From Podarcis gaigeae (Eukaryota): a DNA stretch of 64,000 bases. The stretch lies in the NCBI GenBank assembly GCA_964106915.2, contig OZ066926.1; one strand, 5' to 3'. A model generated the notes under the pieces. The model made no database searches. It worked only from the letters and a program-made list of their open reading frames with translations, and had not been told where the DNA came from. Position numbers and translations under genes: made by a program. Numbering within the stretch: position 1 is the first letter of the stretch; each line of letters starts with the position of its first letter. Below, piece by piece: positions 1 to 64,000 of this stretch.

Positions 1-604
1 CAAGAGCCTGCACAGCTAAGATGCACCCTCCCACCACCCTGAGACATAGTGGTCTGCCTGGAAAAATCAGAAGACCTTCTCCCATGCAGACAAGCAAACG
101 GAATGGAAGATGCCTTGTTCAGTTCTCTTTGAAACAAGGGCAGCAGTGATGCAGCCCATTCAGATATTTCCCATGGGGAAGCCAGGAGATTGTAACAGAC
201 CCTCAAATCTGACCTGAAGTCTTTACTATCCACCTTGAAAGGGACCCCTGTCCCCCACAAACTATTGAGAACTTAAGACACAGCCTCAGCTTATTACAAC
301 CACCTTTTGAAGGGGGCTGCCCACAGATTTTTCCAAGTGCCAGAACAAAGACACTACAGGAAGTGTTCCCAAGTGTCAAACTGAGCTTCCCTAGTCTTAA
401 GAAAAACAGTTACTGGGGCAACACAGTTTCCAAGCAGTCTGCTTTGGCTAGTTTGAGTAAATGTCAGCTGCAAGAGAGGGTAAATGGATACAGGCCTGGC
501 CTGATCTGGTAATATATGTAAGGAGAGTCATAAAAGGTCCACCCCTTCTTGTAACATCTCCCAAATGAAAGTATGTTGTACAAAGAAAGAACGGGAGGTC
601 TTAC

Positions 605-712
605 CTCCTCCCCCTCCTCTGAATGGGTTGAGAGCTGGTCGTGCTGTATTATCTCTGCATCTTCTTCAGTTGGGCCATTGCCCACACGGATCCCACCAAA
701 ATTGAGTGTCCC
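605..712 (-). CDS. ATP6V0A1: ATP6V0A1 exon 18 (108 nt)
   Basis: [36 protein letters not shown]; tttag / gtaaga. Confidence 0.96.
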
Positions 713-813
713 CTAAAGCAGACAACAGAGGAGAAAACAAGAGGAGACACACAATCGGTTCATGTTTTAGTATGGAATTGGCATGCAGGGCCATTAGCAG
801 AACTGGCCCTACC

Positions 814-864
<51 letters not shown>

Positions 865-3800
865 GCCTTATGGGTACCAGTACAACAAATTATGGGTTTC
901 CAGCACTTTTGAGCATCAAGAACTGAGCAATTTGTTAAAGTGTTTTGGCTACTAGAGCATGCTTTGGTCTGTTTTCCAGGGCTCCTCCTTCTTCGGAACA
1001 GCCTAAGCTTGTACTGCTACGAATCCAAAGGCAGCAAAAGCTGGCGCAACAACATTAGTCTAAAGTAGAGAGCTTACCAGACACTGGACCTCTCAAAATG
1101 GGAAACTAGGGGTTAGGGACTGGAGGGGTGGGGAGAGAGAAGTGAGAGAAGGAGAACCAGGAATCAAGAATCTCAAATGCTTTTTTTTTAAAAAAAAGGC
1201 TGTATGTTTGCAACATCAGCAAGAACTCTCACAATATTCCCTAGAGAAAGATGCAATCAGTGGCCTATGAAATAAATAATCTGTTAGCAAGTGAAGAAAT
1301 GGACGCAAAGCCTCCTGAACTCTGCTGCTGGCTATGGCTGACACTGTCTGGCTCTTCGACAACACAAGCAGGGAAGACCAGACCTGTCCTTACATGGGGA
1401 GGCCTGGCCAGGCCAAGACACTCCTTTTTGGGGCATACATTCAGCCATTTGATACTCTCCAATGTCTGCAGCTTTCATCAGATGCTAGGAAGGAATACAT
1501 TAATAACTAGATTAAAGGCAACTTACTTTGATAAGTCCATAATGGATTCTTTGTAATGTCGATTAATCAGTATTTTTTTTAAAAAAAAGAACATAGATCT
1601 GTCTGTGTGTACACCATTTGCTTTCAGAAATAGATTTGATATATTCTATAAAAAATTGGCAAAAAGGAAACCCATATTGTTTCTAAGTCTAGGACCTAGG
1701 ACCCTCGTACCTACGGGACCGCCTCTCCCGGTATGCCCCACGGAGAACCTCAAGGTCCATAAATAGCAACACCCTAGTGGTCCCGGGACCTAAGGAAGTT
1801 AGATTAGCTTCAACCAGAGCCCAGGGCCTTTTCAACACTGGCTCCGGCCTGGTGGAATGCTCTGCCTCATGAGACCAGGGCCCTGCAGGATCTGATATCT
1901 TTCCGCAGAGCCTGTAAGACAGAGTTGTTCCACCTGGCCTTTGGCTTGAAGCCAATTTGATTCCCTCCCTCTCTTTCTTTTTTCCTTTCCATCTCCTCCT
2001 GCGATGAGGCTACATTTTAATATTTTAATGTTTCAATATTTAAATGTTGTATTTTAATTTTGTTTTTGTTTTTGTTTTGTTTTTAAGTTGTAATTATTCA
2101 ACTTGTTTTTATTATTGCTTGTAAGCCGCACTGAGCCCGGCCTTGGCTGGGGAGGACAGGGTATAAATAAAAATTATTATTATTATTATTATTAGTCTAA
2201 CGGGACATACTGTGGAATCTGCAGGCTGCACTAGAAACCCTCGCCCTAGCGATATTCCCATCCCATTGGCTTCCGATTTCACAGATAGTTACTTGAAAGT
2301 CAAATGGGACGCCCACACTCAGAGGCAGTATACCTCTGAATACCAGATGTTGAGAAGGTTATCAGCTTCGGGTTCAAGCATGCCAGCTCCAAGAGGCATC
2401 TGGAAAGAATGCTGGGCTAATGGGCTTTCTGGTCCTATGTTCTTCAACCCACCTTTGTAGCCTTGAGGGTTAAAACCATTTCCCACATGAAAGCAAGAAA
2501 TTCTGAAGTTACCAGATTTTTCGTGAGCAGCAAATTCCATGTTCTCGCAGCAAGACTGTAGAACACACAACTTTTTTTGCCGGGTTAACTGCTAAATACC
2601 ACACCCCAATTTCACAGCACTAATCACGTGCTTTGTTCCAAAAACCTGGCATGCCATTCAACCGACTGCAGAAGACTTTCTGGAGTGCAACAGCATACCG
2701 AAATGCAAACAGCTGTTTTGCTCTCCAGTAATCGTCGGTAGGTAGGCTACAACTGTCACAACGGCACAGAGAGTTGTGGGCGCAATTAAGAACAGCACTG
2801 AAGTGGGCAGCCGGCAACTCAGTGCACTGCCACAAGGATTCCCAAAGCGACCATTAGCTAGCAGGCAGCAAGAAACTGGTGAAGGCCAGAGACATGAACT
2901 CAGAAGGGATGGCACTGCTGAGAAACACCACCAATTATGGCACTCTGAAAACATGGGATGCAAATTAAAAACGTACTCGAGAGACAAAAATCCTGGGGAA
3001 GACTGTGAAGAAAGGGAGGGGAGGAAAGCCACAGAAGTGGCAGCTATGCAAAAGCCAAGGGCCTTGGCATCTGGAAAGAGGGGGCTTCCCCCCACATACA
3101 CACACTAGGGCGAAGAATCTCTTTGTGCTGCAACCGTGGTTTTCAAACTGTGTGCCCCAGGAACTCTGAGGTTCCTTAGACACTTAGCAGGAGTTCCACA
3201 ATTAACATTTATAATGACAAGGAAGCTGCCCATAAGGCAGCGTTGTCCATCCTTGCCAATTTCCCCTGCAGTGTGCATCCTCAGAGGAGAGTTGGGTGCA
3301 TCCCAAGACATGCGCACATACAACTCAGTTTGTGAAGAAAGGCGGCTGGCCCCAACAAACCCGGACAGCACTCCAAGGAAATGAGGGCAGCACACCCTTG
3401 AGCACTGCCTAGAGTCCTCTGCCAAGCACAACTGCAGGAGACCCTTGGGCATACACACCAAAGTTTGAAATCCAACCACATTATATGGTTGCATTGTGTC
3501 CCCTGAGCACGTGAGTGTAGGGTTTGGAAAGAATGAGATTTCTTGGAACGTATCTTTCCGAGGAAAGGGCCGCTGTGCCGTTCCTCCTCCTCGGGGCAGA
3601 TACTTTCCAAGGCCCCTGGGCACCTCCCGTTCTCGCCATGTGCATCCTTTTGGCATCTTTTAATCCACTCACTGTTGCAGCCGCCGCTGCCTCTACTGCC
3701 TGCGGACTCTGGGCTGGGCTGACAGGGGGTTCCACGGGCTGCCCTTCCTGATAGCGAATGGAAGGAAAGAAAAGGGGAAAAGGAGGAGAAAAACAAAGAG

Positions 3801-6800
3801 AAAAGAAGGGAGACGAATGGAGGGGTCATGGGGAGATGAGATGGTCAGAGAAGGAAGAGGGAGCGTCTTTAACCGAGCTGCAATTTGAAGGGCTGTTGCA
3901 TCTTTAACAGCTTGCCACAAGAACACCACAGCCGCCACGTCTCTGGAGAATCACAGCAGCAGGTTGGTGTCCTTAAAAGCTTAATGTCACCAGCTGCATG
4001 ACGGGTTTTAGGACTAAACCATTCTGAATGTCTCTGCTGATGGAAGGCTATTTTCCTCCAGCAGAACCACACCAGTTCCTCACTCCCAAGTGGCTGCATG
4101 AGCTCATGCTCCCTTGAGCAGCAACGTCTCACTCTACATGGGCAAATCTCTTCTGAAACCAAATGGGAGATTCAAAAGCCTCTTTTGTGAAATAGGGGCC
4201 GGCTGGTCAAAAGAAAGGTTTTTTTTAAAAATCCCAGTGGGTTGGGGCACACTTAAAGCAGCTCTGTGGATCCCAGCCATGGGTGGCAAATGCATGCATA
4301 TGAACCAGGATTTCGGATGGATCCAGAAAGCGACCAGTGGTCATGAGAGATGCTGCCTGTTTGCTAAATTACAGCTGTGCCTCTGCCTGCAAGCAGGATT
4401 TAAACTGCAATCCTAAACCTGAAAGTAAGTCGCAATGATTCCAGTACGTTTTCATTCTAAGAAAGTATGCTTAGGACTGAAGTGCTAACAGAGCTCCATC
4501 TGGATGCAGATCTCCGTCGCAGAAATCCAGACTAAGCCTCTAGTATCTGAACAAATAAGACCTACAAAGGAAAGAGGGAAAAACAGATTCACCCACCAAG
4601 TGCTTTCTTCGCAAGTACTGCTGGCGAAGGACCAGAGGTTTGGCAACCAGCATCCACGGCACACACAGCAATGCTACCACAACCAGGAAGCACTGGAGCC
4701 CTTTCTGTGGGGAACAGAGATGAACGAGTGAGATTATCACCAACAGGCAAGCACATCCAGTTCCCTAAGCCCTCCTGCCTGCGTTTGAGTGAACAACCCT
4801 TTCAGATTCTTTCAGGAAAACTTGCCCACACTTCCCTGTTGCCATAGGGTCTAGAAACTTGCTCTTAAATCAAAACTCATATTCTAAATAATTGCATGAA
4901 TGCTAGCAGGTACAGATGTGTGTGCTCCTGCACAAACCTCACAACAAATGGGAGCTTCTGCATGTTTTCATGTGGTTTGCAAAGGAGTAGTTCTTGCTGA
5001 AATGCCAAGGTTGCAGGTTCGATCCCCATATGGGACAGCTGCATATTTCTGCACTGAAGGGGGTTGAACTAGATGATCCTCAGGATCCTTTCCAATTCTA
5101 GGATTCTTGCCCCTCCCAGCTCAGCAGTAGATTCCCCCCCCCCCACTTAAAGCCAGAACAAGGAAGGCGCTGCTTTCTGCAAAACAGCTCTTGCCCTCAC
5201 CAAACCACCTACCTGTCCCCTATAAAGCATCTTTTCTTTGGGATCATAGGAGAAGAGAAACATGTTGATGAAGTGGATGAGAAGACTTGGTGCATCCATG
5301 GAGTTCTTAGCATCGTAGGCTGTCCACTTATAGAAAATGAGGATGACCAGATAGCCAAACAGCGATGTCATGAAGACTATTTCAGGGATAAAGCCGAGGT
5401 AGATGTTCAGAGGTTTCTTAAAGTAGCTAGAAGATAAGCAAAAAAGGAATTTAAGACCCTGCCTTCAATCAACGGATACAAGAGATATGTCTCCAACCCT
5501 GGAGAGCTGCTGCCAGTCAGTGCAGACCGTACTGTGCTAGGTACACCAAAGGTCTGGGCTCAGTATAAGGCAGCTTTCTATGGTCCTGCATCTTCTCAGC
5601 CTGTCTACTGACTACTAAACTAAAATGAGCACACTCACATGTGATTGAGCAGACTGAGAGAGACGCCAAAGAGCATGTGGATGATGCCCAGAATGACAGA
5701 CATCTTCATCTTGAAGGAGTTGAGGAAGGTCAGCTTGTTGGTGGCGATATTCCAGATCTAGTGCAAAGTGCAAAGACCCAAGTGTGTTCAGAACCAAGGA
5801 AGAGGACAAACAGTGAAACAGCTAAGTACACCCAGACCCATAATATCCTCAGTAACACCCAAAATAATCTGCTCTCCGTAGGAACATTCCTTTTACTTTA
5901 TAAAGCATCCTCGAGACCAAGCATGGCGTGGTGTGTCTTTTAATTTTAAAAATGTTAACCGTGTGGTCATGGCTACAGGAACAACTTTAAGACAGTTTCT
6001 GTGAAAGGCTTTGAGTGTAAAGGATACTCCAAGGATCTGGGTGGATCTCCCTCCCCTGTGTTCTCCACATAATTGAAGGCCTGCCTGTCCCCACTGTAAA
6101 CTTTGGTCTCAACCTTACTGCCCACTAATATACCCTGATGTCAGACTACACAATTTGCACTTTAGGGGTGAGTAACTTCAAGGGCACTTCCGTTCTACAG
6201 CAATGCCACATTTGACTCTTAGCAAATCTGCCTTTCATGCAGAAGGTCCCAGGCTCTCAACCTGCAGCTTCTCTAGGTAGGGCTAGGAGAAATTCCTGCC
6301 TGAAACCCTGGAGAGCTGCTGCCAGTCAGTGTAGGCAGTACTAAGATAGACCGACCAATGGTCTGACTCTGCATGAGGCAGCTTCCTATGTACTTAATTT
6401 GTGAGACAGAGATGTTCTATAGAAAGAGGTACTAGAGTAATTCAGGACTGTAGTCCTTCAGTCTTTTAAAAAAATACTCTCCTACATAAAGAGCTCCCTT
6501 CATAAAGCAACATCAGAAGGGGAACAGTTCAGCACAGCCTCCTCCCTGGTTTACTAAGCTTACTATATGCAGGGAGTTCTTTACATGGTGGTTTCCCAAA
6601 GAGAGACTTAAGAGGAAGTGGCACAGTTCAGAACTCTACCACCCTGATCTACACTTGCTGTTCAAGAAACAAACAGCTCCTCTCGTGAACAGTAGCTGCA
6701 AGGAGGTGCTCTTACCGGATCTATGCCAAAGGGGTATGCCCCGCCGAAGACACCCTCAATGGCAGGATTTAGCTGAAGGCTAGGATATTCCTTGAGAAGA

Positions 6801-9488
6801 TCTTCTCTGTGGGCAAGAGAGCAGAAAGCTATAAACAAAGAATGACTGGAGGAGTACAACACAGGCACTATAGTGGAGTGCATCTTTGGCACAGCTGGGG
6901 GGCAGGGGAGGGGGGGCGGGAAACAGCTCTGGTTCTTTAGTTCCACACAGAGAATGCACTAGTCACACAGGAGGTGCTGCTGCATCCCTGCCATGTCCTC
7001 CTCTTCCCACCCACCCCTCCCGCATTAGCACACTGCTCACAGCGAGCATTTCACAGGCCTTCCTTGTGCCTTTGTGAGCATCTCATCAACTTACGTCCAG
7101 TTGGATTTCAGGAACATTGGCCGGACGCTCCAGGATGAGCCAAACATATTGAGAGACTTTGAGAAGCAGTCGTTATAGATCAGGCCAGTATAAATGGAGA
7201 AAGAACCCATCAGGAGAATGATGTAGCGGCCGCAGAAAATGGTGCTGAACATCTGGCCAGTAAACAAGAGGAGGAGAATTTGGGGGCGGAGGCAGGTGGG
7301 GGAGAGAGAGATAAAAAATACAAGTTGCATAATCAAGACATTGTTGTCTCCCCACCACTGTCACCCCTCAGAGAAGGACACTGTGACCAAAGACAAGGGA
7401 AATCTCTGTCCACCTTATTCCAGGGCTTGAGAGGCCACAGGTCTGATCCAGACGGACAGAGACTTACTGAAAACGCCTGCCTGCTCTGCCCAGGGAAAGG
7501 AGACAAAAAAACACCAGAAAGTGCAAAGCTTCCTTCTTCAAATTTGAATGCCAAACAAGTTCCCAGTAGTTGTGACTAAATTAAGTGAAGCTTATTTGCA
7601 CCCCTGCCATTCTCCAGACCAAATTCTTGTACCTCTCAAAGCTTACTAGCCTTATGGCAGCAGGCGAAGCTTTTCTCTGGACGCTTATTAAAAGCTGCAA
7701 AAGTCGCAACTCTGCCAGGAAAGGACCTCACTAATTCTTGCTATTCTCTAGATTACAATGAATTCTTCATATTGAAGATTGCATCAAATACTTCACAAGG
7801 AGCTGGAGACTGATCTTTCACTTTCATTCCCAACCCCACAACCTGCCCCCATTTTTTTTTGGGGGGGGGGTTGCCGTCAATACCTCGTTGTCGCTCTTCT
7901 GTGACAGGATACGGCTCTCCCGGATCACCATCCACACACCAAACAGCGTCATGAGAATTCCGTGGCCGACATCCCCAAACATCACAGCAAACAGGAACGG
8001 GAAGGTGATGATAGTGTATGGAGCTGGGGGGGATGCAAGTGAAGGTAAGTGCATGATGGACAACGCAGCCCATCTCTTGGGAGAGGCAGGCGTCCCAGGA
8101 CCAGTTCTGGACCGCTAGCCCTATGGACTCCTTATATGAGCTGGCTTAGTGCATTCTGAAAATCCATTGTCTCACTGGCAATTTGTTTAGGCGGTAAATG
8201 CAATGAATACTTGAAATCTGGGCAAATATCAGCCATATCTTTAGATATATCAAAGTGGATAATATTATACTGTGTAGTAGACTGCTATATGCACCTAACT
8301 AAATAGCCTTAGTACAGTTGTTCTGCTCAGGCTACTACTATGTCTTCTTTTCATACCACTCAGGGCTGTAGGATGCTACTTGGCCACTCTGCTGAACTCT
8401 GCGCAACTGACTCGGAAGACTAGACGTTCTCTCTTTCACAAGCCTATGCTGCCCTGAAGAAAAAAGCCACCACTCACCCAGCTTTACAATATTTCACAGA
8501 AGTCCTTGTGTAAGGAAATGAGCTTCACACTCATTTAAATTGGATTAAAAAGTAAGCCAACATATCAGCTCACTCATTTCCCCTTCTCGGTGCTCAGATC
8601 CCTCTCTAACAGAGCCTTCTTTCTCTCTGACCAAAACCCCCCCCAACCGTTGTCCTTCTGCTCTACGGATGTTGCTTAGTTTTCATGAAGGAGATGCTGC
8701 GTTAAGTTAGCAAAGGAGCAATTCTGCTTCTGAGGTAAGGGAAATTAACTAGCTTGGGATAAGACAATGTATTTCAAACCTAATTATTTTTCAAATGCTA
8801 ATGTATCCTGTATGAACTAGCACAACTGCCTATTTCCCCAAGAAAGGATTTACTAAATTCATGGAGATGTCATTTAACAATGAATGTTAGACATGGCAAG
8901 TGAGAGCTACAACAAAATACTGCAGTGTGAAGTGTTCCTATTCAGGGTTCCAGCCATCCTCATCCTTTTCCAATTCTCAGTTCTACCCTGCCAGCCAGCA
9001 TTATGTACCTATTGTGCATGCTCAGCCCTTAATTAACTGTGGAATGTTTTTTGTGGGGTAGGGGGATCCCCTAAATATTTTTCCTACTTTTACAAATCTT
9101 GACTTTCCCATGAGCCTGCTGATACCTCCCTTTCTATTTTATGTATTAATTTATTAATCACATGCCTCAAGAAGATTGACAAGCATACCTTAAAATGCCG
9201 TAAAGTTTTGTGTCTTTTTTATTATTCATTATACTTCCCATTCTCCCTCTGAAGGAAGCTGAGAAGCAGTTTACATGGAGTTCGAGGCGGCCTCCCCTCC
9301 AGACGCATGCCTCCATGGCTTCCTTAGTCCTATATGGATTTGGTTCACTATGTTCATAAATCTGTTTGGTTTCTGAGGGTGGTGGTGGTGGTGAAGAGAT
9401 CTATGCTGCAGTCATATTTGCTAAGAGTCAACCCTCCCCCACCCCAAGCAACATCAGTTCCTCTCCACATAGGGTTATGCAGATGCAC

Positions 9489-9539
<51 letters not shown>

Positions 9540-12500
9540 TTTATTTATATCCCGCCCTCCCCAGCCGAAGCCGGAGAGAACAAACAGATCAAGCTTCTTC
9601 AACAATTTATCAGGTGCTAGAAGGAAAGGCTGCTTTTAGTAGGCCAGACGCCATTACCTGGATTGATCTCACGATAGGTTCCAATGCCATAGGCATCTAC
9701 GATGTTCTGAAACCCAGCGGTGAACTTGTTTGTCTTGTTATATGTGGGTGGCGTCTGGTTGGTCTGCATCCTATTCAGGATGGAGGGGACAGTGGATCCG
9801 CTGTGTTCCTGTTACACACAAACACACTGGAGGTTAGCTTGTTGTGGAGCAGAAACCAAGATCAACTTATCAACACTATTCCTAATCGTTTAGAAAGCTC
9901 TTGTAGGTTGCCACTCTGCAGGCTCCCTGCACAGCTGCATTTTGTTTCCGACGGATGCAAATTACATGATCAGGCATGTTTCCGAAGGCAAGAGAGATCG
10001 CATTGGATTAGCTCCTGAGCCTCTAACAGCAAATCAATTAATGTATTCCGGTCCCTCTCCCAAGTGCCTTAAGGCAGGAAGGTGTGCATGTATTAAAATG
10101 TCTTGTGCATTATGTGAAAACAAACAGCGCGTCAGACGAGCTTTTAAAACCCAGTGGAAAAGATCTACTCATCACCATCCAAACGAGCCCAGAACTAGAA
10201 GAATTCAGTTGTCCTAAAGCTACAGAGTCAGAAAGGGGATTCCAAGCTGTGGGTGTATTTTTGTTATAGGCTAAAAATTCTAGGCAAGTCTCTTCCCTTC
10301 AGAAAGAAGTGAGGAATCTGGGCCAAAGGCCGAGTTTGTTTTCAAAGTCAGACAGATTTCAAATGAGTGCACTGTGCTCTTCTCCCATTTAGAGGGTGGA
10401 GACAAAAAGGGGAAGAAATAGATTGCCACTGAAATATCCACACAAATATCAGGGTTGGAGAAGAAGCACGTTTGTCAAGGCCAGAGCAGTACTTTGTGTC
10501 CACACACGAAACTAGCCACGGCTATTCTGCAGTCCTGTTTTGACTCAGGACACCTGTATCCAAAAACCAAGAGTCTATTGGGAAAAGCAGCAGATTTTGC
10601 TTCCAAGACCAATGGGATTCCCCCCCATGTTTTGCCTATAAAGATGCTTTCACTGGAAGTGTGCACCAGCAGTGTTTTCAGGGCATAGCAGTAGAGCCAG
10701 AGTGGTATGAGTTGTACTTACCGTGCCCCGCCTGAGAGCGAACTGGATGGAGTCAAGATCAGCAACGGGACACCAGACTTCGGCAATGAGACATTTCTGG
10801 GTCACATCTATGTTGCAGAGGTTCAGGGTGTGGTAGATGGCCTTCATCTTGCGCACCTTTATGAACCAGACACGGACGTTCTTGGCAGCAGCCTGCAGGA
10901 CCCTCTGTCGGTGATCCTCGGTTTGGTTCAGCACCTGAAGGGGAAGAGGGACCGTGTCACATAAGGCCAGGCTCAAGAGATGCTGAACTGCATTCCAACA
11001 CTGTCTAATTCTGAGAATTCTGCTGTTACCGAAGATACAGGAAGCCTGGAACAAAGACTGTGGTTGTGCATACTACGGATTTTGCATCCCGAAAACAGGG
11101 AATTACGTGCTCCAATTAAAATAAATGCAATTACCCATAGTCTTAACATGCAATGTTTATTCTGCTTTCGGTTAACCAAGGAAAGATGAGACTCAAATGG
11201 GGCATTCATCATTCTCTACCCTATCATCTACGGAAATTTTACTTAACCCACTCGAGCTTGAGACTTCACATATTTTCAGATCCTATTTTTGCAGCCATAC
11301 AGGCTACAAACTTTTTATCTTCCCTCCCCCCGCCTCCCCCAGATGTTTTTTGTTGTACAGCAGACAACCATGTCCATGCCTCCATGGTACAATCCCAGAA
11401 ATCCCTTCCAGCCCAAGAACAAGATGTTTAGCTGAAGGCAGAGGGAGGGAATGATAACTACGCAGTGGTGAGGAAGACTGAAAAATGGGGGTGGACAGGA
11501 CCACCCCTGCTCACGAGCTCTGCAATTCCAACCATGTTGTTGCAGTTACATATGCTACATATTCCACAGCATCCCTGCCGAGTATGCCAAAAGAACAAAT
11601 TGCTTGCATTCCCAGTAAGAGAATGTTCACCCCTGCCCCACCTCTGCTGGCATTTGGTAGAAAAAAATGCAGTATGGGGGGGGGGGGAGAGACTGAATGG
11701 GGAGTTTCTCAACTTTGGCAGATTTCTTGTGAAAAAGACCAGATTGCTTCAAAACTTTACATCTGAAAAATGACCATATAGTCAGAATAAGTCTATTAAA
11801 AAGACTAAAACAATATAACCACTCTGGAAGCTATAGCAAGGCCAACTTCTGACAGTACCCAAAAACCAACAAATGACCACAATTAGTGCTTTACAGGGGG
11901 CTAAACAGAGCTGCATTTGTTACCTCCACAAGAAGTGCAGCCCATTGCCTCAGGGCAATGGTGAGCCCAACGTACTATGCCAGTACGTACTATGTCAGGA
12001 TCTTCAGTAGGGCCTTTGCTAAAGAAAGATATGTCAAGGCAGAAGAGGGGCTCCGCAAGACTAGGATATCTCAGGTTAAGTTAGCTCCTTGAATTGGGCC
12101 AAGAAGCTAGCCAGTAGAGTTAATGGCTAGAGACTAATGCAGCCCCTGAATGCAAAATACCCAGTAAGCAGATGGCTTGGCATTCTTTGAAGGTTACTTT
12201 CTGAAATCATCCAGAGAAACCAAAAGCAACTCAAGGCTGGCATTGAACGCCCACTAGAAGCTCCAAATCAAGTAATGAGATGTGGTAGCTTACAGTGCCA
12301 AAAACCTCCAAGGTCTAAGAGAATCAGCAAGTAGAAATTTGCCCTGCCAATTCCCAGGAGGAGATAGTCTACAAAGGCTACCAAAGTTGCATACCCAGCC
12401 AGGGAAGCAGATTGAAATAAAGGATGTCTCATTCAGGGAAGCTTAGTCAGGTGTCACAAGGCACACTGGAAAAGTATTGGGACCAGGTTACCTAAAGGAC

Positions 12501-14523
12501 CTTCTTCATCCACATGATCTTGCCTGTGTATTGAGATCAAGTAGGTTGGGCAGGCACACAATAGCATTTTCAGTGGCTGCACCTCTATGCATTTTTACCC
12601 ACTAAGATAGGTATTAACGTTTTTATGCAGGATTTTTAAAAACTATCTATACCACCTTGATTTTTTCCTGTTGGTGGTATTACAGTGCTGAAATTGAAAT
12701 TATTTTGAATCATGTATACTATTACCTGGAGCTCCTTAAATAGTTGTTTTTATTTTATCTATTTTTATTATTGTTTACCATTGTAAGCAGCCTTGTGAGG
12801 GTGTCTACCCTGAGATATGGCCTAAAAATACTTAAGGAAATAGTTATAGCCTTAGGAGGGAGTGGGTTTGGACCAGAACCAACACCTGATTCGAGGGACA
12901 CCTGGCAGTTAGCTTTCACAGCCAAATTATCTGTCCACTTAGATCAATGAACACCACACCCCCTATTAGAGTATATAATTGAAGATAAACTTCCCTGAGG
13001 GTAGCAAACCAAGCACAACAGAGAACAATTCAGAGCTCAGGAGCACCACCAAGGGGGAAAAACTGATCGTTCCCCACCCCCTCATCATTCATACCATCTG
13101 AAGGTCATCGATCCTGGTGTTGACTCCAGCAGCCATTTCCTTCCTTTCCTGTGGGGTTTCTGGACAGGGGTAGAGAGAAGCCCGGAATCTGAAAGGCACA
13201 CAGTCTGCTCAGTGACAAAGTGACCACACAGCTAATATGATGGAGTGCTCACCACTTGAAAGCCAGTTCTCCATGAATTTGGAATGAGCTGCTTGAACTC
13301 CAAGAACCTCCCGTATTTCCAACTTGCTTACCCTTCACAGATCTTCTTGACTCGGTTTTTCAGCTGGTCACCTTGGAAGAAAATAATGAACACCGACTTG
13401 TGCACATAGTCCCCCTAGAAGAGAGGGGGGGAAACCAACGCAGGGAGAAGCCATTAAACAGTGGAATAAGCTTCTGGGGTTAGGCTAATATGGAGCCATT
13501 TCCTGGGTCTCAACTACACACACACACCCAGCAGCCTGCCAACATCTGTAGCATTAGGGAGCCTTTCAAAATGTATCCAGTTCCACCTCAGACCCTGCAA
13601 GGTCCCATACATGTTCCAGGGAGAGGCTATCGAGTAAACTCATTGTGCTTTTGCAGAATAATTGAGGGGGGCAGGGGAGGAGGAGAAGCAGAGATTAATA
13701 ACCCTATCTAATTAAGTTTGGCTGGTATAAAGAGGAATTGCAATGTAACCAGAGAATCCAGGCAAATAAGCCTAGCAGCTGAACAAGGACGTGATCTGCA
13801 GTAAACAAGCAGAAGGAAAAGGAGTGAATGGAAAGGAACTGATGTATGCGGTGGACTTTAGAGTCCAAACTCTTGAACTCTCCGGGGAGGCCAGCAGTGC
13901 ATTCTTCAGGCAGCTGGCTGGGCTCAGATAGCGACTTCCCCCCTTCCTGCATTTGTTCAAGAACAAGACACCGGGCTACCTCCATTAGGAAACTTTTGTG
14001 CAGCCTTGATGAGAATAGGGGCATTGGGTGGGTGCAACCTTGTTGTCCGTTACACTTTCCTCTGCTAAGGATGAAGGCAGATGATTGCTATGATTCCGAC
14101 TGCCTTCTCTAAGACAAAGACATTCTGAATCCTAAGCTGGGACTGTGCTATAAAAATATATATCCCACCCCACAAACAGCTGATTTCTGCAGCATATACA
14201 GACATGCAAATGAAGGAAAAATGAAAAGATTTGCTTATCTTGGACATTAGTAGACAGGTGGTAGGAACAAAATAAACCTTGATTAGGGGCTTCAAACTGT
14301 GTTGTGGAGGGAAGAGAGACCTCTTTTCTGCCTCTCACGCACCCATCTGAACTTTTCACAAATCCTAATTTCACCTTCATTGTAACTGGTGTTTGGTTTC
14401 TCAAACAAGACACCCAAGAGTCAAGCCTGCCTGGAAGAATTTCCCAAGACTTAGGGTAACCCCCTGAGCCCAAATTCTAGAGTAGCTGGCATTATTCAAG
14501 CTCCATACAACTTACTACCTCGT

Positions 14524-14574
<51 letters not shown>

Positions 14575-17500
14575 TTTTTATTTCTACCCCCCCATCTGGC
14601 TGGGTACCATTATTTGTCCTCACTACTAACCCTGTTGATACTGTTAGTTGTTTAAGTTAACAAAAACAGATCCATCTGTGTCATTTAACAGTGTGTTTCA
14701 GGATCCGTTTTGTTTACATTTTAAAACATGTGACAAATTTAATTATTATAGCACACCGACATAGCAAACATGTACTTAAATCAAGTCTATCCAATATTTA
14801 GAGAGCATTTGGTTTTTGAGCTCATTCATCTAGCTTAATGTTCTTCTTTAGTGGACTAAAACCATACATAGTCAAAACTTCAACTGAGAATATCTTTTTA
14901 AGGATATTGACATAAAACTCTTTTGAGGATGTATTTGAGGGTACTGAGATAAAAGGTAACTTCTATAAGTGAATTGTTAAGCTGTCAAAAGAAAAGACCA
15001 CTTTTAAAATTTCACGATCCTACACCTCCACATAATGAGGGCATTATCAAATGGCTTCAAAGCAAGTAGGAAGTTGTATTTCAGATCCAATTAAAATATG
15101 ATTTCCCCCTGATCCACAACAGAAGTCAAGCTTTTGTTAAGAAGAACACACTGTAAGAAGTTAGGCTGCAAGCTTTCATCTCGACAACCCACAGCAGCCT
15201 GCGGCTGCAAAAGCAGTCCTTATACCGTCACAGGGTCCTCCAGCGGATTTTCAATTTCAGCCTGACGCAAGAAGACATTTCCACGACACACCCTCCACAG
15301 CATCCGCTCAAAGGTAGGGATCCGCTCACGATTGATCACACCAGCCACAAATCTGAACACAATGGAAGTCACACAAAAATAAAAGAAATTAGTACACATT
15401 CAGCAATGTTCTGTTCAGTGCAGGGCCTGGAAGACACACAGACAGACACTGTAAAGGCAAGCAGAAAGCAAGAGAGGGACCCAACATGAACGGTTTCGTG
15501 AATGTGAAAGGGAAACAAGCCACTGTCTATGCAATTTTAGTAAAAAAAAGAAGGAGGTAGGATTCAAACTCTGTTTCTTCCAGCATTAAGAACTACCTGA
15601 CTTTTAGAAAACATCTGAAGGCAGCCCTGTTTAGGAAAGTTTTTAATGTTTGATTCTATTTTTAATATTCTGTTGGGAGCATTATTATTATTATGATTAT
15701 GAAGCCACTTTTGCTCTTTTGTGCTGTGCCTATAGAAAGGCTTGACACACTGTGGCTAAGGAAGCAGAACTATGGTTTGGCATGACATATAAACTGGCAA
15801 CCCTTGTTTCATAATTGACCAGCAAAACAGGATGGGGAACTGTGCTTTGAGGTGGATTTGTGAATCATGATATGCGATGTGGTGTCTGAATTGACCAGCT
15901 ATAGGTTACAGTCTACTCCCAAAGACTGCTACACCAAGGAGAGAGGCATAATCTTATGGCACTGAGTATTGAGACAAAGGAAAAACAAAAGCAGCCAAGC
16001 ACTCTACACACCCCATAGTATACCTGCTGTATGTTCGGAACCTCAAACCATTATGGGTTCTAGATAGTTAGTTCAAAGCGTGATTGGCATTAAAATCTGA
16101 GATGAGGCAAAAATTAGCAAATGTTATAGAAATAAGACCTAAAGAAGTTACATTCTCAAAGAGGTGGAAATTTGCTGCAGGACACCATTTGTTAAAATGG
16201 TCCATTTAACAATGATTAAGCAATTATATAAAAAAACTAAGATGCACCACAGAAAATAAAACAAGTGAGTATCAAGTACAATACTACATGAAATCAAACA
16301 TGAGAATGGAAGCTGAACAAAATTCATGCAGACAGAAAAACACATAGGATTGTCATTTTGCCTGAATTTTGCATGCTAAGAGAAGGACAAATTTAGTAGA
16401 TCTTTAACTGGAAATCATTACTTCCATGTCAGCCTTTCAGAATCTGAACAAAATCCACTATTGTGTAAATCTAGAACTCTGTTTATCAATTGTTAGTGCA
16501 CATAAAAGGCATCCATAGCTGCTGTCAAGGCTATCCAAATATCAAAGCAGCACTACAAGGAGATAGAGTGAAGAGTGAAAACTGATAAGCTACAGAAATT
16601 CTATATTATCTGCACAGCCTGGGGCCTATATTTATTTGGTTCTTTACATTTCCAAAAACATAAAAGTGGAACTGCTGTCAGTTAACTGCTTTTCTGTCAA
16701 CAATCTGGCACGAGATGCATCCTGTTCAATCAGATCTAATACTGAGCAACTTAATTCAGATTCAGCTAAATAATATGAACACCAAGAAATAGCTTGCTCT
16801 CCTCCAAGGAATCAAGAATAGTACGGAAGAATGCAAACCCAAGTCCTACGGCCTTAACCAATCATGACTGATGCGCAGAAGAGATCCTACAGAACACAAC
16901 CGACGCTGCTGAAAAGTGAAAGTTGCACGTACCCTAACCGTAGCGGGGTTCCTCTTCCCAGTTCACTCGGCTCCAGCAGAGACGAAGACTCCTCCAACAG
17001 GTCGGGATCCGCCATCTGCTGATGATGCAATTCAGCCTGAATTCACAAATCAATTAACATCTAATGAAACTAGTTAGTGGCATGCAGGGGGATGAGGAAC
17101 CAGGAGATGGATGGAGAGAAGCAAAGAAATACCAAAGGAGGAAAAAATGAAAGAAGAGAAGGGTCTAGGAGGATGTGAAGAAAAGGTGAGCAAGGCATCT
17201 CCACAAAGCCAACAGAGGGAGAGCGACGTGATGCTTGCGAAACACAGACCTTCCAAGCTGGGCATAAAAACTGCAAGTTAAGCTCCAAAGAAATATGGTG
17301 GGAAACGGGCAATCTCTCATTCATGCCTCTGCAGACTTTTGAAAAGGGAGTCTCCCCTTCCCCCCTTTAAATGCCACCATGCAACTATGCAGCTGCTCTG
17401 TACTCTAGTGCATGCTATCAGCCTCAGCAAAGATGCTCCAGACTCTATAAAGAGAGGGAAACATGTACATAGAAGTTGGAAGAAAGGCAAGAGGTTGTCT

Positions 17501-20488
17501 GGCCAAGAACTGGATGATATATACCAGCTTCCTCAAACTTGGATCTCCAGCTCTTGTTGGACTACAATTCCCATCACCCTACCTAGCTGGACCAGTGGTT
17601 GAGGATAATGGGAACTGTAGTCCAACTGGAGACTCAAGTTTGGGAAACACTGCTATATACACTGGGCTATGTATACTATGAACCTTAGGGAGAAGATAAC
17701 AAAATATTAAAATTCTGCCATAAAGCAAACCATGTTCTACACTAAACAAAGTTAAGTGTCAGTGGGTTATGATTAAGCAAACTAAAGCGCCTACCTACTT
17801 ATACTGTAATTTATTCTGCTTCTGTTACTAATGGGGAATAGCAAGAGTTATGTAGGGCACTGAAGCTCAGTCCTGGAAAGCCTCCCAGGCCCTATTCCAT
17901 TTTCTGTGATTTCAGCAGGCATTTCCTATGTATTTTTCCTGCCTAGTTTCATGACCAGAGGGGTCTAAACCTTTGCTTTATTTATTTACTTACTTATTTA
18001 ATAAAATGTATATACTGCTTGATTGGAAAAAGAAACCTCAAAGCAGTTTATGAAAGATGAAACAGTAAAGTCAAGAAAAATTTAAACCCTACTTTAAAAC
18101 ATACAAAAGTTTAAATACTAAAAAAGATTTAAGATCGCTTTAAGAAATATGTGGATTTTAGGGTGCTTATACCCAACACCAGGGCCTAAAAATTTGAACC
18201 GGAATTCTGCAAGCTGAATCAGAACTTAGGCAAATCATCGTAATATCCTATTATGAATGATTTATTATGAAATGTGATTGCTCTGTCCAATTTATTCTGC
18301 TTTTGCTAGCTGTACGTGGCAAAGAACATGGAGGACCCAGCTACAAATAATAGAAATCTCATTAGCAATCCTCACTGGCTTCCGAGATTTCAGCAGGGTT
18401 CGCCCACACACTTCCAAGAATACTCTGCCATAATGGCTAGAAAAGGGCTTTTATTATTTCTTTTATTTCAATATGATCAAGAAGCCAGGTTCTAAAGTTA
18501 CAGCATAATCTTGTCTTATACCAAGTTCTGTGCTTGTACAGAATATACACAGCCCCAATTTATTTGACCAGATTGACCTTGCAAAAAGATCTGAAGAGGA
18601 ACAAGATAATTTTATATCCTCCAAATGAAAAATAACTTGCTACTTCTGCACCTTGGGTGAACCCCACAAAAGGGAATTTTGACACCCTTTTCCCCCAGCA
18701 CGCTTTATTTCAAACAAAGCATGCATGACTTAGAACATTTGTACACATTTGTTTATTATTTAATTTCTTTTATGAATTGTTTCCCCTAAAACATCTTTTT
18801 AGCTCTTCATCTTTTCAGCTGGAATTCACGACTTAATCATTTCCCCCTGTAACCTGCTGGCTAAGACTTAAAATGGAAACTTAACTTGCGCAAGCACTCA
18901 TGATATAGCTCAGGAAGGATGTTGATGCTACACCTTCAGAGGCAGCATTAACATGACAAAACAGTCAAAATCATTTCTACCTTGACACAGCCCATATGGT
19001 AAAGAAAACACTTGGAGAAAAGAAGCAGATGTAGCTTTAAAATAAGACATCACCTTCCAACACGCATGCAAGGGGCTCCTGCAAATGAAAGGCATGAGAA
19101 TCCGAAGACACACATATCAGACCAAGCAACTGGCCATGAGTACAGACCACAGTCCAGCAGCACAGGCAGACTGATTTGCTATTCAGAACACAAAGGGGCT
19201 CCTAAAATCTCCCTGAAATTGTAAAAAGCACAAGCTTTCGGCAACAGGGTAATAAGGTGGGAGTGTGCTGAAATATGCTCCCCTGGTCTTCCAATTCCTT
19301 CTCCAATCTATAGCAGGAATGTTGAACTTGTGACCTCTCCTGTTGATATTGGATGATAACTCTCATCATCCATGCCCACTGACCATGCTGACTTGGGCTG
19401 ATGAGAGTCCAACAGCATCTGAAGGGCCACAGGTTCCCCATCCAATCCACAGTTACAATACTTCAAGGAGGAGAGGACAGAGAGTGAAGAAAGAGCAGTG
19501 AGTGGAGGGACCCCCTGTTCCCCATCCTTTGGACCTCCTGGGAAACTCAACAAACTTGCTGTACCTGGAACTGGGTGTGGAGAGGACAGCTGAATGGGTC
19601 ACAGCTGTGGGCAGCCTGAGGAAGTACTATCCACCTTGGCTCTGCCCATTAAGAGTCTAGAGTGAGAGACTAGGGTGATATCTTCCCCTATCTATTTCAT
19701 TCTGCATGTAGCAAAACAGATGTGTAGGTAAGTCCCATGTAAGAAATGCATAGGCAGGATACTGGCAGAAACAGTATCAGGCGAACTAGCCTTAATTCTT
19801 CCATTTTCAACTCTCCTATTCATGATACCGTTTCACAAAAGATAATTTGCTTTCAAGGCCTCTTTGCTTCCACCTAAATCTCCCCTCGTTGTGCCTACCA
19901 CCATGCTGAAGTCCCCTGCCTGACTGTTCAAGGAATGCAACAAAGAAAGCAGGAAATAAAATGCCAGCATACTCTATAAAACACAGCTCCTCCAACATAC
20001 GTACATGGAGAACACAAATGGCTGGGTTTTTTTTTTAAAGTGAAAGATCTTGAACTGCATTTGCAAGTACAAAAATGTTTATTTCTATTGTACAAGTCCT
20101 CAAATTATGTTACAGGGAGCCTGCAAGGGGCAGGGAGGTAGAGACTTGCTTCAAACCTTGTGCCACTTCCGCCATCAATTTGATGACAATGTCTTAGCTT
20201 TTGTTTGTTGTTTGGGAGGGCCAAGCTCAGACCCAGTGGATTGAATTGTATCAGCATCTCTTATACCAACAAGCAGCAACCATCCCACAACTTGAAGAAG
20301 AAATGCACTATCAGAAAGCTTTCCTACAAGAGCATCCTTTTTATGGCATTTTATGTTTTATTGTACTTGCGTATTACTTTTACACCACCTTAGTATTTTT
20401 TAAAAAATATGAGAGGCACTCTATAAATACTTTAGCTGTTGTCCAGGGTGTGCAGCTCAAGGTCTTTCTGCAATGGATATACAAAACA

Positions 20489-20524
<36 letters not shown>

Positions 20525-23500
20525 GCCCTTGAGCAAATGACAAGAGTAAACACAGATACAGTTTTCACAGTCCGCAACAACTGCAGCAGGGACCACCAAA
20601 AGGAGGAACAGATGACAGATGGAGAATGAGAACTAAGGGTTGAAGATGATGACAGAAAAGAAAGAAACCAGAGGAAAGAGATGGAAACTGCATGCCATTA
20701 ACCATTACTTTTCCAGTCTTCTTGCAGTCTACTCTGGGGCACTTATGGTTAATAGATCCAGAGATATTTCTCCAGTTCTTACTGTTCTTCACAAAGCAAA
20801 AATATGAAGACCGAGAAAAGAATCACCATTTTAGCAGAATCAAAACCATTGCGTCCTTTTTCATAGGCAAGAAATGGCTTCGCTGGCATTGTGGTCCCAT
20901 TCGTTAATTGTCGGGCCCCATCTTCCCTCCTGCAGCTCCCACAGCTGAATTCAGGGTCCACAGATCCAAGACTTGCCTCGCAAACCATTTCTTGCTGTCA
21001 AGTTATGAATATTTCACAAACTCCCCCAAAGTTTTACAAAGTCTTCAAATGTTGAACTGCAGCAGCAAGTTTCTCAGTGGTTTAGAAAAAAAGATGATGA
21101 TTGAGCAACAGCTCTGTTGTGCCACCTTAAAAACCGCTGCCTAAATTTGAATCACTGACAGGACCATCATCTATTTATGTGAAGCTCTTTCAAAGAACAA
21201 ACATGAAGCAACTCATGACTCTGAGGAAACTACATTTCAGTGGAAAGTTACACAGTACATACTATTCACCATGGCCTGCTTAGTCTAAACAGTTGCTCAG
21301 ATGGGTCCCCAATCCTAAAAACATTAAAAAGAGACTTTGTAGAGGCAACTGCACCATTCAGCAAGCACTACCATTCATTATACCCTGTTTAGATTTTGAA
21401 GCTGAAAAGCTGTGAAGGCCTAGCTCTCTTAAGCAGCAGAAGACGTGGCCAAACCTGTGTCTGGAATGTACCACTTCAGACCACAGGTGGAGTTCCAGTA
21501 TCCTGTATGCAGAAAACAAGCATGCTGCTTAGAAGGGATTGTTTTTTTATATGAAGAAGCACACCATCATGTGATCCTGCTGTAAATGTTCACATTTACA
21601 CTATGTATTTAGTACAAGTAAGCACTTGGAAGAACTGCAACTCCAGCAATGCCCAAGTGGGAAAACTTGGAAAAAACATTTGCTGGACAATGCACTGCAA
21701 AAAAAGCTCAGCTGTGGTAAAGGGCAAAAATCAAAATCATCACATAACTTACCTAAACTCAATGTCAGGTAGCTGGTGTTGTGCAGTCCAATATAAGGTT
21801 GCTCTTCAGCAGGTATGATACTTAAGTTGGCCATCAAATAACACACAAAGCTCAACATTTACACACATAGATGCAGGTTGCTGTGCCAAAGTAAAATTAA
21901 CCAGCACTTGTTGCACCAAGATTGGATGCTTCCCCAAACACTACATGTTCAAGTGTTTTTCCACAACTGTGAAGGGTCAGGAACTTCATTTTTATTTCAA
22001 AGGCGGAAGTTGAGCATATATCCACTTAATCCTAGCTGTCACATTTCTAAGTGCTCCAGCTGCTTCAAGTATTTCTTGAGAACCATTTGAGCATTGCACC
22101 TCAGACGGAACAAGCTGTCCATGCAGCCCCCCTGCCTTAGTGCTAGGTGGATGGTTAACAGCAAAGGATCATATCAGAAACGTTAGAAAGGCCCTATCAC
22201 CGTGGTCAGCAATTAATTTTTACCAGAGGCCACATTTGTAATTAAGCTAGGTTATGGCCATCAATGCTCCTGAGAAAAAAGCAAATTTTTGCTTATATAT
22301 TTGCTTATCCTGTGCAATTTACTCTCAACATTCTGAGATTTCACCAGACACTGCCTTCAATCCTACCTTGGCACCCTTAACAGGCAGACACTCAGTTTAA
22401 AATATACACAAGCCAAGAATCTCAGGATGCTGAATGTCACATTCAATACCAAATTCCACACTTAGATGGCAGCTGCAAAACCCAAAGCACAACTCGTGTG
22501 TGTGTGTGTGTGTGTGTGTGTCCAGGAGGCACCACCCCAACCGACGACAGCTTACAAACTGTTTTTCAACATTTGAAGACAAGGAGCATAGACCCATTAT
22601 TGATCATATTCCCCAAGCACCCACATTATCATCCACAAAGCAAGAGCAGAGGCAGCAAAAAACTTGTCGTTTTTCAAAGAAGGAAAGCAAGATCCCATTT
22701 TCTTTACCTAACAAATCCATTTTTCTCTGAGTGTTGAATTAGAGGGAGGGTAGCACTACTGGACCACAGGTTTCAGGCCTTTACCAGGGCTCCAACTATC
22801 CAAGTTGAACATGACATATCATGGTTGCAAAAAGCCTCTTAATGGAGTCCATAACTCTACAGTCTTGGGAACATAAATCTAAACGTGTTCAGTGCCATCA
22901 TATCACCACCTGGAAGAACAGACTTTTCTAAAGCATTTGTTTGGATTTGCTAGTGACATTCATTTAATGATGTGTCAAAAATAGTTGCTGATCCAGATTT
23001 TTTAACTTCTGCCACTTTCTCTAACTACCCTTCCTAAATGACTAACAGGACTAGAAAAATCCTAGCCAACTGGCTGTCCAGATGCCTAGAAATCTGAAGG
23101 GCATGAGCAGCAAGTCTGAAACACATCAGGGACTCCCAGCCTGACACCAAGGTAAGGCTCAGATTGTGCAAAGCTCTTGTTGACCTGTTCTAACATTGTG
23201 CTATTCAAAAGAGGGAGACAGATCACTCTGCATCCATACTTTTCTTGCTTGTCTAGCTAGCAGAAATGAGGCTGGAAATATCCTAGCATTCAGTTTTCCT
23301 TATTACTGAAACTTTGATCCTAGCAACTGGAAATCTGGATAGGTGCTCTGCTTTCCAAGCCCTTTTACATCATGCCCCCAGGAATCTTTCGGGGGCTCTA
23401 CATGATCAAAGGTTTATACACCCTTCTGACAAGTGTCAGAGGAATATTTTACCTAGACATGAACACTTAGCAATTGCACATAATGTAAGCCATGGGGTGG

Positions 23501-26229
23501 CTAGCTCGTATGTTTGCATGAATGATGGAAAACAACTTGTAGAAGTTTCTCGAAATCAAGGGGGGGCACTGCTGCCCAAAACTGTAACTTAAACAAGCGT
23601 TCTCAAGAAGAAAAGTGGAACGTTGTGATGAGCTGGCCCAGCTGCATAAGAAGCAAAAACATCCGATATTCTGACCTCATCAAAAAACTGCTGAGTTTTG
23701 CGCAGTATAAATTTTAATTCCGTCAGCTCTAGGAAGTTCCTTTTCAGGGCTTCCTGGTTGGTATTAATCTCTTTGAGCTCATTTTCAATCTTCTCAAAGT
23801 TTGCCTGCAGAAAAAAGAGAAGTAAGATGAAAATGAGTTGATTATTAGCTGTCAATATGCTGTAGTAGACGCATCTTTTCCTCGATGTATGAACTGTCAG
23901 TTCCTTTAATCTCTCTAAAGCCAAATTCAAATCCTATGCTAGAATAGAGACAATCTTCTACATTAAAGAACTATTATTTTTACCTTTTACAGCCAGAGAT
24001 GCCCTTGAACAAATTATATAAATCAGTAACTAAACTGCCATTGGCTGATGCATTTATGATTCCTTTTATTGGAAAACTAGAGACCTATAAAAGCTGGGCT
24101 CCCATCAAGGCTGTTTGGATGATTGCTTATGAAGTCATGAACAAGTGCTGGAGCAAAACACTTTATCCCCTCATCCCCTATTGTCCACCACCTTCAGAAC
24201 AAAGACCGTGGCTAGTATTAAACCAGTGTTCTTTGTTAATGTCTGGACTAAGGAACTCTGGCTGAACCATTGTTAACAAACCAGGAAAATATGTCAGGGT
24301 ATTCCCCCAGACCTTTCTGTAAAACTCTATTCAGCATCCAGTTCTAGCTATTTCCTCTGCAATCTGATTTTCCCACTCAATATTTCACTTTTCACAGGCC
24401 TGTATCAAGAGAAATAAGCCTTGCAAAACCCCAAGGTGCTATGATTTTACAAGCCACAGTGTTATTTACCTCCAAATCAATCATGTCTCGGGGGAATGGC
24501 ACCTCTGGATTCTCGCCGGTGTCTGTGATGGGAATGTTGGCCTTCTTAATCTCCTTTTCCACAAACCCTAAAAAGGGGGAGAACTGTAATGAGGGGATGA
24601 TTTAAGAAGAGTATGTAATATCATATACGTGAGAGAAGGCCTCACGGATCTGCATACCTCCCCTGTGCAACTGACCATCTGATGCCCCATTCCACCAGAC
24701 CACACAAACACCTCCACTATTAACATCTCTTCTCATTTAAATAATCTACAAAATGATAATTTAAAAACCACAGGTCAAAGAAAGTAGATTACTACCATAT
24801 ATTTTGTTCTGATTTCATGATAGTAAAATGGATGCAGCATGCCTTAATAAATAACAATTGCATGAGGACTAAATAATCACATGTCACTCTCCCCAGACTT
24901 ATACAAAGGAATTTTGACCTTATGGGTTCATTTCCACACAACAAGAACATCTTATACTTTTGCTAGCTGCTATTGGAATCTATTTTCCTTCTATTTTATC
25001 TGTTATGCTGCTAACTATCATGTCACGTTGTATATCATATTCTCATGATTTGGATCCTGTTCTAATTTCTGCAACAATGTACAATATGCAGATTATTTAG
25101 CATAGCCACAGAAATCTGGGGAGAGGTTTAAAGAATCCCAGACTGATTTAGCCCCATCAGCCTATTCCAGGCATAGGCAAACTCAGCCCTCCAGATGTTT
25201 TTGGGACTACAACTCCCATCATCCCTAGCTAACAGGAACAGTGGTCAGGAATGATGGGAATTGTAGTCCCAAGCCATCTGGAGAGCAAAGTTTGCCTATG
25301 CCTGGCATATGCACATGCAAGAGAAAGCAATGACATACTAAGTTTCCTGTCCATCTCTTCACACCTCCGGACTTCATTGACAAATTTACGCTGGAACACA
25401 TTCACATCAGGGTTTAGCTGTCAATAAGAACAAAACATAATTTCTATTACATGTGTGCAGTGACTGAAAACCAGTTGTTGCTCATCTCCAAACCCTTCTG
25501 TACCATAAACTATATTGGTGTGATGTCACAGAAAGCTCATGAACATTTTAACTGTTCAAAGAGAAAATGCAAAGGATTGCTACCCGATCAATAAAAGATC
25601 TATAAAGAGCCCATTTGTTAGTTCCACCAACCTTAGAAGTTCAGAGAGCAGTGGCAGCCCAGGAGAAAGCATTCTCTGCAGCAGCCCCTTTGTTATAAAA
25701 CTATCTATCTACAGTGGTACACCTGGCACCTTCACTGTATGATTTCTGTTGTATGCTGCAGACGTACCTCTTTCGCCTGGCTTTTAACATTTGAGATATC
25801 TTTTCAGGACCCATTCTATTCTTATGATTGTAATTTGTTTCACACTGTTTCTAATATTTTATTTTTAAATTGCTGTAACCTGTACTAGGACCTTATGATG
25901 GAGGCAAGCATGAAATTGAGTACTTGATCATTGTAGGGCACAGAACAACCATTCACAACAAAAGGCAGCAACATTGATAGTTAATACCTTCACAGAATCT
26001 AAAGATGCTTCAGTTATATCCTAGTATGGGGGGGGGATCCTTGAGCATAGGTAACAGTTGTCACAAACAGCAACACAATAAATTGTGTGGACCAACAGGG
26101 CCAGATACATACATCTCGAAACTGGACCTTCCCAAGTTCTCCCAGTTCACTGACACAGCAATACGCTGCTTCAGACTGAAGGAAAAGTTGTGCAAGGGTC
26201 ATTTCTTCACTCCGGAAGAGCTCCCCCAT
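605..26229 (-). CDS. ATP6V0A1: V-type proton ATPase 116 kDa subunit a1, spliced CDS (coding exons 2-18; 3' part lies outside the window)
   Basis: Joined exons translate to [66 protein letters not shown]...[36 protein letters not shown]. All 17 exons are flanked by AG/GT with compatible phases, total 2112 nt (704 aa). CAVIN1 as neighbour matches known synteny. Confidence 0.98.
818..861. repeat. (GA)22 microsatellite
   Basis: Direct observation. Confidence 0.95.
1692..2193 (+). mobile_element. L2 LINE 3' fragment (ORF2 C-terminus, 3'UTR and (TTA)n tail)
   Basis: Translates, with one frameshift, to [17 protein letters not shown]...[34 protein letters not shown], typical of the L2 ORF2 end. Tail GTAAGCCGC...GGGTATAAATAAAAATTATTATT; possible short TSD AGTCTA. 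Confidence 0.8.
3673..3747 (-). CDS. ATP6V0A1: Candidate alternative cassette exon of ATP6V0A1 (75 nt, [25 protein letters not shown])
   Basis: About 60 nt pyrimidine tract plus atcag acceptor, GTGAGT donor, 25 open codons in phase 0 matching exons 17 and 18. Confidence 0.75.
4597..4704 (-). CDS. ATP6V0A1: ATP6V0A1 exon 17 (108 nt)
   Basis: [36 protein letters not shown]; cacag / gtgggt. Confidence 0.96.
4995..5107 (+). mobile_element. tRNA-Ile-derived SINE with CR1-type 3' tail (5' truncated)
   Basis: TGCTGAAATGCCAAGGTTGCAGGTTCGATCCCCATATGGGACA matches the tRNA-Ile 3' half with CpG decay, then CR1 tail GGGGGTTGAACTAGATGATCCTC...TTCCAATTCTAGGATTCT. Confidence 0.7.
5213..5426 (-). CDS. ATP6V0A1: ATP6V0A1 exon 16 (214 nt)
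   Basis: [71 protein letters not shown]; ttctag / gtaggt. Confidence 0.96.
5495..5587 (+). mobile_element. Squam3-like SINE, 3' half
   Basis: AACCCTGGAGAGCTGCTGCCAGTCAGTG...GCTCAGTATAAGGCAGCTTTCTATG, very similar to 6304-6390. Confidence 0.65.
5639..5757 (-). CDS. ATP6V0A1: ATP6V0A1 exon 15 (119 nt)
   Basis: [39 protein letters not shown]; actag / gtgagt. Confidence 0.96.
6221..6391 (+). mobile_element. Squam3-like squamate SINE (tRNA-Ala-like head)
   Basis: CATGCAGAAGGTCCCAGG...GGTAGGGCT...GAAACCCTGGAGAGCTGCTGCCAGTCAGTGTAG...CCAATGGTCTGACTC...AGGCAGCTTCCTATG; related copies at 5495-5587, 33141-33295 and ~59270-59345 (minus). Confidence 0.7.
6716..6806 (-). CDS. ATP6V0A1: ATP6V0A1 exon 14 (91 nt)
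   Basis: [30 protein letters not shown]; cacag / gtaaga. Confidence 0.95.
7095..7252 (-). CDS. ATP6V0A1: ATP6V0A1 exon 13 (158 nt)
   Basis: [53 protein letters not shown]; gccag / gtaagt. Confidence 0.96.
7884..8023 (-). CDS. ATP6V0A1: ATP6V0A1 exon 12 (140 nt)
   Basis: (A)[46 protein letters not shown]; cccag / gtattg. Confidence 0.96.
9489..9575 (-). mobile_element. L2 3' tail remnant with expanded (AAT)n microsatellite
   Basis: (AAT)~16 followed by TTTATTTATATCCCGCCCTCCCCAGCC, the reverse complement of the L2 tail at ~2140-2190. A similar remnant lies at 14529-14605. Confidence 0.65.
9658..9808 (-). CDS. ATP6V0A1: ATP6V0A1 exon 11 (151 nt)
   Basis: [50 protein letters not shown]; aacag / gtaatg. 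Confidence 0.96.
10722..10934 (-). CDS. ATP6V0A1: ATP6V0A1 exon 10 (213 nt)
   Basis: [71 protein letters not shown]; ttcag / gtaagt. Confidence 0.97.
12470..12830 (+). mobile_element. Degraded L2 3' fragment
   Basis: GGGACCAGGTTACCTAAAGGACC... and ...TTGTAAGCAGCCTTG... resemble the L2 copy at 1692-2193. Confidence 0.45.
13095..13188 (-). CDS. ATP6V0A1: ATP6V0A1 exon 9 (94 nt)
   Basis: [31 protein letters not shown]; ttcag / gtatga. Confidence 0.96.
13332..13414 (-). CDS. ATP6V0A1: ATP6V0A1 exon 8 (83 nt)
   Basis: [28 protein letters not shown]; ttctag / gtaagc. Confidence 0.96.
14529..14574. repeat. (AAT)n microsatellite
   Basis: Direct observation. Confidence 0.9.
15226..15352 (-). CDS. 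ATP6V0A1: ATP6V0A1 exon 7 (127 nt)
   Basis: [42 protein letters not shown]; ttcag / gtataa. Confidence 0.96.
16933..17036 (-). CDS. ATP6V0A1: ATP6V0A1 exon 6 (83 nt from 17015, or 104 nt from 17036 adding AELHHQQ)
   Basis: (AELHHQQ)[28 protein letters not shown]; two in-frame CAG acceptors 21 nt apart; gtacgt donor. Confidence 0.95.
17525..17652. mobile_element. Palindromic hAT MITE, older relative
   Basis: GGACTACAATTCCCATCA...TGGGAACTGTAGTCC core; TSD ATATATAC/CTATATAC. Confidence 0.7.
20490..20523. repeat. (CA)n microsatellite
   Basis: Direct observation. Confidence 0.9.
22496..22521. repeat. (GT)n microsatellite
   Basis: Direct observation. Confidence 0.9.
23676..23804 (-). CDS. ATP6V0A1: ATP6V0A1 exon 5 (129 nt)
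   Basis: [43 protein letters not shown]; ctgcag / gtcaga. Confidence 0.97.
24470..24567 (-). CDS. ATP6V0A1: ATP6V0A1 exon 4 (98 nt)
   Basis: (R)[32 protein letters not shown]; tttag / gtaaat. Confidence 0.96.
25168..25304. mobile_element. Palindromic hAT MITE (same family as 34117-34252)
   Basis: TIR CAGGCATAGGCAAACT; degenerate TSD GCCTATTC/GCATATGC. Confidence 0.85.
25339..25417 (-). CDS. ATP6V0A1: ATP6V0A1 exon 3 (79 nt)
   Basis: [26 protein letters not shown]; gacag acceptor, gtatgt donor. Confidence 0.96.
26113..26229 (-). CDS. ATP6V0A1: ATP6V0A1 first coding exon (exon 2), 117 nt CDS; exon probably starts at 26274 with 45 nt 5'UTR
   Basis: [10 protein letters not shown]...KVQFRD then GTATGT donor; upstream pyrimidine tract and AG at 26275-26276. 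Confidence 0.96.
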
Positions 26230-27214
26230 AGTGAGAGAGAAGAGCCGGGCAAACTAGGGTGAGAATCCTTTTGCCTTTAGGAGAAAGAAAAAGGAGGACA
26301 AATGTAAGATTCAACAGAAAGGTATCAATTCTGTTATCTACCTTTTGGGGTACATGGAAGGCATATATTGTAGATTAATTTATATCTCTCTCATGGAGAT
26401 TGAAAACTAGGACTGGAACACCTCAAACTGAAGTAAGAGAAGAGCATAAAAATTCTGAAAATATTATTTAAGAATTGTAAAAAAGGAACGCCTATTCCAT
26501 GGTGTCTCATTTTTATGCGCCACACACAACTAACCCCTACTATGCAGCACTCAAAAATTCTGTTGCCTCTGAATTTCACCTCTCAGTTCCAGCTAATGCT
26601 TCATGACCAGCTGCCCATCATGTGGCACCTCTGCAAGCTGCTGCCCCAGAAACACAAGCAGCAGCCTATCAGCTGACAGCCATCTCCAGGGAAAAACTGT
26701 TACATAGCACTGCAGCAGATTTAGCTGGTCGCATAGGGATTCAGAGCTTATTTTCACTAAGGGATGGGAGAACATCCGGATGTCATAGTCCACAGGGATT
26801 ATCCAGTGAAAGTAAAGTCTGGTTGGTTTTGCAGTCTCCTCAGTCATGCTGATAAAACAGAAAGTGAACCACTAATGTCAGGCTTGAGACATAAGAAATG
26901 CCACATCAGAATGATATGGGCTTAATCAGCGTCCAGAAATATTTCAATTTATTAACATATAAATGAAGATTTTTTTTTAAAGTGAATCATTTTTTGTTCT
27001 GCTTGGAAAGTCTTTTTCAAACAGTTGAGGCAAAACACTATGCAGAGATTTATCCATACTTTTGTCTTACTTGCTACCGATGCAGTAAGCATTTAATGCA
27101 TCAATGATTGGAATGGTGTTGCTACTGTCCACTTGGTTTTTGATCAGTGGACAAAAGAGGGAGGTACTTGGGAAATACATGTGAAAATATAGCTTGATAT
27201 AATATAGTATAGAT

Positions 27215-27402
27215 CAGAGCTTTCCAAACTGTGTGTCGGTTGCAGTGTGTAGGTGTGTTGCGCAAACGGTCCCCACACTCCAACCAGGGCTGGAAAGGGG
27301 TTAGTTTAATCTCCAGTTTGCTAGTAAAACTGAATTACTGTGTTGTGAAATGATGTATGTCTAAAAAGTGTGTCACCAACATGAAAAGTTTTGAAAGCTC
27401 TG
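27215..27402. mobile_element. hAT-type MITE in ATP6V0A1 intron 1
   Basis: TIRs CAGAGCTTTCCAAACT / AGTTTTGAAAGCTCTG (1 mismatch); TSD not recognisable. Confidence 0.65.
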
Positions 27403-28499
27403 ACATAACTAATTCAATGAAAATAATGCACGGACGCTACTGCTCACTGATGGCTGAGCAGCAAGAGTTAAAAAGCAACACACATTATCCATGCTGAATG
27501 CTAACAATTACTGAGACTAGGAGCCTTTCCAAAAAATAAACTACAAATTAACTCTGGCATCTTACTCCAATAAGCCACTCAACAAGAGATGGGGGCATTG
27601 CAAGGGCACCACAGCGGCAGTATGACTGAACTTTGAGCTTATCTGCCCAAATGCCTGACAAATTTGTAAGGCCCAACTCCAAGAAAAGTTGCAATTATTA
27701 TTTTATACAAGCTAAGGTGCAGCAACCGAAACAAATGCCATGCTTGAACACATGCTTTCACGTCAGAAGGATAGCATTAATGAATTAATAAAGTTAGTAA
27801 GTGCTGGATGACAGGAATCTAAAGAATCCTTAAGACTAGAATCCCCATTTCAATTTATTGTCTCTTGAGCTCCCCCACCTCAGTTTTTTTAAAGTGAAGT
27901 ACATTCTTTCCCCTTTGCAGAACTCTCCATTCTTGTAACTGCCTTTAATGCATCTCTTTGATGTACCAGAGCCCATTTTCACTCAACCCCATCAAGACTG
28001 GGGCAATTTCTCTTTATTTCACCCCCTTGGTGAGCAGGAATGTGCCTTCCATCTTCTTATACCTAACACAAAGGCAGGAAGCTGCTGTCACCCCACATTA
28101 CAACATGAACAGCTACCCCCATCCCTCCCCAAAGAGGGCACAGATGACAAACAGCAGGAGACATCTACTTCTCAGAAACAAATGGGTTAGCAAGTGGCTC
28201 CTCCATCACCATCCCATCATCTTATCCATCCAGCGCCGCCTGCCCACAAGAAGGCAACGCCCCAGGTATCACTCCCAGCATGAAACCGGCCTCCTCCCTA
28301 CACTCTTAAACGTCCCCACAGGTTCTGGACAGATCCCTCTCCTCCTCTCCAAAGGTACCCATAGGAGAAACCAGCTCGCCCCCTGGGGCGCCCCTGAAAC
28401 CCAATGACACCCCCACACATTCAAATATAATACCTTCTGCTTCCCCCTCCCACCAGGGGACCTTGGATTAGGCGACCTACCCGCCTAAACTGACCCACC

Positions 28500-29060
28500 G
28501 ACACAGCCAGGCTGCCCCTTGTCTCCCCTCACTGGCCCTAAGCGGAGTATCACGCGCCCCACTCCCACAACCGCAGAGGACAGGGCAGACCCTTCCCCTC
28601 CTCGACTAGGCCCCGCGCTCTCCCATGACGCATTGCGCTGCTTCCCCGTATTAACCGCATTTCAACGCCCCCTGCCCCGCCGCGCCGCCTCCCCTCCCCC
28701 CCGCACCTTGAAAAGGGCTTCGCCGCCGCAGACCTTTAAACGCCTCACCAAAAACAAGCCGCGGCACCTGCTCCGACAAAGCGGCAACCAACCCACCCCC
28801 CCACCAGCTTCCGCTGATGACGCCACTGCGTAAGTGCGCGGCGCCCGCCTTCCCTTCTTCCGCCCGGCCCGGTGGCGTTGCTTAGCAACAGGGCCCGCGC
28901 CGGCGTGGTGCGTTCGGGCAAGGTTCGCTGGATTGCCTGCCTTAAGTGGCCGCCATTTTGGCGACCGCTTTCATAAGTCGCGGCGGCGGCGTGCCATGGC
29001 CGGTGACGTCACGCCCTGGGTTTTTTGTGATCGTGGCGGTTCAAAGGGTTCGCCTCAGAA
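28500..29060 (-). promoter_or_regulatory. CpG-island promoter and non-coding exon 1 region of ATP6V0A1
   Basis: Only strongly CpG/GC-rich stretch in the window, 2.3-2.8 kb upstream of exon 2. Motifs: ETS-like GCGGAAG (~28808-28814, minus), X-box GTTGCTTAGCAAC (28877-28889), YY1 GCCGCCATTTTG (28949-28960), CRE TGACGTCA (29004-29011). Candidate exon-1 donors GTGAGG (28748), GTGCCG (28767), GTGCGG (28706). Confidence 0.85.
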
Positions 29061-29124
29061 AATGGTTTCTTTACCCCCAACACCACCACCACCCTGCTCC
29101 AGTGACTGATGTATCTCGAAGGGT

Positions 29125-29405
29125 GTGTACCTGGAAGAACACAAATGGATTCAAGTTACAAGAAAGGAGATTCCGAGTCAGCATCAGGACGTGCTTTCTG
29201 AGAATAAGAGCTGTTCGACAGTGGAACAGACTCCCACGAGAGATGGTGGACACACTCCTTCATTCCTTCCTTCCTTCATGGGAGGTTTTAAAGCAGAGGT
29301 CGAATGGCTGTCTGTCATGTATGTTCTAGTTGAAATTCCTGCATTGCAGGGAATTACACTTGCAGTATCCTTCCCAACTTTACAATCCTATGATTATCAT
29401 TGATT
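29125..29405 (+). mobile_element. CR1 LINE 3' fragment
   Basis: TNGFKLQERRFRVSIRTCFLRIRAVRQWNRLPREMV is the CR1 ORF2 C-terminus; tail TTCCTGCATTGCAGGG...TTCCCAACTTTACAATCCTATGATT. Confidence 0.85.
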
Positions 29406-29689
29406 CATAATTATCAGGCCTGTTACCTGATAAGAGATTAGTTGTACTGAGTTTCAGCCGATGAATTAGAGATCCAAGCTTTTTTTTTTTGTATTAACTA
29501 AGTGGCCAATCACTAAACATTGCTGTCCTACTAAGTTCTTTATAGCATAAAGAAAAGTAGGGAAGTCCCAAAAACATGTGCATGATTGTAAATCACACTG
29601 GGGCTCTGAGGTGGGGGGGAAAGGAGAGGGCACAGGAAAATGACTGCCACAGTGTTTAGGGAGATCTGGAGAAATTTCCCTTTGAGGAA

Positions 29690-29965
29690 AAGCTACAATG
29701 TTCTGGAGCTTTTTCGGTTTAGAAAATAGCAGATTAGAAGGGTGGCTTATGCTGTGGAGAAAGTGTTCAGGGAGAAAATCTCATACTAGAATGTAGAGTT
29801 TTAGCAACAGAATCCAATGAAACGGAGCTGTGGGAGCTTCGGGACAGAGAAAGGCACACTTCTTGACCGCAAGGTATAGTGATTGCTGCTGACTTGGGTG
29901 GTTTTAAAGGGGGGACTGGACAAGCTAAGGCTATACATTGCCTACTAGTCATGATGGCTATATTG
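29690..29965 (+). mobile_element. Older degraded CR1 fragment
   Basis: GAGCTTTTTCGGTTTAGAAAATAGCAGATTAGAAGGG...TTTAAAGGGGGACTGGACAA...CTACTAGTCATGATGGCTA resembles the CR1 3' region. Confidence 0.5.
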
Positions 29966-30042
29966 CTCCCAGAATAAGAGGCAGTGTTCCACTAAACACC
30001 AGTTAATTGGAAGAATTCATATTCTTGTGGATTTCCCATAGG

Positions 30043-30242
30043 CAGGGCCGGCCGACTCATGAGGCAAGGCAAGATGACCATGTTATGCAGCAGGATTCAC
30101 TGGAGCAGCAGATCCCACTGTTGATCTTTCTCCCCCCTCCTTCCTGCCCTTCTTCTTTATATGGCCCTTCTTCCCTCACTCCTTCCTTGGCAGGGAATTT
30201 TGGGATCTGCCTTGGGTGCCAAAATGTATTGAGTCAGCCGTG
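30043..30242. mobile_element. Non-autonomous hAT element (CAGGGCCGGC-type TIR)
   Basis: Perfect 8-bp TSD CCCATAGG (30035-30042, 30243-30250) and imperfect TIRs. Confidence 0.7.
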
Positions 30243-30254
30243 CCCATAGGTCTA

Positions 30255-30483
30255 CAGTGGTTCTTTGGTTCTCGAATGGCTTAGTTATCGAACAAATCGG
30301 CTCCCCAACACCGCAAACCCAGAATTAAGTGTTCCAGTTTACAAATGTTTTTGGAAGCTGAACATCCGCTTGAGTGCAGGTAGCTCCTGCAGCCAATCGG
30401 AAGTCGCGCCTTGGTTTTCAAACAGTTTCGGGAGTTGAACCGACTCCCGTAACGGATTAAGTTCTAGAACCAAGGTACCACTG
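30255..30483. mobile_element. Tc1/mariner (Tigger/pogo-like) MITE
   Basis: TIRs CAGTGGTTCTTTGGTTCTCGAA / TTCTAGAACCAAGGTACCACTG flanked by TA dinucleotides. Confidence 0.8.
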
Positions 30484-30594
30484 TATTGGTAGTTTTACGA
30501 TAAGCGAAGAGAGCAATAAACATGATAAAGCGTTTGGTCTGCTGCAGCAAGTATCTTCCTAATTATAAGTTTAACTCCGTCTCTTGATGCTGTA

Positions 30595-30946
30595 GGGGAT
30601 GGGGGTGGCGCTGTGGGTTAAACCACAGAGCCTAGGACTTGACGATCAGAAGGTTGGCGGTTCGAATCCCCGCAACGGGGTGAGCTCCCATTGCTCAGTC
30701 CCAGCTCCTGCCAACCTAGCAGTTCGAAAGCACGTCAAAGTGCAAGTAGATAAATAGGTACCACTCCAGCGGGAAGATAAACGGCGTTTCTGTGTGCTGC
30801 TCTGGTTCGCCAGAAGCGGCTTAGTCATGCTGGCCACATGACCCGGAAGCTGTACACCGGCTCCCTCGGCCAATAAAGCAAGATGAGCGCCGCAACCCCA
30901 GAGTCGGTCACGACTGGACCTAATGGACTGGACCCTTTACCTTTAC
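30595..30946 (+). mobile_element. Full-length Sauria SINE
   Basis: Pol III A box TGGCGCTGTGGG, B box GGTTCGAATCC, characteristic body, (ACCTTT)n tail; flanked by TSD CTTGATGCTG (30583-30592 and 30947-30956). Confidence 0.9.
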
Positions 30947-33140
30947 CTTGATGCTGAACAGTTCAGGTTATAATTCCACTCCCACCCCACCCCATTTTGC
31001 CACCATGTCCTTCTCCTGGTGAGTCCATACAGGCCCCCAGCCTGAAATAATATTTATATAGCATGACTCAGATGCAAAGCTATTGCACAATCATCTGGTT
31101 AGTCTCCTTCATGAAATCTCTTGTTTCCTATGGGGAATTGGGTAACATAGGCCTTGTTAAGGTGCAGGACAGAAATCCCCATAGGAGAAACTATGGAAGC
31201 TGTAAAAGTGAGGGAAGTCCACAGAGACGGAATGCGATACAGAAAGGAACAAAAGATCCCTTAGTTTTCTGTGCATTTGGAGATGCCTGAAGACCTGTAG
31301 GCAAAAGGACTTATTTGTGTTATTAGTAGAATTTATTTTTATTACTCTTTTTGTCCTCATGATTACTTTTGTTCATTGGGGGCACTGTGCCTAACAGCAA
31401 TATAGTGAGGAGAAATTAGTAGGTGCAGCCTCTCCAGCCCTTCCTCGTGAGCAAAGTTTTGTAGGTTGAATTTCTCCCTGTCATGTACCTGTAAAGAGTA
31501 CAGTATAGAGTTTCTGTCAAGGAAAAGCTTTAAATGTGTTTTTTTTGTATCTTAGATTTTTATCCAGCTGCTTCCCAGAGGAGTTCATGGCAATAATGTG
31601 CACTGTGTGTGTGTTTCTCCCCAAACCTGTGAAATAGGTTAGGTTGAAAGTATTACGAGGTCTAGATTACTCAATGAGCTTTGGGGTTTAGCAGACTTTA
31701 AACCCAATTCTCTCCAGACCTAGTTGTATACTTACTACACTATAACCTTTGGAGAGGGAAGATTATTTTTTTTGTAACGCTTGCACATTAAGGCATAAAC
31801 ATCTAAAGTTCTCATCCAACAGTGTTTTGTGGTGTGTGTGCTTTTGTAAAAATACTGCAGCCTTCTAATCAGCAATGAGACTTCTAGAGCTTTTTGTAAA
31901 CATTCTGTACTTTGACAAACATTTTAAAGTCCATACATCTTCTTCATATAGTGGCTCACGTCCAAAACAGCACAAAACTTTAACCGTTTTGGAGCATTTC
32001 TGAAACAGATGTCATATGAGTAATACGGGCAAATGCCCTTGTTTTGCTCCTGCTCGAACTAGAGACTTTTCATGCAAAACTGACTCATCACCCTCAAACA
32101 CTGGAAACATTTGTTTTTCCTCTGCTCAGGCGTGCCTTGGGAAATATTTTTCTATAAAATGGTCAGCTATTTTCAACATATGGCAAAAAAAACCCCCAAA
32201 CAAACAGGAGGGGCCATTGTTTCCACTTTATGAACGATGTGTGGGATAACGTGATAAAAATGAAATTGTTCACTTGAGGGTGGGGGATGCTGGTCGATTG
32301 ACTGCCAGCAAATCTCCTGCATAGTTAAGAATGCTCTTGGGTATGGAAGCAGCTCTCCTGGCTCAGGCAGGTTTTAATTGGAGTTTCCGAGGACTGAATT
32401 TGAGACCGCCTGCTTGCAAATGCAACTGAAGTACCCATGAGCTGTGGTCAGGAGGTTGGCGAATGCTGCTGAGTTATCTGGGTACACGAGGATAGCGACT
32501 GAATTTCTAATGTATTCCTCTGCATGCTTGATGAAAGCATTGTGATGGAAAAAACAAAGGCATGCAGACTATGCTTCTCCCTACATCTCCATCCCTGAAT
32601 AAGAGTAATCCAGGAAGTTTTGCCAAATGCACCTTGCAAAATGTTGGTGTGTTTGTACGCATGCTTTTCTGTTTGTTTCCAGTGTCATGCCAGTCAGGCA
32701 ATCTTTATTTGTATACAGCCATAGGTCATTAAAAAGAAAAGCTTGAATTAGACAACTAGCAACAGAGATATATAAATAACCTTCCTAAAAATATTCATGC
32801 GTTATTTTGCGGTTCAAGAAAACAAGGCATCATTGTTAGAAATATTAACAGATTTGCCAAAGAGCAGCAAAATGATCAGCTTATATTCAGTGACCTTGTT
32901 CACATTCTGAAAAAAACAGTCTGGAAAAAAAGTGGTGGTGGGGGGGTTGTTCCACTGTTTCTGGGTCTCCGCATCTCAAGGCCCGGCTACTCAAATAATG
33001 CCAACTTATAGGTAACTTATTTGTCTAGTTCTGATACCAAAAACAACTTTTTTTAAAGCTTCTGTTAATCTAGGTGTACTTTTTAATTATCTACCTGCAT
33101 GATTTTATCCAGTAATGGATAAAAATGTGGAAGGATAATA

Positions 33141-33295
33141 ATTCAGGGATAGAGCGCATGCTTCGCATTCAGAAGGTTCTAGAGTCGGTCCCTGGCATTT
33201 TCAGGTAGGGCTGTCCCTGCCAATTAGTGCAAACAATATTGAGCTAGATGGATCAATAAACTTACCGTACTCTATATTAGGCTTTATTCTCTGTT
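33141..33295 (+). mobile_element. Squam3-like SINE, internally deleted
   Basis: AGAGCGCATGCTTCGCATTCAGAAGGTTC...CCCTGGCATTTTCAGGTAGGGCTG...GAGCTAGATGGATCAAT. Confidence 0.55.
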
Positions 33296-34116
33296 CACAA
33301 AGGATATATGGAACAATGTTCACCTAAACTGTAGTTAGGCCATGTACACATAACTGCTGATTGATTAAGGCTTGAGAATTTTCTATCAAGATGTGCCACT
33401 GCTTGAAAACACAATTGCATGAGAACAGAAAACTGCCTAATATGAAACTACCTTTACTGAATGATTTTATGCAAGCAGATAATACCATTTGGCAAAGCAA
33501 ATAGTTTTAAACAGGAGCATTTAACAGAAGGATTTTATTTTCTTAGCACTTTAGTCCACAGTTTTCTACACCTCAGGAGACAATCGTACTCCAAAATTAA
33601 TGCTGTTGGAGTTCGATCTATTTCTTGAAATGCGGACAACTGCAGCATATGAAAGCTGTTTATGTCAACTTCAAGCAAGTTCCACTGAGAATTTGAGGGA
33701 GGGGGTAATTATCTGGCAATTTCTGTAATTGCAGCCAATAAGGAATGAATGCCAGGCCTGCCTCCATTCTCAGTACAGCAGCTGGTACACTGCCTGGTAA
33801 ACATAAGAGTTGTTGGAAATTTATTCTGGATTACGTCTAGAGTACATAGATTCTGTAGATGCAAAATCTGTCGCATATATATAATTGGAACTGTAGTCGA
33901 TCTCAGAAATCTCAATACTTGAGAGCACCAAATTTATTCCATTTCTTTTTGAAAAAGCCAGATGCCATGTAAGCAAACCAGCAAGCCCAAATGAAAGCTC
34001 AAATTTCTCTCCTGTCAAATGACTGCACACCATATGATTCCCTCAGGCCTCATCATTGCCATCCCCATGCAGGGCACCAGATTTCAGGGCACTAGATAGT
34101 TGAGGAGGCATTGGAT

Positions 34117-34252
34117 CAGGCATAGGCAAACTCCGGTCCTCCAGATGTTTGGGACTACAATTCCCATCATCCCTGACCACTGGTCCTGTTGGCTAGGGAT
34201 GATGGGAATTGTAGTCCGAAAAATCTGGAGGGCCAGAGTTTGCCTATGCCTG
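34117..34252. mobile_element. Young palindromic hAT MITE
   Basis: Perfect 17-bp TIR CAGGCATAGGCAAACTC, perfect 8-bp TSD CATTGGAT, internal GGGACTACAATTCCCATCATCCC palindrome. Confidence 0.92.
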
Positions 34253-35635
34253 CATTGGATGCACAAAGGAAAAGCACTCTATACATGATCAGAAGCTCTT
34301 CCGTCTTAGTTATGTTTTGGAAAGTATGTTTTCCTTGTGAGAGGGTGCAGGAGAAGAGTGCATACTTGGAGCTACTCAGTCCTACATACCAGAATATTAT
34401 AAAGAAAAGGTCACAAGTATTCAGCAGTTACGACTTGTACAGTAGTTACATTTTCTGTGGGGGAGTGGGAGAGTTGGCATGGAATTCTGTAAAACTTCAA
34501 GGACCTAGAGGCAGTAATTTCTGCAAATAGCATAACTTCCTCTGACTTTAGTTACCATTCCAAAGTGTGTGTGGGTCTTTGGTCAGATGCCAGCCATAGG
34601 TGAGGTGCATCAATCTGCTGAGATGTGCAGCAGAAACATTGATTCTGAAGTTCTTTGCTTTGAACATGGTGCCTGGGGTGTTTTGTCCAGATTTAAAATC
34701 AAATGAGGCTGTGTTGAAATATTCCCCAGTAGGGTTGTTCCCACCATTGTGGTGGCCAGAGGACTGGCCCATGCTAGGGTTTGTTGACAGCAGCAGTTCA
34801 TTCTCTCTGATATCCATTGTGGAGCTGGGATGCGGACCTGGAGCCAGATGTGCAGTGGGTAGGTGCTTGCTATATTGTACAGTACTTATGCTGTCCTGTG
34901 CTACACTGACTGTGCACATAGCAGTTTACATAAGGGAACCCAGTCATAGCAGCTGACTAAGGATGTGAACTTTGGATTCCCCACATCCAAGCCCTATCCT
35001 ATGGCACTGCACTGCCACCAGCTCTCACATTTTGTTGTCTCCTAAGGAGAGGCTAAGGTGCAGAACACCAAGATATGTAGATAGGACAACCCCCCCCCCC
35101 CAGCTTTTTCAGACTCACTTGCAAAACAGCTAATATTGTTATTTTGCTTCACACTGGGAGACTATTAGTGTATATGCTAGAAGATAGGTCTTTCCCCATG
35201 AAAGGGCCTACCCCTTTCTTGATTATTTGGAACAGACATTGGTATTTTCTTCCCTTTGGTTATACCACAGAAAGGCAAAATTAGAAGCTGATGCCAGGAA
35301 GATGTCGCCCTTTCGTCAAGCCTATTGCATGTGTCTACTGATGTTCCTTAAAAAAAAAAAAAATACTTTGTTGATATATTTTTATTATTTTATTTTATGC
35401 CCCTTCGGAGGCTTTTGCCAAAAGGCAAACTGTCTCAAACTTTATGGAACAAAGGTGGTTTATGAATGTAATTAATACATAATAATCTACATTTAAAAAT
35501 AAAAACAGGGCCTGTCGCCTTCATTGACTGCACCAGAAAACAGCCAGAATCATCCTCAGATAGGCCCTTTGCATCAGATTCACAATCAGGATTTGATTTT
35601 TCACACTACATAATATCGCAACTGTTGCTTATGGG

Positions 35636-35888
35636 CATGGGTAGGCAAACTAAGGCCCGGGGGCCAGAACCGGCCCAATCGCCTTCTAAATCCGGCCCAC
35701 GGGCGGTCTGGGAATCGGCTGTTTTTACATGAGTAGAATGTGTGCTTTTATTTAAAATGCATCTCTGGGTTATTTGTGGGGCATAGGAATTTGTTCATTC
35801 CCACCCCCCAAAAAAATATAGTCCAGCCCCCCACGAGGTCTGAAGGACAGTGGACCGGCTCGCTGCTGAAAAAGTTTGCTGACCCCTG
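35636..35888. mobile_element. Non-autonomous hAT (Charlie-like) element
   Basis: TIRs CATGGGTAGGCAAACT / AGTTTGCTGACCCCTG, GGCCC subterminal motifs, perfect 8-bp TSD CTTATGGG. Confidence 0.88.
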
Positions 35889-36269
35889 CTTATGGGCATG
35901 GTTGCCACCTGCAGCAGATAGTGTTCTCATGATCTTCCCTTGCCTACTCCCTCCGCATTATATACCAAATAACTCTCCTTTTAATTCAGATCGGGTTTCT
36001 GAAGTGCATCTGAGCTGAATGTGCCTGCTCTTGCAATCACATCTCTGCAGTATAAATGTGCTCACTAACACAGCCAGTTGCGCTTGGTGAGTGATCCAAG
36101 CCACACGTGCCCTAAACTGTCACTCTGTGACTTTAAAAGGAAACGCTCCACTTTGTGCAGGCCTGGGTGAAGGCAAGGATCCCTTTGGGTTTGTCCCAGC
36201 CACACTTAAACATTTGCAGTTCTGTTCAGGGCTGTCAGTTTCTCATTAGCAGCTTTGCACAGAGCTTGT

Positions 36270-36757
36270 TTTGTTTTGTCCCCTGCCGCCACCGCCCTGG
36301 ATTCCCCAGAAATCTTGCTAGGAATCCCTGCCTTCGTCCTGTCTATTAAAATCAGAGGCTGTTGAAGCGCTGCATTCCTCTGCGAGTGAGCGAGCGAGCG
36401 AACCCTGCCTGTGCTCGCATGCTAAAGCCGTTGCCTCCTCTCCAACTATTTTAATCATTTCAGAAAAAAAGGGGTGGGTCTGCCAGGCATTTGGCAAGAG
36501 GCTCCTTTCCTCCAGTTGAGGTGGAGTCAGCCAATGGCCTGGAAGCTTGGAAAATTTTGCAGGACAGTTTCTCCGGACAGCTTTGCAAGGGTTGTGCCAT
36601 TTCAATTGAAGCACACATCCACACACTGCGCTCTTGGCTTCTGGCTCGCCTCCCAGATCTGAGAGATCTCAGATTCAGCCTCGCCTTCTCTCTCTCTCTC
36701 TTGTCCCTGCAGTGTCAAACTTCTCCAGGCTCTGCTAGTCAGGACTCCTGAGCAACC
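36270..36757 (+). promoter_or_regulatory. CAVIN1 proximal promoter and 5'UTR region
   Basis: Directly upstream of the ATG: GC-box-like CCGCCC (~36292), MCAT/TEAD CATTCC (36373-36378), GGGGTGGG (36471-36478), CCAAT (36531-36535). TSS not determinable from sequence. Confidence 0.55.
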
Positions 36758-37183
36758 ATGGCAGACACCACCCTCCAGATCGTTGAGCAGCCAACAGTCT
36801 CTGAGGCCTCAGAGGAGCCAGCAGGTGAGACCGAAGAACCCATCAAATCTGACCAGATCAATGGTGTTATGGTTCTTACCCTTCTGGACAAGATCATCGG
36901 AGCTGTTGATCAGATTCAGCTGACCCAGAGTCAGCTGGAGGAAAGGCAGCAGGAGATGGATGGGGTGGTTTCCAGCATCCAAGGGGAGCTCGCCAAGCTC
37001 ACGAAGGCCCACTCCACCACCAGTAATACGGTCAACAAGATGTTGGAGAAGGTCCGGAAGGTCAGTGTCAACGTCAAAACTGTCCGGCAGAACCTGGAGA
37101 AGCAAGCTGGCCAAATCAAGAAGCTGGAATCTAATGAGGCAGAGCTGCTGAAGCGCAGGAACTTTAAAGTAATGATCTACCAG
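36758..37183 (+). CDS. CAVIN1: Caveolae-associated protein 1 (cavin-1/PTRF), exon 1 CDS (142 aa, DR1 + HR1)
   Basis: Kozak gcaaccATGG; IKSDQINGVMVLTLLDKIIGAVDQIQLTQ...KVRKVSVNVKTVR...RRNFKVMIYQ then CAG/gtaagg donor. Confidence 0.97.
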
Positions 37184-37997
37184 GTAAGGGACCTTTTGAT
37201 CTCTCCCGCTTGTGTCTTTTTCGGTTGGTGCATAAGACCGTCCAGCATGATGGCGCCTCTTGCCTTCTATATGGGGCTTCCCAAAATTCCCATGCTACAG
37301 CACGCCATATATAGGAAATTCAGGACTTGTGTCATCACTGGAATCCTAAAGAGAACAAATGTATTGCCCAATTTTTTTGCGAAGATTCCAGAGTTCGCCT
37401 TAAATGCTACACCAGTGCAAACTTTGCAGGAATTTGCCAAAGAAGCGTAGAGGGAGCTGGGGGGGGGGGGGAGAAATAACCTGTTGTCTCGTGGCAGTAG
37501 AAAGCCATCCAGTGTCCTTAAAGCTACAAAGCCTGGAAATCCCTTTTTCGGTTTGTAAAATGTGCTTATTGGGGCAATCATTTGGGAAAGCAATCTGCAC
37601 ATTTTCACAGTTGTCTGTTAGAGAAGTAGCATTGCAGGGAGCACACTCCAACTCTGCAGGTTTGGTGCTAAGTCAGAGCTCTCTGTCCCTTGGGTCTGTG
37701 CTTTCTACTTTCCCTGCAAAACTAAATCTGATGCAGTGTGGGTTACAGATTCTTTTGGCCCTGACCTTTCAGGCCCTGGAGCTTTTTCACCACTTCAGTG
37801 AGAGGTTGCTTTGTTCTGCTGTTTGCAGTCCTCTTTCTAACACGTTTGCTGGCTAGCCTTACAGACCTCCTAATATCAAACAGTTCAGAATAGGCAGCTC
37901 TGAACCATGCTTCCTATTCTGTGGCGGTCTAGCCTTTAATACCTGTGTTGGAGGAGAAGTGGGACATTATGAGATAGGTTGCCCTGTCCTGTAAGGA

Positions 37998-38000
<3 letters not shown>

Positions 38001-38028
<28 letters not shown>
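38001..38028. repeat. (AC)n microsatellite
   Basis: Direct observation. Confidence 0.9.
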
Positions 38029-41000
38029 GGCTTAGGACAGAAAACCTACAAAAATGTAGCTGCGTCTCTTACTATCGCAACATGAAAGGGGATCTAGTTA
38101 TGTCTGGTTGAGGAATCTGGCAAGTAGCTGACGGATATAGCCCTCTGATTCACGGCTTGAGCATTCTCAATTATATCATGCCTCAAAGGCGGGAATACTC
38201 CAGTATATAAGGGTTATGAACACCACCAAACCAGATTTATAAATACACTTTATCATCGGAAGCCTTGTAGATTATGTTGAGGGAATTTCAGGCCCCACCA
38301 GTAGGAAAATTGTGCAGGAGTGAGGAGAGAGAAATGAAAATGCAGCAACCAACGGAGGAGTGAATAGAAAGGAAAATCTGTCTGTGCTGTTTTACTTTTC
38401 AGGGCATTTTGCAAATATGAACACAGATACTATTTTGGTTGAGATATTTCCTCTCCCTTTTCACTGGAGTTTAGTTATGAGGTGGTGGCAAAATGCTTTT
38501 GGGGTTTTGTGGAAACCAGATCAGCAACCTGATCTTGAATAGGTTCTTGAACAGTGGAGCCTGGGGTTCCAAGATGTGAAGGTGCAGGGATAGTAAACTT
38601 TGGACTCCGTAAAGCACCTTCAGGGTCTGGTTCCCCTAGAATGAACTCAATAGGCAACATGGGTGTGGTTCTGTTAGATGTTGGGTTACTGTGGTGCAGT
38701 ATAGTGGTTAAAGGAATGAGCCAGGAGCTAGTTCAAATTGCAGCTCATCCCTGGGGGAACTGGGTGACAATGCACAGGTAACAAACCTTCAGACCTGCCT
38801 CTGTCATATGGGAATAATAATATTAACTTGTAGTAGAGGATGGTTCTTAATAATTTCTCAGAGAGCCCTGTGTGCAATAGAGAACTCCCATCAAAAGTGC
38901 TATATATACTATATATATATATATATATATATACACTAAGGCTGCAGCCCTATGTGTCCTTACCTGGAACTTGAAGTGAATTACCTTAAACTCAGTGGCA
39001 GTTGTTTCTGTCTAAGCCTGCATAGAATTGGTTTAGCATTGGCATTATAATGTTATTTTCTCAGTGAATACCAGATATTGATCAGATATACAGGAGGTAA
39101 ATTTCTCAGACCATGCAGATAATGGGTTTTCCACCCAACTTGCCATTTTTCCTTTGGCCATTCAAGATATTCAAGGACATCCCAGTAAACTGACATGTCT
39201 TGAATCACAGAAAAAGATAAATAAAATGTAAGGGGTCCTACAAATGTTGGTCCATAAGAAAAATCCCAAAATCCACACTTACTGAAGTGATTATTCAGTG
39301 ATCCTAGTATCACACTACTAGACCAAATGGTATATTCCTTTTTTTATGATGATCGTGTTATTTTCTCATTTCTACCTCATGGTTGGAGACAACAGGGATT
39401 TTCTTGTTTTGGGGGACAATGGGAGGCATGATAAGGATAGAACCACTGGAAAGCCATAAGCCATGCAAATGGAAGCCATTAGTGCCTTTCCTTGTACCTC
39501 CACAAAGCAGCATTCCTTATATGCAGCTGCAATGCTGCCTACTATTTCTATTTGATATGTATTAGATTTTATATCTCACTTTTCCTACAATGGGTTCAGA
39601 GCAGCATGTTAACCTCACAACAATCTTGTGATGTAAGAGAGGCTCGCAGGGGAAACCTGCTGGCATATTCTGATGTCTCATTGAGTTCCACAGGGCTTAC
39701 TCCAAGGACAGCTTGTATAGGATTGCAGCCTGAGGGATGGTGACTTGCTGCAGCCACTCAGATAGCTTCATGACTGAGCTAAGGACCTGAATCCAGGATT
39801 TCCATTTCCAGATATCACACTCTAGCCAGTGCCCCACCATGTTGGCTATCAGTAGGAGTAGCCACCTCATAGTTGCCCATTGTGGAGTGTTGGCATTTTC
39901 CAGTGGCTGAACCATTGGCTGAAATATTGTGAGTCTGGAGTTCATATACCAGCATTGCCCTTAAGAGTCACATGCATATAGTCTCACGTAAACATCATTT
40001 GTTGATTTATCTTTGAAATGGGAATAATGATGGCCAACCCTGCAGGCCTATAGTAAATGAAGGAAATGTAGTGATGGCACAGGGTTGTGGTGGTGTGAAA
40101 ATGAAATTAGACTCACGAAGGGCTTCTGTACACCATAGAGGGCTGCAGGAACAATGATTAAATGCTGCCCTTTGAAGCAAATAGAGAGCAAGCGCTTCCC
40201 TCACACGTAGCCCCATAACACAGTGATTAATCACAATGGACTGTAGGGGGCCTAGGAAAAGCTGGTGGTGTATATACCAGAACCTTGCCCTGTTGCAACA
40301 ACTTTTCAAACAATGGGAGAAAATAAATTTGCTTTCAAAGGGGGATTTTTTCTCACTGAGGTCAGCCTGTACTGTTGCTGTGGATGCTTCTGGCACTGTT
40401 TTGTTTCAGAATTACTCTTGTCTTGCATGCTGAACAGAGCTTGCCATCTGGGCCATCTGGGAGAATTGGGTTGCGCTGCTAAAATACTAACATTCCCTGT
40501 CCTGCAGCTATAGGACTAACACTCTGAAAACTCTCTAGGCAGCAGAGTTTGCAGCCTTCAATCTATGCTTTTGATTCAAGCTTTCAGAGAATCCCATCTA
40601 GGATGACTGAGTGGGGTGGAGGTGGGGCACTATATGAATACTGGGGAGTGGGGTGGCAGAGCAAGTTTGGCGCCATGATCTGGGTGAATTATTACTATCA
40701 ACCACATCAGAGGCGGATGATTTCCTCAGAACTTATTAAAGCAGCTGCTTGCACGGGTGTGACTGTGAACACTGCAGGACGCACTTTCGTTGTTGCTTCA
40801 TGCCCTCATCAGAATTAGCAGATCAACATGCTCCAAGTTTATGCGGCCTGAGTATGGCCTGGTGTTTGCTGAGGCTACTTGAGTACAGGGAGTGAGGACT
40901 GGCAGGCAGGAGTGCCAAGGTCTGCCCTCTACTTCTACTGTGTCCTGTCACCATCACTTTGGTTGTCTCCAAGGCCCAAGCCACCTGACCTTGCCTACAC

Positions 41001-44000
41001 AACTCACACTGCAGCTGACAATGATTCTGTTAAAAAAATAAAAGAGTCTGAAGCGTGTTAGGCAATACCTAGAGCACAGTAGACAGTCCTGAGGAGCCCT
41101 TCTTTAAAAATTTCGAAATAACTGCAGTCTGTATTTGGGCATTTTAATGCATTACACACTCAGGCCTGAGAGTCAAATGTTGGCTGTTTCTTTGAATTCT
41201 CCTTAGGCCACAGCCCTCACTGGCTGTGTTTTGCACCCCAAATATTTTTGCCTGGCTGTAACATGCCCTTCAACTCTGATAATGTCTCTTGCTGGCCTGG
41301 ATGGAGGATAGAGAAGATTTGTGTGATGGGTGTGTAGAAACCAGCCTAGCATACGAAGGTGAAATGTAAATTTGTTCTTCTGCCACTTTTGCCTCTGATC
41401 CCACCCACCATTGCCATCAGGCCCTTGTTCAGAAGGGAATGTGGCCCTCATGCTGAAAGCGTTTCCTCCACCTCTGCAATTACACAATAGCAAACCCTGG
41501 TTTATCACTGAACACAGGTTTGGCATTCATGATTTTGGTACAATACGTCTGCAGAATCTTTACAATTTGAAGGGTGCACACTTAAAACATTGTAGATAAT
41601 ACTCCAAAATGCAATGTGTGAATTGCTCCTTTGTGAAAATAGAATCAGGGTGTGGCAATTGTTCTGGATTTATTCAATCTGGAATGAGTAGGTGGTGTTA
41701 TGAGTACCTCTTGTGCTGACTCCTTGGAAATGCTGCTTGTTTTCCTGCCTGGGTCATTTGGAATTCCAGATCATTCACAGTCATTGACTCCTGTCTTTGG
41801 TAGTGCTGTTTAGATGCCAATGAGATGGAATTATTTTTCCACATCTTTCCGTTATTCCTTGCTTCTCCTCCCTTTGTGTGTGATGGTGGTGGTAGCATCC
41901 TTGGCTTACAGTAAAACAGAGGGGCAGACCCCTTCTCACTTTTAAAGGCAGTGGTGGGAACTTAAGGCAAATAGGAGAAAGAGTTTGTTTTTCTAGATCT
42001 CTGTCTACATTTCCTATTTGTTCCGGCCACATGTAATCTGACAGTTGTACTTACAAACACTCCTATGATTTTGGAAAGAATGCTGAAGAAGCTTTTTTTT
42101 TTTTCGGTGTAAACACAAAAGTGTAGGTGGGTGAGGGAATGACTTTTTCTGCAAGGTGATTGCCATGAATCAAGAGGAAGAGAGAACGATATGGGCTGCC
42201 AAAAACCCATCCTTGATCACCAGAAGCTGCATCCCAAGTCTCCCTTTGGCTGTGAACTACTGTCGGGCTGCCGACACCTCTTCAAACTTTCCAACAGAAC
42301 CACAAGGCAGACAAAATTCTTGGAGATTTTCAGGGTTCTCTTATCTACGCCGTGTATTGAATTCATACACAAAACCTTGAGGACAGTCATTCTTTACTCC
42401 TGTATGCAAGCCCTTCATCTGTTCTGATATATTTACTTCCACACCAATTCCACAAGAGAAGAAGATGGTTCTTCATTTGTCCTATATGTAACAGGAGCAA
42501 AACTGCAGAGAGAACCATGATTTGGCCCAACCTGCAAATGGACTCTGTGATATACATGTGCACCCATGCTCACACACTCGGGCATGTGGTTTGCAGTGTC
42601 AAAGGCTACCTCACCCCACCTATTCTCCCCTCCTCACTTTGGAGTCTACTGTAACACAGCAGCCTCTCTTTGTCAGAAGAACAACTGCAACTCCTAGCTG
42701 CTGCAATGTGCTTTTGATAAATGAGTTTTTGTCCTTCGGTCGTAAAAATCCATCCCAGTTAGAGCCGCAGAAGGCCCTATAAGGCCATGCCTGCGCCCTC
42801 TCCTGGGAGCCAGCTGTGGGATTGTTCTATCTATTTTCGGACTCACTCATGGCCTCAAAGCTGCAGTTCCCCAGTGACACCCAGAGAATTCAGCTTCATG
42901 GTTCCCATCGGCACCATTTAAACAGCAGTATCTCATGATAATCTTTGGCTGCTAGCAAAAAAGGTTACTTTTTCAAATTTCTAAATGAAGAAAAAGCTCT
43001 GTATCTAGATGCATAGCGTTGTTTCTCTGCCCACGTAGAATGCAGAATCTGAAGGATTTATTATTAACATGTTGCTGCTCTTGCTGTTTATTTTAAAGCA
43101 ACTGAGGCTGGAAACATGGCCTTGTTGGAATGCTGTTTGCATTGTCGAAACAGATTGTGCGGTGCAGCAATAAACTGGCTCAGAACAAGGCAGCTTGATG
43201 GAAGGAAGCAACATTTCCCATTGGTATTCAAGATAAGATAAAGTTGGGAAGAGGATAAAAGTGGGGCATGGTGCCATAGTGGTACCTAAGTTGTAACGAC
43301 AGCTACAACAATAATAGTACTTGCGGGCCTACAGAAATAAATGCAGCACACTTTTCAACTGGAAGTAATTACATCTCATTCCAGCCATGAACAAAGTTGT
43401 ATCGTTTGCCAAACTTTAGATATCAAAAGAGCTTGCTATCAATCTCAATGAAATATTTATGGAGCCATTTTATTTCTATCCTCTCAATCAGCATTGTTTA
43501 TCGACTTGCAAATTCAGCAGCCCTTCCTTGAGAACAGGGCAAGTCAAGAAAGCCTTTACATGAAGGATGGGGGCACTGTGGCCCTCCACATGTTGTTTGA
43601 CAACATCTCCCATAATCACTGACAACTGTCCATGGCGCCTGAGGCTGATGGGGCTTGGAGTCTAGCAACATCTTGAGGGTCACAGGTTCCATAGCTGTGT
43701 TTTACTGAACCAGTTTCCTTTGGAGTCCAGAGCACTGGGACCATACGGTAGCTTTGTACACTTTTTCTCTTTCAACAAATGTACAAGCTGAGTAGGCTTT
43801 GCATAGGCACAGGCAATCGGTGCTAATTCCAAAGCAATAGAAGTCTAGCACCCCTAAACCCTGGAGGAAAGAGCACAGCACAGTAATAGTGTATTTTGCA
43901 TGTTCAGTGCCCAGCATATGCAAGCAGAGCTGGGAAAGATTCCTGTCTCCATCCCTGGAGGGTTGCTAAGGCAGTTCCCTGTGTCCCTGAAAACAGCTCT

Positions 44001-45510
44001 TTCACCAAATCAAAAAGTTATTTTACTTTGCCATGCCTTTTGCAACCACTGACATGCAAAACTGATTTTCAGCCCCACCACAATTTTAGAATTGGGTGTG
44101 ACATGACTTTAGACAAAGAGCAGCTGCACTATCCATTAAGCAGGCACCTATTGTTTGACATCAACTGACAGGTTATAACAAGAGAAAGAGGAGCAAGAGA
44201 GAGCACACACATGCACACGCTCTTCACTGTGCTCTCCGGCTATAATACAGTTTGGGACAGTGAGAATTCATCACACTGAGGCTTTACTCACGGGTTTAGC
44301 GCCATGATTTATGTGAGATGGAGAAATGGGAAAGCAAAATTCACCAAAAGTAGAGAAAAGAACAAGTGAAGAAAAGCCATTTGGGGAAGAGATTTGTTAC
44401 CGGAGGAAATATGCAGTCCAAAAAGTACTTTTGCATAAAAGCAGACTGCCCTGAAAAGTTTTATTCTAGGTGCATTTGTCACAAAAGGGAACCAAGCCTA
44501 CCTGTGGTCCTTTGTCAGGCTTCTGGAATAAATTCCAAACCTGACAATGCCTGCAAAACAGAACAAAGACCAGAGCAGGAGGCTTTTGTTGATTTTGTAT
44601 CATGTCGGGGGAAGGAAAAGCAGATTAAACATTTAGAACAGAATGCCACAGGATGTTTAGTCTGCACCTTGAGGCAGATATGGCTTAGGTTGGGGCGTGT
44701 GTGTCTCACTCCACCTTCTGCAGGCTGTCTAGTTGTGAGTTATGAATAGCTTCAGGGAGAAGGAGAAAGAAACTCCGGAATCAGTCAATTGACCTGTTTG
44801 CATTGAAATATGGGATACACATTTGAAGCAGAAAGTGCATTAATTTTCAGAAGGAAATAAAAGTTATTTTTCGGTTGCAAGCTTTTAGGGTTGCAGCACA
44901 ACCTCTTTCCTTTTTATCCCCAAGACCCTCCCTGCCCCTCCAAACAACCTTCAGTATCTGACAGATAAAAGCAGGCACAAATGTGGTCAGGTGAAATGAG
45001 AAAAAGACTAGCATTTACTTCAGTAATGAGGAAGGAAGGCACTTAATAGCGGAACATAGGAAATTCTGAAAAATATCAAATCACAGGAAGGGAAGCCTCT
45101 TGTTTTTGCAGCCTGCAAAAATCAGGGTGGGGTTCTTAAGCACCCGACAGGTCATAACTCATTGGTGGTGGGTTTGTGGTTACCTTGGGTGAATCACAAG
45201 TTCTTCAGACCTGGAATAGCAAGTCACCTGTGGCGAGTAAGAACGGTCCACAGCAAGACAAGAAAGGAAGCTTTCATTTCTTTGTGGGCTGAAAATGCCT
45301 ATTAACATAGGTGTGTGAGAGCAGGGGCCTGTTACTTTTTGGGGGGATGAGGGAATTCTTTGCCCGGCTGCTATGGGCACCTTTGCTTGCGCAACATCCC
45401 TGCTGCCGTGATATTGACTTGGCCTGCGCCTGGCGGCTGTGGCTGTGCTTACCAAGAAGCCTTTGGCTCCCTCGATGGTGCCCACTGATCATTCCTTTTC
45501 CTCATCTTAG

Positions 45511-45741
45511 CCCAAGAGCATCCATGGACCGTCGCCGGAGAGCATGCCCTTTGGCCTTTCACCGGAGAGCATGCCCTTTTTGGAAGACAGTGAGCCTTCT
45601 GAGCCTTCGGAAGAGACTTTGCCTTCTGAGAATGGGCCCTGGCCCCAACCAGCACAGGATGAGAAGGGAGGCAGCCACTCTGGCCCAATGGAGGCAAAGC
45701 CATCCACGGATCATACTGAGCCCCTTCTCCTGAGACTCTGA
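45511..45741 (+). other. Candidate alternative terminal exon of CAVIN1 (76 aa + TGA)
   Basis: Branch-like CTGAT, pyrimidine tract and TAG acceptor; open in phase 0 with exon 1; internal duplications of 27 and 9 nt preserve the frame. Confidence 0.4.
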
Positions 45742-48700
45742 AAGCAGCTGACCAGGCCCCTGCGTAACGGCTGCTGGCCTCATTGAGACCCAGGGCCCTG
45801 CTCCTTCTGCTTGCAGAGAGGTCCTGGTTCGTTTTAGCTTCTTGGTAGACCAGAGGGCGGGGCAGGAGGCTTCTGTTTTAACTATTGTGCGCCTTTTTGC
45901 TGTGTTTGCCTCGCTGCCTCCGGAAGGGAAGGAGAAAAGGAGAGCAGGATACTCAGAGCTCTTGGGTGCTATGCACTGTTCAGTTTGTAATGCAGCTTAC
46001 TGGGAGAAAGGGGGAAAGAGAGGAGGGCCACAAGCTCCACCCTTGGCCCCCACCAACTTTAGCCAAATCATGGCTTCCCATAGCCTTCTCTTAACAATTA
46101 TAGGGCTCTCACAAAAGATCCCTCTGGTACCCCCCCATTTTTCTTACTATAAAGCAGTATAAATATGAAATAATAATTATTATTATTATTATTATTATTA
46201 TTATTTAATTAATTAATTTTGAGCACTGTATGATAGTCTTGAACAAGGTACAGCTTCTCCTGTTGCTTTAGCTTATCTTTCCATGAAAGTGGGAGGGAGT
46301 CTGCAGCCATTTTGAAGCTCAGTGGGAGCGGATTTCGGGCATGAGGAATTCAGAGTATGCTCCAAAGGGCTGCTCATGGATACAATCAAGATTGCATTGC
46401 TCCCTCTTTTTATGATGATTATTTTTATTCCTCAGACTCACTGTAGAAATGATAACGATCAAAACAATGCAACTAAAGAACTAGGTTTCAATCAACAAAA
46501 GCCGGACACGCCCTCTTTCCTCAAATGAATATGTGCTTTTTCTTGCATGCATAGCCTATAGTTGGCTACAAATGTAGATGCTCCTGAGAAATAATTCTAT
46601 GTGGTCTAAAACCCAGGGTGGAGAGTCCTCTCTCTCCACGCCACCTGACTGGCACCATTCCTTTGAGGAATTGTTGTGCTTTACATCCCACTGAGCTGAA
46701 CACAAGGATATATTATATCTTCTTGTCCTCCAGAAACACCCTCTCAGGTCCTCTAGAGCTTCTTTTCTCCTTTTCCCCCTAACATGCTTCGGAACATCAC
46801 CATCTGCTTAACTGCTTGGTTTGGCTACTGCAGTCTTAGGGAGCTGGCAGAAGATGAACTAACAGGTACAAGCAGTCTGAGAATGGCCACAAGCTCTGGA
46901 CACTCCAAGTAGACATTTCCCTGAGGTCAGTGCATGAGAAGGGGTCCGAGTGTTGGTGCCGCCTTGCTTCATGTGTGCTTTGAGCCTGGCAACAGGATCT
47001 ACCTGCTGTATGTTAGCTGGCAAGTGACGTTTTCGAATCTGCCTCACTGTCGTGCAAATTAGTTTGCCCTGGCAAGGTGGCGCATCTTGGCAGAGTCCTG
47101 CCCAAAGCAATGTGTGTGCCAAGGGGTCACGTAAATGGAAATCATCTCCTCTAAGTTTTTGGACAGCATCAAATTCAAGAGGTAGCAAAATTAAAACTGA
47201 ACAAATCATGGGTCTTCTGAAAATCTAAAGTGCATTCTTCAGGGATTGATTTGGGTCCTGAGTATGAAATAATAATGTATATTTGGCAGCCTTTGTACTT
47301 GAGCAAAAGGTTTGAATGAAAGTAATGCTCCTCTTTAACTCAGCTCCACAAAATAAATATTTCATGGGATTTTGAGAGACATCTCTACAAGGTTTTTTTC
47401 TTTTTTCTAATCCACGGATGGGTAATCCCACCCCAGATCTATTCTGGTTCCCTAAAAATACCATATTTGAAATACTGTGGGTTGGTGTTGGACTGCTAGT
47501 TCCTATTGAAATCATTGGGACAGATTGGGCATGTCTTAATGTAAGGCCATTGATTTCAGTGAGAACTAAGCTAACAAACTTTATCTGGAACGTGCTATGT
47601 GTGTATGTGTGTGTGCATCAGCCTTCCCACCAGAAATTTTTGACTGCAAAGCTGAGCCATCCAGCTGTCAAAATTTAAACTGTTGGCTCCTAAGAGCAGA
47701 GGCCTGTCTCCTATAGCTTAGGTTGCCTTGCACAATAACAGTGACTGGAACCATAATAGTAATCCAGCAGGAAGTTCTCCTGAGCAAGCTTTTGTGAAGC
47801 TCCCGAGCTTATGCAGGAGAATATTCTTCATTGTACCTTTTATCTTTGCTGTGCAGAAGTCAGCTACTATAAGGTTTTGCTTTTGTTTGTCTTTTTTAAA
47901 AAGAATGTTCTGTTCAAAGCTCAAAATAGGCCCAGCTTCTTGTCCGAAGAAAAGTTTAGGGGGCCCTAGATCTCTTGCAGCATTTTAACGAACTCCTATT
48001 ATTAAATCAGCTTTGTAAACAAACCCACAAAAAGTTACCAGTCTGTTTTTATTTATTTTAAAAACCCCTTACTAGCCTGCTGGGGACTCACAGAAGAAGC
48101 TGAAAAGAGCTCTGCCCCTCCCGCAGCTGTCCACTGGATTTTTATGGGGTGTATGGAAAAGGAGGGCATCTCCCCTTTGCCAGCCTGCTTGATTTCTGTG
48201 CTGAGCCCAGAGGAGGGAAAGGGTGTGCCATTCTGCCTGAGCCAGCCTACTCATTGTGCTTCATCAAATTCCATGCCTTTGTCTGCATGCAGCTCCTTGT
48301 CACTTATCGCTAGCAGCCAGCAAGTGTTTAAATACAAGGCTGCATTAAATGTAGGTGTGGCCTGCTGTTTTCACACTCAACGACTAGGAATCCTTGTGTT
48401 AGCATTTGCGTTCCCTGAAAGCAGGGCCCAGACTGAGGCTGACCCCATACAGGTAAATGAGTGGGCTGTTCTTCAAGGGTGTGACGCCACTGTGACTTTT
48501 GACAGATGCATATCAAGCAGAAATTCACCCAGATAGGGCTCTTTTCAGCCTTGAGGTCTAGCAATGGGAAAAGGAGGATCCTGTTGAACCTCAAGCCTGC
48601 TGTGCAGCTGTTAAAGGCATATAGAGCCCACGTCAGGTGCAGCAAAGCTGGCAACTGTGTGCTGGATGGACATCCCACATTCCATTTGGCAAAAAGAATG

Positions 48701-50673
48701 AGCAACCTCATATATGCTGTTTCTGGGCAGGTCATCTTGGTAAACTGGAGCGTTTCCTGACCTACGGCTACATTTGCTGCTAGGAAATAAATTTATCATC
48801 TGCCTGATCCCAGTTGTAGGCTTGTTCCAGTTTGGAATTTTAGCTGTCCAACCACACCCTCACTGAGAGAGGAACGCAGATTTCAGATGCTTCTGTAGAG
48901 TGAAGAGCCTCATTATTCTCCTTGCTGGGCATAGGAGGCCCCCTCCTGGCGTATGTGTTTCAAATTCCTGCCTTAATCTCTCCCTCCTGAAGCCGCACCT
49001 AGCGGGCAAGGCCAGGGAGAGGAGGGAGGATGTGGAACAATGAAGTGCTTTGCTATGACTAAGAAGTACAGAATTCACACTCGGCTCCTCTGGAGGCTGG
49101 AGAGGAGCCAGGATCCCAAGCAGATTTCTGTTGCTTCCAAATGCACATTTAAGAAGTCTCCCATACTCTGCTGGTCTGGGATGGACAAGAGTAGAGTTAG
49201 GCAGATGGATAGCTAGATTGTACAGGTGATGAGATCTGTGTCTGTCTAATCTTCATCAAGATTTTAATCTGGAGAAGAGATTGCCCAATTAGGAGCTTGC
49301 TTTGGTCCCAGAAAATTGTTTTTTTGTGTAGTATTCACCCTTGGGTTGGATAAAAATGCCCACTATTTATCACCGTTGTTGTTCTTGTAGAGAATTTATG
49401 GGCTGCCCAAGCTTCCAGGGCAGCACATAGATAAAAGAATAAAACATTACAATAACATTATCTCTCCGGGATGTGTTTCTGTTTCTAGGGGTGATACCTT
49501 TCCCCTACACTGCATGTGCTATATTTTCTTTCTGGGAAAATCAACTTTCCGTTTGGATGAAAGAATGGATGACAAACTATAAATAAATAAAGTGGTTTTC
49601 TTTCCTGCACCCTCCAGAGAACAGCACATCTGTTGTTGCTGCGATTGTAGTGTAGTACCTAGTTGTATCAAATGTCACAGGCATAAGTTTGATATTTGTG
49701 GCAGCAAGCAATGTCACTCTCCCACAGTCCCATCTGCAAACCTTGTGCCATTTTTTTAAAAAAAGTTTGTATTTTCATTCATTCATAATGCAATTAGGGA
49801 TGCAGTCATATGCCTACTAATTTAGTAGGCATTACCCAACAGCATTTCTGAGTAAACATTGAGAGAATTGAACTACAATGCTGTGCATGCTTGCTTAGAG
49901 TAAGCCCAAGTGAGCTCTATGTAATTTGATTTAAACTACATAAGGAAAAGTAATGCAGCTGAGGTGGAATCCTAAACATGCTTCCTAGGAAGTAAAGGCC
50001 AAAGTTGAATTTGCACAGTAGATGTAACAGTGCCCTGATTTTCTTTTTAAAATTAAAAGCATCTATAGAAAGTTGCAAATTTTATCTAAATAATATAGGA
50101 TGAGGAAAGGTGCTTAACATTTAACCCTCCAGCTGTTTTTGCACTCAGAATACCCTCTCCCCCAGCTGCTGTTCCCACACAGGATATGTTTGGCATCCCA
50201 ATTTACATTTTGTGTAGTTTTGGTTTACTAATGAAATAGGGATGAAAGTAGGGAAAGGTTGGTTTTTCATTGGAAAAATGGATAGTAGCTTTTGCTTATT
50301 AAATTTTAATTAATTGGGCCAAAGTCAAGCAATGGGTGGTATTCAACTAAGTTTCACTCTGAGTAGACCCATGGAAATTAGTCATATTCATTAATTTCAG
50401 AGCAAAACCTAGCTGAATACCATCCAATAAATAAAACCCTTTCGATCAGTTGACAGCTCATTTTACAGGTCAAGCAGTACAGCAATGCACCAGTCCAGCA
50501 TAAGAGCTGCTTTTTTAAAAAAGGAAGGAAGGAAGGAAGGGTGAACACAAGCAATGTCACTTCTCCACCAAATCTGTGCCATGCCATTCTTCGAACCTTT
50601 TCTTTCCCATCCATTATTATTTGGAAGCTGAACACTCTCCCTCTTCAGTGCCAGAGTGCACAATAACCCTGGT

Positions 50674-50675
<2 letters not shown>

Positions 50676-50734
<59 letters not shown>
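50676..50734. repeat. Compound (CT)n(CA)n microsatellite
   Basis: Direct observation. Confidence 0.9.
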
Positions 50735-50956
50735 AAATAAATGGCAATACAACCATTTCCCCTCTCTCAGCTTCACACAAAAATTATTACAGGTAGATTT
50801 GGTATCACACTGTTGTCCTTGATTGGAGACTTAGGACACCATCACACAAAGGATGAAGACAGACAAAAAACAGCATCCCACAGCTGTGGTACAAGTCTGG
50901 CTTTGCAACTAAAATGACAGATGTGAATACAGTCAAATCTCCATTTACATAACCAT

Positions 50957-51123
50957 CTACCTCTGGTTATGTAAACTTCGGGATGCGCACGTGAAAATCT
51001 CACAAGTATTTTAACGGGTTTCACCCGCATGTGCATGCACAGAAGCGGTCCTCAGGTTGCAGAAACCTCGGGATCCGAACGGACCTCCGGAACAGATTCC
51101 GTCCGCAACCGGAGGTACCACTG
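50957..51123. mobile_element. Tigger-like MITE, left end eroded
   Basis: Right TIR CAACCGGAGGTACCACTG followed by TA; left remnant TACCTCTGGTT; CpG-rich body. Confidence 0.65.
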
Positions 51124-53175
51124 TATACTGGTCAGGCAACTCTTTGCTTTTTATTTTATATTTAAAGTTCATGCATTTACCTATTCATTCATTGCATTGA
51201 CTCTTTATTTTCCAAAAAGGAAACTTCTTTTTAAAGCACAAAAAATGGGTGACAAGGAGGTTTCTTGGTGGCATCACTGGAGGTCCAGGTTTGCAGAGCT
51301 GCGACATCCCCCCCCCCCGACCATGATACTGTAGGAGAATATGCACATTTGGCTTGATCTCATTGAGGACCCAAGTGCTTTGAAAACATCATTTTCTTGA
51401 CCCAAAGATTAAAATATGGTAGTGACGTAAGTTCACTGGCTGTCTGGATAAGCCCATATTTATTTGGCGCTTGAAACCATGCCCCTTCCCTTCTCTTGAA
51501 GCCTGAATTGGGCTGACGGTGCCGTTGTTTTTGCTTCTCTCATGCAACCGCACTCTCAGGCCTTTAGCTGTTCCCTCCGCCACCCCCAGTTTTGTAACGC
51601 CAGGCCCCACCAGGCTGGGAACATCACTCGTCTTTGTGTCTTGTTGGCCTTTTATACGTGAAGGGGAGTGTTTATATGTGTTGTAGCAACCAGGCGGTTT
51701 GAGTGTGCCCATAAAGACTGCTGGATCAGTGACTCACTGCTCAGGAACGTGGACTTGGATGGGGAACACATGGAGGGGGAAGCAGGAAGGAAAGCTGTCC
51801 TGTGGAGCTCACAAGTTGGGAGGGAGTGATACACAGCTGAGCCCTTCTACTTTGCCTCCTTGCAGCTCCCATAAAGGTGTACCCAGCCTTCCCAGGACCT
51901 GGAAATTAAGGACTTTGGAGTGCACAAACCAGACTCCCCTCTTTCCTTTCTGTGTGTGACAGACAGCAGAGGTGGGGTAGTGAGGATCAGCAACAGCACT
52001 CCCTTTTGAGTCTATATTGCTTCCAGGACAAAGGAGCCAATTTGCTCTTCCTTGTTCCTCCCAGTAGATTCCAGTCCCCTTTTGTGCCTTTGGTTGTGTA
52101 CGCACACAAACAGCAAGCTGAGGAATTAATGGTGTACTAGCATCCTTGCTTGCTAATTTTCAAAGTGTGCTCTTGCCAGGGAATCCTGAGTTCCTCTTCC
52201 TCAGGAGCGAATAAGTTTCCTCAGTGGGGACATCACTATCAGCAGGTAAGCTTTCCTAAAAGGCTCATCTACTCCTGAGCTTCATCTTAATGCACAGCCA
52301 CATGGGGAATGTTGGATGCATTCCAGGGCACAGTCTCAGTTCACACAAGGTAACGGCTATGAGACCCAATCCAGGCCCCATGTGAACTAAGTACAAGCCC
52401 TGGAACAGGCCCCAATTTCCTTCTGCAGTGTACTGAGGGTTTCATGGCATACATCAGAGGTTCCTCATGTGGAAAGGGTACCCTCATGGCAAAACATTTA
52501 TTGTTTCCAAGTGGCAGGCTGTGTGTCTTACTCACAAGTTGTTGGTGGACTGACTGGGAGGGTTCCAGACTGCCACTTTGCAGGCCATGCCAGGCTAGAC
52601 TCTTTGCCTGGCAAGCCCATCCATTTTTTTGGTCAATTTTACTGCTAAAGGACAAGGAGTCGTTTTGAAACCTCAGAACTGAAATGGACTATGCCAGGAA
52701 GTGCTTGACCAAAACTAGCTAGAGCCTCTCTTCAACAGATCTGCTTGTCATTTGTATCATCATCATCATCATTAAATCTGCATCCTTATATCTCAGGGTG
52801 GTTCACAGCATAAGAATACAAGATAAAACACAGTCTAGGGTGCACATGGATGCGCTCATGTCAAGTGTGCTCTAGCTTAGCAGTTTCAGTCACAAATTTC
52901 TCTACTCAGAATCCAGTGTGGATTGTACCAACTGTTCCCAGAACATATTGGGGAGGGGGCGTGGCAGGGAGCCAGACTATTTCAAACATACCATCAGAGG
53001 TGTTTTGTTGTTGTTTTTTTGAGAGAAAATTCTCTCAAAATCCCCACCCAAGACTGTGCTGCTTCCGGTCATCCATCCCTTTTCCTCCCGCTTCTACCAC
53101 AAATTTAAATGTGGTAGTACAGTAAGCCCCACCTGTTCATGCCAGTTTTGAGAATACTTCCATTGCGTTGTTGTG

Positions 53176-53310
53176 TTAGAATCATAGAATTGTAGAGTTG
53201 GAAGGGACTATGAGGGTCATCTAGTCCAACCCCCTGCAATGCAAATATTTTGTCCAACATGGGGCTTGAACACATGACCCTGAGATTAAGAGTCTCGTGC
53301 TCTACTGACT
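53176..53310 (-). mobile_element. tRNA-Lys(CTT)-derived SINE with CR1-type 3' tail
   Basis: Minus strand AGTCAGTAGAGCACGAGACTCTTAATCTCAGGGTCATGTGTTCAAGCCCCATGTTGG (tRNA-Lys-CTT-like) plus GCATTGCAGGGGGTTGGACTAGATGACCCTC...TTCCAACTCTACAATTCTATGATTCT. Confidence 0.8.
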
Positions 53311-56300
53311 ATGTGCCTTCTCCAGTTTTTGTTTGTATGCACACTGGCAGTGGGATAAGTCTGTATATTCTTGCATACTTTGTTGAATGCTGAGTACTGT
53401 AGCTGCTGTTGGTCATAGCTCACTTCCATTTAAGTTTAAACAGTAGAGCTTGACAGATGGATGGTCTTGAAACTTGCAGGTTTGAAACCTTGAGGACTTG
53501 AAACCTGCAGCTCTTTAAAAGAACAAAAGCTCAGAATCAGGATTCTGCTCTGCATGGCAGACCATGTTCCATGATTTGTGGTGTAGTAGTTCATCATGTG
53601 TGCCATAAGCCGGGGGGCAGTCAAGACAGGACCTACGTGCAACAGAGGGGAACTCGCCCTTCCTTGCACAAATGTTGTAAAGCCAAGAAGGAGCCGATAA
53701 GGATCAGAGTTGTCCGGATGTGGCCGGCTTCCAGGTGTAGCTATGCCACTCTGGAGAGGGGGGCAGCTTTTGTTCAGGCTGTCATTGTGTGACTTCCGGG
53801 GGAAGGAAGTGATTCCTGGTGTTGCTGGTCCAGCGGTGGCCAGAGTCTCTGGGAGATGAGGAATTGCCCTTGCAGGTGTTGTTGTGGAGAAAATTACTGC
53901 CCTTGCTGGATTTGGGGGCTGGGGGGTGGTGGGATATCCTGATTCCGAAGAACCACCCTTTCCCCCCAGAGGCCACATGTGAAGTTTGTCCCAGATTTGC
54001 AGACTTTATTACTAAAGCAGATGTTGGTGCTGCGTAGCCAGTAAAAGACTGGAAAACCAGGGCAGCTTGTGTGAGTAAACAGCAGAGGGTTTGGGTTAGA
54101 AAAATCACTTCTGCTCTGTTTGATTGTAGAATGGGTACTCTCAGTGCCAGAAACTGAGAATCCAAGATTCAAAATCCCACTAAATAACTATTTCTAAAGT
54201 TTCCGTTGCTGTTGTATGATGGGGTTTTTCTTTACCAGCCTTTGCTAACCTGGTACTCTCCGGTGGTTTTGGAATACAACTTCCATCAGCCGCAGCCAGC
54301 ACAGCCATTCTGTACAGTTCAGCACTGGACCTGGTTTTTCTCAGGCATTGCACTGCTTGTCTGGCAAACATAGGTCACCTGCAAACCTTAAAACAGTAAT
54401 ATCTGCCTGATACCTGACGAGGGCAACACTAAAAGTACCACCATATCCAAAAACAGTTTGTCAGAGCATGTTGACCTGGGTAAGAAGGACTGCTGTAGTC
54501 ATTTGATTACATGCCAGATAGATTATTTGAGATGTTATCGCAATAACAACAGCCCTATGAGGTAGACAAGTGTTTTTATCGCTGTGTTGGGGCTGAAAGT
54601 TCATGGCTTACTTACAGCCACCAGCTGAACCCATGCATAAGAGGAAAAAAGTCTGAACTCCTAGTTCAACACATTCTGTTATCACTATGCTACTTAAATA
54701 GCCAAAGTCCACGTTAGAACCAGATTCTGTTCTCATTTGCAAAGCAAGCAGCCCAATCCTCTGGATGCCTGTAAAATGGGTGCCACTGTAGCCACATACA
54801 CACTGTTGAAAGCTACTTGTTGAAAGTTACTCTAGGTCTAGGATATTTGACCAGTGATGCTAATGCCCCACCGTGCCTCCTTTCTTCCAGCAAAGATCCT
54901 CAAGGGATTGCCTTGTGCAGAATGGCTTCTACCATGACGGCCCCTTTAAGGAGGCCCCAGTCCTCCTTTCCAGGAGACAGTCAGGCAAGCCCAAAAGAAG
55001 AGCAGAGTAGGGAGCAGCTGGCACCACCAAGACCTAATGAAGGGCTGTTGGAGCTCAGAAATTTAAATAGCCAAGAGGTAGTAATCAGAAGTGGAAGAAG
55101 TCTGGCTTGACGAAGAAGGAAAGAGAGAGAGGAACAGAGGCCTGAGGGACAGGCATCTCTAGTATCTAGTGCAATTTCTTTCTCGGCCAGGGCATGGAGG
55201 ACCTGACAAGAGGCTCTCCCTACCACCTTAGTACTCTTGGTAGAGGATATTGGGGAACCTGGCCATTTGAGTGCCCATTGGGTGTCCTTAGAAGGCACGA
55301 ACAAGAGGACTGATCCCTTCCCTATATCCCATAGCTGTGGGAAAGGGGCTATTGGGGTGCCCCATGCCCCACAAGCTAGAAATAACCCATTGTGAACCAC
55401 CCAAGATGATTGGGACTGGGGTGAACTCCTGGTGTCTACAGCAGATATCATTGGAGAGGACCCAGGCATGGAGAAATGTTAGAGAACTTTCTGAGAAGAT
55501 ATTTCTATTGCTTCGATAGTTTGTAAAAATTTGGGACTGTATTACCTAGGAAAAGGTGTGAGAGATTGGGGGCCTCAGATTACAGCAAGGGCCACAGCTC
55601 AATCCATCTGGAGCTGCTGCACTTTGCCTGCTTTGCCTTGAATTAGGACTCATGTTTGAGCATATTCACCCATAGACTGTGGGAGAGTCAGTGTGCCGGT
55701 CCCTTTGGGCAATGTAGCTCTGTCCCAGCTTAACACCTGCAGGGCCTTGTATGGTATACCCTCCATGCAGCACATCAGTTGCATTGCCTGCCACACCAGT
55801 GCAGCTCTCTGGACGTTTTCCTGTATTGGTGCAACCCCACAAATCATAAGCTTTTCTTTGTCATGTTTGGACCCTTTCCTTCCTCTGAGGAGCTCAAGGT
55901 AGCTCAAGATAGCTCAAGGGCTATCTCATTTTATTATTGTAAGCAACATGCGAGGTTGTGAGACAATGACTTGCCCCATGCAAGCCAGTGGTCTTCACAG
56001 ATACGTGGGGATTTTCAGCTTGGCCTTTTTCTCACATGTCAAGCCTGCATTCTAGCTACTGCTGCAAAACAAAGAAGCCCAAACCAATCTGTTGAAATGC
56101 TGTCGTTAATCACGTTGCTTGAAGGGGTGGTGACCAGAAATGACTTCTTAAAAAATCATTTATAAAACAATCATAGCAGCATTACGGTGTAATAGCGCTA
56201 TTCTTTCATTTAAAAACAGTATAGCTGGGAAAGCATTTTTGCACTGATTAAAAGATTGATTAAAAAATAAACGAGGTCATAAAGTGGCCTAAACCACAAG

Positions 56301-58873
56301 GACTAAAGTGGATGCGTGCTGAACTTCAACTGTGAACTGCCCTGTGATCTTTTGATGAAGGGTGGTATACAAATGTAATAAAGAAATAAAATGGTCTCAC
56401 CCACCACTGCTATATTGTACCCACTGTGCTCCAAATAGCATGGCAACTGAAAACTCAGTTGCAGCTCTGATAGTAGCTTACAGCAAAGGAGAAGTTTGGG
56501 GTCAGTATGTAGGGGTCATAACACCCTTCAACTGCTTGAATTAGGTTGCCAGAGAAGACCATAATACACCAGTTTTTAAAATTTGTAATATCCTAATTCA
56601 TTATTTTCGGCATTATAGCAATCAGATAGTGTGAATGCCTGACGGCTTAAAGAATGAAACAGACAAATTACCAGCGCCTAACTAGGAATTCCAAGCAGGA
56701 TAGAGTTTGCTTCGTTCAGGAATTCCCTCTGCAAAAGGCAGGGGCAAAGGACAGTTTGGGCTTTTGCTGGACAGACTTGAGGAGGGTCTTAGAAATGTTC
56801 AAGTTTCCCAAAATCACAAGATTCTTCATCAGGCAGAAAAGTTTTCTGCGTGGGAAGCTGGAATTGTCAGTGTTCTGTTGCCTTTCCTCCTGTGCCCCGT
56901 TCCCCGTTTTCCCTTGGGCTTGGCTCGTGACTTTTCCCAGCAATTCCCTGCCTCCCGCTCCTCTACTTTTCAAATAGTACCATTCCAGGAGTCATAAATC
57001 TGCCTATCTTTCAGCCCCAGTCCCAACGCTGTGTACGGTGGTGGCTATTTCCAGCGTGTCCCAAGAATGCCAAGCGGGGGATGCACGCTATGTGCTGCTT
57101 GGGTGAAAACCAATATCGGTTCCAATCTGCCCCCTCCTCACCCACATGCCTGCCTGCACGCTTTCCTTCTGCATGCAGGCACACCATGGCTGGGCCGGGC
57201 TCTGTTCAGAGAGGAACAAGAAGTTGAATTAACAGCACAAGGCTTGGTCTAATTCTGATCTGAGGTGGCATCCCAATATCTAGGAGGCAAGACTTCAAAC
57301 TGCCTTGTGGGGGGGCAACAGAGGATAACATAATTGTGAGTTGCTTCATGCAAAAAAATCTTCCCATCTAGAAGATTGGCATGTCCAGGAGACCAAACTA
57401 GAACCTTTCCCCCTGAGTTTACTGCATAAAGGGATTATTATTCTTTGCATGGTAGAGTGTACATGTCATGGGAGCCCCCACCCTGAAATGGTACAGTCCT
57501 GACTTAGGATGACCAATGCAGTGAGAACAGGTCTGTCTGCAGCTAGGAAAGTGATGGGGAAATGCACTGGAAAGCGTGGGTTGAACAAATGGTTAATGGG
57601 AAGATGAGTATACTCCACAACAAGCAAATCAGGGTGAATGCTCATTGTCATATAAATGTCCCGCAAACAAATCAGAACGAGTGCAAGCAAATCAGAGTGT
57701 ATGCCCAATAAACAGGTTGTTTGGAGGAGCCCATTACTATTCAGGGCCTATTACTGAATTACAGTATTTCCTAATCATAGCATCCCACTTTCCTTTTTTG
57801 CTGCTTTGGGCAAGTGCTGTATCAGACCATATGCACCAGAGGGCAGCCTTGACTTTCAGCATTTTTTTCAGGCAAGTGCCACAAACTTAATATATTAGTC
57901 ATGGTGTCATTCTCCACTATGAACAAATTTTCTGACAATAACAATAACTTAGTGTAACGTAAAGCAAAGTACATATGCTTTGAAATAGTCACATACTCTT
58001 CTCCCGCATAGGCCTGCCTCTATTTCACCTCCTTTCTCTGTTGTTTCCCTGTGCTTATTATGGATTGTAACTTCCATGGTGCAGGGACCTGTCGTGCCTG
58101 TTTTCTTAAAGTGTCAAGGACATGGATGGTGATAGACAGATTTAACAATATTGTGGAGGAGGTGGAAGAGGCTTACGGGGTGTGTGTGTAGTTTTGCTAC
58201 TCTTAGCCACTCTCAAAAGTTGATTATAGTTCCTTATTTTAACAATTTCCTCCTAACTTTACTGCACCTTAGTAGCTCATAATCCAATTACAGGCTGTCT
58301 GCTCACACTGTGAACTATCAGTCCTCACGCAGCACATCAACCACGAATTATAGTCCAATCAAGATTATGAAAGTGTCTGCTTTTGCAGAATGCCTGAGAA
58401 AACAACAACATAAACTGGTGAGGGTTTATGTCTAGCAGGGCACACAACGCAATATAAATTGGCTTGGTATAGCTTGTGCCCCCCAAAATTGTACATTGGA
58501 AATAAAGGAAGCTCTAAAAAATGTTCACAAAATGTCACATGATGAGATGGATGTTTTCCCAAATGCTGCCACAAACAGTAAGCAGTAAGTACCCACAAAA
58601 CTTGTGCAATCACATTCTTCACAGCTCTGAACAGTAACAATATATGTGGGAGAGATAATTATAGTTTTGCCATGGGCAAAATACTACATTGGACTGCTCT
58701 GAAAATGTGGTGTCTTAAAGGGAGAAAGTCCTTTAGTGGTGGGGCCAGTGCTGGGTTGGAGAAGGTTTCTGCAAGGTGGGCTTCTTCCACATAGGCAGGC
58801 CCTACAATTAGGCAGCGAGAAACAGCCTCAGGCAGCAGCAGCCCTTCCACTATTCTCAGTGAATCTCCTAAAC

Positions 58874-59012
58874 CAGGTTTAGGGGACTCTTGGCCTTCCA
58901 GATGTTACTGAACTAAAAGTCCCATCAGCCCCAACAAGCGTGGCCAACAGCCAAGAATGATGGAAGTTACAAGTTCAACAACATCTGGAGGGCCAAAGGT
59001 TCCCCACATCTG
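58874..59012. mobile_element. Palindromic hAT MITE, older relative (similar remnants at ~19320-19445, ~43560-43695, ~63205-63280)
   Basis: TTCCAGATGTT...AACATCTGGA inverted arms; TSD TCCTAAAC/CCCTAAAC. Confidence 0.7.
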
Positions 59013-59493
59013 CCCTAAACTAGCCTGCCACCATTAGGTTCAGTGGAGGCTGTTGTCCCATCACCAGTGTTGAAATGATTCAATTGCCAGTGCAGGACAT
59101 GGAATGAGGGGCATCACCGTCTCCTTTGCTCCATTCAAGATGTGCACTCTGCAGCCCAAGAAAGCAGCAGTTGCCCGAGCCACCTGCCGGAATTGGCCCA
59201 GATAAACTTCTGGTCACAGGAGCTAAGAGGTTTCCGTACCCCTGGTCTACACTGATCGGCAATAGCTCTACAGAGTTTCAGGTAGGAGATGTTCCCAGCT
59301 TTAGCTGGAGATGCTGGGAATTGAACCTGGGACCTTCTGAGCTTCAGCCCTTCCTCAAGAGAAAAGAGACACTTGTTAGTTGTTGTAGGGAAGAATTGAA
59401 GACTCCTTCAGTGGGGATTGCTTTCTCTCCACAGCACAGGGAATGGGGCAGCCAGCATTAAGAATCTCATGATTTCATTCTTGTGTCTTGCAG

Positions 59494-60177
59494 GATGAGG
59501 TGAAGCTGCCAACAAAGCTGAGCATTAGTAAGTCTTTGAAAGAGGCGGAAAAAGAAGGGGAAGAGGTCGTGGTGGATGAGGAGCACCCTGAAGAGGAACA
59601 TATTGAGCTCTCCTCAGACGAAGAGGTGGAGGTGGAAGAGATTATTGAGGAGTCACGGGCAGAACGCATTAAGAGGAGCGGCATGAGGAGAGTGGATGAC
59701 TTCAAGAAGGCCTTCTCCAAAGAGAAGATGGAGAAGACTAAGGTGAAGACCAGAGAGAACCTGGAAAAGACCAAGGTGAAGACCAGAGAGAACCTGGAGA
59801 AGACCAAGCAGAACCTGGAGAAGACTCGACACAACTTGGAGAAGAGGATGAACAAGTTGGGCACCAAGATTGTCACCAATGAGCGCAGGGAGAAGATGAA
59901 GACCTCCCGGGAGAAGCTGAAGAAGTCCTTCACTCCTGACCACGTGGTCTATGCACGCTCCAAGACAGCTGTCTACAAAGTACCACCTTTCACGTTCCAT
60001 GTCAAGAAGATCCGAGAGGGGGAGGTGGAAGTGAAGGCCACTGAGATGGTGGAGGTTGGTGGGGATGAGGCAGAGAACACAGATCTGATGAGGGGTGAGA
60101 GCCCTGAGATGAGCACCCTCTTGCATATTAAAGAAGAGGCGGACACGATGCTGGCAGACAAGAGTGACAGCGAGTGA
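59494..60177 (+). CDS. CAVIN1: Cavin-1 exon 2 CDS (227 aa + stop; DR2, HR2/UC1, DR3); full protein 369 aa
   Basis: ttgcag acceptor; DEVKLPTKLSISKSLKE...ELSSDEEVEVEEIIEESRAERIKRSG...KSFTPDHVVYARSKTAVYKVPPFTFHVKKIREG...DKSDSE*. Confidence 0.97.
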   Translation, partial: DEVKLPTKLSISKSLKEAEKEGEEVVVDEEHPEEEHIELSSDEEVEVEEIIEESRAERIKRSGMRRVDDFKKAFSKEKMEKTKVKTRENLEKTKVKTRENLEKTKQNLEKTRHNLEKRMNKLGTKIVTNERREKMKTSREKLKKSFTPDHVVYARSKTAVYKVPPFTFHVKKIREGEVEVKATEMVEVGGDEAENTDLMRGESPEMSTLLHIKEEADTMLADKSDSE

Positions 60178-61970
60178 GGCTAGAGTGGCATTGGAAGACC
60201 ATCAAGAGCTGACCATGTAATCTTTCACGTTTCCCCTTTTTGGCCTCACATGGGTGTGCACTTACACACACACAATATATATAGATCTTGCAGCCCCGCC
60301 CCCCAAATGCGGCACCAAGGTGCATTTTTGTATATTTCTGTTTCAGCGTATAGAGCACAGGACTTTATAGCAATCCATCAAACACCATTCCTACGACCGA
60401 GAGCTTGCTTTGCCTGCCAGCCTGCTGTGGCAACACCCCTCGCCCGCCCACCCCAAGGTGCTATCAGCAAAGCAATCCATTTGCATGCCCAAGAAGCATG
60501 CTGCCTCTTAACTATTCTCCTTGGGGCTCAAGAATGCTTCCAGGGACCAGAAGACGAGATTGGACGGACAGAAGGAAGAGCAGCGTGGTACAGAACCGAA
60601 AGAAGGAAGGGTTTGGTACAGTACTTTACTGAACTGGGGGAGGAAAAGTGACTGGGGAGGGATGCAAATGTAATGCCATGCGATGGTGCAAGAGGGAGGT
60701 CTGTGCACCCTGCAAACCATTTTTCAAGGGATTATTTTTTATGCAGTCACACTCTAAGGGCCTTATATTTGCACACATCTGGAACAGCAGCTGCCGCTGT
60801 GCACGCTGGAAGGAGGAGAGGAGAGGAAAGGTGTCAAGGCAGGGTCCCCTCCAAGCTACTTGGGCTGTTTGCTGGGTCTGGCCAGGAGCCACGCTTGCAA
60901 CATGGCTCCAGTGGTCAGTGCTCAGTGCTCATTTCCTGGGTTAGGGCATGGTGGGGAGTGGTAGACCAGTAGGTGTGGCTGTGAAAGAGGACAGAGAGCA
61001 CAGAGAAAAGGTGGATTGTGAGTCTTTGGCTGCAAGCAAAGTGTTAATAGCAAGAGCCAAGAGGAAACTCTTGTCCGGTCAGCCAGCCACCTTAACCCTT
61101 GTCCCTGAGCTGGATTCTGCGCACTGAAGATGGCTTTCTGCAGTGCCTGGGTTCCAGGTCAACATCTGTACCTTCCTGCTAGGCTGACTTGCAGCAGCCC
61201 ATTTTTAACTCAGGCACTGCTATTTGGGTGCTCTCCAGTGGGGTACCCATATGGGTTTGCTGTCGTTATATTGACTGAACTTGCTGCTTGGGGAGGGCTG
61301 TGGGGAGGGGGCGTTCAGTGACCCAAGACGTCTTCGTTGTGTGGGTAAGGTGCTTCTCAGCAAACTCCCCACACTTCCTTATAGCTACCTCTTTGGGCTC
61401 CCCCCCCAAAGTTTGTGGGTGAAGCCTCACTTTTCCCCCCCAAGCACCACCAAAAAGAGGCTTCTTTCCATGGTGTTCAACACATGCAGCTGCGTACACA
61501 CACACATCTCTGGTGCACCAATTCATGAAGTGGTTGAGCAGCCCCCTCTTCCCCACCTCCTGCTACGATTCTCCCACACTCCCGTGGGATCAAGGAGGGA
61601 AAGTCAGCAGCATGCTTGGTCCCCAGCAGCAAACTCTGCCAGGGTTCCCTTGGCAGTGGTGCCAACAGGGCAAAATTTTGGGGCAGACATCTCAACAGAT
61701 TGAGCAGGTGGGCCCCCAAACCTAGCAAAGGCAGCTTCATCATATTTTGAAACAAGTAATGCCCATTGCTACCTGCAGCAATGAAGTAGTAATGCATTGT
61801 CATATAAGCTAAAAGGCCATTAAGTCCAGAGCCTAAAACAACCTACCAATGACACTGTACCTCCACCATTCCATGCCCAGCATTTCCACCACAACCTATA
61901 CCAATGCTGCCTGCTCTAGCAACTCAGCCAGTAGCTTGGCTGAGCCATCCATAGCCCAATAAGGTGGTAG

Positions 61971-61972
<2 letters not shown>

Positions 61973-62008
<36 letters not shown>
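61973..62008 (+). repeat. (GT)18 microsatellite in the predicted CAVIN1 3'UTR
   Basis: Direct observation; lies between the stop codon and both AATAAA signals. Confidence 0.9.
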
Positions 62009-62011
<3 letters not shown>

Positions 62012-62609
62012 GGGATGTTCTTAGTCAACCATGGAGTGTGCAAGCTCCCACCACACTAGAGTTTCCAGTGAGCCTTTCTGTTCTTGTTACGTTGCTGTGG
62101 ATCTTGCGTCCGGGAGAAGACAGGAGTGCCCAGAGTACCAGATATGCTTGGACTTTTCTTAAGGCCATCACACATAGGGCAGAGACCACACACCACTCTG
62201 GGGCGAGAGCAAGGGGCAGGGGGAGGGTTGTGCCAAGCTGCTGCATTGTTCCTTTTCTAAGACTGCATCCTGGTGAGCAGCATGACTAATAAACTTCCTT
62301 TTCTTAAAGAACAGGTGTGAGGTGTTTGCAAGGGGCAGGGGGGAGAGCGGCATCAGGCAGGTCACTCAGGCAGGTGCAGCGCAGCACCAAGCCACACACA
62401 TTAAGGGGACTTCCAGGCTCGCTTTGTTTCAGGTGGGATTCAGTCACTGCCAAATTCAGGTTGTGCAGCAAAAGCCGACCTGCTGCTCTTGCTAACCATA
62501 CTTTCTGTGCTGTAAGGAAAGCAACGGGAAAACACACTGGAAAGTGGGATAGTGGTTTCTTGACACAATATTGTATAACGTCACTGCAAACAAATTAGAA
62601 TGAAAGCTC

Positions 62610-62615
62610 AATAAA
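62610..62615 (+). terminator. Probable CAVIN1 polyadenylation signal AATAAA (alternative at 62288-62293)
   Basis: AATAAA hexamers 2.1 and 2.4 kb after the stop codon; which one is used cannot be told from sequence. Confidence 0.55.
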
Positions 62616-63666
62616 TAGCCAACATCGTCTCACCTCCCTGCAGACTTTGTGCACACAAATCGGAACGAATGCTCAATAATTGGGGTGTCTGAAAGAAAGC
62701 ATTATTATTTTTTATTCTTTACTTAAAGGCCACATTAAGGCAATACTGTACCTTTAACAGACCAAACTCGCAAAGTAGATGTGCAAGGTTTAAAGTTCTC
62801 CAGAACTCTTCATAGCAAGCAAAACTGGGGGATAGGCACTATTGCTAAAACCATGGAACCTGTATTTAGCATGTGAATTGGGGGTGGGTATCAAGTGTTC
62901 TTAACAGTGCCATTTTTTTATTTTGAAGGGAAAGCAGCCAGTTGGAAGCTGTTGCTAGGGAGGACAGGCAGACTAAATCGCAACCTCGCCTCCCTTTCTG
63001 TGTCCTGAGGAGAGACTGGATAGGGGGAAGAGGCCTTCTAGGTAAGAAGACAGAGGGTGGCACTGCTTTCCAGCTTCCTCCTCATTCCTCTTAGTGTCAC
63101 CCTTTAGGACTTGGTTGGGAGGAATGTGGAGGCAAAACTAGAATTAGCTGGTTCTGACTCTACTTCCTGCTGTCTCTGCCTTCTGCCCTACCGGTCCCAA
63201 TGGACACCTATCAGCACTGGATGAGAGCTGTAGTCCAGCAACACCTGGAGGGCACCACGTTGGCCAACCTTGCCCTGGGCAGTGCAGCATAGATAGCTGG
63301 TTGCAGATGGAGCAGCCACGTTCTCTCACTTACTCACCTGCATTCTCCTGGGTGAAGCAATGATGGAAATTCACTGTGGCGAGCCTAACACCTCCTGTTA
63401 TGCCACTCAAAGGAAGGAGGATAGGTAAGAGAAAAAAGCAGTTGTTCCCGCCTCAGCATAATGGCACCAAGATTGGTTGCTACCACCCCACTGCCTGTGA
63501 TTGCAGCGCTTTACCTGTTTGTGCACATTCTCTTTGGTTGGCACAGCAGGGTCATGAAGAGGGAGCAGGCAAAAGGGGCAGCCTCTGCATGCTCACTTAC
63601 CCTCTCTCACTCCATGGCATGATGGAGACAATTGAATTCACTGGGCTCAGTCCCCGTGCCACCTAG

Positions 63667-63920
63667 TAAGGTAAAGGTAAAGGATCCCTGGATGTTTAAG
63701 TCCAGTCAAAGGCAACTATGGGGTGTGGCACTCATCTCGCTTCAGGCCAAGGGAGCGGGCGTTTGTCCACAGACAGCTTTCTGGGTCGTGACCAGCAGCA
63801 CTAAACCGCTTCTGGCGCAATGGGACGCCGCAACGAGTGCCAGAGTACACGGAAACGCCATTTACCTTCCCAGCACAGCGGGGCCTATTTGTCTACTTGC
63901 AACTGGCGTGCTTTTGAATT
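63667..63920 (-). mobile_element. 5'-truncated Sauria SINE (divergent copy)
   Basis: Starts with (AAAGGT)n, the reverse of the ACCTTT tail; body homologous to 30720-30946. Confidence 0.8.
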
Positions 63921-64000
63921 GAGCACATCTTTTTACACCAACACCAACTGCAGATTGGCTGCTTTTCTTTCAAACAAAAAGCATCACTTTTAAGTATGCC

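Follow-up and report, generated by a model that had tools for sequence, protein, structure and literature searches.

CAVIN1 (PTRF) is an essential coat protein of caveolae, and its gene is that of type 4 congenital generalized lipodystrophy (CGL4). The full-length protein is arranged as DR1-HR1-DR2-HR2/UC1-DR3. In the papers considered here CAVIN1 is treated as a gene with one product: a 2025 mouse paper describes two exons (PMC12482881), and a 2026 review gives CAVIN1 three exons according to NCBI and states that cavins except Cavin3 have no multiple isoforms (PMC12931049). The available sections of two further sources (PMC10369054, PMC12548152) contain nothing on CAVIN1 isoforms. Shorter cavin1 species have been described on native caveolae, where they were attributed to proteolysis (PMC7875971).

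The closest described relatives of a shortened cavin1 are the other cavins and a set of engineered fragments. CAVIN2 and CAVIN3 compete for cavin1, and accessory cavins modulate the coat (PMC12079668). The engineered Cavin1(1-155) and Cavin1(1-190) bind PI(4,5)P2 membranes in vitro; Cavin1(1-190) was found to be trimeric or monomeric and to insert into such membranes (PMC9231606). Cavin1(1-330) was cytosolic and made no contact with CAV1, and HR1 was found to promote heteromeric cavin interactions (PMC7875971). In mouse a basic cluster in HR1, comprising K115, R117, K118, K124 and R127, is the site of PI(4,5)P2 binding and of ubiquitylation, and these HR1 lysines also mediate the ubiquitylation and degradation of cavin1 that is free in the cytosol (PMC4603927).

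Here we consider the CAVIN1 gene of the lizard Podarcis gaigeae in a window of 64 kb, i.e. the whole stretch of DNA that was analysed. The gene lies on the + strand and has two canonical coding exons, both of which match Pfam PF15237. The coding part of exon 1 (36758-37183, +; 426 nt, 142 codons; E 5e-50) encodes DR1 and HR1, ends in phase 0 and is followed by the donor GT at 37184. Contigs covered it in all four of the runs X1, X2, X6 and X7 (see below). The coding part of the canonical last exon (59494-60177, +; 227 codons plus stop; E 1.1e-43) encodes DR2, HR2/UC1 and DR3, and the full-length product has 369 aa. An intron of 22 kb separates the two. Within the canonical last exon a 33-nt tandem repeat of 2.8 copies (59717-59808) encodes the undecad (UC1) repeats of HR2, as expected for CAVIN1. 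An inverted match of 95 nt with 75% identity was found within the window between 59247-59339 and 6240-6334, which is probably a small repeat element. A preliminary description of this DNA had proposed that the intron holds an alternative last exon, which joined to exon 1 would give an HR1-only cavin1.

The intronic exon and its transcripts

The candidate exon begins at 45511. A branch-point-like CACTGAT (45483-45489, +; CTGAT from 45485), which is a candidate on sequence grounds, places its A 23 nt before the exon. It is followed by a polypyrimidine tract (45490-45507) and a TAG acceptor (45508-45510), both on the + strand. From 45511 the frame is open in phase 0 for 76 codons up to a TGA at 45739-45741. 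All these elements lie where the preliminary description had placed them, and the encoded peptide is identical to the one it gave. Among the 32 intron YAG sites with at least 75% pyrimidine in the preceding 20 nt, 45511 is the only one that opens at least 76 phase-0 codons. An 18-nt unit starts at 45535 and again at 45562, which gives a duplication of 27-nt period (45535-45579, +), and a pair of 9-nt period lies at 45592 and 45601; both keep the frame, as had been claimed. The longer duplication corresponds to a nine-residue repeat of the PES-x-P-F-x-L type whose copy number varies in frame. The exon had also been called richer in GC and CpG than the flanking intron. This holds for GC, which amounts to 58% against an intron mean of 44.7%, with one of 96 tiles of 231 nt being as high, but is weak for CpG, which is unremarkable (6 CpG, matched by 12 of the 96 tiles; observed/expected 0.31). 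In the 1.5-Gb genome the stretch 45511-45741 has one match by DNA and one by protein, both counts being lower bounds; the copy-number check that had been suggested for an LTR or other transposon remnant thus returned a single-copy sequence. The reading frames 45311-45733 (+) and 45449-45877 (-), which run over the exon, gave no Pfam match.

Splicing was assessed from assembled contigs of related organisms. Of 24 sequencing runs, 18 are guessed to be RNA and 6 are of unknown kind, none being recorded as RNA; eight of them, all of the guessed kind (X1, X2, X6, X7, X8, X10, X13, X15), were compared with the locus. The junction from 37183 to 45511, which the preliminary description had named as the one to look for, was directly seen in one of these eight runs, X15, which stems from a relative and not from P. 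gaigeae itself. Its contig (3821 letters, depth 63.6) carries 28 letters from the end of exon 1 and then joins the locus at 45509, the AG being common to both sides. A by-eye comparison of the 28 letters with 37154-37181 gave 25 identities, and all three differences fall on third codon positions. Together with the AG the exon 1 side amounts to 30 letters, which is the overlap expected at a branch of the assembly graph, the threshold for a bridge being 31. From the junction onward the contig is continuous and free of joints through the exon and past 47700 (more than 2.1 kb). It lacks exactly 27 nt at 45532, such that the frame is kept. Among the contig substitutions listed inside the frame, four of five change the residue. 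In the sequence P0049, which is known only from Logan contigs, exon 1 is joined to a rodent tail.

No 37183-45511 joint was listed in the contigs of X1, X2, X6 and X7, and in X2 a contig crosses the 45511 acceptor unspliced. The contigs of X8 and X10 begin inside the exon (at 45561 and 45567) and X13 is without exon coverage, such that these runs are uninformative on the junction; the region upstream of the acceptor is uncovered in X8, X10, X13 and X15. For X6 and X7, 25-29% of the words of 45300-46200 were present with no record placed there, and the two were counted neither for nor against the exon. The exon 1 contigs of X1, X6 and X7 end exactly at 37183, and the X2 contig that continues matches to 37184. 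Both the intron and exon 2 begin with G, so that the stop at 37183 weakly hints at a third continuation of exon 1 that does not start with this letter. A gap of 11 letters in the X10 contig falls, as judged from the depth bins, on the stop codon or next to it (about 45741-45751). A second, frame-shifted TGA is found 10 nt past the stop codon, and the C-terminus may differ in the X10 organism.

Contigs cannot reveal RNA ends, and the two candidate 3' ends of the short transcript are ones that we infer. The preliminary description had pointed to ATTAAA at 47190 and AATAAA at 47352. The hexamers are present at these positions, but they do not appear to mark the main end of the transcript: the contigs of X7, X8, X13 and X15 pass both of them, and the longest ends at about 49.4 kb. 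The 1682 letters of the X15 contig that remain beyond 47700 put its end at about 49382-49447. This fits an AATAAA at 49438-49443 (+), followed by a GT-rich stretch, which is likely to serve as the distal poly(A) signal. Most transcripts thus probably end at around 49.4 kb, and judged from the length of the X15 contig the short isoform would have a long 3' UTR of ~3.7 kb (45742-49460, +; end approximate). The AATAAA at 47352-47357 (+) may, with weak support, be a proximal poly(A) signal: the X2 contig (depth 24) ends at 47399, and beyond this end only pieces of depth 2-3 were found, which is compatible with such a signal. X7 covers 46236-48000 (depth 5-11) and otherwise only intron repeats, and X8 covers 45561 onward, which is the pattern that a long 3' UTR would give.

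A further signal was seen elsewhere in the intron. In X2 a contig of 3131 letters lies over 41208-44168 with a depth of 148.6, more than 10 times that of the exon 1 contig of the same run (12.6). It is preceded by 187 unmatched letters, and a strong pyrimidine tract with an AG ends at 41206. X2 contigs of depth 20 run on over 44263-47399, without splicing at the 45511 acceptor. The signal at 41207-44168 may stem from an independent intronic transcript that is confined to certain tissues, or from a third terminal exon; it was not seen in the contigs of X1, X6 and X7. At 41221-41436 and 43570-43702 the intron contains interspersed, SINE-like repeats, on which many unrelated contigs of X1, X2, X6 and X7 pile up.

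Conservation of the tail and database records

When 42 candidate proteins were searched with the 76-aa peptide, a single one matched, the Podarcis muralis record A0A670JJI3 (P0001), whose peptide is 97% identical. The record has 218 aa, which is the length that had been given for the HR1-only product. A query with exon 1 returned 246 proteins of 78-249 aa, 120 of which were listed. Among these 120 matches listed, the sequence after MIYQ was an intron read-through in 87, a P-[KE] tail in 25, the canonical exon in 1 and something else in 7. The P-[KE] tails listed came from tegu, gecko, horned lizard, coral snake, two turtles, swift, chicken, wombat and many placentals including human, and a cluster look-up added cobra, painted turtle, mouse, cow and others. 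A homologous tail at the same exon 1 junction is thus present in five other squamates, in turtles, in a marsupial and in many placentals, and in a shortened form in birds.

The likeness between the groups was scored with profiles. With a profile of 37 mammal tails all six squamate tails scored above all 1000 shuffles (10.1 bits for P. muralis against a shuffle maximum of 8.4, and 24.7 bits for tegu). For three turtle tails 0, 2 and 83 of 1000 shuffles reached the score, the last of them (P0148) failing to beat its shuffles. A profile of the six squamate tails, in turn, placed 5/5 mammal and 2/2 turtle tails above all 1000 shuffles. As a control we used 27 intron read-through tails, which obtained at most 0.6 bits. 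A tail profile from seven sequences found 25 proteins among 7992 candidates scored, all of them CAVIN1 records. The swift and chicken tails (P0012, P0020) are 17 and 15 aa long and beat 496/500 and 500/500 shuffles, respectively. These two birds keep the P-E-K opening of the exon and then stop, which makes them a natural tail-less version. Frog, fish and four odd records from bird, gecko and marmoset did not match the tail profile (12 of 500 shuffles for medaka, at least 59 for the others); annotated proteins alone were covered, so that absence of the tail outside amniotes is weakly supported. As the scores across groups are modest, the case for homology is built on the profiles combined with the intron, the phase and the first tail residues that the groups have in common.

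The shared signature of the tails is a nine-residue repeat, P-E-[ST]-x-P-[FLY]-D-L, and length differences of nine residues occur among squamate and turtle tails. The 27-nt duplication of the lizard exon had been presented as internal to it. The duplication is there, but it is not a local accident: it is one unit of an old repeat of variable copy number that is present in other amniotes as well. Turtle tails (P0016, P0021, P0148) carry another nine-residue repeat, of the P-E-N-P-P-S-D-P-A type, in 2 to 5 copies. Mammal tails have 65-70 aa, and those of the placentals compared are 75-90% identical, which is above DR1 (75-87% against 67%, the latter for human-mouse and human-cow). In squamates DR1 is the better conserved of the two (81-88%, versus 59-68% for the tail). 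An open frame of 65-86 codons with motifs common to squamates and mammals and with in-frame 27-nt indels indicates selection on the peptide. We also considered a C-terminal signal of peroxisomal or PDZ type, in the form we assume for these motif classes, and rejected it as a shared function: ends of the L-x-L/F type occur in 6/6 squamate and 2/3 turtle tails and in no mammal or bird tail.

The spliced contig of X15 and the homologous tails across amniotes bear out the alternative last exon that had been proposed, and 45511-45741 (+) is almost certainly the coding part of a real, spliced and conserved alternative last exon of CAVIN1. Isoforms that arise by intronic polyadenylation and alternative last exons are, as far as the sources available to us describe them, generally of the same kind: a skipped-type terminal exon with its own acceptor, stop and poly(A) signal truncates the C-terminus. 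The event as such is ordinary, and it is notable for its age and for the gene. In contrast to such isoforms in general, the CAVIN1 exon is common to squamates, turtles, birds and mammals, and it belongs to a gene that is usually given two exons and no isoforms.

The isoform is present in sequence databases. The short form is recorded for mouse as NP_001346034.1 (isoform 2), for cow as NP_001075200.1 (isoform 1; AAI51569.1) and for human as XP_005257299.1 (isoform X1), besides rat and numerous others; the mouse and cow records are curated (NP_) and the human one is a prediction (XP_). Together with A0A670JJI3 the mouse, cow and human records have the same MIYQ junction, the same phase and a homologous tail at a total length of 216-229 aa, such that they describe the same isoform. 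They are sequence records only, and we found no paper that connects the tails of mammals with those of reptiles or puts a function to the test. A literature search over listings and abstracts of openly available papers found no published study of the CAVIN1 short isoform, although isoform tables in supplements may list it. The earlier statement that no such isoform was known to be described agrees with this literature but not with RefSeq and UniProt. As far as we searched, the short CAVIN1 exon is annotated in databases, apparently unstudied, and at odds with the current review. In RefSeq it is the short form that stands for the Trachemys gene, and it carries the bare gene name. Seven mammal models of 230-512 aa (P0149-P0155) contain the tail, and in five of the seven a visible join fuses it to the canonical last exon. 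The join point differs each time, and the X1 model of Pipistrellus kuhlii is out of frame. These five fused models are probably merges by gene prediction, with minor use of the exon as a cassette in mammals being possible.

The short protein and its possible role

The short product of 218 aa consists of DR1, HR1 and a proline- and acid-rich tail, without HR2/UC1 and DR3. HR1 residues 29-138 match the solved structure 4QKV (E 6.6e-51). A five-model structure prediction gave one long helix over residues 31-140 and a pLDDT below 50 over most of 147-211, i.e. a tail that is predicted to be unstructured. The PI(4,5)P2 cluster is present with all five residues, K98, R100, K101, K107 and R110 corresponding in this order to the mouse residues given above. 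The tail encoded by 45511-45741, which is disordered by prediction, has a net charge of -10 and contains 20% Pro in contrast to 3% in the canonical DR2; it has no match in Pfam, PDB or the ESM Atlas. Within PF15237 the short form, with HR1 and the basic cluster but without HR2 and DR3, counts as an incomplete cavin: it is an isoform rather than a caveola-forming member of the family. It has a calculated mass of about 24-25 kDa, and its junction peptide as well as two long peptides from the tail are unique.

Compared with full-length CAVIN1, the exon 1 part (DR1, the HR1 trimer region and the PI(4,5)P2/ubiquitylation cluster) is identical. The short form lacks DR2, HR2/UC1 and DR3, and hence residues that have been shown to be required for caveola formation (PMC7875971). 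Cavin1(1-155) and Cavin1(1-190) have the same domains up to HR1 and an acidic disordered stretch; the short form differs from these engineered fragments in being natural and conserved and in having a tail and 3' UTR of its own. By analogy to the behaviour of the published fragments it is expected to form trimers and to attach to membranes, but to be unable to make caveolae. The proposed action would resemble that of CAVIN2, CAVIN3 and CAVIN4, in that the short form would join cavin1 and regulate the coat. Unlike these it is not the product of a separate gene, its HR1 is that of cavin1 itself, and it has no HR2, which they possess.

From this we propose the following mechanism. Splicing of exon 1 to the alternative last exon at 45511 would yield the short cavin1 protein, and that this protein is functional is very likely. 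Its HR1 does not differ from the one in full-length cavin1, and by means of it the short form would enter cavin trimers and bind PI(4,5)P2; made from a common promoter in cells that also produce full-length cavin1, it would be drawn into full-length trimers. Without HR2/UC1 and DR3 it presumably cannot form caveolae itself, and each short copy in a trimer would remove one set of C-terminal contacts (the HR2/DR3 arms) that cross-link the coat. The choice of the last exon would thereby tune the number or stability of caveolae by tissue, while also lowering the full-length output. On balance we favour the reading that the 45511 exon gives a 218-aa short cavin1 that acts as an accessory, coat-loosening subunit, the loosening being the step that we infer. 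Because free cytosolic cavin1 is degraded via its HR1 lysines (PMC4603927), the short protein may be scarce. A wider proposal must be held more tentatively, being plausible but short of probable: amniotes including humans would make an overlooked fifth subunit of the cavin coat, HR1-only and tissue-switched, that enters trimers, caps or loosens the coat and brings along a tail of repeated proline motifs.

If this proposal is true, coat assembly would have a built-in regulator in the form of a second product that has been retained since reptiles and mammals parted. The fifth subunit would be hidden from C-terminal antibodies and from cDNA rescue experiments, and it would be lost in exon 1 knockouts and exon 1 CGL4 alleles and spared by exon 2 alleles, such that the interpretation of alleles, knockouts and antibodies would change. 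In human, variants as far as codon 157 affect both forms and those of the canonical last exon the long form alone; variants in the alternative last exon are currently filed as intronic. Some of the shorter cavin1 species on native caveolae could also be explained by the short isoform.

The coat-loosening explanation would be compatible with a more active part of the tail. The tail may be a docking strip, in which the HR1 trimer carries three copies of a repeated hydrophobic-P-[FLY]-D-L motif and of proline-rich motifs to PI(4,5)P2 membranes or caveolae and there recruits an adaptor of the SH3/WW or endocytic type. All squamate (6/6) and mammal (8/8) tails tested contain the hydrophobic-P-[FLY]-D-L motif, 1-3 times each, the length of mammal tails is tight, and zebrafish Cavin4b is reported to recruit Bin1 via a proline-rich stretch (PMC8513623). 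However, the motif is missing in 3/3 turtle and 2/2 bird tails, the lizard tail has one PxxP, few basic residues and a degenerate motif copy, and the tail has no match in the databases named above; we consider docking doubtful. The short bird tails and the lack of the motif in turtles suggest that what counts is less the tail than the absence of the C-terminal half. That birds retain the exon despite having nearly no tail, and that the 3' UTR is so long, would also suit an exon that serves as a regulated exit, diverting transcripts from full-length CAVIN1 into a short protein that is unstable and does little. Unanchored cavin1 is indeed ubiquitylated in HR1 and degraded (PMC4603927), and 58% of the alternative-exon tail is P/E/D/S/T. 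The canonical DR2, however, is similarly PEST-rich (47-53%), such that the composition of the tail says little, and the conserved frame, shared motifs and in-frame indels point to selection on the peptide. An exit without a useful product is therefore improbable.

It is very unlikely that the short form acts off caveolae in the nucleus or cytosol, e.g. as PTRF does in the release of Pol I transcripts. In 8/8 mammals and in chicken the junction creates a basic pattern that resembles what we take to be a bipartite NLS, but 6/6 squamates, 3/3 turtles and the swift are without it; the pattern thus cannot be a shared function and is inapplicable to this window. Scarcely credible is a non-functional exon, be it splicing noise into a transposon remnant or, as the preliminary description had offered as its alternative, a 79-nt poison cassette that uses a GTGAGC donor-like site at 45590-45595 (+). 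This site is present, and in five of the seven longer models from databases the mammal tail is fused to exon 2, yet no two of these joins coincide. All four runs that cover the site (X2, X8, X10, X15) read through it with neither a joint nor a loose end at 45589, as far as contigs, which drop rare forms, can tell. The stop of such a cassette would fall just inside the last exon, and a stop inside the last exon is not a usual substrate of decay. An origin as a transposon or LTR remnant was rejected: the exon has a single genomic match by DNA and by protein (lower bounds) and no Pfam match, and each of the 25 proteins retrieved with the tail profile is a CAVIN1 record.
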